A stretch of DNA of 50,692 bases from Prevotellaceae bacterium (lineage in GTDB: Bacteria; Bacteroidota; Bacteroidia; Bacteroidales; UBA932), in contig JAISDB010000152.1 in assembly GCA_031265155.1 (NCBI GenBank), positions 1 through 50,692 of the forward strand. The letters run 5' to 3'. The stretch's first letter is position 1; each line of letters begins with the position of its first letter. This document shows positions 1-50,692 of the stretch, in pieces. Both the position numbers and the translations under genes were made by a program. The notes beneath the pieces are model-generated. The model worked only from the letters and a program-made list of their open reading frames with translations. It ran no database searches and was not told the DNA's origin.

Positions 1-3
1 TTG

Positions 4-11
4 TAATTTTG
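4..11 (+). promoter_or_regulatory. -7 promoter box TAATTTTG upstream of the yjbR-like gene
   Basis: It matches the Bacteroidota TAnnTTTG consensus and lies 18 nt before the ATG at 29. Confidence 0.35.
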
Positions 12-28
12 CAAAAAATATCAGTAAT

Positions 29-388
29 ATGAACTACGATTTTATACAGGCGCACTGCCTTGCAAAAAGAGGTGCGGAAGAAGATTACAAGCAGGAGTGG
101 GACGCCATTCGCTATGCCGTTCACGGCAAAATGTTTGCCTTGGTTGGCAATGACGGCGAAGGAAACCCGATTATTTCCGTCAAGCACGACCCCGAACACG
201 GGATAGAATTGCGGGAAAAATACCCCGACATCGTTCCCGGATACTACCTGAACAAAATGCACTGGAGTTCGGTGTTTTTGAACGGAAACCTGCCCGAAGA
301 AGTTTTGAAACAGATGCTTGACAAATCGTACGACCTGGTTTTCCGTTCGTTAAGCAGAAAAATTCAGAATGAAATTTTAAACTCATAA
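29..388 (+). CDS. MmcQ/YjbR family DNA-binding protein
   Basis: 119-aa ORF. The segments AHCLAKRGAEEDY, GKMFALVG and YYLNKMHWSSV match my memory of the YjbR/MmcQ family. A -7 box lies at 4-11. Confidence 0.75.
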   Translation: MNYDFIQAHCLAKRGAEEDYKQEWDAIRYAVHGKMFALVGNDGEGNPIISVKHDPEHGIELREKYPDIVPGYYLNKMHWSSVFLNGNLPEEVLKQMLDKSYDLVFRSLSRKIQNEILNS

Positions 389-405
389 ATATATAGAATA
401 TAAAG

Positions 406-825
406 ATGAAATTAAACAAATTAACCCCCAATTTTGCAGTAGCCGATATTCGGCAGACCGTGCAATTCTACAGCGAAAACCTGGGTTTTGAGCTGGTTAT
501 GGCTGTTCCCGCGACGCAGGATGGCGCAGATACACAGCTTGCAGAGGACAGAGAATATGTGTATGCGATGATGAAAAGGGAACGGGTCGAACTGATGTTT
601 CAGCAACAGGACAGCTTTCACGAGGACGTTTCCCTTGCCGGTGACGGGCCTCTTGGCGCGAGCGTTTCCTTTTACATGGAAGGAAAAGACATCGAGCCGT
701 TCCATGACGGATTGAAAAACAGGGACATTCAGGTTTCCGACCTGAAGCTGACCTGGTACGGCATAAAGGAATTTTACATGAAAGACAATAACGGCTATGT
801 TTTGGGCTTTGCCGAAGAAGCATAA
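406..825 (+). CDS. VOC (glyoxalase/bleomycin-resistance) family protein
   Basis: 139-aa ORF. The N-terminal LTPNFAVADIRQTVQFYSENLGFE is the typical first beta-alpha-beta module of VOC proteins. It sits 17 nt after the previous gene. Confidence 0.75.
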   Translation: MKLNKLTPNFAVADIRQTVQFYSENLGFELVMAVPATQDGADTQLAEDREYVYAMMKRERVELMFQQQDSFHEDVSLAGDGPLGASVSFYMEGKDIEPFHDGLKNRDIQVSDLKLTWYGIKEFYMKDNNGYVLGFAEEA

Positions 826-958
826 AATATCAAACCTTGTCCTGCACGTCGGCTGAGACGATGAACGTTATCTTTTCGGGTCGTTGACCAGTACTGACTC
901 CTCTGCCGAAATTTTTATATTCGACACTTTTTCCATATTTACTGAAACCCTTAAAGCA

Positions 959-985
959 AAACGGGCGTATTCGATACGCCCGTTT
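959..985. terminator. bidirectional intrinsic terminator between the convergent VOC gene and fabG
   Basis: ACGGGCGTAT-tcg-ATACGCCCGT is a perfect stem. It has an A-run on the left and a T-rich tract on the right. Confidence 0.6.
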
Positions 986-1017
986 ATGTTCTTATTTGCA
1001 AAATACAAATCAATAAG

Positions 1018-1764
1018 TTACATGTTCATTCCGCCGCAACAGTTTATAACCTGCCCGCTTACATACGACGAAAGGTCGGATGCCAAAAACAGGCAAACAT
1101 TTGCAACATCTTCGGGTGTTCCTCCGCGTTTCAATGGAATTTTTTCAGCCCATCCCTTTTTCACATCTTCGGGAAGTTTATCTGTCATTTCGGTAATAAT
1201 AAATCCGGGAGCAATACAGTTTGCTCTTACTCCGCGCGAACCAAGTTCCTGTGCGATAGATTTTGCCAAGCCTATCATTCCCGCCTTGCTCGACGAATAA
1301 TTACACTGACCGGCATTACCACTGACGCCAACGACACTCGACATATTTATAATGCTTCCCGTTTTTTGACGCATCATAACCGGAGTACAGGCATGAATAA
1401 AATTGAATGCAGACTTCAGATTTACCGTCAACACGGCATCCCACTGCGCTTCGCTCATGCGCATCATAAGTCCGTCTTTAGTGATACCTGCATTATTTAC
1501 AAGAATATCGATCCTGCCGAAATCCTTTAGAATTTCTTCTACGACACTGTGAGTTTCTTCAAAGTTTGCTGCATTCGATGCATACGCCTTAACTTTTACT
1601 CCAAACGATTCAATTTCCTTTTCCGTTGCTTTTGCATTATCGTCAATAAGCAAATCCGTAAATGCGATGTTTGCTCCTTCAGAAGCAAGCTTAACAGCAA
1701 TAGCCTTTCCAATTCCGCGAGCTGCGCCCGTAACAACAGCTGTCTTTCCTTCCAGTAATTTCAT
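1018..1764 (-). CDS. fabG: 3-oxoacyl-[ACP] reductase
   Basis: 248 aa. It has the TGAARGIGKAIA Rossmann motif, NNAG, and the catalytic Ser plus YSSSK (YxxxK) of the SDR family. Confidence 0.9.
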   Translation of the reverse strand: MKLLEGKTAVVTGAARGIGKAIAVKLASEGANIAFTDLLIDDNAKATEKEIESFGVKVKAYASNAANFEETHSVVEEILKDFGRIDILVNNAGITKDGLMMRMSEAQWDAVLTVNLKSAFNFIHACTPVMMRQKTGSIINMSSVVGVSGNAGQCNYSSSKAGMIGLAKSIAQELGSRGVRANCIAPGFIITEMTDKLPEDVKKGWAEKIPLKRGGTPEDVANVCLFLASDLSSYVSGQVINCCGGMNM

Positions 1765-1804
1765 AATTTTTACTTTATAATTAAATTATTAAACAGTTTA
1801 AATA

Positions 1805-1812
1805 CAAAGGTA
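1805..1812 (-). promoter_or_regulatory. -7 promoter box TACCTTTG upstream of fabG
   Basis: The reverse complement of caaaggta matches TAnnTTTG. It lies 41 nt before the fabG start. Confidence 0.35.
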
Positions 1813-1913
1813 ATATTTTTGTTGAAAATGCAAAAACAATATTCAGTTCACAAACAGAAACAGATTTTCACAGGAATGTTAATTTATCGGATATTTAAAA
1901 AATCCATTTGGTT

Positions 1914-3680
1914 TTATTCTTCGGAAACTTCAACGATAACGTCCCTGTACGCGGTAAGAATTTGCGATTTTGACAAAAAACCGCAATAAACATCATTTTC
2001 ATCAACAACAGGCAAATTCCATTTTTTTGTTTCTTCAAACTTTTCAATCACAACATTCATGGCATCATTTACATTTATTGTTACAGAAGATGGAAACATG
2101 AAATCGCGCACATAAACCGATTCGTAAAGGTTGCTGTCGAACATTATCCGGCGCACACTGTCGAGATAAACCAGCCCGAGCAATTTTTCATCATCACTTA
2201 TTACAGGAAAAATATTTCGGTTTGATATGGAAATGATTTTCACGAAATCTCCGAGCTTGTCGTTCTGCTTTACGGCAATAAAATCTTTTTCAATCAGATT
2301 TTTGATGTCTAAAAGAGTCAATGCCGCCTGATCTTTGTTGTGCGTAATAAGTTCGCCGCGCAAGGCAAGCCTTCGCGTATATATGGAATGACGTTCAAAT
2401 GAGCGATTTGTCAAAAAAGCAGATACCGAAGCAATCATCAGCGGGAAAAGCAAACCGTAGCCTCCCGTAATTTCAGCAATTAAAAATATTGCAGTTAGCG
2501 GCGCATGCATCACGGCAGCCATCATTCCGCCCATTCCTACAAGAGTAAAATTTACTTCGGGAACATCTGCCACGCCAAGCGTGTTTATAACTTTTGCAAT
2601 CAGAAATCCGGAAATTCCGCCGATAAAAAGCGTTGGACCAAAAGTTCCTCCCACTCCGCCGCAGCCATTGGTCAAAGCCATTGCTACAACTTTGAAAACT
2701 ATGATTGCGGCAAGATATATGAACATTATCCATACCGTATCTTTAAAAGCGTAAAACATACTGTCCTGAAAAATAGCGTCCGAATTGTCGGTCAGCAGCG
2801 ATGACAATATGCCGTAGCCTTCGCCGTAAAGCGGAGGAAGCAGGAATATTAAAATACCAAGACTTACCGAGCCGATAATCCAGCTTTTGTACGGTTTCAG
2901 TATTTTCGACAGTCTGTTCTCTATTGCAAGCGTTGCTCGCGTAAAATACAGGGCTACAAATCCGCAGAACAAGCCCAGCACAATATAAAACGGAATGTTG
3001 TGCATCGAAAATTCCGTTATTATATTGGAAAACTCAACATCGCGCCCAAGCAGCAGGTACGATACCAGCGTTGCCGCAAGCGATGATACGAGAAGCGGAA
3101 TTATTGACGAAAGAGTTAAATCGAGCATTAGAATTTCGAGTGTAAAAACAATTCCGGCAAGCGGAGCCTTGAAAATGCCGGCAACCGCTCCTGCCGCTCC
3201 GCAACCTATAAGCAAGGTTACTGTTTTGTAGTTTCGACCGAAATACTGACCTATGTTAGAACCAATGGCAGCGCCTGTCAGTACTATAGGCGCTTCGGCT
3301 CCAACCGAGCCGCCGAAGCCTATTGTAAACGAACTTGCAATAACCGACGAATAGCAGTTATGCGGTTTCAACTTCGACTTCTTGCGCGATATTGCATGCA
3401 ATACTCTCGTAATTCCGTGACTGATATTGTCGCGAACAAAATATTTTACGAAAATAACTGTAATAAAAATTCCTATTCCGGGATACGCCAGATAAAGCAA
3501 ACTTCCCGTTTCGGCATTAAACCAGCTTGTCAACATAAATTTTACGCCGATGATTGCATGCTTCAGCACTACTGCAGCCAAACCTGCTGCAAAACCTGCA
3601 ATCAAAGCAAGTATTATCAGCACTTTTCCGTCTCCGAGCGAAAGCAGCCTGTTTATTATTTTTTGCGCTGTTTTTTTCAA
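1914..3680 (-). CDS. ClC-type voltage-gated chloride channel with C-terminal CBS pair
   Basis: 588 aa and polytopic. It has the ClC selectivity motifs GSVGAEAP, GIFKAPLAG and GTFGPTLFIG. The C-terminal ~140 aa looks like a CBS pair. Confidence 0.9.
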   Translation of the reverse strand: MKKTAQKIINRLLSLGDGKVLIILALIAGFAAGLAAVVLKHAIIGVKFMLTSWFNAETGSLLYLAYPGIGIFITVIFVKYFVRDNISHGITRVLHAISRKKSKLKPHNCYSSVIASSFTIGFGGSVGAEAPIVLTGAAIGSNIGQYFGRNYKTVTLLIGCGAAGAVAGIFKAPLAGIVFTLEILMLDLTLSSIIPLLVSSLAATLVSYLLLGRDVEFSNIITEFSMHNIPFYIVLGLFCGFVALYFTRATLAIENRLSKILKPYKSWIIGSVSLGILIFLLPPLYGEGYGILSSLLTDNSDAIFQDSMFYAFKDTVWIMFIYLAAIIVFKVVAMALTNGCGGVGGTFGPTLFIGGISGFLIAKVINTLGVADVPEVNFTLVGMGGMMAAVMHAPLTAIFLIAEITGGYGLLFPLMIASVSAFLTNRSFERHSIYTRRLALRGELITHNKDQAALTLLDIKNLIEKDFIAVKQNDKLGDFVKIISISNRNIFPVISDDEKLLGLVYLDSVRRIMFDSNLYESVYVRDFMFPSSVTINVNDAMNVVIEKFEETKKWNLPVVDENDVYCGFLSKSQILTAYRDVIVEVSEE

Positions 3681-3700
3681 ATTTACAATACTACAGACTG

Positions 3701-3708
3701 CAAAAATA
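3701..3708 (-). promoter_or_regulatory. -7 promoter box TATTTTTG upstream of the ClC channel gene
   Basis: The reverse complement of caaaaata matches TAnnTTTG. It lies 21 nt before the start at 3680. Confidence 0.35.
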
Positions 3709-3766
3709 TAAAAAAGTCTATAATATCATGTTTAATGCTGCAAAATTAACCTCCAGCCTGCTTTTT

Positions 3767-4387
3767 CTATTGAGAAACAACATCGTCATACAGTTCGCGC
3801 ATGCGCTTTCGCAAATGCAAAACCGCATAATGCTTTCGCGAGAGCAAGGTATTGACCGAAATACCCGTAATCTGTGATATTTCTTTCATCGAAATGCCTT
3901 CCAGTTCGGTAAGTTCAAATACTTCGCGCTGCTGCGGAGATAATTCCGACAGGGCAATTTCAAGTTCGTCCCATACCAGTGAGCGCAAGTATTCAATTTC
4001 GGGCGACGACGAAAATTCATTATTGAACATTATATCCGAAATATCTTTCATCACGCCATCATCACCGCCACTGTTTTGCAGAACAGGCATCGATTCTTCG
4101 CGCTTTTTCTTGCCGTGATTGATAATAGCATTATGCGCCACGCGGTACAGCCATGCTGCAACATGATCAATAGGATTCATGGCGGTATTTATCGTTTTTA
4201 CCAGTTGATAAAAAACATCCTGCAAAATATCTTCGGCTTCTTCGTAACGGGCAACCCGTTTTTTTATAAACGATTTCAGTTGCGGCTGATATTCCGTTAC
4301 CAGCTTTTCAATTTCGTCATGTTTTGATTTCGTCACCTTCGTTTTTGCCTGATTCGTTGTTCTGAAAAAAATCGCAGTCGAAACCAC
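3767..4387 (-). CDS. RNA polymerase ECF-type sigma-70 factor
   Basis: Region 2 (DILQDVFYQL, WLYRVAHNAIINH) and the region 4 HTH (LEGISMKEISQITGISVNTLLSRKHYA). The true start may be the GTG at 4336, which cuts the overlap with the upstream gene from 71 to 20 nt. Confidence 0.85.
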   Translation of the reverse strand: MVSTAIFFRTTNQAKTKVTKSKHDEIEKLVTEYQPQLKSFIKKRVARYEEAEDILQDVFYQLVKTINTAMNPIDHVAAWLYRVAHNAIINHGKKKREESMPVLQNSGGDDGVMKDISDIMFNNEFSSSPEIEYLRSLVWDELEIALSELSPQQREVFELTELEGISMKEISQITGISVNTLLSRKHYAVLHLRKRMRELYDDVVSQ

Positions 4388-4694
4388 ATTGCGATAACTT
4401 ATGCTTCATAAAGAAAGCTTTTCGTTCTTCATTAGACATTTGCATAATTTTTTTACGAAAACGACGGTTATGATGCGACCATCTGCCACCGAAATTCATC
4501 CACCTGCCTACCATACCGCCGAAAAGCATGCGCGAAAGCACCAGCAATCCCAATGCCTGCCACAAATTTATTGTCGAAAATCCGAAAATCGAAGGCATCA
4601 GACAATTCCACAAAAGCATCACGGCAGTTCCGAAAACAGCAGAAACTGCCAATGCTCCAAATACATGTTTTAAAATTAAACTTAGTTTTGTCAT
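4317..4694 (-). CDS. small membrane protein, co-oriented immediately upstream of the ECF sigma gene
   Basis: 125 aa. It has two hydrophobic helices, then a basic HHNRRFRKK stretch and a Cys-containing tail. I do not recognise a family. It overlaps the sigma ORF. Confidence 0.5.
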   Translation of the reverse strand: MTKLSLILKHVFGALAVSAVFGTAVMLLWNCLMPSIFGFSTINLWQALGLLVLSRMLFGGMVGRWMNFGGRWSHHNRRFRKKIMQMSNEERKAFFMKHKLSQCGFDCDFFQNNESGKNEGDEIKT

Positions 4695-4753
4695 AAAATT
4701 TTTATTTACTTTACATTATCTATCTATATAGACAAACGAGAACGAAAAATATT

Positions 4754-5752
4754 TTATGCCTTTATAAACTTTATGATTTTTTCGGCAATCTGTACGGCAT
4801 TTGTTGCAGCGCCTTTGCGTAAGTTATCTGCAACTATCCACAGGTTGACGCCCGATTTCAACGAAATATCTCGGCGTATCCGTCCTACAAAAACATCGTC
4901 TTTACCTGACGAATGAAGAGGCATCGGGTAAATATTATTTTTAACATCATCCTTTACAGTCACGCCTTCCGAATTTTCAAGTATGTTCACCAGTTCGTGC
5001 AGTTCAAACTCTTTTTCAAATTCAATATTTACCGATTCGGAATGACCTCCTGCCACCGGAACTCTGGCAGTTGTGGGCGACACGGCAACAGAACCGTCGC
5101 AAAGGATCTTATGCGTTTCGTTCACCATTTTCATTTCTTCCTTTGTATATCCGTTATCGGTGAACGAGTCGATATGAGGAATTATATTTTTGTCGATAGG
5201 ATAAGGATAAACCGTTTCATAGGCGCCCTGCTCCATTCCCGAGCGCTCTGCCTGCATTTGCCGTATGGCTTTATATCCCGTGCCTGTTACCGACTGATAT
5301 GTAGAAACTACAATGCGTTTTATTACGTAAGCCCTGTGCAGAGGAGCAGCAACAAGCAGCATCTGTATCGTAGAACAGTTAGGATTTGCAATTATGTAAT
5401 CGCTTGCAGTTAAAATATCCGCATTTATTTCCGGTATTATCAGCTTTTTGGTTTCATCCATGCGCCAGCACGATGAATTGTCGATAACTCTGCATCCTGC
5501 CCGAGCAAATTGAGGCGCCCATTCCTTCGATACTTCGCTGCCTGCCGAAAATATTGCCAATGCCGGCTTTTGTGCAACAGCATAATCAAGACTGCAAACT
5601 TTATATTCCCTGCCTTTGAACTTTATTATTTTTCCTGCTGACTTCGCGGATGCTACAGGTATTAATTCGTTTAATGGAAAATTTCGTTCTTCAAGAACTT
5701 CAATCATTTTTGTTCCAACCAAGCCTGTGGCTCCAACTACTGCTACTTTCAT
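4754..5752 (-). CDS. asd: aspartate-semialdehyde dehydrogenase
   Basis: 332 aa. It has the VAVVGATGLVG NAD(P) motif and the active-site NPNCSTIQ cysteine. Length is typical for the family. Confidence 0.92.
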   Translation of the reverse strand: MKVAVVGATGLVGTKMIEVLEERNFPLNELIPVASAKSAGKIIKFKGREYKVCSLDYAVAQKPALAIFSAGSEVSKEWAPQFARAGCRVIDNSSCWRMDETKKLIIPEINADILTASDYIIANPNCSTIQMLLVAAPLHRAYVIKRIVVSTYQSVTGTGYKAIRQMQAERSGMEQGAYETVYPYPIDKNIIPHIDSFTDNGYTKEEMKMVNETHKILCDGSVAVSPTTARVPVAGGHSESVNIEFEKEFELHELVNILENSEGVTVKDDVKNNIYPMPLHSSGKDDVFVGRIRRDISLKSGVNLWIVADNLRKGAATNAVQIAEKIIKFIKA

Positions 5753-6502
5753 TTTGCCTTGAGTATATATAATTTCAGTTATTTATCATTTGCGGCTGCA
5801 AAGTTCGTATTTTTTCCATCATAAAAGAATTTTTTTAAGAATTATTGCACATTTCAATATTTTGCATAACTTTGCCGGCACGAACAAATAAATAATATTG
5901 TTGCTTTGTTCTATTTTTTGTTTTTTCATTATTAAAAGTTTTTAATTGGAATTTGCCCGGCAGTTTATGAAATATTAAACTGCCGAGTGTTTTACATTAA
6001 AATCAGATTCATGCAGAAAAAAACAGACAGGCAAACAAGTTCTGCTTACTTATAAGGCGCAGCCTATCTTTCAAATATTTTTTATATTTTTTTCCAAATC
6101 GATATTTTATAAAATTTCAGACTTAATGGTCAAAAGGGAGGATAAAAAGGAACAATTTATATAAAGAGTTATCTTTGCGACATATTTTGATTTTTCGATT
6201 GCACAGATACGGGAAATAACCGGAATTGTAAAAAAACATGCATGTATTTTATTATTTTTTATAAATTTGCTGCATGAAAAAATATTTATGGTTTAATTTT
6301 TATGTGATGAAAAATAAAATTAATTGAAATAACAAAAAATAAAAAGCGTTAGCTTTTGTTCTTGTCTTATAGAAATCTGCAAAATTTTTAAGCAAACAGG
6401 AACAGGAAAGTTCAACGCTCACGTGTAAACGTGGGCTTTTCTTGTTTGTTTGCGAAGGTATTGCAGAACCTCTATAAGTCAACAGAAGTCCACGTCTTTT
6501 TT

Positions 6503-6757
6503 ATGGCAAAAAATAAAAAAGCAATGCACTGCGAAATACACATAGGACAGTTGATATGCAATAAACTTAAAGAAAACGGACGCTCGGTATCGTGGCTTGC
6601 AAAGCAAGTATATTGCGACAGAAGCAACTTGAGAAAAATGCTGAAAAACAATCATATTTACAGTGAATTGCTTTTGAGAATTTCCATCACACTGGATTAT
6701 GATTTTTTTGCCCATTATTCTTCATTTATTCGTAATAAAGAAAACTTATCGAGGTAA
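6503..6757 (+). CDS. helix-turn-helix (XRE-like) DNA-binding protein
   Basis: 84 aa counted from the ATG at 6503 (MAKNKK). The HTH-like segment is RSVSWLAKQVYCDRSNLRKML. The track ORF start at 6431 adds an implausible hydrophobic extension. Confidence 0.6.
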   Translation: MAKNKKAMHCEIHIGQLICNKLKENGRSVSWLAKQVYCDRSNLRKMLKNNHIYSELLLRISITLDYDFFAHYSSFIRNKENLSR

Positions 6758-6820
6758 AATTTACTTCATTTTGAGGTAAAAATCACCGCAAAAATATTTT
6801 ATAACTTCATATTTACGCCA

Positions 6821-6828
6821 TACCTTTG
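6821..6828 (+). promoter_or_regulatory. -7 promoter box TACCTTTG upstream of the 13-codon ORF and lipoprotein/peptidase genes
   Basis: It matches TAnnTTTG and lies 28 nt before the ATG at 6856. Confidence 0.35.
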
Positions 6829-7006
6829 CTTCATAAATTTTAACAATATTTTACCATGAAACTCAATTTTAATTACTACTCGCCGCCGCCTACATAAGGA
6901 TATAGAAAAGACAATACTGATTGTCAGATGATTGCGTTATTTAACAAAATAACATGTTCAGTTACATGCAAAACAAAACAGGTTTTATTTTAAAACAATA
7001 TTAAAT

Positions 7007-7159
7007 ATGTTAAATTCAAAAGAAATTATTAACTTTGTAATGAGAAAAATTATAAAAATCGGTGTAGCGGTTGTTGCAATGGTATTGATAATATCATGTT
7101 ACGATGTAATCGAAGATGAAGCCGGTACCGATACCGCGACCAACGGAATAACAGTATAA
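7007..7159 (+). CDS. tiny lipoprotein-signal ORF (mature part about 20 aa, acidic)
   Basis: This ORF is below the track cutoff. MRKIIKIGVAVVAMVLIISC forms n-region, h-region and an IISC lipobox, followed by YDVIEDEAGTD. The probable start is the ATG at 7040. The stop overlaps the SD of the next ORF. Confidence 0.35.
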   Translation: MLNSKEIINFVMRKIIKIGVAVVAMVLIISCYDVIEDEAGTDTATNGITV

Positions 7160-7172
7160 GGAGGCAGCAGCA

Positions 7173-8630
7173 GTGTTTCAACAAAAAATTACAGATTATG
7201 AAATATTGAAAAGCAAAGGCAATTTGCCTGAAAATCCTTTATTGCCAGCGAATTATACACCTCAATGGGATAAAGCCGTAACCGGCGAAAATGAATATAT
7301 TTGGAGCATTGAAGCGCCGATAATAGACAGCAGGCGATTACTGGCAACTTCTCATTTGAATGAACGCAAGTCATGGAAAGCTGCAATTACCCAAAAAGTA
7401 GTGGTTATAAAAGTAAAGGCAACGCAGGTAACAGAAATGTTTTTACTGTCGCTTATTCCCGACCGCAAATGTTTTGAGAAATACCGACACCATCGCGAGC
7501 GTACATATACTCATGCCGGCAACACCCGCAAATTTTCGGGAACAGCCGTATATACCCTGTGGGAAGGTACAAATATTTTGATTAACGGGCATAACAGCGA
7601 CAGTGTAACACAGAAATTCAAATACGACAGTGAAAAATCTTTCTACCTGCAGAAAAATTTTTCTACTGCTGTGATAGGCGAATCGGGCGAGCTTGTACTA
7701 ATGGATTATTATGGTGGAGAGCTTGAAGGATCTGTTGTAATAGGAAACTGGAATCCCGGAGATAAACTGCCTGAATATTGTCCTTATTGTCATTATTCGA
7801 ATTGTCATTGCTGGCAGAATGATGATGGTGGCGGTGGCGGCGGAGGAGGTTATTTTCCTCCCGGCTATACTGACCCGGGAGGTGGCAGCGACAGCGGCAG
7901 TACTAATCCACAACCGACAAAATATACTGTAACTGTTTCAATTTCAGGAAATGGTACAGTAACAGGAAATGGTAGTGCAAGTAATATAAGCGGCGCCGGA
8001 GTATATGAATATAGTAAAGGCACTTATCTAAGGATCACAGCAGCAGCCGGTACCGGATATAAATTTACCGGATGGCAAGGTGATATATCAGGAACATCTG
8101 CTTCAATTTGGATTGAAAATCTCAGTAAAAATATGAGTGTAACGGCTAATTTTGCTTCTAAGGCAGAGCCTTACACCGCACGCCCCGATGATAAAAAATT
8201 TAAAACCAGTTTCAAAAACACCATGCAAACTCAATTGGATAATGCTTGTGTAGCAAGTGTAATGGCTTACATAAGAGAAGTATTTTGCGGAGGTGCTTTT
8301 GACGATGGATATTATATTTTAAAATATGCTGAAAAATATGATAATTGGCTTCCTGAAACTGGAATACCAATAGGGCAAGTACAATCATTTGTATCTGATT
8401 ATTTTGCGATAGGAACATATACCTCATGGCATTCTGCCATCAATGCAGGGAAAGTCATATTAACAGATGCTCCATCCAATATTAGTGGAAGTTCTCATGC
8501 CGTATTGGTTGTAGGGTATGGCGCTGATGGTTCGCTTATATATATGGATCCGGAAGCAGGATCTTTAATTCGAGCAGATGCCGATTATCTTCTCGGAAAT
8601 ATAAAAATTGTAATTAATAAATGTCAATAA
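7173..8630 (+). CDS. multidomain protein: unknown N-domain, Cys cluster, poly-Gly linker, InlB-B/Listeria-Bacteroides-type repeat, C-terminal C39-like papain-fold cysteine peptidase
   Basis: GTG start 8 nt after AAGGAGG (7158-7164). There is no signal peptide. It contains G8 with GGGSDSGS, then YTVTVSISGNGTVTG...GYKFTGWQGD...VTANF. The peptidase-like signature is QLDNAC(359)VASV ... SSH(442)AVLVVGYGADGSLIYMDP. Confidence 0.7.
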   Translation: MFQQKITDYEILKSKGNLPENPLLPANYTPQWDKAVTGENEYIWSIEAPIIDSRRLLATSHLNERKSWKAAITQKVVVIKVKATQVTEMFLLSLIPDRKCFEKYRHHRERTYTHAGNTRKFSGTAVYTLWEGTNILINGHNSDSVTQKFKYDSEKSFYLQKNFSTAVIGESGELVLMDYYGGELEGSVVIGNWNPGDKLPEYCPYCHYSNCHCWQNDDGGGGGGGGYFPPGYTDPGGGSDSGSTNPQPTKYTVTVSISGNGTVTGNGSASNISGAGVYEYSKGTYLRITAAAGTGYKFTGWQGDISGTSASIWIENLSKNMSVTANFASKAEPYTARPDDKKFKTSFKNTMQTQLDNACVASVMAYIREVFCGGAFDDGYYILKYAEKYDNWLPETGIPIGQVQSFVSDYFAIGTYTSWHSAINAGKVILTDAPSNISGSSHAVLVVGYGADGSLIYMDPEAGSLIRADADYLLGNIKIVINKCQ

Positions 8631-8641
8631 AACAAATAAAT

Positions 8642-9063
8642 ATGAAAAGAAAAATTAAAATAACGGTAGGTTTATTATTTCTGTTTATGTCGTACAATGC
8701 AGGAGCACAACAAACAATAATGCAAAAATTAATAAATAAAATATGGGTTTTGTCATGGGACAACGAAAATGACAATTATGCCTACAAACAGCAATATACA
8801 TCAACACAAATAACAAAATCTGTTATAACTAACTTTGGAACAACATCAGTAGTTGCGGACTTTTATCTTTCCAATCAAGTAGAAACGACTTTTAATTACA
8901 GCAAGGTTGGTAATGCGACAGATGGGAAATATATAATATCCTTTCTACCTGAAATGGATGGAGAGTCTTATTTTATGTGTATGAAATAATAGAAATAACA
9001 GATACTTATTTGGAAACAAAAAGTCTTAAATCAGGTGCAACATTTAAATTTAAAATACAGTAG
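8642..9063 (+). pseudogene. lipocalin-like secreted protein, frameshifted paralog of 9147..9575
   Basis: It has a signal peptide and MQKLINKIWVL. The frame ends at 8989. The remaining homologous 26 codons (EIIEITDTYLETKSLKSGATFKFKIQ) continue in another frame from 8983 to 9063. Compared with the paralog it has a 1-nt deletion near 8981-8983. Confidence 0.6.
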
Positions 9064-9081
9064 ATTCAGTGATATTAATGT

Positions 9082-9120
9082 TTTTCGGGCAGAGCTTTAG
9101 GACTTTGCCCGAAAATTTTT
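9082..9120 (+). terminator. intrinsic terminator after the first lipocalin-like paralog
   Basis: The stem TTTTCGGGCAGA / TTTGCCCGAAAA is followed by TTTTT. It was duplicated along with the gene. Confidence 0.6.
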
Positions 9121-9146
9121 AACTTTGTATCTGTTAAAACGTTATT

Positions 9147-9575
9147 ATGAAAAGAAAAATAAAAATATTAGCAAGTTTATTATTTTTGTTTGGTTCGTTA
9201 TGTTTAACGGCACAAACTAATAATCCGACAACAATGCAAAAATTAATAAATAAGACATGGACTTTAGTGAGTAACAACGCAAATGAGTGTCTGTATAAAC
9301 ATCAATATACAGCAACGCAACTCATTGAATCTGTTGTATGTCAGGAAAAAACGACATCGGGAAACGCTGACTTTTATCTTTCCAATCAAATAGAAGCAAC
9401 TTTTGATTACAGCAAGGTTGGAAATATACAAAATGGCAAATATATAATAGAATACATACCTGATTTAAATGGAGAATCAATTTTTCACGTTGATGAAATT
9501 ATAACAATAACAGATACTTATTTAGAAACAAAAAGTCTTAAATCAGGTTCAACATTTAAATTTAACAGACAGTAG
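9147..9575 (+). CDS. lipocalin-like secreted protein
   Basis: 142 aa. It has a signal peptide (MKRKIKILASLLFLFGSLCLTAQ) and the MQKLINKTWTL start typical of small lipocalin-like domains. It is an intact paralog of the upstream gene. Confidence 0.65.
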   Translation: MKRKIKILASLLFLFGSLCLTAQTNNPTTMQKLINKTWTLVSNNANECLYKHQYTATQLIESVVCQEKTTSGNADFYLSNQIEATFDYSKVGNIQNGKYIIEYIPDLNGESIFHVDEIITITDTYLETKSLKSGSTFKFNRQ

Positions 9576-9597
9576 ATTCATGTGATATTACCGTTTT

Positions 9598-9631
9598 TCG
9601 GGCAGAGTTTTCGTGCTTTGCCCGATTTTTT
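9598..9631 (+). terminator. intrinsic terminator after the second lipocalin-like paralog
   Basis: The stem TCGGGCAGA / TTTGCCCGA is followed by TTTTTT. Confidence 0.6.
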
Positions 9632-9633
9632 CA

Positions 9634-9641
9634 TAATTTTG
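9634..9641 (+). promoter_or_regulatory. -7 promoter box TAATTTTG upstream of the O-antigen-ligase-like gene
   Basis: It matches TAnnTTTG, lies 18 nt before the ATG at 9659, and sits directly after a terminator. Confidence 0.4.
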
Positions 9642-9658
9642 CAAGCAAAAATACCTGA

Positions 9659-11374
9659 ATGAAAAGAACAGTCTCAATATTGCTTTCTCTGCTTGTAATT
9701 TTGTTGCCATTTGGCACCTTTACTTTTGATGGAATTTTTAGAAAGCAAGAAGTTATTTTGTGTTCGTGCTGCTTGCTTTCGGCAATTTTGCTTGCATATC
9801 TCATATTTTTAACCGTAAACGGAAAACGCATACCGGTTTCAATTTCAATTTTGGATATAAGCGTTACGCTGTTTTTTGTTTATTCGCTAATGCATTTGTT
9901 GCTTGCAAAGCAGTTACAAGTGAGCGAAATCATTGTTTATAAATGGCTTGCCGTATTGTGCATTTATACGCTTTGCAGGATTGTTTTGCACAAAAACATG
10001 TTAATGTATGCAATCGTAATTTCCGGTTTTATTCAATCGGTAATCGCAATTTTGCAAAAACTGTATATAATTGGCAATTATAACATTTTCTTTGATGTTA
10101 CAGGCGCATTTAACAATCCCGGCAGGCTTGGCGGTTATGTTGCGGTTGCTTTTGTTGCTTCAATTTGTCTTTTGAATATTGCAATTAAGAATAAATCGTA
10201 TCCGAAATTTTTATTTTTGCCTGTTGCATCCGTGCTTCTTTTTATTGCATTGATTTTAGCAGATTCGCGAGCTGCATTTGTCGGCGTGCTGTGTGGAATT
10301 TCGGTTTATCTTTATCCGAAAATTCATTCCTTATACAGACGGCATAAATTTATATTTACCGTAATGCTTTTTACATCGGTAATTTTTATCGGACTGTTTT
10401 TGTTCAATTACCGTCAGGGTTCGGCAAACAGCCGGCTGCTTATATGGCGCGTTTCGGCAGACATGGTTTGCGACAAACCTTTATCGGGACACGGCATAAC
10501 TTCTTTCGACCGAAAATATATGCATTATCAGGCGGCGTATTTCGACAAAAATCCCGACTCAGGGTTTATTCCTGTTGCCGACAACGTCGCATATGCATAC
10601 AACGAATTTATACACGTAACCGTAGAAACGGGAATTGCAGGTTTGCTGATTCTGTTATTTGTTTTTTATTCCGCGTTTCTGAGTAAAAAACAATATCCGC
10701 AAAAGGCTGTACTTGCTGCTTTGCTTGCATTCTCAATGTTTTCGTATCCAGCCGAAGTTTTTCCGCTGCTGATTTTGTTTCCTGTTATTATCGGATGCAT
10801 TGAAACAAAGCCATTTGTAAAAATATGTCTGCAGCGCGGTATTTTTATCATTGCCGGCATTGCGCTGCTGTTGATGATTTATACCAATATCCGGTCGGAA
10901 TTATATTTTAGAAAAGCATCGGTAGAATTTGTGCAAATTCGGGAAAACAATCGGCTGACAAAAGAATATATTGGTAAACATTACTGGCGATTGAAGTATG
11001 ATCACGAATTTTGCCATTTTTATACGGCATGGCTGAATGAAAATTATTCGGAAAACGAAATTTTTAATGTTTTGGATTTATTGCCGACATCCGACAGTTA
11101 TTGTATTTTCGGCGAGAAGTATGTTAAAAACGGAATGTATAGCAAAGCCGAAGAATGTTTTAAAATCGCATCATTAATGGTTCCGAACAGAATATTGCCC
11201 AATTACAGCCTTTTTAAATTATACCAAAAACTCGGAAATAAAGAAAAAGCGGTCATGATGGCAAATAAAATCTTAAACCAATATGTAAAAATTATCAATA
11301 CACAAACCATTCGCATGCAGTTTGAAGCTGGAAATTGCTTGCAGTCCGACAGCCTGTCGAATCTTACGAATTGA
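9659..11374 (+). CDS. O-antigen ligase (Wzy_C) family membrane protein with C-terminal TPR region
   Basis: 571 aa with about 10 TM helices. It has LADSRAAFVG and AYNEFIHV motifs of the Wzy_C/WaaL-like loop. The soluble tail has TPR-like KAEECFKIASLMVPN repeats. Confidence 0.8.
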   Translation: MKRTVSILLSLLVILLPFGTFTFDGIFRKQEVILCSCCLLSAILLAYLIFLTVNGKRIPVSISILDISVTLFFVYSLMHLLLAKQLQVSEIIVYKWLAVLCIYTLCRIVLHKNMLMYAIVISGFIQSVIAILQKLYIIGNYNIFFDVTGAFNNPGRLGGYVAVAFVASICLLNIAIKNKSYPKFLFLPVASVLLFIALILADSRAAFVGVLCGISVYLYPKIHSLYRRHKFIFTVMLFTSVIFIGLFLFNYRQGSANSRLLIWRVSADMVCDKPLSGHGITSFDRKYMHYQAAYFDKNPDSGFIPVADNVAYAYNEFIHVTVETGIAGLLILLFVFYSAFLSKKQYPQKAVLAALLAFSMFSYPAEVFPLLILFPVIIGCIETKPFVKICLQRGIFIIAGIALLLMIYTNIRSELYFRKASVEFVQIRENNRLTKEYIGKHYWRLKYDHEFCHFYTAWLNENYSENEIFNVLDLLPTSDSYCIFGEKYVKNGMYSKAEECFKIASLMVPNRILPNYSLFKLYQKLGNKEKAVMMANKILNQYVKIINTQTIRMQFEAGNCLQSDSLSNLTN

Positions 11375-11403
11375 AATGCAGATTTTTTCCGCTTTTTCAA
11401 TTT

Positions 11404-12489
11404 CTAAAATTTCGTCATTTCGTAAGTTGTGCTTCGTCCGCCTTGCGGCATTTGACGTAAAATTCCTTTTTTGATTAAATCCTTAATGTCGCGTAAAGCC
11501 GTGTCAGGCGAACACTTTGCCATTTGCGCCCATGTTGACGATTTCAATTCGCAGTCCGGTACTCTCAATATTCTATTTATTACTAATCGCTGCCGATTAT
11601 TCAACGGCGTTTTATTGTGGATTTTCCAAAATTTCGATCTCCTCAAAACGTTCAGCAGTATCGTGTCTGTTGCCTTCAAAGCCTTTTTCATGCTGCCGAA
11701 AAACCAAAGCAGCCAGCCGGTAATATCAAAATTTTCGTTTTGCGTTTTTTCCAGAATCGCATGATATTGCTTTTGATCCGATTCTATTTGAGCAAGCATG
11801 CTGTAAAACCGGCATGAAGTGTTGTCGGATCTTGCAAGAAGCATATTTGTAATAATTCCTGCCATTCGCGCATTTCCATCGCCGAAAGGTCGAATGGTAA
11901 CAAACCACAAATGCGCTATTGCCGCCTTGACAACGGAATCAAGCCTGTTTTCGGTATTAAGCCAAATGATAAAATTTAATATTTCATTATTTGCCAAAGT
12001 TCTGAAACCTGTTTTTTCCCTGCCTGCAATCTTATATACGGCTTTTTTTATCCGCATAAATTTTGACAGACGATTTACTTCATTATTTTTCCCATTTTTT
12101 GTTTTTGGAATCATAATTTCGTGCCAAAACAGCATGCGTTCTTCGGTCAGCGGCATATTGCAATTTTGCACGGCATCTATCATTGCTACTGTTATTCCGT
12201 CTGTTTCACCGTTTGTTTCCGTATATGTTTTTTTACGTAAACCAAGTTTGCATGCAATGGATATTTTCACCTGTTCGCTGTCCGGCGATACGTTTTCCGT
12301 TTCCGCACACTTTATTATATCCAGAGCCAATGTTTCGAGCATGGCTTCGTTTTGCAAATCAGGAGCAAGAGATTGCATCCTGCCGATAGTCAATCCCTGC
12401 AAAAACCTGACATCAGCAAGCGGATTTAACAGCATTTCGGTATTCCAGATTATTACAGGACAGTTTTTATTTTTATATACAAAATACAT
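11404..12489 (-). CDS. Fic/DOC family protein with degenerate active-site motif and C-terminal winged HTH
   Basis: 361 aa. The Fic core reads RPFGDGNARMAG (aa 200-211, nt 11857-11892) instead of HPFxDGNGRxxR. The C-terminus CSPDTALRDIKDLIKKGIL is wHTH-like. Confidence 0.8.
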   Translation of the reverse strand: MYFVYKNKNCPVIIWNTEMLLNPLADVRFLQGLTIGRMQSLAPDLQNEAMLETLALDIIKCAETENVSPDSEQVKISIACKLGLRKKTYTETNGETDGITVAMIDAVQNCNMPLTEERMLFWHEIMIPKTKNGKNNEVNRLSKFMRIKKAVYKIAGREKTGFRTLANNEILNFIIWLNTENRLDSVVKAAIAHLWFVTIRPFGDGNARMAGIITNMLLARSDNTSCRFYSMLAQIESDQKQYHAILEKTQNENFDITGWLLWFFGSMKKALKATDTILLNVLRRSKFWKIHNKTPLNNRQRLVINRILRVPDCELKSSTWAQMAKCSPDTALRDIKDLIKKGILRQMPQGGRSTTYEMTKF

Positions 12490-12547
12490 TTTCAGTAAAT
12501 TTGCGGTAAAAGTAATAATTGTTCTTAATACCGCAAAATATTCGCCG

Positions 12548-12555
12548 CAAAAATA
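12548..12555 (-). promoter_or_regulatory. -7 promoter box TATTTTTG upstream of the Fic gene
   Basis: The reverse complement of caaaaata matches TAnnTTTG. A 9-bp inverted repeat (12500-12508 / 12529-12537) lies between the box and the start codon. Confidence 0.3.
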
Positions 12556-12602
12556 ATGGGAATATTTTTGTTGATACGTTTGATTTCACATGATTAAACA
12601 TG

Positions 12603-15600
12603 TTACAGTGTTTCTGATATCTTCCGCAATAATTCCAAAGATTCTTCCATGGTTGTTATGTTTTGAGCCGTCAAGGAAAGTTTTTTATTATGTTCTTTCA
12701 TTTTGAATTTTTCGGGATGCAGCTGCACATATTGAAGAATGTCGGCAAATTTCTGCGTTTTATAGTATGCGCTCATCTGATTTGAAATAAAATATGCAAT
12801 CATCATTTTATTCCTTATGATTATTCGTTCAAAACCGAGTTTTACTGCCACGCTCCTTAAACGGACTATGTTAAAAAGATTTTCGGTTGGCAAAGGAATT
12901 TCGCCAAAGCGGTCTGTCATTTTTTTACGAAATTCCATCAGGTCGCTTTCATTGTCGATGTTATCCAAATCCCTGTACAGTTTGATTTTTTCAGATGTAT
13001 TGCTTACATATTCATCGGGAAGAATTGCATCAATGTCGGTATCAATGTAGCAATCCGAAATAAATGGAATGTCGGCGCTTACTGTTTGCTGCGGTTCGTT
13101 TGCGTTCAGCAGTTCCTTATCGAATTTCAATTCTGCAAGAGCCTCATTCAAAATACGCTGATATGTTTCAAAGCCAATGTCGGCAATAAATCCGCTCTGT
13201 TCGCCGCCAAGCAGGTTTCCCGCTCCGCGAATATCCAAATCCTGCATCGAAATGTTAAATCCCGAACCCAAATCCGAAAATTCTTCAATAGCTTTCAGTC
13301 TCCGTCGAGCATCGGTTGTAAGCGATACCGGCGGAGGAGCAAGCAAATAGCAAAACGCCTTTCTGTTGGAACGTCCTACCCGTCCGCGCAACTGATGCAA
13401 GTCGCTCAAGCCGAAATTTTGAGCCTGATCAATGATAATGGTATTAGCGTTTGGAATATCAAGCCCCGATTCTATTATTGTCGTTGTAACCAAAATATCG
13501 TATTTTCCATCTATAAAATCCAGCATTATTTCTTCGAGTTTCTTTGCTTCCAGCTGTCCGTGTCCTGTTGCTATCCGGGCTTTGGGACAAAGCTTTGCAA
13601 TCATTTCGCATATTCGGCTTATGTCGTCTATTCGATTATGAACAAAAAAAACCTGTCCGCTACGTTCGAGTTCGTAATTTATTGCATCTTTTATTGTTTC
13701 GCTGTTGAAAGAATGAACTTCGGTAACAATTGGATGACGGTTTGGCGGCGGCGTGTTGATAATCGACAGGTCGCGCGCTCCCATTAACGAAAACTGCAAA
13801 GTGCGCGGAATGGGAGTTGCCGTCATTGCCAGGGTATCTACATTCATTTTCAGCTGCCTGAGCTTTTCCTTTGCGCCGACGCCGAATTTTTGTTCTTCAT
13901 CAACAATAAGCAAGCCCAAGTCTTTGAATTTAACATTTTTGCCAAGCAGCTTATGCGTTCCTATGATGATGTCGGTAGAGCCGTTTTCAATATTTTTCAA
14001 TGTTTCCGCTTGCTGTTTTGATGTTTTTAATCGATTGAGAAAATCAATCCTTACAGGAAAATTTTGCAGCCGTTCGCCGAATGTTTTATGATGCTGAAGA
14101 GCCAGTATTGTTGTCGGCACAAGAACAGCAGTTTGCTTTCCATCAACTGCGGCTTTGAATGCGGCGCGAATAGCTATTTCCGTTTTTCCGAAACCCACAT
14201 CGCCGCAAATCAGCCTGTCCATCGGGCTTTGAGATTCCATGTCTTCCTTTACGGCTTTTGATGCTTTCAACTGGTCGGGCGTATCTTCGTAAACGAAAGA
14301 TGCTTCGAGTTCGTGCTGCATGTATGTATCGCAGCTGAAAGCAAAGCCTGTTGCCGCCTTACGTTCGGCATACAGCAGGATAAGCTCTCCGGCTATATCC
14401 TTAATTTTCTTTTTTGTATTTTGCTTCAATCTTTGCCAGTCGCCGTTTCCAAGTTTGTATATTTTTGGCGGCTCGCTGTCTTTGCTTTTGAATTTTGAAA
14501 TTCGATGCAATCCGTGAATATTTACAAAAAGCACATCGTTGTCGCGATAAACGAGTTTAACGGCTTCCTGCGTCTGTCCGTTTATTTCCTGCTTCACAAG
14601 TCCGCCGAAAATTCCCACTCCGTGATCAATATGAACAATATAATCGCCGATTTGCAGCTTGTTTAATTCCTGTATGTTCAGGATCTCGCCTCTGTCGAGC
14701 AATCCGTGAATTTTAAAACGGTGATAACGCTGAAATATCTGATGATCCGTATAATATGAAACTTTGGAAATATGATCGATAAAACCTTCGTGAATTGAAA
14801 TATTTACGCTTTCAAACGAAAGGCTTTTTGCAGTTTCGTTCGATTCCAGTATTTGATGAAGCCTTTCGTTTTGAACGGCATTGTCGAAAAGTATAACCGT
14901 TGTATAACTGTTTTCCTGATTTTCTTTGATGTTTTTGAAAAGCAAATCAAAGTTCTTGTTGAAATTCGGCTGCGGAGATGTTTTAAATTCAATGTGAGTA
15001 AGCTTGTCTAATTTTTTTGCCGGTGCAAATAAAAACATTCTGAACTTTTCAGCCTGTTTTGATAAGGCATCTTCGGATATGAAATTTCGATTTTCCGGTT
15101 TCCCTGTTTCAGCCGTTTTTTCGATGCAAAAGTCGTAATCATCAAACCATAAGCAGGCGGAATCGTCGAGAAAGTCAAATATCGAGCAATCTTTCACATT
15201 TTTATTCAAGTCGGATACAATCTCAATTTCATTTACAGTTTCGACCGAAAGCTGGGTATCAAGATCGAATATGCGAACAGATTCTATTTCATCTCCAAAA
15301 AAGTCGATACGGTAAGGCTTGTTTGCCGAATAGGAAAAAACATCAATAATGCTGCCGCGAACAGAATACTGTCCGGGTTCAAAAACAAAATCGGTTCGCT
15401 CAAACCTGTACAGCATAAGCATTTCGACAATAAAATCAAAGCCCGGCTTATCGTTTGTTTTAAGTTGCAGAGTATTTTTGTCGAATTCGTTCGGCGAAAC
15501 GACTTTTTCGGTCAAGCCTTCCGGATACGTTATCAGGCAAATATTTTTCTGCCTGCCATCTTTGAGCAGGTTCAAACATTTTGTCCGCTGCACGATATTT

Positions 15601-15896
15601 GATATTTCAACCGTTTCGTCACGCGCGCTGCGTTTGAACGATGATGGTAAAAATAAAATATTTTCGTCGCATGCAAGATTGTACAGATCGCTGTAAAAAT
15701 ACGATGCCGTTTCCTTATCGGACAATATAAAAATATTCGTATTAATGTGATTTTTGAAAAAACATGCCGACAGTACAGATTTTGCAGAACCGGCAAGCCC
15801 TTTTAACACAACAGGATTTTGCCTGCCGTATTGAATTTCGGAAAGCAGCGATTTGTATCCATCCTGATTTGCAAAGTTATCTGTTAACTTTTCCAC
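12603..15896 (-). CDS. mfd: transcription-repair coupling factor
   Basis: 1097 aa. It has the superfamily-2 helicase motifs GDVGFGKTE, DEEQKFG, TATPIPRT and QLRGRVGRS, plus the C-terminal TRCF region. Confidence 0.95.
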   Translation of the reverse strand: MEKLTDNFANQDGYKSLLSEIQYGRQNPVVLKGLAGSAKSVLSACFFKNHINTNIFILSDKETASYFYSDLYNLACDENILFLPSSFKRSARDETVEISNIVQRTKCLNLLKDGRQKNICLITYPEGLTEKVVSPNEFDKNTLQLKTNDKPGFDFIVEMLMLYRFERTDFVFEPGQYSVRGSIIDVFSYSANKPYRIDFFGDEIESVRIFDLDTQLSVETVNEIEIVSDLNKNVKDCSIFDFLDDSACLWFDDYDFCIEKTAETGKPENRNFISEDALSKQAEKFRMFLFAPAKKLDKLTHIEFKTSPQPNFNKNFDLLFKNIKENQENSYTTVILFDNAVQNERLHQILESNETAKSLSFESVNISIHEGFIDHISKVSYYTDHQIFQRYHRFKIHGLLDRGEILNIQELNKLQIGDYIVHIDHGVGIFGGLVKQEINGQTQEAVKLVYRDNDVLFVNIHGLHRISKFKSKDSEPPKIYKLGNGDWQRLKQNTKKKIKDIAGELILLYAERKAATGFAFSCDTYMQHELEASFVYEDTPDQLKASKAVKEDMESQSPMDRLICGDVGFGKTEIAIRAAFKAAVDGKQTAVLVPTTILALQHHKTFGERLQNFPVRIDFLNRLKTSKQQAETLKNIENGSTDIIIGTHKLLGKNVKFKDLGLLIVDEEQKFGVGAKEKLRQLKMNVDTLAMTATPIPRTLQFSLMGARDLSIINTPPPNRHPIVTEVHSFNSETIKDAINYELERSGQVFFVHNRIDDISRICEMIAKLCPKARIATGHGQLEAKKLEEIMLDFIDGKYDILVTTTIIESGLDIPNANTIIIDQAQNFGLSDLHQLRGRVGRSNRKAFCYLLAPPPVSLTTDARRRLKAIEEFSDLGSGFNISMQDLDIRGAGNLLGGEQSGFIADIGFETYQRILNEALAELKFDKELLNANEPQQTVSADIPFISDCYIDTDIDAILPDEYVSNTSEKIKLYRDLDNIDNESDLMEFRKKMTDRFGEIPLPTENLFNIVRLRSVAVKLGFERIIIRNKMMIAYFISNQMSAYYKTQKFADILQYVQLHPEKFKMKEHNKKLSLTAQNITTMEESLELLRKISETL

Positions 15897-15914
15897 AATT
15901 TATAATTTGAACGG

Positions 15915-15922
15915 CAAAGATA
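15915..15922 (-). promoter_or_regulatory. -7 promoter box TATCTTTG upstream of mfd
   Basis: The reverse complement of caaagata matches TAnnTTTG. It lies 19 nt before the mfd start. Confidence 0.35.
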
Positions 15923-16116
15923 TAAAAATATCAGATATGAGAAGCGTAAGCGAAACTCGCGAACGGCAATTCCGAATTTATGACTGTGATTTATGCTAAC
16001 ACCGCCTGCTCGATATTTCTGTTTTTAACTTAATGTGTAATATTCTCCGATTACTGCCGTAGCGCCTGATTATTAACCGATATTATGTTAAAATTTTAAC
16101 ACTTCTCGAAAATATT

Positions 16117-16278
16117 TTTGTCTTATAATTTACATTATATTTTTATTTTAACGTACGAAAGTAATTATATTTTAGAATATTACAAAATTCAATAAAATTC
16201 CATAAATTTTTAAAAATTCATTTATATGTTTGATTTACTGGCGCTTATATTGTCTTATAATGTAAATTATAAGACAAA
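16117..16278. promoter_or_regulatory. 23-bp perfect inverted repeats (16117-16139 / 16256-16278) bracketing the susC promoter box; candidate invertible promoter or operator
   Basis: The left arm is tttgtcttataatttacattata and the right arm is its exact reverse complement. The 116-bp enclosed segment holds TATGTTTG at 16225-16232. Confidence 0.35.
16225..16232 (+). promoter_or_regulatory. -7 promoter box TATGTTTG upstream of susC
   Basis: This is the only TAnnTTTG match I found in the 405-bp mfd-susC spacer. It lies 70 nt before the ATG and inside the IR-flanked segment. Confidence 0.4.
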
Positions 16279-16301
16279 GTGTAATGTAAAATAAAATTAA
16301 C

Positions 16302-19300
16302 ATGAAGAAAATCTTATTAGTATTAATGATTTTGATTATTGGGATTTGCAACGCCTATTCTCAGGAAAAAATTACAGGTACTGTAATTGATAACGAAACA
16401 GGCGAGGCATTATCCTTTGTATCTGTTGTTGTAAAAGGAACCGTTACGGCTGTAACTACAGGCGATAACGGTTTGTTTTCAATAACTGCTCCCGCTACGG
16501 GAATACTGGTGTTTTCGTTTATTGGCTATGAAACTGCCGAAGTCGAAATAAACGGAAAGAAAGAAATAAATGTACGGCTTAAAACATCTACAACAATTCT
16601 GGAAGAAGCAGTCGTAACAGGTATGACAAAAGTGGACAGGCGTTTGTTTACAGGCGCATCCGATCATATTTCGGCTGAAAACGCAAAATTAAACGGTATT
16701 GCAGATGTAAGCCGTGCGCTTGAAGGACGCTCTGCGGGCGTTTCGGTGCAAAACGTGTCGGGAACGTTCGGAACGGCGCCTAAAATAAGAGTGCGCGGAG
16801 CAACATCTATTTACGGCAGTTCAAAACCTTTATGGGTTGTTGATGGAGTTGTAATGGAAGATGTTATAGAGGTTGATTCGGACGGGCTTTCATCGGGCGA
16901 TGCCGAAACGCTTATCAGTTCGGCTATTGCCGGACTTAATGCCGATGACATCGAAAGCTTTGAAATACTTAAAGACGGTTCGGCAACTTCGATTTACGGA
17001 GCGCGCGCCATGGCGGGCGTTATTGTTGTTACAACAAAAAAAGGCAAGGCGGGCATGAGCAGCATTAATTACAACGGAGAATATACCGTACGTCTGGTGC
17101 CGCGTTATGCCGACTTTAACATTATGAATTCCCAGGAACAAATGAGCGTCTATCAGGAAATGGAGCAAAAAGGATGGTTAAACTTTTCATCTACATTCAG
17201 AGACAGCGAAAGCGGCGTTTACGGAAAAATGTATCAGTTAATGAATACATACAATCCCGTAACAGGAACTTTTGCCTTGTCAAATACCATCGAAAACAAA
17301 AACGCTTATTTGCGTCTTGCGGAAATGCGAAATACCGACTGGTTTAACGAGCTGTTTCAGCCAAGCCTCATGCAATCTCATTCGGTAAGCATGTCGGGAG
17401 GTACGGAAAAAACCACTTATTATGCATCAATGAGCGCAATGCTTGATCCGGGATGGTCAAAAACAAGCTCGGTAAATCGCTACACGGCAAATACAAATGT
17501 TACTTACAGCATATATAAAAATTTGTCGTTGAATTTGATTTCAAATGCATCGTACCGCAAGCAGAAAGCGCCCGGAACATTAGGTCAGGCTACGGATGCA
17601 GTGTCGGGCGAAGTCAAACGCGATTTTGACATCAATCCTTACAGCTATGCGCTTAACACCTCGCGAACCATGAGTCCCAACGAATATTATACGCGAAATT
17701 ATGCGAACTTCAATATTCTTCACGAACTTGACAATAATTATATGGATATAAACGTAACGGATTTGAAGTTTCAGGGCGAATTAAAATGGAAAATAATACC
17801 AAGTTTGGAATTATCTGTTTTGGGAGCGGTAAAATATTCCACAACAACGGTAGAACATAATATTCTCGATGATTCCAACCAGGCTTTGGCATACCGCACC
17901 ATGCCCGATGCAACGGTTCGCGACAATAATCCGTTTTTGTATACTGATCCCGATATTCCTTATGTTTTACCGATTACCGTATTGCCCAACGGCGGTATAT
18001 ACAACCGTTCCGACAATAAAATGTTAAGTTACGATTTCCGCACATCGGCAACATGGAATAAAACATTCAACAGCATTCATATCGTTAATTTATTCGGAGG
18101 CATGGAATTGAATTCCGTGGACAGAGAACGATCGTGGTTTAGAGGCTGGGGACGCCAGTATTCGCTTGGAGATGTTCCCAACTACGCTTATCAGGTTTTC
18201 AAAAAGGGAGCTGAAGAAAATACCGATTATTTCACCAACGGAATGTCGAGATCGCGTAATGTTGCCTTTTTTGCTCTTGGAACATATTCGTACAAGGCAA
18301 AATATACCATCAATGGAACAGTACGTTACGAGGGTTCCAATAAACTGGGAAAAGCCCGTTCGGCACGCTGGCTGCCTACGTGGAATATAGCAGGATTGTG
18401 GAATATGCACAACGAAGACTTTTTCAATATCTTTGAATCTGTATTATCGCACGCATCCTTAAAAGCATCATACAGCCTGACAGCCGACAGAGGACCGGGA
18501 TCTGTAACCAATTCGCAGATAGTTATACGAAGCGACAGACCATGGCGACCAAACGAAAGCGCTAAAGAAACAGGCTTGGAAATATATGATTTGGAAAACA
18601 GCGAACTGACTTACGAAAAAAAACACGAATTGAACGTGGGCGTCGATTTGGGTTTTATAAACAACCGCATAAATTTCAGCGCCGATGCTTACTGGCGCAA
18701 CAATTACGACCTCATAGGCATGATTGCAACACCGGGAGTTGGCGGCGATGTGGACAAATATGCAAACGTTGCAGCAATGAAATCGAATGGAATAGAATTT
18801 ACGCTTACTACAAAAAATATCGTTACACAAGATTTCAACTGGACAACGAGTTTTATTTTTTCGTACAGCAAAAATAAAATCACCGAATTATTTACACGAA
18901 CAAGAATGATATCATTAATTTCAGGCAACGGATTCGGCATGCAGGGATACCCGCACAGAGCTTTATTCTCAATTGATTTTCAAGGACTGGATGAAGACGG
19001 ACTTCCGACATTCATTAATGAAAAAGGCGAATTAACAACTACGGATATTAACTTTCAGGAAACGGACAAGGACAAGTTAGTGCATTTGAAATATGAAGGA
19101 CCAACAGAACCTACGCATTTCGGAAGTCTGGGAAATATTTTCAATTATAAAAATTTCAAACTGAACGTATTTATTACCTATTCGTTCGGCAATAAGGTAC
19201 GCCTTGACCCTGCTTTTCGTGTTGCCTATTCGGATCTTCGCTCCATGCCCAAGGAATTTAAAAATCGCTGGGTATTGCCGGGCGATGAAGCATATACAAA

Positions 19301-19625
19301 TATTCCTGCTATTGCAAGTTATCGCCAGTACAGGGATATCAGTAACTTAAACCGAGCTTACAACGCTTACAATTATTCGTCTGCCCGCGTAGCCGATGGC
19401 GGTTTTATAAGGCTTAAAGAAATATCGCTGTCTTATGATTTCCCGAAAAACTGGATTTCTCCATTAGGATTTAAAAGCCTTACGGCAAAAATTCAGGCAA
19501 CAAACCTGTTTCTGCTTTATGCCGATTCAAAGTTAAACGGACAGGATCCCGAATTTTTCCGTTCGGGCGGCGTTGCCATGCCTGTACCCAAACAGTTTAC
19601 AATGACATTAAAATTAGGATTATAA
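16302..19625 (+). CDS. SusC/RagA family TonB-dependent outer-membrane transporter
   Basis: 1107 aa. It has a signal peptide, an N-terminal carboxypeptidase-regulatory-like domain (ITGTVIDNETGEALSFVSVVVKGT), a plug and a beta-barrel. A SusD gene follows 4 nt later. Confidence 0.95.
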   Translation: MKKILLVLMILIIGICNAYSQEKITGTVIDNETGEALSFVSVVVKGTVTAVTTGDNGLFSITAPATGILVFSFIGYETAEVEINGKKEINVRLKTSTTILEEAVVTGMTKVDRRLFTGASDHISAENAKLNGIADVSRALEGRSAGVSVQNVSGTFGTAPKIRVRGATSIYGSSKPLWVVDGVVMEDVIEVDSDGLSSGDAETLISSAIAGLNADDIESFEILKDGSATSIYGARAMAGVIVVTTKKGKAGMSSINYNGEYTVRLVPRYADFNIMNSQEQMSVYQEMEQKGWLNFSSTFRDSESGVYGKMYQLMNTYNPVTGTFALSNTIENKNAYLRLAEMRNTDWFNELFQPSLMQSHSVSMSGGTEKTTYYASMSAMLDPGWSKTSSVNRYTANTNVTYSIYKNLSLNLISNASYRKQKAPGTLGQATDAVSGEVKRDFDINPYSYALNTSRTMSPNEYYTRNYANFNILHELDNNYMDINVTDLKFQGELKWKIIPSLELSVLGAVKYSTTTVEHNILDDSNQALAYRTMPDATVRDNNPFLYTDPDIPYVLPITVLPNGGIYNRSDNKMLSYDFRTSATWNKTFNSIHIVNLFGGMELNSVDRERSWFRGWGRQYSLGDVPNYAYQVFKKGAEENTDYFTNGMSRSRNVAFFALGTYSYKAKYTINGTVRYEGSNKLGKARSARWLPTWNIAGLWNMHNEDFFNIFESVLSHASLKASYSLTADRGPGSVTNSQIVIRSDRPWRPNESAKETGLEIYDLENSELTYEKKHELNVGVDLGFINNRINFSADAYWRNNYDLIGMIATPGVGGDVDKYANVAAMKSNGIEFTLTTKNIVTQDFNWTTSFIFSYSKNKITELFTRTRMISLISGNGFGMQGYPHRALFSIDFQGLDEDGLPTFINEKGELTTTDINFQETDKDKLVHLKYEGPTEPTHFGSLGNIFNYKNFKLNVFITYSFGNKVRLDPAFRVAYSDLRSMPKEFKNRWVLPGDEAYTNIPAIASYRQYRDISNLNRAYNAYNYSSARVADGGFIRLKEISLSYDFPKNWISPLGFKSLTAKIQATNLFLLYADSKLNGQDPEFFRSGGVAMPVPKQFTMTLKLGL

Positions 19626-19629
19626 AATT

Positions 19630-21195
19630 ATGATTATGAAAAAATATCTTATAACGATAGCGTCTGTTACATTAATGATTACAGGCATTTCGTGCGACAA
19701 ATATTTGGACACGATGCCCGATAACAGACTTGAATTAGATTCCGACGAAAAAATTACGCGATTGCTGGTAAGCGGATACGCTTCGCATTTGTTTGTATTG
19801 ACAACCGAAATGATGTCGGATAATGTTGACGACAGAGGCGACCTGGCAACCTCGTATGCTCTTTTACAGGACGAGATGTATGAATGGAAAGATATTAAGG
19901 AAATAGGCAACGAATCGCCCATGCGCGTATGGGAAACCTATTACCTTTCAATAGCGACAGCCAATCAGGCGCTTTCCGAAATAGAAAAGCTCGGCAATCC
20001 CGAACGCTTGAACCCGCAGCGCGGCGAAGCCCTTATGATCAGAGCCTTTCATCATTTCTATCTTGTTAATGTGTTTGCAAAGCACTATTCAACAGCCAAC
20101 GGCGCAACAGACCTTGGCATTGTTTACATGGAAAAGCCCGAGACAACGGTCAAGCCCGACTATAAACGCGAATCGGTTGCCGAAGTTTACGGCAAAATAG
20201 AACGCGATATCGAAATGGCGCTTCCGTTGATAGATGATAATATTTATGAGGTTCCAAAATATCATTTCAACCGCAGCGCCGCCTATGCTTTTGCAGCGCG
20301 CTTTTATCTGTTCTACAGAAAATACGATAAGGCTATACATTGCGCCAATACGGTTCTCGGCGAAAATCCAGAAAGAGTTTTGCGCGATTTGACGCGTATT
20401 TCAAGCCTCGTGCAGGAATATGCAGCTGTTTCCGAAGATTATATAAAACCCGAGCAAAACGCAAATCTGCTGTTGATGACCGGGATTTCGCAGTTAGGAT
20501 ATGTATTTGGTAATATGTCAACAGGCAAAAAATATGCTCATTCGAGATATTTGGCGGGAACAGAAACTACTCAAACGCCGGGACCCTGGGGATCCTACGG
20601 GTCGGGGATGTTTCGCCTGTCTCCTTTGTCTTACTCATCATCGGGGGGATATATTGCAACACCCAAACTTCCTCATCTCTTTGAATATTCCGACCCTGTG
20701 GCTGGGATAGGCTATCGCCGAACAGTATATCCTGCCCTGCAAACCGACGAAATACTTCTGTGCAGAGCCGAAGCGTATATTATGCAGGAAAGATATGATG
20801 AGGCTACGGAAGATTTGGCTTTGTGGATGTCGCGGCATACAACATCAAGCGTAACACTGACGCGTACGCTTGTAAACAATTATTATTCGGCGCTGGCATA
20901 TTATAAGCCCGATGATCCTACCGTAAAGAAAGCATTGAATCCCGAAGTGCCTGTTGTTTCCGAAGAACAGGAAAATTTTCTGCACTGTTTGCTGCATTTC
21001 CGCCGTATAGAAACCATAGCTGAAGGTTTGCGCTGGTTCGACGTTAAACGTTTCGGCATAGTGATATACCGCAGGTATTTAGATGTAAACAATCAGGTTT
21101 CCGTAACCGACGAATTGACTGTTGACGACCAGCGGCGCGCGATTCAACTGCCGCAATCGGTGATAGATGCAGGATTGGAACCCAATCCGAGATAA
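19630..21195 (+). CDS. SusD/RagB family nutrient-binding outer-membrane lipoprotein
   Basis: 521 aa. It has the lipobox ITGISC followed by DKYLDTMPDNR, a TPR-like helical body, and sits immediately downstream of SusC. Confidence 0.9.
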   Translation: MIMKKYLITIASVTLMITGISCDKYLDTMPDNRLELDSDEKITRLLVSGYASHLFVLTTEMMSDNVDDRGDLATSYALLQDEMYEWKDIKEIGNESPMRVWETYYLSIATANQALSEIEKLGNPERLNPQRGEALMIRAFHHFYLVNVFAKHYSTANGATDLGIVYMEKPETTVKPDYKRESVAEVYGKIERDIEMALPLIDDNIYEVPKYHFNRSAAYAFAARFYLFYRKYDKAIHCANTVLGENPERVLRDLTRISSLVQEYAAVSEDYIKPEQNANLLLMTGISQLGYVFGNMSTGKKYAHSRYLAGTETTQTPGPWGSYGSGMFRLSPLSYSSSGGYIATPKLPHLFEYSDPVAGIGYRRTVYPALQTDEILLCRAEAYIMQERYDEATEDLALWMSRHTTSSVTLTRTLVNNYYSALAYYKPDDPTVKKALNPEVPVVSEEQENFLHCLLHFRRIETIAEGLRWFDVKRFGIVIYRRYLDVNNQVSVTDELTVDDQRRAIQLPQSVIDAGLEPNPR

Positions 21196-21228
21196 TTTTA
21201 TTATGAAACAGATTAAAATAAAAAAAAT

Positions 21229-22113
21229 ATGAATAAAATAAAAATATTTTTAGCAGCATTTTTCTTAGCGGCTGTATGCTGGTCGTGCAGCGAAGAAAAA
21301 TTGAGTGACCAAAGCGTATTTGTCGATCCCGATCCGGCAACGGTAACCGATTTCGACAAATGGCTTTTGTCTAATTACGTATATCCGTACAATATAAGTT
21401 TCAAATACAAAATGGAAGATATTGAAACAAATATGACTTACGATGTGGTACCTGCTACAGTAAGGAACTCAATCGCCATTGCCAAATTAATAAAGCACCT
21501 GTGGATTGAAGTATATGACCAGGTATCAGGAATTGACTTTACAAGAACTTATATTCCGAGAGTTATTCATTTGATAGGTTCGGGAGCATACAATACCAAC
21601 AATACCGTTTTGCTCGGTACGGCTGAAGGCGGAATGAAAGTAACGCTTTACAGGATAAACGACTTGGATATTAACAATATTTCCCTGGATTTATTGACCG
21701 ATCGTTATCTGAAAACAATGTACCATGAATTTGCGCATATACTGCATCAAACAAAGAATTATCCCGTTGAATTTAAAGCGATATCCAATAACGATTATAT
21801 CGGAGGCGACTGGAGTTCCATCGATGCAACAGCAGCACAGGCTTATCAGTTAGGTTTTATAAGCCGCTATGCCCGTTCCGAGCCTAACGAGGATTTTGTT
21901 GAACTACTGGCAATATATGTAACGCGCGGGCAGGCAAACTGGGACAGCATACTTGCAGCAGCAGGCACGAACGGAGTTGCGATTATAAATCAAAAATTTG
22001 AAATTGTAAAAAACTATTTGCGCGACTCGTGGAATATTGATATTAACGAACTTCGCCGTGTTTTTGAATTGAGAGGATCTATGATTGATCAACTGGATTT
22101 GGTAAACCTTTAA
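21229..22113 (+). CDS. substrate-import-associated zinc metallohydrolase lipoprotein
   Basis: 294 aa. It has the lipobox CWSC and the zinc motif HEFAHILH. Its position after SusC/SusD matches the family described as SusCD-associated putative metallopeptidases. Confidence 0.8.
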   Translation: MNKIKIFLAAFFLAAVCWSCSEEKLSDQSVFVDPDPATVTDFDKWLLSNYVYPYNISFKYKMEDIETNMTYDVVPATVRNSIAIAKLIKHLWIEVYDQVSGIDFTRTYIPRVIHLIGSGAYNTNNTVLLGTAEGGMKVTLYRINDLDINNISLDLLTDRYLKTMYHEFAHILHQTKNYPVEFKAISNNDYIGGDWSSIDATAAQAYQLGFISRYARSEPNEDFVELLAIYVTRGQANWDSILAAAGTNGVAIINQKFEIVKNYLRDSWNIDINELRRVFELRGSMIDQLDLVNL

Positions 22114-22125
22114 AAATATGTAATT

Positions 22126-23475
22126 ATGAAACAGATAAAATCTATAATTTGGTTATTGATAATACCGTTATTTTTAATACAGTCCTGTGTGAAGGACGAA
22201 GAAAATATCTTCAGCGATTCGGCTTCGGCACGCGGACAAAAAGCTGTTGCAGAGTACAGGGAATTGCTTGTAAGCGCGGAAAACGGCTGGTATGTCGATT
22301 ATTATCCCGAACTGAACCATAAAATAGGCGGATACGCAATGTACCTCAAATTTACCGCAGATGGCATGGTTGATGCAAGTTGTGAAATAGAGACAAACGT
22401 TCCTGCCCGTCAAATAGAAAAATCGGAATTTGATGTACTCATGGAACAGGGACCAGTCCTGAGATTTGCAACTTACAACAAAGTGATGCACTACTTCAGC
22501 GAGCCTTACGCAAGCGATATTAACGGACGCGAAGGCGATTATGAATTTATAATTATGAAAGCCGAAACCGACAAAATTCTGATAAAAGGCAAAAAAGGCG
22601 GAAATAAAATGACGCTTCGCCGCAATACAGCCAGTCTTGATCCAGATACTCATCTTGCCGAAGTTATGGATTTTTCGGAAAGGCTGTCGGCGTTTGCCCT
22701 GTTTGAAATTCTTGTTGATAATGAACAGACAGGAGTTGCTATGGTTGCAAACAGAACATTCTTTCTGGACTATCCGGCAGACAAAGATGACGAAAGTATA
22801 AGTTACGCATTTACTCCTACAGGAGTACGGCTCTACGAACCGTTTGATATTAACGGAACAGGCATAGAAACTTTTACCTGGGACGAAGCTAACGAACAGT
22901 ATGTAGCCGACCAGAATGTAAATGTCATCCTGAAGGCTTATTTGCCCGATGATTACCAGTTAAGATACGAAGAATTTTTAGGTAAATGGGAATTAAAGTA
23001 CGAACCGGGAACTTCCTCAGGATGGCTTGCCGCAACGCTTGATACTGTTGAATTCACACAGATTAAGCGAAACTCAACGTTTATGCTGAAGTGCGACAAA
23101 ATGTTTAATTTTGCAGGCATAACAGTTGTTTTCGACACGCGCAGAGGTGCAGTATCAATTTACTGTATTAATACCGATATACATTCAAGCGGCAATTTCG
23201 TACGTCAGTGTCCTTACGATACAGGGGCAGGTTATATATATACTTCGGTATATAACCCTCCAAGCTATCTCGGCGGATTAATCGGTGTTTGGAACAACGA
23301 CGAAAACGGTAAACGTATTATTAATTTTGAAGACAACAATGTATGGGGTACTTACCGTGCCAATGGAATACTTATCAGATTATACAATGCCGGCAACGAG
23401 AGTATGGGTAACTACACAGGCAATATAAACGGAAGATACAGATTCAGAAATCTGATTTTAACAAAAATAGATTAA
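22126..23475 (+). CDS. DUF4302-like lipoprotein
   Basis: 449 aa. It has the lipobox LIQSC, and an N-terminal FSDSASARGQKAVAEYRELLVSAENGWYVDYYP as in DUF4302. The C-terminal module is shared with the next gene. Confidence 0.7.
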   Translation: MKQIKSIIWLLIIPLFLIQSCVKDEENIFSDSASARGQKAVAEYRELLVSAENGWYVDYYPELNHKIGGYAMYLKFTADGMVDASCEIETNVPARQIEKSEFDVLMEQGPVLRFATYNKVMHYFSEPYASDINGREGDYEFIIMKAETDKILIKGKKGGNKMTLRRNTASLDPDTHLAEVMDFSERLSAFALFEILVDNEQTGVAMVANRTFFLDYPADKDDESISYAFTPTGVRLYEPFDINGTGIETFTWDEANEQYVADQNVNVILKAYLPDDYQLRYEEFLGKWELKYEPGTSSGWLAATLDTVEFTQIKRNSTFMLKCDKMFNFAGITVVFDTRRGAVSIYCINTDIHSSGNFVRQCPYDTGAGYIYTSVYNPPSYLGGLIGVWNNDENGKRIINFEDNNVWGTYRANGILIRLYNAGNESMGNYTGNINGRYRFRNLILTKID

Positions 23476-23486
23476 AATAACATATT

Positions 23487-24584
23487 ATGAAAAAAATTTA
23501 TATAATACAGATATTGCTGCTGTCGATATTTTTGACCGGATGCAGCGACTCGAATTACACAGATCTTGAAGATTCGCAGGTGAAAATAGAAAGTGCAGAT
23601 ATTGCTTTCAATGCATCAGGAGGAACAGGTGAAATTGTTGTAGCCGAAACAGACGCCTTCACGGCAGCATCCGACCAAAACTGGTGCAGCCTTAACATCA
23701 GCGGCAAGGTAATAGCATTAACGGTAGAACCTAATGTATCTATTTCGGGACGCACTGCCCGAATAACAGTTAAATCGGGAAACAAAACAAATTATGTTGT
23801 GGTAACGCAAACTTTGGCAAAATTCTATATAGAATCCGACGATGCCGGCATTTCGGGAAAAGGCTATGAAGTGCGCATTCCATGTGAAACAGACGTGTCT
23901 CTGGCTGTTGATACTGTTTACGACTCGTGGCTGACGGCTTCGATAGATGGCAATGAAATAGTATTGCAGGCAACGCCTAATCCGAGTATGGAAAATACAC
24001 GCTCGACAACGATTACCTTAGCAATACGGAATCAGGGAAACACTGTGTTTACGCATAATCTTAACGTTACGCAAGGAACAAATTACTTGAATTACGAAGA
24101 TTATCTCGGAACATATACAATGTATTATTCGACAACAAATACATCGTCTATTCCTACACGCTCGCTTACCGTAACACTGTCGGTAAAATCGGAAGGAGAA
24201 ACATACAGGCTCGATGGCATACTGGCTGATAATTCTCCCGGAGAATTGCTTGCCAGGTTCAATGCGAATAATGGCACGGTTTCTCTTTTGGGACAGATAA
24301 TGCATGTTTATCCCGATACTCAATATGACTTTTGGTGGCTTCCATATTCTGATCCGACTAATGGTAATTACATTAATAGAAGTACAACAGCCGGTATGGT
24401 TGCTGTCGATATTGACCTTTCAAACGGAGGACTTAAATTTAACATGGCTGATAACGGAGTGTGGGGAAGTCGCGTAGTTGCAGGATTTATGTTGAGAAAT
24501 TATAACGGCTCTACCAGTATGGGCAATGTAAACGGAAAAGATGGACAGCCGTATTATTACTATCCGTCGTTTGATAAGCAATAA
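23487..24584 (+). CDS. lipoprotein with two BACON-like domains
   Basis: 365 aa. It has the lipobox LTGCS and two roughly 80-aa BACON-like modules (..GGTGEIVV..QNWCSL..GRTARITVKSG..VVVTQ and a second ending NLNVTQ). The C-terminus DNGVWGSRVVAGFMLRNYNGSTSMGN is paralogous to 22126..23475. Confidence 0.7.
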   Translation: MKKIYIIQILLLSIFLTGCSDSNYTDLEDSQVKIESADIAFNASGGTGEIVVAETDAFTAASDQNWCSLNISGKVIALTVEPNVSISGRTARITVKSGNKTNYVVVTQTLAKFYIESDDAGISGKGYEVRIPCETDVSLAVDTVYDSWLTASIDGNEIVLQATPNPSMENTRSTTITLAIRNQGNTVFTHNLNVTQGTNYLNYEDYLGTYTMYYSTTNTSSIPTRSLTVTLSVKSEGETYRLDGILADNSPGELLARFNANNGTVSLLGQIMHVYPDTQYDFWWLPYSDPTNGNYINRSTTAGMVAVDIDLSNGGLKFNMADNGVWGSRVVAGFMLRNYNGSTSMGNVNGKDGQPYYYYPSFDKQ

Positions 24585-24618
24585 GTAAATAATGAATTAA
24601 ATTTTAAATTAAAAAATT

Positions 24619-25110
24619 ATGAATAATATCAAGAATAAATTAGTAACGCTTACATGCGGATTAGTGTTATTATGCATGTCCGGTATAGCCAAGGCAGATT
24701 GGCATGAATATATTGTTTCAGGATATGATGATTGCGGAAAATATTACAACAACACTGTTCGTTCATTTCATCCATTAACCCAGCATCAGATTGATTATGC
24801 TAACTGGTTAGTAAAGACACAAATCACTTGTGGTGGCGGCAGTTCTGATAATGAGTTAGAATATTGTTGTGATGTTACTCCCGATAAGGCTTGTCCATAT
24901 TTGGCTTATTATATGTGTGGTACAAATGGATTTTATTATCTTTATGAAACTTGTAGTGATAGTAATATGTTCGACAATCCTTGCGACTGTTATGGAGATT
25001 TATATGATGATTATGGAGGTTCGGATGAGGAATATGAAGGTTCAGATAATGACTATGGAAATTCATATGATAATTATGGAGGTTCGGATGAAGAATATGA
25101 AGGTCCATGA
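24619..25110 (+). CDS. secreted Cys-rich protein with acidic Tyr/Asp/Gly-rich repeat tail
   Basis: 163 aa. It has a Sec signal (…SGIAKA/DW) and 9 Cys in the mature part. The tail DDYGGSDEEYEGSDNDYGNSYDNYGGSDEEYEGP is encoded by a 63-bp direct repeat. It is the last gene before a strong terminator. Confidence 0.6.
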   Translation: MNNIKNKLVTLTCGLVLLCMSGIAKADWHEYIVSGYDDCGKYYNNTVRSFHPLTQHQIDYANWLVKTQITCGGGSSDNELEYCCDVTPDKACPYLAYYMCGTNGFYYLYETCSDSNMFDNPCDCYGDLYDDYGGSDEEYEGSDNDYGNSYDNYGGSDEEYEGP

Positions 25111-25145
25111 TTAAAAAGAATAATATCTGATTCTGTTATGACTGC

Positions 25146-25186
25146 AAAACAAAGACAGGCTGCAAATAGCAGCTTGTCTTTGTTTT
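25146..25186 (+). terminator. intrinsic terminator closing the SusC/D operon
   Basis: An 18-bp stem AAAACAAAGACAGGCTGC / GCAGCTTGTCTTTGTTTT with one G-T pair, ending in a T-run. Confidence 0.65.
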
Positions 25187-25378
25187 ATGTTCGGTTTAGT
25201 TCGTTTTTTTGAGCTAATTCGTAAGCAGCAACCGGCTTATAAATCTTAATTGTCCGTTTAGGATTGCCGCACTTGCCCGTGTGCAGTCATCGCATTAATG
25301 CGAAGGAAAGTTGTTGCTTCAATAAATATGATATGAAACAGATTATTATATGCTTAAAATTCATCAATTTATTGAATC

Positions 25379-25464
25379 ATCATTGCGAGCGAAGCGAAGC
25401 AATCCATAAAGAATTTTTTATCTGTAATTTTCCGGATTGCTTCGAGCTGCGCCCTCACAATGAC
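25379..25464. repeat. REP-like hairpin element, copy 1
   Basis: aTCATTGCGAGCGAAGCGAAGCAATCC ... GGATTGCTTCGAGCTGCGCCCTCACAATGAC. It has the same termini and inner stem as the copies at 33461 and 42524. Confidence 0.7.
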
Positions 25465-25498
25465 GAAAAACGGTTTTTTCATTAACTTGATGACATTT

Positions 25499-26086
25499 GC
25501 CTTTCGCCGATAAGAAAAAGATCTAAAACACTCCGGTGTAGCCTTTCGCCGATAAGATCAAGATCTAAAACACTCCGGTGTAGCCTTTCGCCGATAAGAT
25601 CAAGATCTAAAATACTCCGGCATAGCCTTACACCGATAAGATCAAGATCTAAAATACTCCGGCATAGCCTTACACCGATAAGATCAAGATCTAAAATACT
25701 CCGGCATAGCCTTACACCGATAAGATCAAGATGTAAAACACTCCGGCATAGCCTTACACCGATAAGATCAAGATCTAAAATACTCCGGCATAGCCTTACA
25801 CCGATAAGATCAAGATCTAAAATACTCCGGCATAGCCTTACACCAATAAGATCAAGATCTAAAATACTCCGGCATAGCCTTACACCGATAAGATCAAGAT
25901 CTAAAACACTCCGGCGAAGCCTTACGCCGATATGATCAAGATCTAAAATACTCAGGCGTATCCTTACGCCGATAAGATCAAGATCTAAAACACTCCGGTG
26001 TAGCCTTTCGCCGATAAGATCAAGATCTAAAATACTCCTGCGTAGCCTTTCGCCGACATGATCAAGATCTAAAACACTCCGGCGTA
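25499..26086. repeat. tandem array, 14 x 42 bp, each unit carrying an inverted repeat and two GATC sites
   Basis: Units were counted by hand. The consensus is gccttacgccgataagatcaagatctaaaayactccggcgta. Units 3-10 are nearly identical. A 15th unit breaks off at 26087. Confidence 0.92.
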
Positions 26087-26134
26087 GCCATTGTTTTATT
26101 ACCGATTTCATGTAAATATTTTTATAATTAACTC

Positions 26135-26312
26135 ATGTTATGCAGGACAGTTAAAGCCGCATTGCCTGAAAGGCAGGACAAACGGAGCGTACGAAAGTTC
26201 TGCCTTTCAGGCAGTATGATATTGCAGTTTCCTTGCCGATGGTCATCGACCACCGGTTATGAAAATTACGTCCTTTCAGGACTGTGCGGCTCCGACCGGT
26301 TGTGCGTAACAT
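26135..26312 (+). ncRNA. candidate structured RNA / cis element (unclassified)
   Basis: It has a closing helix 26135-26144/26303-26312, an inner helix 26155-26162/26284-26291, a 16-bp hairpin 26164-26179/26197-26212 and a small hairpin 26270-26282. G-U pairs favour the + strand. Confidence 0.3.
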
Positions 26313-26390
26313 CAGTTATTAAATATAACTTTAATAAATAATTAGGCATTGAAAGAAGATTTCAGCGCGTTACACAATTCAAACCATACA

Positions 26391-26421
26391 AAAAACGGCT
26401 GACTTTCGGTCAACCGTTTTT
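26391..26421. terminator. bidirectional intrinsic terminator downstream of the alkaline phosphatase gene
   Basis: AAAAACGGCTGAC-tttcg-GTCAACCGTTTTT. The stem has one mismatch and is flanked by A5 and T5. Confidence 0.6.
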
Positions 26422-26443
26422 ATACTGCTGAAATGAATTTTAT

Positions 26444-27661
26444 TTAAAATTCAAATCCTGCCGCCTGCATTATTTTACGGGGAATTTCGGTATTGTCAAA
26501 CTTGCCCGTGAATAATTCGGCTCCTGCGCCTGTTGCATACAGCGGTACAACAATTCCCGTATGTCCTTTTGTGCTGAAGCCAACGCCTGCCGCAGTGTTT
26601 ATCGAATCGCAAATCGCTCTGCCGTTTTCCTTGTCTAAAACGCCTACTGAACCTGTCTGTCCGTCAAGGCTTGCAAAGCCCTGCTTTCCGCCTCCCGTTC
26701 GCGCCAGCGTTATGCCTCCTGTTTCGTGGTCAGCCGTAACGATTATAAGAGTTTCGTCAGGATATTTATTGTAAAAATCAACGGCAACCTGCACTGCTTC
26801 CGACAAATCAATAACTTCTCTGACTGTTCCTGCCGCATCGTTATCGTGTGCGCACCAGTCGATGATTCCGCCTTCTGCCATAATAAAAAATCCTTTGTCT
26901 TCTCTTGCCTTAAGGAATTTTATTTCGGCTTCTACAATGTCCGAAAGCTTTGCTTCGCCCTGTTTTCTGTTGATTGAATACGACAGGTTTTGTATATCAT
27001 CATTTTCATTGAAAAAAGCGACGACCTTACTTACATTTGCCGAAATTTCGTTTATTTCTTTTACTCCGCGAGTAACCGCATATCCATTGTTTCCGGTTAT
27101 TTCTTCCAGCGATTGCAGATCTTTGGTTTTACCTTTGTCCTGCATAAAACTTCCGCCTCCGAAAAAATCAAATCCGCTTTGCCAAAGCTGAAGACCTATT
27201 TCGTAATAAGCAGTACGGCTAATATTGTTTGCATAAAAAGCAGCCGGTGTCGCATGGTTTACAGCAACGTTTGAACTTATTCCTATTTTAAATCCCTTTT
27301 CCTTGAGCCTGTACGAAACGCTTTTGAGTTTTGTAATCGAATCGGGAGCCATGCCAAGCATGTGGTTTTTGGTTTTGTATCCTGTGGAAAATGCCGTTCC
27401 GGATGCGGATGAGCATGTAGTAAAGCTGCTTGCCGAATACGTTGTTACAAACCCGGTGTATGGAAATTTTGAAAACGACAGATATTCGCTTCCTATGTTT
27501 CCCGACCTGTCAGCCAGATATGCTTCGGTAAGCGTAACATGAGCAATTCCCATGCCATCGCCTACGAAAAGAAATATGTATTTGGCTTTTTTACTGTTTT
27601 GTGCAAAACATGCACTGCAAACCATTACGATGCATAAAATTGTGGATAGTATCTTTTTCAT
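26444..27661 (-). CDS. alkaline phosphatase (PhoA family)
   Basis: 405 aa. It has a signal peptide, GDGMG with the nucleophile region, and the TADHETGG metal-site motif. Confidence 0.9.
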   Translation of the reverse strand: MKKILSTILCIVMVCSACFAQNSKKAKYIFLFVGDGMGIAHVTLTEAYLADRSGNIGSEYLSFSKFPYTGFVTTYSASSFTTCSSASGTAFSTGYKTKNHMLGMAPDSITKLKSVSYRLKEKGFKIGISSNVAVNHATPAAFYANNISRTAYYEIGLQLWQSGFDFFGGGSFMQDKGKTKDLQSLEEITGNNGYAVTRGVKEINEISANVSKVVAFFNENDDIQNLSYSINRKQGEAKLSDIVEAEIKFLKAREDKGFFIMAEGGIIDWCAHDNDAAGTVREVIDLSEAVQVAVDFYNKYPDETLIIVTADHETGGITLARTGGGKQGFASLDGQTGSVGVLDKENGRAICDSINTAAGVGFSTKGHTGIVVPLYATGAGAELFTGKFDNTEIPRKIMQAAGFEF

Positions 27662-27683
27662 TTTTTATAAATTAAAACGAAAA

Positions 27684-27704
27684 GAGGTGCATAACGCGCA
27701 CCCC
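27684..27704 (-). terminator. terminator-like hairpin between exbD and the alkaline phosphatase gene
   Basis: On the - strand it reads GGGGTGC-gcgttat-GCACCTC followed by TTTTCGTTTT. It ends only about 23 nt before the phosphatase ATG. Confidence 0.45.
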
Positions 27705-27726
27705 TTTTTGTTGTGTTCAACATTTT

Positions 27727-28191
27727 TTATTCCGCCTTAAGTGCATTGTACATAATTTTTAATGCCTGACAGCGTCTCAGTTCTTCTTTTACATCCGACA
27801 CTATGCCCATTCTTGTTTCACTGTCTATTTTAAGAGCGGTTGTCATGTACGGACGGTCTTTTTCATCCAGACCTTCGCGGAATGATGCTATAAAGTTACG
27901 AATATCGTCAACAGTTTTGAACGAGTCGTTCAACTGAATACGCGTATCGGTGCCGTATCTTGCCTGCTCGGATGCAATAGGAGGTCCTATGTTAATGTAA
28001 ACGGTAAGGTCTTTGCGTTCCAGCTTGGCAACTTCCGAAGCCTTTGGAACATCGGTTCTTACTTTTACTTCGCTTTCGCGCATTGTTGTTGTTACCATAA
28101 AAAAGAACAGTAAGATAAACACAATGTCGCCCATGGATGCAGTATTAAATCCTGCAAGTTTTTTTGCTTTTTTCCCTGTGAATTTTGCCAT
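27727..28191 (-). CDS. ExbD/TolR family biopolymer transport protein
   Basis: 154 aa. It has a single N-terminal TM (IVFILLFFFMVTT) and a periplasmic ExbD-like domain. It is part of the ExbB-ExbD cluster. Confidence 0.85.
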   Translation of the reverse strand: MAKFTGKKAKKLAGFNTASMGDIVFILLFFFMVTTTMRESEVKVRTDVPKASEVAKLERKDLTVYINIGPPIASEQARYGTDTRIQLNDSFKTVDDIRNFIASFREGLDEKDRPYMTTALKIDSETRMGIVSDVKEELRRCQALKIMYNALKAE

Positions 28192-28202
28192 TGTATTATC
28201 TC

Positions 28203-28787
28203 CTATCTGTTTTTACGGGTATCTTTCGGCGGTGATTCCGATATTCTTTGTCTGTAAATTTTAGTAATTACGTCTCGCTGATTTTCATTCAAGTCGTCAA
28301 ATTTTCTTCCGTATCTCGCTGTAGATTCTTCGTTACGCAATTCGTTGTATGCAGCAGTAAGTTCGTTTTGTACGCGCAAATATGCTTCGTAACTTGTGCT
28401 GCGAACATTTTGTAATGAAATAACTGCCTCCGATACGGGAACAAGTCCTATGCCCGGTATATTTTCTTCTTTTTTGCTTGATTTTGCAGGATCGTTTGCC
28501 GGATTTTGAATAAATTCCTTAGTCGTAAGTTTCAAATCCCTGATATCTATTTGCTTTTTATTGACAGAAAGTCTGTCCTGTCCATCAACAAGTACCTGTA
28601 ATACATTATGCGGTTTAATCTGGATTTCTACCTTGTTTTCCTCTTCAGGTATCGGCGGCAACAGACGATTTATCCCCATGCTTTGATCCATGCTGGACGT
28701 CATCAAAAAGAAGCAAATCAAAAGAAACGATATATCGGCAGTACTTGTACTGTTTAATTCGGGCGTTTCTTTCTTATTTCTTGTCAT
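28203..28787 (-). CDS. ExbD/TolR family biopolymer transport protein (long form)
   Basis: 194 aa. It has an N-terminal TM (DISFLLICFFLMTS), an ExbD-like core and a C-terminal extension. Confidence 0.8.
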   Translation of the reverse strand: MTRNKKETPELNSTSTADISFLLICFFLMTSSMDQSMGINRLLPPIPEEENKVEIQIKPHNVLQVLVDGQDRLSVNKKQIDIRDLKLTTKEFIQNPANDPAKSSKKEENIPGIGLVPVSEAVISLQNVRSTSYEAYLRVQNELTAAYNELRNEESTARYGRKFDDLNENQRDVITKIYRQRISESPPKDTRKNR

Positions 28788-28808
28788 GATTATATAATTT
28801 TACAAAAT

Positions 28809-29279
28809 TTATTTTTTAACATATCCTTTAAGCATCGACCACAGGATTACAGCAACTGCCAGTATCAATGCAATTTCAGCTCCGATTATGTTCATATTTG
28901 CAGTTAGAAAATCAGCCTTGTATTCATCCTGCTGTTTCGGCAATAAAGTATTCCATATTGCTTCGCCATCGGGTTTGCCCTGTGATAATAAATAAACTAT
29001 ACCAGAGGCAATAATAATTCCAACAATAACAAACAGCGTCCGCTTTAACGATTTCGGATTTTTTATTATTGAAGGAAGAGGCAAAAACAATACCAAAACC
29101 ACCGTAATTCCAAGCAGGCAATATGCCCAAAACAGCAATGGATTTACTAATCCTGCATTTACGTACACGCCATCCTGTACTTTTTCTATTGCACTGAGAT
29201 TGGCAAGTATGAATATTCCTACAATAATGGAAACAACAAACAGGATTATTGTTATGATATTTAATGTTTTTCTCGACAT
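28809..29279 (-). CDS. membrane protein of the ExbB-ExbD cluster
   Basis: 156 aa with four predicted TM helices. I recall no family name. It is tightly packed between exbB and exbD. Confidence 0.55.
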   Translation of the reverse strand: MSRKTLNIITIILFVVSIIVGIFILANLSAIEKVQDGVYVNAGLVNPLLFWAYCLLGITVVLVLFLPLPSIIKNPKSLKRTLFVIVGIIIASGIVYLLSQGKPDGEAIWNTLLPKQQDEYKADFLTANMNIIGAEIALILAVAVILWSMLKGYVKK

Positions 29280-29282
29280 GAT

Positions 29283-30002
29283 TTATCTGTTTTTATTCTT
29301 TATAACCAAATCAACAAGACTGATTGAAGCATCTTCCATTTTATTAACTATGGAATCTACTTTTGAAATGATGTAATTGTAGAAAAGCTGCAGTATGATA
29401 GCAACAATAAGTCCGGCAACAGTAGTAATAAGGGCGACTTTCATACCGGCAGCAACAATTGTTGGAGAAATTTGTCCTGCATTTTCAATAGCGTTGAATG
29501 CCTGTACCATACCGATAACCGTTCCCAAGAATCCCAATGAAGGAGCAACGGCGATAAACAGCGCTATCCACGAAAGATTGCTTTCTATTTTACCCATTTG
29601 TACTCCACCGTAACTGACAACGGCTTTTTCTACCATCTCAACACCTTCGCCTGCGCGATCAAGTCCCTGATAAAAAATGCTTGCAACAGGTCCGCGCGTA
29701 TTGCGGCACAACTCTTTTGCTTCTTCAACGCCGCCGTGTGCCAGCGCTGTTTCAACATCATCAACAAGTTTTTTTGTGTTAACATCTGCAAGGTTCAGAT
29801 AAATAATTCTTTCGATTACAAATGCTAAACCCAAAATAAGACACAGAATAATCGGGGTCATAAACAGCGGACCTCCGTCAATAAAGTTTTTCTTAAGTGT
29901 CTGATGCAAAGGAACTGTAGTTTCTACTGCTTCTTGTGCGATTGCTAAATTTGCAGCAACGCTCGTTCCGATTGCTGCTAAAAACATAAATAGTTTTTTC
30001 AT
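29283..30002 (-). CDS. MotA/TolQ/ExbB proton-channel protein
   Basis: 239 aa. It has a signal-like N-terminus and the conserved C-terminal channel region APSLGFLGTVIGMVQAF. Confidence 0.9.
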   Translation of the reverse strand: MKKLFMFLAAIGTSVAANLAIAQEAVETTVPLHQTLKKNFIDGGPLFMTPIILCLILGLAFVIERIIYLNLADVNTKKLVDDVETALAHGGVEEAKELCRNTRGPVASIFYQGLDRAGEGVEMVEKAVVSYGGVQMGKIESNLSWIALFIAVAPSLGFLGTVIGMVQAFNAIENAGQISPTIVAAGMKVALITTVAGLIVAIILQLFYNYIISKVDSIVNKMEDASISLVDLVIKNKNR

Positions 30003-30148
30003 GGCTCTTTAAATTTAATTTTTTTTTTAATTTGTTTGTTTTTTATTTTATTAAGTTCAATATTTTTTAATTTAACTTTTTTCTATCCCTGTTATATTTA
30101 ATTTGAAGCCGCCAAATTACAAAAAAAATTTATTACAACAACAAAATA

Positions 30149-31171
30149 TTAAGAAATTTCTCCGCACAATGATTTTTGCAAATTCTCCTTAATATCTGTA
30201 ATTGTCTTATTATTAGCTAATAAGAACGATAATTTTATTACTGCCGCTTCAAACGTCATGTCTTTACCACAAACGACCCCTGTGTTTTTAAATAAAGTTC
30301 CCGTTTCATAACGTTCCATTTCCACGCTTCCCGCCTGACACTGGCTAATGTTTAGCGCTATCAAACCTTTGTCGATTGCCGTCCTGAATTTCGATAAAAA
30401 TTTTTCGGATGTAGGCGTATTTCCTGTTCCGAACGTTTCAATTATAATGCCTTTTAATCCTTTTATGTTCAATATATTATCAATAAAATCACAATTTATT
30501 CCCGGAAAAATTTTTAATCCTATAACCGAAGCGTCCATTTCAGTGTGAATTTTTAACACTTTTCCTGATTTTGGCTTTGCTATTGCAGGCAAATTATACT
30601 TGATTTCTACGCCTGCTTCTGCAAGCGCCGGATAGTTATACGACCTGAACGCATTAAACTTTTCGGCGCTGTGCTTTGTTGTCCGGTTTCCGCGAAACAG
30701 CTTATAGTCAAAAAATATGCATACTTCAGGAACAGCAGGCTTTCCGTTTTGTCGCGACGCTGCAATTTCTATTGCCGACAGCATATTTTCTTTTCCATCT
30801 GTGCGTATTGAATCAACAGGCAACTGAGAACCTGTGAAAATTACGGGCTTGCTTAAATTTTCCAGCATGAAGCTCAATGCAGATGCCGAATACGACATTG
30901 TATCCGTTCCGTGAAGAATTACAAATCCATCATACAAATCATAATTGTCTTTTATTATTTTTGCTATGTTCGCCCAAAATTCCGGATTAACGTCCGAAGA
31001 GTCTATGGGATTTCTAAACGAATGTGTATCTAATTTATATTTGAATTTTTTCAGTTCGGGAACTTCTTTTTCTATTTCGCTGAAATCGAACGGAACAAGC
31101 GCTCCTGTTTTCGAGTTTTGCTTCATTCCTATTGTTCCGCCTGTATATATTACAAGTACTGATGTATCCAT
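30149..31171 (-). CDS. ansA: type I L-asparaginase
   Basis: It has TGGTIGM and HGTDTM signature motifs. I place the start at MDTSVLVIYTGGTIGM (31171). The track ORF start at 31249 adds a non-homologous extension. Confidence 0.9.
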   Translation of the reverse strand: MDTSVLVIYTGGTIGMKQNSKTGALVPFDFSEIEKEVPELKKFKYKLDTHSFRNPIDSSDVNPEFWANIAKIIKDNYDLYDGFVILHGTDTMSYSASALSFMLENLSKPVIFTGSQLPVDSIRTDGKENMLSAIEIAASRQNGKPAVPEVCIFFDYKLFRGNRTTKHSAEKFNAFRSYNYPALAEAGVEIKYNLPAIAKPKSGKVLKIHTEMDASVIGLKIFPGINCDFIDNILNIKGLKGIIIETFGTGNTPTSEKFLSKFRTAIDKGLIALNISQCQAGSVEMERYETGTLFKNTGVVCGKDMTFEAAVIKLSFLLANNKTITDIKENLQKSLCGEIS

Positions 31172-31360
31172 ATATATATTTGTTATGACAATTTTATCTT
31201 TACGGTGCGAAGGTATAAATAAAATGTGATTGAAAAAAATAATTTTCAATGACAGAATACGTATAATCGCAGTTTGTAAATAATTGCCCGTTTAAAGCGG
31301 ATACGGATAACAGCGGCATTAACGGACAAACAGCTGCCGGAATGTTACGGTTTCATCCGC

Positions 31361-32131
31361 TCATGTAATTGAGAAGCATTTTTTTGCGTTTACTGTCGTT
31401 TGCTCCGAAACGGTTTTCACGCTGATGTTTTTTATTTCTGCTATTTTTTTTGCAACAAAAATAAGATTTGCGCTTTCATTGCGTTTTCCTCTGAACGGCG
31501 CAGGCGTTAAATAGGGAGAATCCGTTTCGAGTACAATTTCGTCAAGCGACATTTTTTCTACAGTCGAAGTCATTCCTGAATTTTTAAATGTTATTATTCC
31601 GCCCAGCCCGAACAGGAAACTCCCGTATGATTTTATTTTGCAGTAATCGTCACCAGTTCCTGAAAATGCATGAAAAACTCCCCGTGCCGCCAAGTCACTG
31701 CGCCTGTCGAGAATCGAAAATATTTCGTCGAAAGAATTTCGCGCATGTATAATTACAGGTAAATTATATTCGGCGGCAATCTCAAGCTGACGTTCAAAAG
31801 CTATTCTTTGCCAAACGATATTTTCCACTGTCCAGTAGCAGTCTATTCCGATTTCGCCAACAGCCACAAAAGAAAAATTTTTAATCGTTTTTTCAATAAA
31901 GTCAAGCTCCTGTCTGTATGTTTTTTCCTGTACGGATGTCGGATGCAAACCAATAGCCAGAAATACTTTTTGCGGATAATGCAAGCGCCTTGACATCATT
32001 TTTTCAAACGCTGATTTTTCTATTGCAGGAAAAATAAAAGTATCAACGCCTGCAAGCCCGGCTCTTGCAATGGTTTCATCAAAATCACTGTCAAATTCTT
32101 CCAAATATAAATGCGTATGAGTATCTATCAT
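31361..32131 (-). CDS. TatD family metal-dependent hydrolase
   Basis: 256 aa. It has the DTHTHL start, internal GEIGID, H at IIHAR and the C-terminal ETDSPYL motif. Confidence 0.9.
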   Translation of the reverse strand: MIDTHTHLYLEEFDSDFDETIARAGLAGVDTFIFPAIEKSAFEKMMSRRLHYPQKVFLAIGLHPTSVQEKTYRQELDFIEKTIKNFSFVAVGEIGIDCYWTVENIVWQRIAFERQLEIAAEYNLPVIIHARNSFDEIFSILDRRSDLAARGVFHAFSGTGDDYCKIKSYGSFLFGLGGIITFKNSGMTSTVEKMSLDEIVLETDSPYLTPAPFRGKRNESANLIFVAKKIAEIKNISVKTVSEQTTVNAKKCFSIT

Positions 32132-32147
32132 TCTGTATTTTCGTTTT

Positions 32148-33260
32148 TTACAGTTTTTTAAGCGAATATGATTTGCCCGGAAGGCTTTTTACATATCCTC
32201 CAAATTCAAGCGTGAGAAGCATTGCCGACAGTTGCGACATTGGAATTTCTGTCATGTGCGAAATATTGTCTATCGTATCGGTATCGGCTTCTTTCAAATA
32301 ATTTATTACCAGCATTTCCTTTTCGTTAAGAGTATCAAACAGCGGCAACTGTTTAGCTTTTTCATTTTTTGATATCCATCCTAAAACATATTCAATATCC
32401 GTGACATCTTCAATGAGAGCCGCTTTATTCGTTTTTACAAGCCGGTTGCAGCCTGCGGAATATTCATCGCCGACACGACCCGGAAAAGTTAATACATCGC
32501 GGTTATACGACACGGCGATATCGGCGGTAACAAGAGCGCCGCCTTTCTTGCCCGATTCTACAACTATTGTTGCATCGGCAAGTCCTGCTATTATTCTGTT
32601 TCGCTGCAGGAAATTTTTCCGGTCGAATATCGACTGTGAAGTAAAGTCGGTAATCAGTGCGCCCTGCTGCAATATCTGATTTGCAACATTCCGATGCGAA
32701 AAGGGATAAATAATATTTAATCCGCTTCCCATTACGGCTATCGTTTTCAATCCGTTTTTCAGAGCCGCCTTGTGAGCGCATACATCTATTCCGTAGGCAA
32801 GTCCGCTTACAATAACAGGCTTGTGCCTTACCGCCAAATCGGCAATAATTTTTTCACAAAGTTCCGTTCCGTAATCGGTAGCATTACGCGTACCTACCAC
32901 GCTCAAAACTTTTGCATGATTAAAATCAACATCGCCTTTTGAAAAAAATACGACAGGACTGTCGTCGCAGGCTTGCAGTCGGCGCGGATAATCTTTTTCG
33001 GTATAAATAAAGGTTTTTATGTTGTTTTTTTCTATGAAATTTATTTCTTTTTCCGCCGTTTTCACAGCCTCGTCGCGATTCGACAAAACAGAATCGGCAA
33101 GCGTGTTTCCAATTCCCGTAATTTTGCCTATTGCAGATTTGCTGTCTGAAAAAACAGCTTCAACACCGCCGCAGTAGGCAATAAGCTTCTTTGCCGTAAT
33201 GCTGCCAACATTCGGAATAAGCTCAATAGCAATATAATATTTTAACAGTTCGGTAAGCAT
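32148..33260 (-). CDS. dprA: DNA-processing protein DprA
   Basis: 370 aa. It has the Rossmann-like core GLAYGIDVCAHKAAL, GSGLNIIYP and ESGKKGGALVTA, plus a C-terminal wHTH-like domain. Confidence 0.9.
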   Translation of the reverse strand: MLTELLKYYIAIELIPNVGSITAKKLIAYCGGVEAVFSDSKSAIGKITGIGNTLADSVLSNRDEAVKTAEKEINFIEKNNIKTFIYTEKDYPRRLQACDDSPVVFFSKGDVDFNHAKVLSVVGTRNATDYGTELCEKIIADLAVRHKPVIVSGLAYGIDVCAHKAALKNGLKTIAVMGSGLNIIYPFSHRNVANQILQQGALITDFTSQSIFDRKNFLQRNRIIAGLADATIVVESGKKGGALVTADIAVSYNRDVLTFPGRVGDEYSAGCNRLVKTNKAALIEDVTDIEYVLGWISKNEKAKQLPLFDTLNEKEMLVINYLKEADTDTIDNISHMTEIPMSQLSAMLLTLEFGGYVKSLPGKSYSLKKL

Positions 33261-33460
33261 TGATTATTTCAAAATATTTGGTAAAAATAATAAAAATTCA
33301 TGAAACATTATATTCCTGCGGAATACTTTACAATAAAAAATAAAAGCAATGGATTTTTTTAATGTTCTATAAGGTTTTGTATGGGTATTAACAGAATGCC
33401 TGCTATACCGCAATGACAACCGTATGCACATTTTAGACTTGACAGGTTAGAAAAAGAAAC

Positions 33461-33536
33461 GTCATTGCGAGGCGGAACGCCGAAGCAATCCGGTATAAAT
33501 CTGCGTTATGGATTGCTTCGCTTCGCTCGCAATGAC
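33461..33536. repeat. REP-like hairpin element, copy 2
   Basis: GTCATTGCGAGGCGGAACGCCGAAGCAATCC - 18 nt - GGATTGCTTCGCTTCGCTCGCAATGAC. Confidence 0.75.
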
Positions 33537-33585
33537 GTTTCGCTGGGCTTTCGAGACACATTCAATGTCGGCAAAAAAAGAAACA

Positions 33586-33618
33586 AAACCTAACAGGTTT
33601 TAAAAACCTGTTAGGTTT
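33586..33618. repeat. perfect 15-bp-arm palindrome
   Basis: AAACCTAACAGGTTT-taa-AAACCTGTTAGGTTT, in the divergent dprA / namZ-like intergenic region. Confidence 0.85.
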
Positions 33619-33624
33619 ACTTTA

Positions 33625-33745
33625 TGTGTACTTTTGCAAAGTACAGATAGATTCTTTAAAAGTACATGTGTACTTTTGCAAAGTACAGATGGATTCTTTA
33701 AAAGTACATGTGTATTTTTACAAAGTACAGATGGATTTTAAAATT
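33625..33745. repeat. tandem repeat, about 3 x 42 bp, GTAC-rich nested palindromes
   Basis: Units run 33625-33666 and 33667-33708 (1 mismatch), plus a degenerate third. Each contains GTACTTT-tgc-AAAGTAC. The junctions form AAAAGTACA-tg-TGTACTTTT. Confidence 0.8.
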
Positions 33746-33827
33746 TAATACAAGAATATGGTGGTATCGCGTAATGATTAAAAATAATTTGTATTTTTGC
33801 AGGCATAAACAATACAAATCAAAAGTA

Positions 33828-35018
33828 ATGAAACGGAAACAATTAATTTTTGCACTGATCTTTACAGGCATCGCGGCGATTGCCTGCAGCCGAAACGATG
33901 AAAACAAAAACGTGATAACAGGCGCCGAACAAATCGAAAAGTACCTGCCCCTGCTGAGAGGCAAAAAAGCAGGAATGATGGGAAATCAAACATCCGTTGT
34001 CGGCGAAAGACACCTGGTGGACGTCCTGCTCGAAAACGGCGCGGATTTGAAATTCGCCTTTGCACCCGAACACGGATTTCGCGGTAATATTGAGCGCGGC
34101 GAAAAAGTATCTAATGACGTTGATGCTAAAACAGGCTTGCCGGTTCACTCGCTTTACGGAAAAAACGAAAAAGCCGATTCAATAGTAGCATCGGTTGATG
34201 TTATGATTTTTGACTTGCAGGATGTGGGAGCGAGATTTTACACCTATGTTACGTCATTGCACAGAGTTATGCAACTTTGTGCGAATGCTGGAACAGAATT
34301 AATCGTTCTCGACCGTCCAAATCCGAATGGCGATCAGGTTGACGGACCCGTTCGCAAAAGCGATGAGTTCAAATCGGGCGTCAGTTATCACAAAATTGCA
34401 ATGATTCACGGATTGACCATTGGCGAACTTGCGCAAATGATTAACGGCGAAAAATGGCTGGACGACGGCGCACAGTGCAAACTTACCGTAATCCCGGTGA
34501 AAAATTACACGCATAAAACTTTGTACCGGCTTCCTGTCATACCATCTCCAAGCTTGCCGAATTATCTTTCGGTGCGCTTATACACCTCGCTTTGCCTGTT
34601 TGAAGGAACCGACATAAATGTGGGCAGAGGAACTGATTTTCCATTTCAGATGGCTGGTTATCCAAATCCGTTATTTGGCGAATTTTCATTCACGCCCGAA
34701 GCGCGTCCAGGAATGAGCGCTCATGTTGAAAATAAGGGACAGCAGTGTTATGGCGTTGATTTAAGAAATGAAAATCCCGAAACATCAAAATTTACATTAA
34801 AATATATTATTGATTTTTATAAAATATCGCAGCAAATTGAAGGCTTCAATTTCTTTGCGCGTCCCGACTTTTTTAATAAACTCGCTGGAAATGCCAACCT
34901 GCAGGAACAGATAAAAAATGGGTGGAGTGAAGAAGAAATACGCGCTTCGTGGACGGATGAACTTGCGGAGTACAGGGTCATGCGAAAAAAATATCTGCTC
35001 TACGAGGATTTTGAATGA
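33828..35018 (+). CDS. DUF1343 / NamZ-like exo-beta-N-acetylmuramidase lipoprotein
   Basis: The start is taken at MKRKQLIFALIFTGIAAIACS (lipobox). It has GMMGNQTSVVG, FAPEHGFRG and DLQDVGARFYTY motifs of DUF1343. The track start at 33708 lies inside a tandem repeat. Confidence 0.85.
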   Translation: MKRKQLIFALIFTGIAAIACSRNDENKNVITGAEQIEKYLPLLRGKKAGMMGNQTSVVGERHLVDVLLENGADLKFAFAPEHGFRGNIERGEKVSNDVDAKTGLPVHSLYGKNEKADSIVASVDVMIFDLQDVGARFYTYVTSLHRVMQLCANAGTELIVLDRPNPNGDQVDGPVRKSDEFKSGVSYHKIAMIHGLTIGELAQMINGEKWLDDGAQCKLTVIPVKNYTHKTLYRLPVIPSPSLPNYLSVRLYTSLCLFEGTDINVGRGTDFPFQMAGYPNPLFGEFSFTPEARPGMSAHVENKGQQCYGVDLRNENPETSKFTLKYIIDFYKISQQIEGFNFFARPDFFNKLAGNANLQEQIKNGWSEEEIRASWTDELAEYRVMRKKYLLYEDFE

Positions 35019-35035
35019 AATACAAATATTTTTTT

Positions 35036-35043
35036 TAATTTTG
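35036..35043 (+). promoter_or_regulatory. -7 promoter box TAATTTTG upstream of the MFS permease gene
   Basis: It matches TAnnTTTG and lies 31 nt before the ATG at 35074. Confidence 0.35.
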
Positions 35044-35073
35044 CGCTGTAACAATATAGTAAAATAGATTTTT

Positions 35074-36318
35074 ATGAATTTGAAATTAAGACTTACAATT
35101 ACACAGTTCCTCGAGTTTTTTATTTGGGGTTCATGGCTGATATCGTTCGGCAATTTTATGACCGGTTTGCATCTGGGCGAAAACATAGGAACGCTTTTTG
35201 CCACCGCCGGTATTGCTTCATTTATAATGCCGACTATTGTCGGAATAATTGCCGACCGCTGGGTTAATTCGGAAAGACTGCTTGGCATCCTGCATTTGCT
35301 CGGCGCTGTTTGTCTTTTCATGGCGTCAACAGTTGTATCTTCACCCGAAACCGCAGTTGCCGACTGGAATAAACTTTACCTGTACATGTTTTGCAACGCG
35401 CTGGTATTCATGCCCACAATCGGATTGAGCTATTCGGTTTGTTACAGTGTAATGGCTAAAAATAAAATGGATGCCATCAAAGATTTTCCTCCGATTCGCG
35501 TTTGGGGAACGGTAGGTTTTATTATTGCCATGTGGATAGTGAATCTTGCAGGATGGGGAACAAGTTCAAATCAATTATTGCTTGCAAGCTGCTCTGCACT
35601 TGTTCTTGGTCTGTATTCGTTTACGTTACCGCCATCGCCTCCAACAAAAGCGCAGAAAGGCAGTTCTCTTATTTCTACCTTGGGACTGGATGCGCTGGTT
35701 TTATTGAAAGAAAAAAAGATGGCTGTTTTCTTTTTATTTGCCGTTTTGCTGGGCGTCTGTCTGCAGATTACAAACTCGTACGGAAGCTCGTTTTTGAACA
35801 GTTTTTCCATTGATTATCCCGAGTCGTTTGCAGTAAAATACAATAATATCTTTTTGTCGATTTCGCAAATATCCGAAGCGCTGTTTATTTTGGCAATACC
35901 GTTTTTCATGCGTAAGTTCGGAATAAAAATAGTGATGCTAATGAGTTTCGGAGCGTGGATTTTGCGCTTTGGATTGTTTGGAACAGGCGATCCGGGAAGC
36001 GGAATGATTTGGCTGACGCTGTCAATGATCATATACGGTATGGCATTCGACTTCTTTAATATTTCAGGCTCCCTGTTTATTGAACAGGAAGCGCCGGCAA
36101 AATTCAGATCCAGCGCGCAGGGCATGTTGATGATGGTAACAAACGGACTGGGCGCTATTATAGGTAATTACGGAGCGCAGGCAATTATCAATCATTTTAA
36201 GCATAACGGGCAAACAGATTGGGCATCCTGCTGGTTTATATTTGCTGCCTATGCGCTTGTAATAGGAATTTTATTTGCCGTATTCTTTAAATACAGGCAG
36301 GAACCGAAAAAACAATAG
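35074..36318 (+). CDS. MFS transporter of the nucleoside:H+ symporter (NupG/XapB-like) family
   Basis: 414 aa with 12 TM helices. It has the N-terminal LRLTITQFLEFFIWGSW typical of this family. It is adjacent to the NamZ-like gene. Confidence 0.8.
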   Translation: MNLKLRLTITQFLEFFIWGSWLISFGNFMTGLHLGENIGTLFATAGIASFIMPTIVGIIADRWVNSERLLGILHLLGAVCLFMASTVVSSPETAVADWNKLYLYMFCNALVFMPTIGLSYSVCYSVMAKNKMDAIKDFPPIRVWGTVGFIIAMWIVNLAGWGTSSNQLLLASCSALVLGLYSFTLPPSPPTKAQKGSSLISTLGLDALVLLKEKKMAVFFLFAVLLGVCLQITNSYGSSFLNSFSIDYPESFAVKYNNIFLSISQISEALFILAIPFFMRKFGIKIVMLMSFGAWILRFGLFGTGDPGSGMIWLTLSMIIYGMAFDFFNISGSLFIEQEAPAKFRSSAQGMLMMVTNGLGAIIGNYGAQAIINHFKHNGQTDWASCWFIFAAYALVIGILFAVFFKYRQEPKKQ

Positions 36319-36341
36319 TTGTTAAATCATACGGAATAGCG

Positions 36342-36379
36342 ACCGCAAACCTGTTTTAATATTCAGGTTTGCGGTTTTT
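36342..36379 (+). terminator. intrinsic terminator after the MFS permease gene
   Basis: ACCGCAAACCTG-ttttaatatt-CAGGTTTGCGGT followed by TTTT. Confidence 0.7.
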
Positions 36380-36501
36380 ATTTTGATTAAGATTTTAACA
36401 GTTTTATTTGCCTGATTATAAAAGCCTTTATTAAAATATTTGATTTTTTTTGTGTTTTTGATGTAACAAATATCAATTTTATACGTTATTTATTAAAACG
36501 C

Positions 36502-36509
36502 TATGTTTG
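36502..36509 (+). promoter_or_regulatory. -7 promoter box TATGTTTG upstream of the transglutaminase-like gene
   Basis: It matches TAnnTTTG and lies 31 nt before the ATG at 36540. Confidence 0.35.
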
Positions 36510-36539
36510 AAATGTATTATTTGAAAATTTATAAAAAAC

Positions 36540-37751
36540 ATGAAAAAACTTATTATTATTTTGACGCTGTTGGTAAGCAATAGCCTGTTGATGGCGCAAA
36601 CAGACGATTTATCGGTCGAGGCGTTTTCCGCCCGGATGAAAACGATTGAAAAATCTACAGGCGAACAGTTCGGGAATAAGGACTATGCGGCGCTCGAAAA
36701 AACATTGATGGAATCTGTGGAGCTTTTTTCGCAGCTGTCAAAAGAAAATCAGAAACGCTTTAAACAGGTGCAGTCCGATTTTAATTATTACAACCTTGCC
36801 TGTCTCTATTCTTTGCAGAACAGAAAAAAAGAAGCTGTAGCCGCTTTCGAGAAATGCGTTACGGAGTGGGGTTTTACCAACTATACGCACGCAAAAGCGG
36901 ATACGGATCTGGATAATATCCGCAACGATAAACGCTTTATTGCGTTGATGCAAACCATACGGGAAAAAGGCGACTATTTATATATTCTCAGACAGGCAGG
37001 AAAATATGAAGCAGCTGACGCCGCAGGATTGCCGCGCTTTACATACGAAGATGCCAACAGCGGCGTTTTAAAGAATGTAAAGGAATATTTTAATCTTGAC
37101 TCGGTGGCGGGACAGGGCGATGAAATTTCAAAGATAATGAATTTAATGACCTGGGTTCACAATGCCATACGGCACGACGGAAACAATTACGCCCTGTGCG
37201 AGTTTGACGCTATTGATTTTTACAATTACCACAAGGCAACCGGCAAAGGCGTCAATTGTCGAGGTCTGGCGATTATGCTCAATGAATGTTACCTTGCTAT
37301 GGGTTTCAAATCGCGTTACATAACTTGCTTGCCCAAAGATAAGAATGACCCGGACTGTCACGTTATAAATTGCGTTTATTCCGAAACACTGCAAAAATGG
37401 CTGTGGATGGATCCATCGTTTAATGCATACGTGAAAGATGAAAACGGCAATTTTTTGAGCATAGCGGAAGTGCGTGAACGGTTGATAAACGACAAGCCGC
37501 TTTTCCTCAATCATGATGCCAACTGGAACAACGAAAGACAGGAGACAAAAGAAAATTATCTTGATTCGTACATGGCAAAAAATCTTTACCGGCTGCAATG
37601 TCCAGCTGCCAGCAGTTTCAACCCAGAAAGCCGGTATCGCGGCAGCAATCAAACGTACATCTCATTATATCCTGTGGATTATGAAGATTCAACGACAAAT
37701 CCAAGTGAAGTCATTGTACACGACCCCGAATATTTTTGGCAAAAACCATAA
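36540..37751 (+). CDS. secreted TPR plus transglutaminase-like cysteine peptidase-fold protein
   Basis: 403 aa with a signal peptide. The candidate Cys-His-Asp triad is GVNCRGLAIML, DCHVINCVY and WMDPS, as in the transglutaminase-core fold. Confidence 0.65.
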   Translation: MKKLIIILTLLVSNSLLMAQTDDLSVEAFSARMKTIEKSTGEQFGNKDYAALEKTLMESVELFSQLSKENQKRFKQVQSDFNYYNLACLYSLQNRKKEAVAAFEKCVTEWGFTNYTHAKADTDLDNIRNDKRFIALMQTIREKGDYLYILRQAGKYEAADAAGLPRFTYEDANSGVLKNVKEYFNLDSVAGQGDEISKIMNLMTWVHNAIRHDGNNYALCEFDAIDFYNYHKATGKGVNCRGLAIMLNECYLAMGFKSRYITCLPKDKNDPDCHVINCVYSETLQKWLWMDPSFNAYVKDENGNFLSIAEVRERLINDKPLFLNHDANWNNERQETKENYLDSYMAKNLYRLQCPAASSFNPESRYRGSNQTYISLYPVDYEDSTTNPSEVIVHDPEYFWQKP

Positions 37752-37843
37752 CTGAATTGAATCTTGTACTTGATTATTAATTCATTAATGTTATTTAACA
37801 AAAATATTTATACCTTGCAATGCAAAGTATCAAGATAATGTAT

Positions 37844-37851
37844 TACTTTTG
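37844..37851 (+). promoter_or_regulatory. -7 promoter box TACTTTTG upstream of the ABC efflux operon
   Basis: It matches TAnnTTTG and lies 87 nt before the ATG at 37938. Confidence 0.3.
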
Positions 37852-37937
37852 CCGAAAATATAAAAAAGATATATTAAAATTGTTAAAAACAGGTTTATTC
37901 AATCAAATATTATTTATGAAATTAAAATTATACCGGA

Positions 37938-38660
37938 ATGCCAACAATAATAAAGCTTAAAAATATAAATAAAACATATTATAGCGGAGCGCCGTTGCAC
38001 GTTCTCAAGGGAATTGACCTGGAAATTGACAGAGGAGAACTGGTTTCCATAATGGGAGCTTCGGGTTCGGGAAAATCAACATTATTGAATATTCTTGGTA
38101 TTCTTGATAATTATGATACAGGCGAATATCATTTGAATGATGTACTGATAAAAAATTTAAGCGAAACCAGAGCCGCTTATTTTCGTAACAAGCTCATAGG
38201 ATTTATCTTTCAGTCGTTCAATTTGATTTCGTTCAAAAATGCAATGGAAAATGTTGCGCTTCCGCTGTATTATCAAAAAACCGGACGAAAAACGCGCAAC
38301 AAAATGGCTTTGGAATATTTGGACAGGTTAGGCTTGAAAGAATGGGCGTATCACATGCCCAACGAACTTTCGGGCGGACAAAAGCAGCGCGTGGCAATTG
38401 CCCGGGCGTTGATTTCAAAACCGCAAATCATTCTTGCCGATGAGCCTACCGGAGCGTTAGACAGCAAAACATCTGCCGAAGTGCTTGATGTTCTTAAAAA
38501 GGTAAATGCAACAGGCATGACCATGATCATTGTAACGCACGAATCGGGAATAGCAAATCAAACCAACAAAATTATACGTTTGAAGGACGGAGTTATCGAA
38601 AAGATAGAAGATAATTCGGAACACAGTTTTTCTCATTTCGACATTCAAAACATCAAATAA
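37938..38660 (+). CDS. ABC transporter ATP-binding protein (MacB/LolD-like)
   Basis: It has Walker [10 protein letters not shown], the signature [15 protein letters not shown] and Walker B ILADEPT. Confidence 0.92.
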
Positions 38661-38670
38661 ATGCATATTT

Positions 38671-39930
38671 ATGGTTAGCCTTTTATACGAAATATGGAAT
38701 ACCATTCGTCAAAATAAGATGAGAACCTTTCTCACCGGATTTGCCGTTGCGTGGGGAATTTTCATGCTTATTGTTCTGCTCGGTTCGGGCAACGGGCTTA
38801 AGCACGGCTTTGCTGCAAACTGGGGCGACAGGATGGTAAATGTTGTGCAGATTTGGGGCGGGCGAACGAACATTCCTTATGCCGGATTTCAGTCGGGACG
38901 ATGGATAGGACTTGATGACAACGACCTTCGGTTTACTTCACAGGAGTTTCCCGATGAAATAAACGCCACAATGGGAAATATTAATCTGGGTTCGAAGAAT
39001 ATAAGTTACGGAACGGAATATCTCTCATCGGGTTTGCGAGGCGTAGAACCCGATATTATGCCGGTTGAAGGCTTTAAAATAGCGCAGGGCAACGGTCGTT
39101 TCATAAACGGTTTGGATATTCGCGAAAAGCGAAAAGTCATAGTAATATCACAGCGTGCGAGAGAAATTCTTTTTAAAGGTAAGGATGAAGAGGCAATAGG
39201 CAAAAACGTAAATGTGGCGGGTACGATGTACACGGTTGTCGGTATTTATTACATGGAAGACCGACAGGATATTACCAATTCGTTTATTCCTTTATCTACG
39301 GCAAAAATGGTTTACGGAAGAGGAATCAATCTTTCAAATCTTGCGTTTACCTTATCCGACAAGATTACCGACGAGAAAACGAACACCGATTTTATGAACC
39401 GATACAAAAAACGCTTTGCGGAGGAGCATCAAATTTCGCCCGAAGACGACAATGCAATATGGTACTGGAATCGTTTCGGCAATTATGTACAGATTACAAG
39501 CGTGTCGGGTTTTATAGATATTGCCGTTTGGATAATCGGGATTTTCACACTGCTTTCCGGAATTGTCGGCGTAAGCAACATTATGCTTATAACCGTTCGG
39601 GAGCGCACGCGGGAGTTTGGAATCCGCAAATCGATGGGAGCATCGCCAATGAGCATTTTGAAGCTTGTGGTGCTGGAATCAATAATTATTACAACGATTT
39701 TCGGATATATCGGACTTGTGTGCGGCGTTGGAATAACCGAGTTTGCGGCGCAGTTTTTCGAGCCGACATCGGGACGCGATTCGTTTAACGCCTTTTTAAA
39801 TCCCACCGTTGATATTGGCGTTGCAGTACAGGCAACGGCGCTGCTGATAATGGCAGGAACGCTTGCAGGACTGTTCCCTGCGCTGAAGGCAGTAAAAATA
39901 AAAACAATTGAAGCAATAAACGATAAATAA
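38671..39930 (+). CDS. ABC transporter permease (MacB periplasmic domain plus FtsX)
   Basis: 419 aa. It has an N-terminal TM, a large periplasmic domain and a C-terminal FtsX-like 3-TM bundle with the VRERTREFGIRKSMGA motif. Confidence 0.88.
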   Translation: MVSLLYEIWNTIRQNKMRTFLTGFAVAWGIFMLIVLLGSGNGLKHGFAANWGDRMVNVVQIWGGRTNIPYAGFQSGRWIGLDDNDLRFTSQEFPDEINATMGNINLGSKNISYGTEYLSSGLRGVEPDIMPVEGFKIAQGNGRFINGLDIREKRKVIVISQRAREILFKGKDEEAIGKNVNVAGTMYTVVGIYYMEDRQDITNSFIPLSTAKMVYGRGINLSNLAFTLSDKITDEKTNTDFMNRYKKRFAEEHQISPEDDNAIWYWNRFGNYVQITSVSGFIDIAVWIIGIFTLLSGIVGVSNIMLITVRERTREFGIRKSMGASPMSILKLVVLESIIITTIFGYIGLVCGVGITEFAAQFFEPTSGRDSFNAFLNPTVDIGVAVQATALLIMAGTLAGLFPALKAVKIKTIEAINDK

Positions 39931-39932
39931 TT

Positions 39933-41183
39933 ATGTTTGATTTAGACCGCTGGAACGAAATATTTATAACCATAAGCCGCAACAAAATACGCAGCATACT
40001 CACCGCTTTCGGCGTGTTTTGGGGAATATTCATGCTTGTGGCTTTGCTTGGCGGAGGCAATGGCTTAGGCTCGCTGATAACAGGACAAATGAGCGACATT
40101 GCAAGCAACTCGTGCGTAATGTGGAGTAGTCGTACAAGCGAAGCGTACAAGGGCTTTCGCAAAGGGCGATGGTGGCAGATAAACAATCGCGATATTGAAA
40201 TAATAAAAGCAAAGGTAAAAGGGCTTGATGAAATTTCACCTCTGATTACTCCCTGGACGCCGACAAGCGATAATGCTGTACGCGGCGACAGGAAAGGAAC
40301 ATTTTCGGTGCAGGGAACTTATGCAAACTTCAATAAGATAGACAAGCATACTATGCAATACGGGCGTTACCTGAACGACCTGGATGTTATGGACGAGCGC
40401 AAGGTTTGCATAATAGGTCAGCGCGTTTACGAAGCCCTGTTTAATCGCGGCGAAGATCCGATTGGCAAGGATATCCGAGTGGATGGAGTTTATTATAAGG
40501 TAATAGGCGTCGGAAGAGGCAGCGACAATTTAAATTTCAGCGGCGATAAGGATGAAATGATTACTGTTCCCTTTACGATAATGCAAAAACTGTATAATTA
40601 CGGCGATAATGTAGATAATGTTTTTGCGCTTGCAAAACCCGGGGTGGCTGTAAGCGAAATGCAGGAAGAAATGGAAGCAATCCTCAAAAACAATCACAGC
40701 ATTGCTCCTCACGACAGGCAGGCTATAAATTCGTTCAATATCGAAAACATGTTAAAACAGGTTACCGGTTTAATATTGGGAGTAAATGTTCTTGCATTTA
40801 TTGTCGGCATGGGAACCCTGCTTGCGGGAATTATCGGCGTAAGCAACATAATGATGGTAACAGTTCGCGAACGCACGCAGGAAATAGGAATACGCCGTGC
40901 GCTCGGCGCAAAGCCATCAACAATTATGACTCAGATAATGAGCGAAAGCTTTACGCTTACGGCAATAGCGGGATTTTTGGGAATTTCGTTTGCAGTGTTG
41001 ATACTGCAACTGGTTGACGTCGGTTTGGCTGCCGGCAGTGAGGGAACGGCAGTTTTTCAAATCAGCTTTTTCACAGCCGTTGTTGCAGGGCTTATAATAA
41101 TAATCTTAGGCACGCTTGCAGGCTTGGGACCTGCTTTTCGGGCAATGAAAATAAAACCGATAGAAGCGCTGTCGGAAGAATAA
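39933..41183 (+). CDS. ABC transporter permease (MacB periplasmic domain plus FtsX), paralog
   Basis: 416 aa with the same architecture and the VRERTQEIGIRRALGA motif. It starts 2 nt after the previous gene. Confidence 0.88.
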   Translation: MFDLDRWNEIFITISRNKIRSILTAFGVFWGIFMLVALLGGGNGLGSLITGQMSDIASNSCVMWSSRTSEAYKGFRKGRWWQINNRDIEIIKAKVKGLDEISPLITPWTPTSDNAVRGDRKGTFSVQGTYANFNKIDKHTMQYGRYLNDLDVMDERKVCIIGQRVYEALFNRGEDPIGKDIRVDGVYYKVIGVGRGSDNLNFSGDKDEMITVPFTIMQKLYNYGDNVDNVFALAKPGVAVSEMQEEMEAILKNNHSIAPHDRQAINSFNIENMLKQVTGLILGVNVLAFIVGMGTLLAGIIGVSNIMMVTVRERTQEIGIRRALGAKPSTIMTQIMSESFTLTAIAGFLGISFAVLILQLVDVGLAAGSEGTAVFQISFFTAVVAGLIIIILGTLAGLGPAFRAMKIKPIEALSEE

Positions 41184-41239
41184 TTTGTAGATGAAAAGTA
41201 AAAATAATCATAAAATATAAAAATATTAATATTACAGAA

Positions 41240-42346
41240 ATGAAAAAAATACTAAAATTTATCTTTATCGGAATCCTTGTTTTTCTTGTAGGATGGACAT
41301 TCTATTTTCTTTATTCAAAATCGAAACCTAAAGAAACCGTTTACGAAATTGTTGCACCTGAAAGGCAGTCAATCAGGAAAAGCACTGTTATTACGGGCAA
41401 AATCTCGCCGCGAGATGAAATTTTAATCAAACCGCAAATATCGGGCATCGTGTCGGACGTCTATAAGGAAGCCGGACAAAAAGTATTGGCAGGCGAAGTA
41501 ATAGCAAAGGTAAAAGTTATACCGGATGTAGGTTCGCTTAATACCGCCGAATCGCGATTGCGTACAGCCGAAATAGACCTTACACAGGCAAATCAGGAAT
41601 TTGAACGGCAGAAAAAGCTGTTTGAAAAGGGAATAGTAACCAGGGAAGAATACGAAAAAGCGGAAACAGCCTACAAAACAGCAAAGGAAAATCATGAAAC
41701 ATCCGAAGACGCCCTGCAAATCATAAAGGAAGGAATTTCGGCGCGTACGGCGCAATACAGCAGCACGCTCATACGTTCAACCATAAGCGGACTGGTGCTG
41801 GATGTTCCCGTAAAAGTCGGAAATTCGGTAATACAGTCCAACACTTTCAACGATGGCACTACAATTGCCGCTGTTGCAAACATGAACGATATGATTTTTA
41901 TCGGCAACGTTGACGAAACGGAAGTCGGACGCATAAGGGAAGGAATGTCAATGATGCTTACGGTCGGCGCGTTGCAGGATGTGAAACTGGATGCGATTCT
42001 CGAATATATTTCTCCTAAAGGAGTAGAATCGACAGGCGGAGCAAATCAGTTTGAAATAAAAGCTGCAGCCAGGATGAAAGAGGATGTTTTTATTCGTGCA
42101 GGATACAGCGCAAATGCCGAAATAATTTTGGCATCGGCAGACAGCGTGCTTGCAATTCCCGAAACTGCGATTGAATTTAAGCAGGACTCGGCATTTGTTT
42201 ACATTGTGAAAGCCGAAAAGCCAAAACAGGATTTTGAGAAGCGTTTTGTTGAAGTCGGCTTGTCGGATGGCGTGAATATTGAAGTTAAAAGCGGATTGAC
42301 GGCAGACGATAAAATTCGCGGAAGCGCTGTTGCAAATAAAAAGTAA
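41240..42346 (+). CDS. efflux transporter periplasmic adaptor (HlyD/MacA family)
   Basis: 368 aa. It has an N-terminal TM, a lipoyl-like ISGIVSDVYKEAGQKV segment, a coiled-coil hairpin and a beta-barrel domain. Confidence 0.88.
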   Translation: MKKILKFIFIGILVFLVGWTFYFLYSKSKPKETVYEIVAPERQSIRKSTVITGKISPRDEILIKPQISGIVSDVYKEAGQKVLAGEVIAKVKVIPDVGSLNTAESRLRTAEIDLTQANQEFERQKKLFEKGIVTREEYEKAETAYKTAKENHETSEDALQIIKEGISARTAQYSSTLIRSTISGLVLDVPVKVGNSVIQSNTFNDGTTIAAVANMNDMIFIGNVDETEVGRIREGMSMMLTVGALQDVKLDAILEYISPKGVESTGGANQFEIKAAARMKEDVFIRAGYSANAEIILASADSVLAIPETAIEFKQDSAFVYIVKAEKPKQDFEKRFVEVGLSDGVNIEVKSGLTADDKIRGSAVANKK

Positions 42347-42382
42347 AATGCCTTCGGTATGAATTGTATATGCCTTTTAATT

Positions 42383-42448
42383 AAAACGTCGAAACCTTTC
42401 AGGCAAAACGTCGAAACCTTTTGGATAAAACGTCGAAACCTTTTGGGT
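42383..42448. repeat. tandem repeat, 3 x 22 bp
   Basis: aaaacgtcgaaacctttcaggc / aaaacgtcgaaaccttttggat / aaaacgtcgaaaccttttgggt, between the adaptor and TolC genes. Confidence 0.88.
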
Positions 42449-42523
42449 AGGTCGCACGGAAATTTAATAGAGTTTATATTTAATAAAGCATTATATGCGT
42501 CAACTCCAATAGATTATTCTGCC

Positions 42524-42607
42524 GTCATTGAGAGGAGTGTAACGACGAAGCAATCTGTACAAGAACATGACTATTGGATTGCTTCACCGCAAGCGGTTCG
42601 CAATGAC
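42524..42607. repeat. REP-like hairpin element, copy 3
   Basis: GTCATTGAGAGGAGTGTAACGACGAAGCAATC ... GGATTGCTTCACCGCAAGCGGTTCGCAATGAC. Confidence 0.7.
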
Positions 42608-42713
42608 GTTTCAATAAATTGATGAATTTAAAGCATGTAATAATCTGTTCTATATAATATTTAATATAAATCGAATATAATTTGAAGATTAACATACAGG
42701 TAACAATAAAAAA

Positions 42714-44033
42714 ATGAATATGAAAATAAAAGTATTAATCATACTGTTCGCCTTTGCGTGTTCAACTGCAAGCGCCCAGAAACAGTGGACTTTGCAGGAA
42801 TGCATAAGACATGCGAAAGAAAACAGCATTACGGTGAAAATGCAACACATTTCACAGCAAAATCAGGAAATAAGATTGAATACCGCAAAAAACCGGCGAT
42901 TGCCGGATCTTTCGGCAAGCACAGACCAGAGATTTTCGTTCGGACGCAGCGCATCGCTTATTGATAATTCTTACCAGAATCAAAACTCAAGCTCAACATA
43001 TTTTTCGCTTTCGACCTCCGTTCCGCTGTTTACGGGATTTCAGATTCCCAATAATATTGCAGCAGCCCGACTCGATTTGCAGGCGGCAATAGCCGATTTT
43101 GAAACGGCAAAAGAAGATATTGAACTTGCTGTAATTTCGGCATATTTACAAATTCTGTACAATAAGGAACTGCTCGAAATAGCCAGAAATCAGAAAACAC
43201 TGAGCGCTCAGCAGCTGGAAAGAATTGAAGAAATGTATAAACTGGGAAAGGAATCGGAAGCGCAGGTATATGAGGTGAAATCGCAAACGGCAAACGATGA
43301 GCTTGCTATCGTTCAGGCAAAAAACGACTTGCAGCTATCAATTCTTAATCTTACCCAGTTGCTTGAACTTCCATCTCCCGAAAATTTTGATGTCGAAACG
43401 CCGAGTGTAAATACTGATTTTATTTTGCCTTCAAATCCCGAACAGACTTATGAAAATGCACTGACAACACGGGCTGCAATCAGAGCCGGTGAATACCGTT
43501 TGGCAAGCAGTGAAAAAGCCGTAAAGGTAGCAAGAAGCGCATATTTTCCGCAATTGTCGTTTGGCGCGGGCTACAGCAACAATTACTACAAGATCAACGG
43601 TTCCGATAATTCATCGTTTTCACGGCAGTTGAAAAACAACGAAAGTAAATATATAGGCTTTTCGTTGAATATTCCGGTTTTCAACCGGTTTGAAACGCGA
43701 AACAATATTCGAGCGGCAAAATTAAGCGTAAAAAATCAGGAACTGCAACTCGAAAATACGAAAAAAAGTCTTTACAAGGATATTCAGCAGGCATACTACA
43801 ATGCAACAGGAGCGAAGGAAAAATACACATCATCGGAAATCGCTCTGGAATCGGCGAAAAAAGCATACGAATTTGCTGAGGAAAAATTTGAAAACGGACG
43901 TTCCACAACTTACGAGTATAATGACGCGCGCAATAACCTGATGAAAGCTTCGGCAAATTTGTCGCAGGCAAAGTATGACTACATCTTCCGTAAAAAGATT
44001 TTGGACTTTTATAACGGCTTGCGCGAAGAATAA
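42714..44033 (+). CDS. TolC family outer-membrane efflux protein
   Basis: 439 aa. It has a signal peptide, a duplicated TolC repeat structure and the LTLQECIRHAKENS start typical of Bacteroidota OMFs. Confidence 0.88.
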   Translation: MNMKIKVLIILFAFACSTASAQKQWTLQECIRHAKENSITVKMQHISQQNQEIRLNTAKNRRLPDLSASTDQRFSFGRSASLIDNSYQNQNSSSTYFSLSTSVPLFTGFQIPNNIAAARLDLQAAIADFETAKEDIELAVISAYLQILYNKELLEIARNQKTLSAQQLERIEEMYKLGKESEAQVYEVKSQTANDELAIVQAKNDLQLSILNLTQLLELPSPENFDVETPSVNTDFILPSNPEQTYENALTTRAAIRAGEYRLASSEKAVKVARSAYFPQLSFGAGYSNNYYKINGSDNSSFSRQLKNNESKYIGFSLNIPVFNRFETRNNIRAAKLSVKNQELQLENTKKSLYKDIQQAYYNATGAKEKYTSSEIALESAKKAYEFAEEKFENGRSTTYEYNDARNNLMKASANLSQAKYDYIFRKKILDFYNGLREE

Positions 44034-44159
44034 GCAGCAGGATAAATCACTGTTCGCAGTTTTTCACTGTCAACCGCCTACAGCGTTTACGCAATGATGA
44101 TTATGCTGCTGAGCATACAGCGGAATATTGATTTTCAAAATTTTAACAGATAAAATAAA

Positions 44160-50692: not shown

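Follow-up and report, generated by a model that had tools for sequence, protein, structure and literature searches.

Several classes of bacterial DNA are built from short units in tandem. Intergenic minisatellites, or VNTR loci, are exemplified by the mycobacterial MIRU-VNTRs; MIRUs are dispersed at many loci. The partition site sopC of the F plasmid consists of 12 repeats of 43 bp that are bound by SopB, and lies beside sopAB on a low-copy plasmid. Pneumococcal BOX elements follow the order boxA-boxB(n)-boxC, in which the 45-nt boxB module is repeated in tandem; BOX is present in more than 100 copies per genome, with few boxB copies. NsiR1 of Nostoc is a series of tandem sRNA genes, each unit with its own promoter and an RNA of ∼60 nt. 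Within the Bacteroidales, BrickBuilt of P. gingivalis is a MITE with an internal 23-nt minisatellite, a leader and a tail, and is always intergenic (Klein et al. 2015, PMC4596501); its array is spacer-less, reaches ∼23 copies, and 19 copies of the element are found per genome (PMC4596501).

The array described here was found in a 50.7-kb stretch of DNA (the window) from a Prevotellaceae bacterium whose genes there, among them Mfd, Asd, RelA/SpoT, DprA, TatD, ExbBD, and SusCD, are those of a housekeeping chromosome. It lies inside a 1,333-bp gap between converging genes, which bears out the gene-free island of the initial annotation. To the left, a plus-strand SusC/SusD/peptidase/DUF4302/BACON/163-aa operon ends at 25110; to the right lies an alkaline phosphatase gene, and a terminator closes each side (Table 1). 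A Pfam scan of the 38 window ORFs of at least 120 aa identified no ParA/ParB, Rep, Cas, or recombinase, in line with the absence of partition, Cas, replication, and recombinase genes annotated initially, and no KorB or RHH partition protein. There is no DnaA box in the gap, and a reading of the gap as oriC was rejected for that reason.

Table 1. Features in and around the gene-free gap, with positions in the window.
Feature	Position	Strand	Evidence
Terminator hairpin of the SusC/SusD/peptidase/DUF4302/BACON/163-aa operon	25146-25186	+	18-nt arms, 94% complementary
Left foldback element, MITE/REP-like	25357-25498	none	Terminal inverted repeats, DNA fold
Spurious 209-aa ORF, 14-aa period (LDLDLIGVRLCRSI)	25482-26111	−	Codon usage, variants, homology
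Tandem array, 14.1 head-to-tail 42-bp units	25499-26089	none	TRF, unit table, distance matrix
Homogenized core, units 4 to 9	25625-25876	none	Distances from majority unit
Best-kept junction palindrome, GGCGTA-TCCT-TACGCC, 6 bp	25955-25970	none	Junction alignment, pair counts
Right mosaic of small GC-rich hairpin modules, REP/BIME-like	26129-26322	none	Fold, sister-MAG copies
Intrinsic terminator of alkaline phosphatase gene	26391-26421	−	13-bp stem, then T run
Alkaline phosphatase gene	26444-27661	−	Pfam Alk_phosphatase

Applied to the window, TRF gave a period of 42 for the array, with 93% matches, 0 indels, and a score of 909, confirming the 14 tandem units first annotated; the window resembles a short-read metagenome contig, and the figure of 14.1 copies comes from that single assembly. 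A 21-nt core, allowed up to 3 mismatches, occurs 14 times in the window against 0.00 expected. The majority unit is GCCTTACACCGATAAGATCAAGATCTAAAATACTCCGGCATA, and the ancestral 42-bp unit would have been GCCTTACGCCGATAAGATCAAGATCTAAAAYACTCCGGCGTA. The units are contiguous and have no spacers; a CRISPR array was considered and rejected, as there are no unique spacers between units and no cas genes in the window ORFs scanned.

The distances of units 1 to 14 from the majority unit are 7, 5, 2, 0, 0, 2, 0, 0, 1, 3, 4, 5, 4, and 6, so that divergence is lowest in the center and climbs toward both edges. Units 4, 5, 7, and 8 are identical, with unit 9 one base and unit 6 two bases off. This gradient, together with the four identical central units, is a classic pattern that points to slippage or unequal exchange. 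The linker ATAAGATCAAGATCTAAAAYACTCC varies very little across the array, and the most variable positions of the unit, 6, 8, 39, and 40, lie in the arms of the junction palindrome. The claim that nearly all differences between copies are CG transitions proved overstated: CpG transitions make up 18 of the 39 copy-level differences and 4 of the 15 distinct variants. What the one strain provides is thus a run of head-to-tail, non-coding 42-bp units with a homogenized center and diverged edges, and we consider it probable, short of certain, that the array is a young, lineage-specific, non-coding minisatellite of the VNTR type.

An improbable rival reading is that the repeat is real and that short-read assembly has distorted its copy number or the order of its units. 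Exact repeats of 105 bp and 100 bp lie within the array, and same-strain Logan contigs built at k=31 fail to cross the region; the contig names of related MAGs indicate k119 MEGAHIT assemblies. Against an artifact, every exact internal repeat is shorter than 106 bp, so that k of at least 119 gives a unique path; indeed, because the longest repeat is 105 bp, any assembler with k of at least 106 could resolve the array. The unit variants, moreover, form a smooth gradient and are not scrambled.

The non-coding nature of the array was examined through its open frames. The reverse-strand ORF reported initially does exist; it begins with ATG and is open through all 14 units, which is the argument for a 209-aa tandem-repeat protein encoded on the minus strand. 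This ORF barely exceeds the repeat, however, starting 8 codons before it and ending 5 codons past it. Its codon-usage score of −0.39 falls in the range of off-frames (−0.47), against 0.30 ± 0.06 for 26 real genes, and its variants (4 synonymous versus 11 non-synonymous) stand at the chance level, 27% synonymous being expected. No homologue of the ORF was found among 5.8 billion proteins, there is no Pfam match and no gene on record with its product, and the ORF was not called as a gene. The opposite strand, too, has a nearly open second frame, free of stops across units 1 to 10 as first described; an exhaustive phmmer search with its translation matched only RS-rich low-complexity proteins. 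The protein reading is therefore close to refuted. We conclude that the array is non-coding, as the initial annotation had it, on the strength of off-frame codon usage, chance-level variation, and the lack of a homologue or Pfam match.

The initial annotation placed a short inverted repeat at every unit junction. This stands as the inferred ancestral state; today, an intact 7/7 Watson-Crick inverted repeat is found at 0 of the 13 junctions. Complementarity of 6/6 survives at one junction only, the copy correctly singled out as best preserved (Table 1), and the remaining junctions have 1 to 3 mismatches in the 7-bp arms. That same copy alone stands out when folds are compared with shuffles (z = −4.0). 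With G-U pairs included, the paired share of junction cells is 75.5% for the plus strand and 87.8% for the minus strand; since slid controls pair only 20 to 51% of cells, the junction palindrome is real as a remnant. The observed junction pairing was reached by 500 of 500 shuffles, and the stems of the 13 junctions contain no compensatory change or covariation, no pair being altered on both sides. Both arms have decayed in most units, and asymmetrically; the junction palindrome is decaying. Elsewhere, the only singleton junction palindrome detected was at 8161-8178, with 2 mismatches, at chance level and inside a coding ORF.

These remnants bear on whether the array is transcribed, as a multi-hairpin RNA, a tandem sRNA array, or a stack of weak back-up intrinsic terminators downstream of the alkaline phosphatase gene (minus strand). 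On the minus strand, 7 pairs do persist at the majority junction by means of two G-U wobbles, as the initial annotation proposed and pair counts confirm, and the minus strand pairs more junction cells than the plus strand. Eight of the 13 terminator-like sites of the region lie within the array on the minus strand, and each of the eight combines a hairpin with a U-rich stretch downstream. The −7 promoter motif of Bacteroidetes is TAnnTTTG, and each unit contains TATTTTAG, one base off this motif. Yet the fold of a majority-type unit is no more stable than that of shuffled sequence (minus strand, z = −0.5 [−0.53]; plus strand, z = −1.8), and there is no covariation. The canonical −7 motif is absent from the whole gap on both strands, and Rfam, at gathering and at permissive thresholds, returned nothing credible for the array or the right-hand element. 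Strong terminators close both flanking operons ahead of the array, and the G-U "rescue" amounts to two mutations later copied by amplification. We regard transcription in any of these forms as highly improbable.

GATC sites number 26 in the 588 bp of the array; the count of 28 given initially was corrected because one site is gone from unit 1 and one from unit 6. In 12 of the 14 units the paired GATC core is uniform, and the density is 44 per kb in the array versus 1.1 per kb in the remaining window, where GATC is avoided (56 observed versus 143 expected). One period spans four helical turns (42 = 4 × 10.5), and the two dyad centers, AGATCT and the junction palindrome, are exactly 21 bp apart. 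Sites spaced by whole helical turns sit on one face of the DNA. The uniform linker, the four-turn period, the 21-bp dyad spacing, and the GATC count fit recent amplification from one seed; a phased protein-binding array would be compatible with them too. As a separate observation, the genome's avoidance of GATC, GGCC, and CTAG contrasts with the GATC density of the array, and this contrast is the one feature perhaps relevant to methylation.

On these grounds the array might be a multivalent DNA scaffold bound in trans, whether centromere-like, nucleoid-organizing, or a set of phased GATC pairs for a methylation-sensitive protein, an explanation that we hold to be very unlikely. Phasing on one helix face, the uniform GATC pair, and its density against an avoiding background speak for it, as does a formal resemblance to sopC of F (12 × 43 bp). 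The 50.7 kb of housekeeping chromosome, however, contains no ParA/ParB or other candidate partner gene; the dyad-symmetric arms, which are the binding site in sopC, are the least conserved part of the unit and decay asymmetrically; and the gap has no DnaA boxes and no relative examined shares the array. Recent amplification accounts for the uniform core, as the GATC bases vary as often as the others (3 distinct variants in 8 positions versus 12 in 34). Its most specific form, a putative trans-acting chromosomal nucleoprotein scaffold of 14 four-turn-phased units, each a GATC pair (AAGATCAAGATCT) read by a methylation-sensitive or nucleoid-organizing protein encoded elsewhere, merits very little credence. 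Were it true, the array could serve, where converging genes meet in a GATC-purging genome, to organize the chromosome, for sequestration, or as a fork barrier.

Both flanks of the array consist of other repeats. On the left, the array begins one base past the right end of the foldback element, which has 21-nt terminal inverted repeats around its core (GTCATTGCGAGCGAAGCGAAGCAATCC...GGATTGCTTCG...CACAATGAC); the inverted repeat, 25356-25376/25478-25498, is 81% complementary, and the DNA fold has a z score of −4.0. Further copies of this element are found at 42598-42663 and 33460-33535, and in loci L008 and L011. Tandem repeats lie within ∼100 to 150 bp of the other two copies in the window, three of 22 bp at 42382-42446 and a 21/42-bp repeat at 33624-33737, and their sequences are unrelated to the 42-mer. 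On the right, the mosaic element starts ∼40 bp from the array and folds strongly (MFE z = −8.6 for the plus strand, −7.7 for the minus strand). It is multicopy in the sister MAG Gx481_bin100 (L017, 7995-8257; L018, ∼8150-8346), and no 42-mer array lies beside these copies; the right mosaic element is independent of the array. Its candidacy as a partner ncRNA was rejected, as the sister-MAG copies are built of modules, differ from one another by entire modules, and adjoin no array. Identical Logan contigs from the same strain (SRR14710921) break at 25365 and 26257, from which it follows that the flanks of the array are repeated. An 18-nt direct repeat, 25180-25197/26091-26108, was dismissed as a target-site duplication, its 78% identity being at chance level. 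Unrelated 21/42-bp arrays are present elsewhere in the source genome and in relatives; these genomes therefore readily build such arrays.

This setting raises the alternative of a dispersed composite mobile element of the BrickBuilt/BOX type, with the array as its internal module and possibly with outward promoters. The array abuts the right terminal inverted repeat of the foldback element, the other two window copies of that element are also near short tandem repeats, the flanks are repeated, and BrickBuilt provides a Bacteroidales precedent (PMC4596501). Both terminal inverted repeats of the left element, though, precede the array; the left and right flanks are linked by no inverted repeat at seed 7; and the sister MAG has the right mosaic element without the 42-mer array. 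The repeats near the other left-element copies are unrelated in sequence to the 42-mer, of which the 50.7-kb window and the collections searched yielded no further copy. We consider such a composite element, in which a MITE-like element would have trapped a direct repeat, unlikely.

The 42-mer was sought further afield, as the initial annotation had proposed, and no other array of it came to light. The exact 21-mer core had 0 matches in 185,579 species genomes, the JGI metagenomes, and IMG/VR, and was likewise absent from 143 fetched loci. Metagenomes scanned for three GATCAAGATC cores, with the spacing left variable, gave at least 120 matches; those listed were of the (GATCAA)n type, unrelated to the 42-mer, and the best blast E value among the matches listed was ∼0.05. 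A blastn search in distant mode with the whole gap against plasmids and phages matched nothing to the array and gave 31- to 37-nt matches to the REP core only. Synteny was followed from the alkaline phosphatase gene at 13 loci and from the BACON/DUF4987 protein at 5 loci; neither an array nor an empty site was recovered, because the neighbors on both flanks are different in every relative among these loci. The synteny of relatives stops at the alkaline phosphatase terminator, and the gap is a synteny breakpoint. In the only other assembly of the strain (Logan SRR14710921), contigs stop on either side of the array, and the closest relatives are MAGs whose names suggest the termite gut. Short-read assemblies break at such arrays, and for this reason the missing relatives count only weakly against a conserved function.

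Taken together, the array is real, lies in a nest of repeats at a synteny breakpoint, and increases in divergence from center to edges. The amplification mechanism, and the absence of a sequence-specific function, are what we infer from this. As a minisatellite, it may have arisen from a 42-bp seed with a short palindrome (CGGCGTA-GCCT-TACGCCG) and an internal AAGATC-AAGATC microduplication. Replication slippage or unequal recombination would have amplified the seed head to tail in a dispensable spacer, between converging, terminated transcription units and beside a foldback MITE/REP-like element. The center would have been homogenized recently, and the edge units would be older and decayed. 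The sopC-like binding array or sponge RNA first suggested gained no positive support, given the variable arms, the shuffle-level fold, the surrounding repeat nest, and the lack of a −7 motif, an Rfam match, or relatives. Should the array have any effect, for instance as a weak additional terminator, on DNA structure nearby, or by clustering methylation sites, that effect is probably incidental.

The practical value of a minisatellite here would be modest, with potential as a strain-typing (VNTR) marker. It is also a hazard for assembly and annotation, as same-strain contigs break around it and it produces a spurious 209-aa ORF. The array would matter more only if the 42-mer were protein bound or conserved, and nothing here points that way.

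Set against the systems outlined above, the array shares with NsiR1 many tandem units, each ending in a hairpin and U-rich tract on one strand; the NsiR1 unit, however, holds a promoter and an RNA, whereas the unit here is 42 bp and has no canonical promoter motif. BOX has a similar tandem module of ∼45 bp with hairpin potential, other repeat modules alongside, and an intergenic position, but it occurs in more than 100 copies per genome and in a set A-B-C order, neither of which was seen for the array. The resemblance to sopC lies in a nearly equal period and copy number (42 bp × 14.1) and a unit derived from a 7-bp inverted-repeat sequence. In sopC, though, the inverted repeats are conserved as the SopB site, whereas the arms are the most degenerate positions of the array; sopAB is adjacent, whereas no parA/parB-type gene lies in the 50.7 kb; and sopC belongs to a low-copy plasmid, whereas the array sits on a housekeeping chromosome and has no plasmid or phage match.

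BrickBuilt is closer. It is likewise a Bacteroidales element, spacer-less, intergenic, and joined to MITE-like sequence, and annotation pipelines predict spurious hypothetical genes across it. It differs in its unit (23 nt versus 42 bp) and in the ends of its leader and tail, which are inverted repeats that bracket the array; here, the foldback neighbor is complete in itself to one side of the array, the mosaic on the right stands apart from the array, and the searches turned up the repeat at no other locus. MIRUs occur at many loci, whereas the 42-mer, a new unit sequence, has one known locus, and VNTR loci are defined by copy-number polymorphism among strains, whereas the array is known from one assembly. 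With VNTR loci it nevertheless shares spacer-less head-to-tail units of tens of base pairs, an intergenic and non-coding position with an incidental open frame, restriction to one lineage, a homogenized center, and decayed edges. If it is a minisatellite, the array joins BrickBuilt of P. gingivalis as a case in which a Bacteroidales genome collects foldback elements and minisatellites at synteny breakpoints.

Tandem Repeats Finder resolved the repeat region as one array with a period of 42 bp, 14.1 copies, 93% matches, no indels, and a score of 909, in agreement with the 14 tandem units of the initial annotation. The 21-nt core GATCAAGATCTAAAAYACTCC occurred 14 times at ≤3 mismatches, always within the array and nowhere else in the window; the expectation from shuffles was 0.00. 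The majority unit is GCCTTACACCGATAAGATCAAGATCTAAAATACTCCGGCATA; the unit varies least in its linker, ATAAGATCAAGATCTAAAAYACTCC, and also contains a micro-duplication, AAGATC-AAGATC. GATC sites number 26 rather than the 28 first claimed, with units 1 (GAAAAAGATC) and 6 (GATCAAGATG) deviating. Units 1 to 14 lie, in order, at distances of 7, 5, 2, 0, 0, 2, 0, 0, 1, 3, 4, 5, 4, and 6 from the majority unit. Replication slippage or unequal exchange in a tandem array classically leaves a homogenized center and edges that grow progressively older, and amplification by either process would account for this pattern here. CpG transitions, earlier said to make up nearly all differences between copies, account for 18 of the 39 copy-level differences but only 4 of the 15 distinct variants; the impression that they are nearly universal reflects two mutations that were amplified, not a mutational bias. 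The longest exact repeat within the array is 105 bp, so an assembler with k ≥ 106 can find a unique path through it. In run SRR14710921, two k=31 Logan contigs match the window at 100% identity and end at 25365 and 26257, flanking the array. The array is plausible as assembled, its copy number resting on this one assembly; a copy-number artifact is quite unlikely and would leave the nature of the element unchanged.

A reverse open reading frame of 209 aa (25482-26111) is bounded by the repeat, which it overhangs by 8 codons at one end and by 5 at the other. Its codon-usage log-odds score was −0.39, compared with 0.30 ± 0.06 (minimum, 0.165) for 26 real window genes and an average of −0.47 for their wrong frames. 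The distinct unit variants comprise 4 synonymous and 11 nonsynonymous changes in this frame, which is at chance level (27% synonymous). The ORF has no Pfam match, no homologue among 5.8 billion proteins, and no gene record for its product, though other proteins of the same contig are on record. A plus-strand frame is indeed open across units 1 to 10, as first described; its translation matched only RS-rich low-complexity proteins among 1.84 billion representative proteins. We conclude that the array is non-coding, as originally read, and that a coding repeat, for all these open frames, is extremely unlikely.

The hairpin said to span each junction, CGGCGTA-GCCT-TACGCCG, is a reconstructed ancestor: it stands as an ancestral remnant but not as the present state. 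Complementarity is 7/7 at no junction, and 6/6 only at 25955-25970. Counting wobble pairs, 75.5% of cells are paired on the plus strand and 87.8% on the minus strand; slid controls pair only 20 to 51% of cells, and the palindrome is therefore real as a remnant. It is not being maintained: variation within the unit is highest at arm positions 6, 8, 39, and 40, no two-sided pair change was found in 13 junction-centered units, and 500 of 500 column shuffles attained the observed percentage on either strand. The majority junction carries a G-to-A change in each arm, at adjacent pairs. DNA and plus-strand RNA are thereby left with two mismatches, and minus-strand RNA with two G-U wobbles; amplification spread these two mutations, and compensation did not arise repeatedly. 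That the array is transcribed into a hairpin RNA, or acts as a stack of weak terminators, is very unlikely. Majority-type two-unit segments folded no better than shuffles (z = −0.53, minus strand; −1.78, plus strand), and only the segment with the best-preserved copy stood out (z = −4.0). The array has no Rfam match. The Bacteroidetes −7 motif, TAnnTTTG, is absent throughout the gap, each unit holding on its minus strand a near-match, TATTTTAG, that departs from the motif at one base.

Two transcription units converge on a 1,333-bp gap that holds the array and contains no DnaA box. Beyond the gap and these units, the window is ordinary chromosomal DNA, with genes for a FabG-like reductase, ClC channel, ECF sigma factor, Asd, Mfd, ExbB/ExbD, asparaginase, TatD, DprA, NamZ, a nucleoside symporter, MacB-type ABC transporter parts with HlyD and TolC-like proteins, RelA/SpoT, and OmpH. 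As noted at the outset, ParA/ParB, Rep, Cas, integrase, and transposase genes are absent among the scanned window ORFs (≥120 aa). The last gene of the SusCD operon (24619-25110, plus strand) encodes a 163-aa secreted Cys-rich protein with an acidic tail of 21-bp (7-aa) repeats, DYGGSDEEYEGS; it belongs to no Pfam family, and the exact protein is present in only one other assembly (Logan SRR14710921). At 48170-50692 (minus strand), a large protein with a T9SS C-terminal sorting domain carries at least 9.2 copies of a 177-bp (59-aa) tandem coding repeat (87% match) and continues past the window end.

Positions of the array, its neighbors, and related elements (L-numbered loci are from related genomes; L017 and L018 are from Gx481_bin100, the sister MAG)
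Feature	Position	Strand	Remark
42-bp array	25499-26089
Operon: SusC, SusD, Peptidase_Mx1, DUF4302, BACON/DUF4987 protein, 163-aa acidic-repeat protein	ends 25110	+
Hairpin after SusCD operon	25146-25186
Alkaline phosphatase gene	ends 26444	−
Strong terminator of phosphatase gene	26391-26421	−
Foldback element	25357-25498		immediately left of array
Foldback copies/cores, window	42520-42663 (42598-42663 by narrower bounds), 33460-33535	−
Foldback copies/cores, relatives	include L008 ~9280, L011 ~12190
Mosaic element	26129-26322		~40 bp right of array
Mosaic element, sister MAG	L017 7995-8257; L018 ~8150-8346
21/42-bp array	33624-33737		divergent gap dprA/namZ
Orthologous array, sister MAG	L003 2250-2320
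21-bp dyad-symmetric array, ×12.9	L004 11985-12287		just upstream of gene
21-bp dyad-symmetric array, ×11.2	L018 7013-7249		just upstream of gene

With a foldback element on its left and a mosaic element on its right, the array is embedded in a cluster of independent dispersed repeats. The foldback element folds into a single long, imperfect palindrome (DNA fold z = −4.0), with 21-nt terminal inverted repeats around the core GTCATTGCGAGCGAAGCGAAGCAATCC...GGATTGCTTCG...CACAATGAC; across its dispersed copies this REP/MITE-like element has the core GTCATTGCGAGCGAAGCGAAGCAATCC...GGATTGCTTCG...CTCGCAATGAC. Matches of 31 to 37 nt to the core (92 to 97% identity) in a Novosphingobium plasmid and in Helicobacter canis phage contigs indicate that the motif is very widely dispersed. 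About 100 bp from one foldback copy, three 22-bp repeats, CCAAAAGGTTTCGACGTTTTAT, lie at 42382-42446 between HlyD-like and TolC-like efflux operon genes. The mosaic element consists of small GC hairpins, with folding far more stable than that of shuffles (z = −8.6 and −7.7), built from the modules TGCCTGAAAGGCA, GTCCTTTCAGGAC, CCGATGGTCATCGACCACCGG, and CCGCAGGTC..GACCTGCGG; it looks REP/BIME-like, has no Rfam family, and is annotated as "hypothetical protein" by gene callers. Its translation matched two such proteins in the sister MAG, at two other places, where whole modules are present or absent, loops are flipped, and the element usually lies just downstream of genes; neither locus has the 42-mer array. 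The array starts at the base directly after the foldback element, and BrickBuilt of P. gingivalis is a precedent for a composite element with a minisatellite (PMC4596501). Both points favor a BrickBuilt- or BOX-like composite mobile element, but the array lacks bracketing inverted repeats and no second copy was found, and we regard this origin as unlikely.

The exact core was absent from 185,579 species (one genome each), JGI metagenome contigs, and IMG/VR, and a blastn search with the entire gap as query matched only ∼35 nt of REP core in plasmids and phages. The closest genomes are Prevotellaceae MAGs, led by Gx481_bin100 (phosphatase, 94% amino acid identity), then Kf353, Cc175, Im510, and others; names and accession series suggest a termite-gut metagenome origin. 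Synteny of the phosphatase cluster with seven relatives stops at ∼26390-26446. Different sequence follows there, in the sister MAG an arginyl-tRNA synthetase gene, and all seven lack the array. Orthologues of the SusCD operon (≤69% identity) have different downstream genes in each relative, and no array beside them. Because flanking synteny ends differently in relatives, the gap is a synteny breakpoint. Both flanking clusters (∼25110-26444 versus L003-L011 and L019-L023) have different neighbors in every related genome examined, so that the repeat-rich gap marks a recurrent rearrangement breakpoint. Across the collections above and the part of the source genome covered by the window, the array appears specific to this lineage, with the caveat that assemblies from short reads are prone to breaking at arrays of this type.

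These genomes build 21/42-bp arrays readily, and the 21-bp period (two helical turns) recurs among them. In sequence, the L004 and L018 arrays resemble neither one another nor the 42-mer, to which the array between dprA and namZ is likewise unrelated. The latter array, with dyad core AAAGTACACATGTACTTT, has a conserved counterpart at the orthologous site of the sister MAG and for that reason, unlike the 42-mer array, may be a genuine operator or regulatory array.

The one curious feature of the 42-mer array is its 26 GATC sites, set against strong avoidance of some palindromic tetramers in the window minus the array (GGCC, 1 versus 117 by Markov expectation; CTAG, 0 versus 18.6; GATC, 56 versus 143), which suggests present or past restriction-modification pressure. 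This density (44 GATC per kb), a period of four helical turns, and the exact 21-bp spacing between the dyad centers of AGATCT and the junction palindrome would suit a DNA scaffold predicted to be bound in trans; the arms, however, are degenerate, a partner gene is missing, and conservation is lacking, leaving such a scaffold little probability.

The best-supported account is that the array is probably a young, lineage-specific minisatellite without demonstrated sequence-specific function, because its variation is neutral, its palindrome is decaying, it occupies a dispensable convergent spacer that is already terminated, and it has no relatives. Absence of function, like the mechanism of amplification, is what we infer from these observations; the remaining points are direct results. 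The sopC-like architecture first proposed holds for period and copy number only; the conserved inverted repeat, linked parAB operon, and plasmid setting that define sopC are missing, the arms here being degenerate. The array is a new sequence family of an already known kind: it behaves most like a bacterial VNTR, and the described element closest to it in kind is the BrickBuilt minisatellite, from a different species of Bacteroidales.
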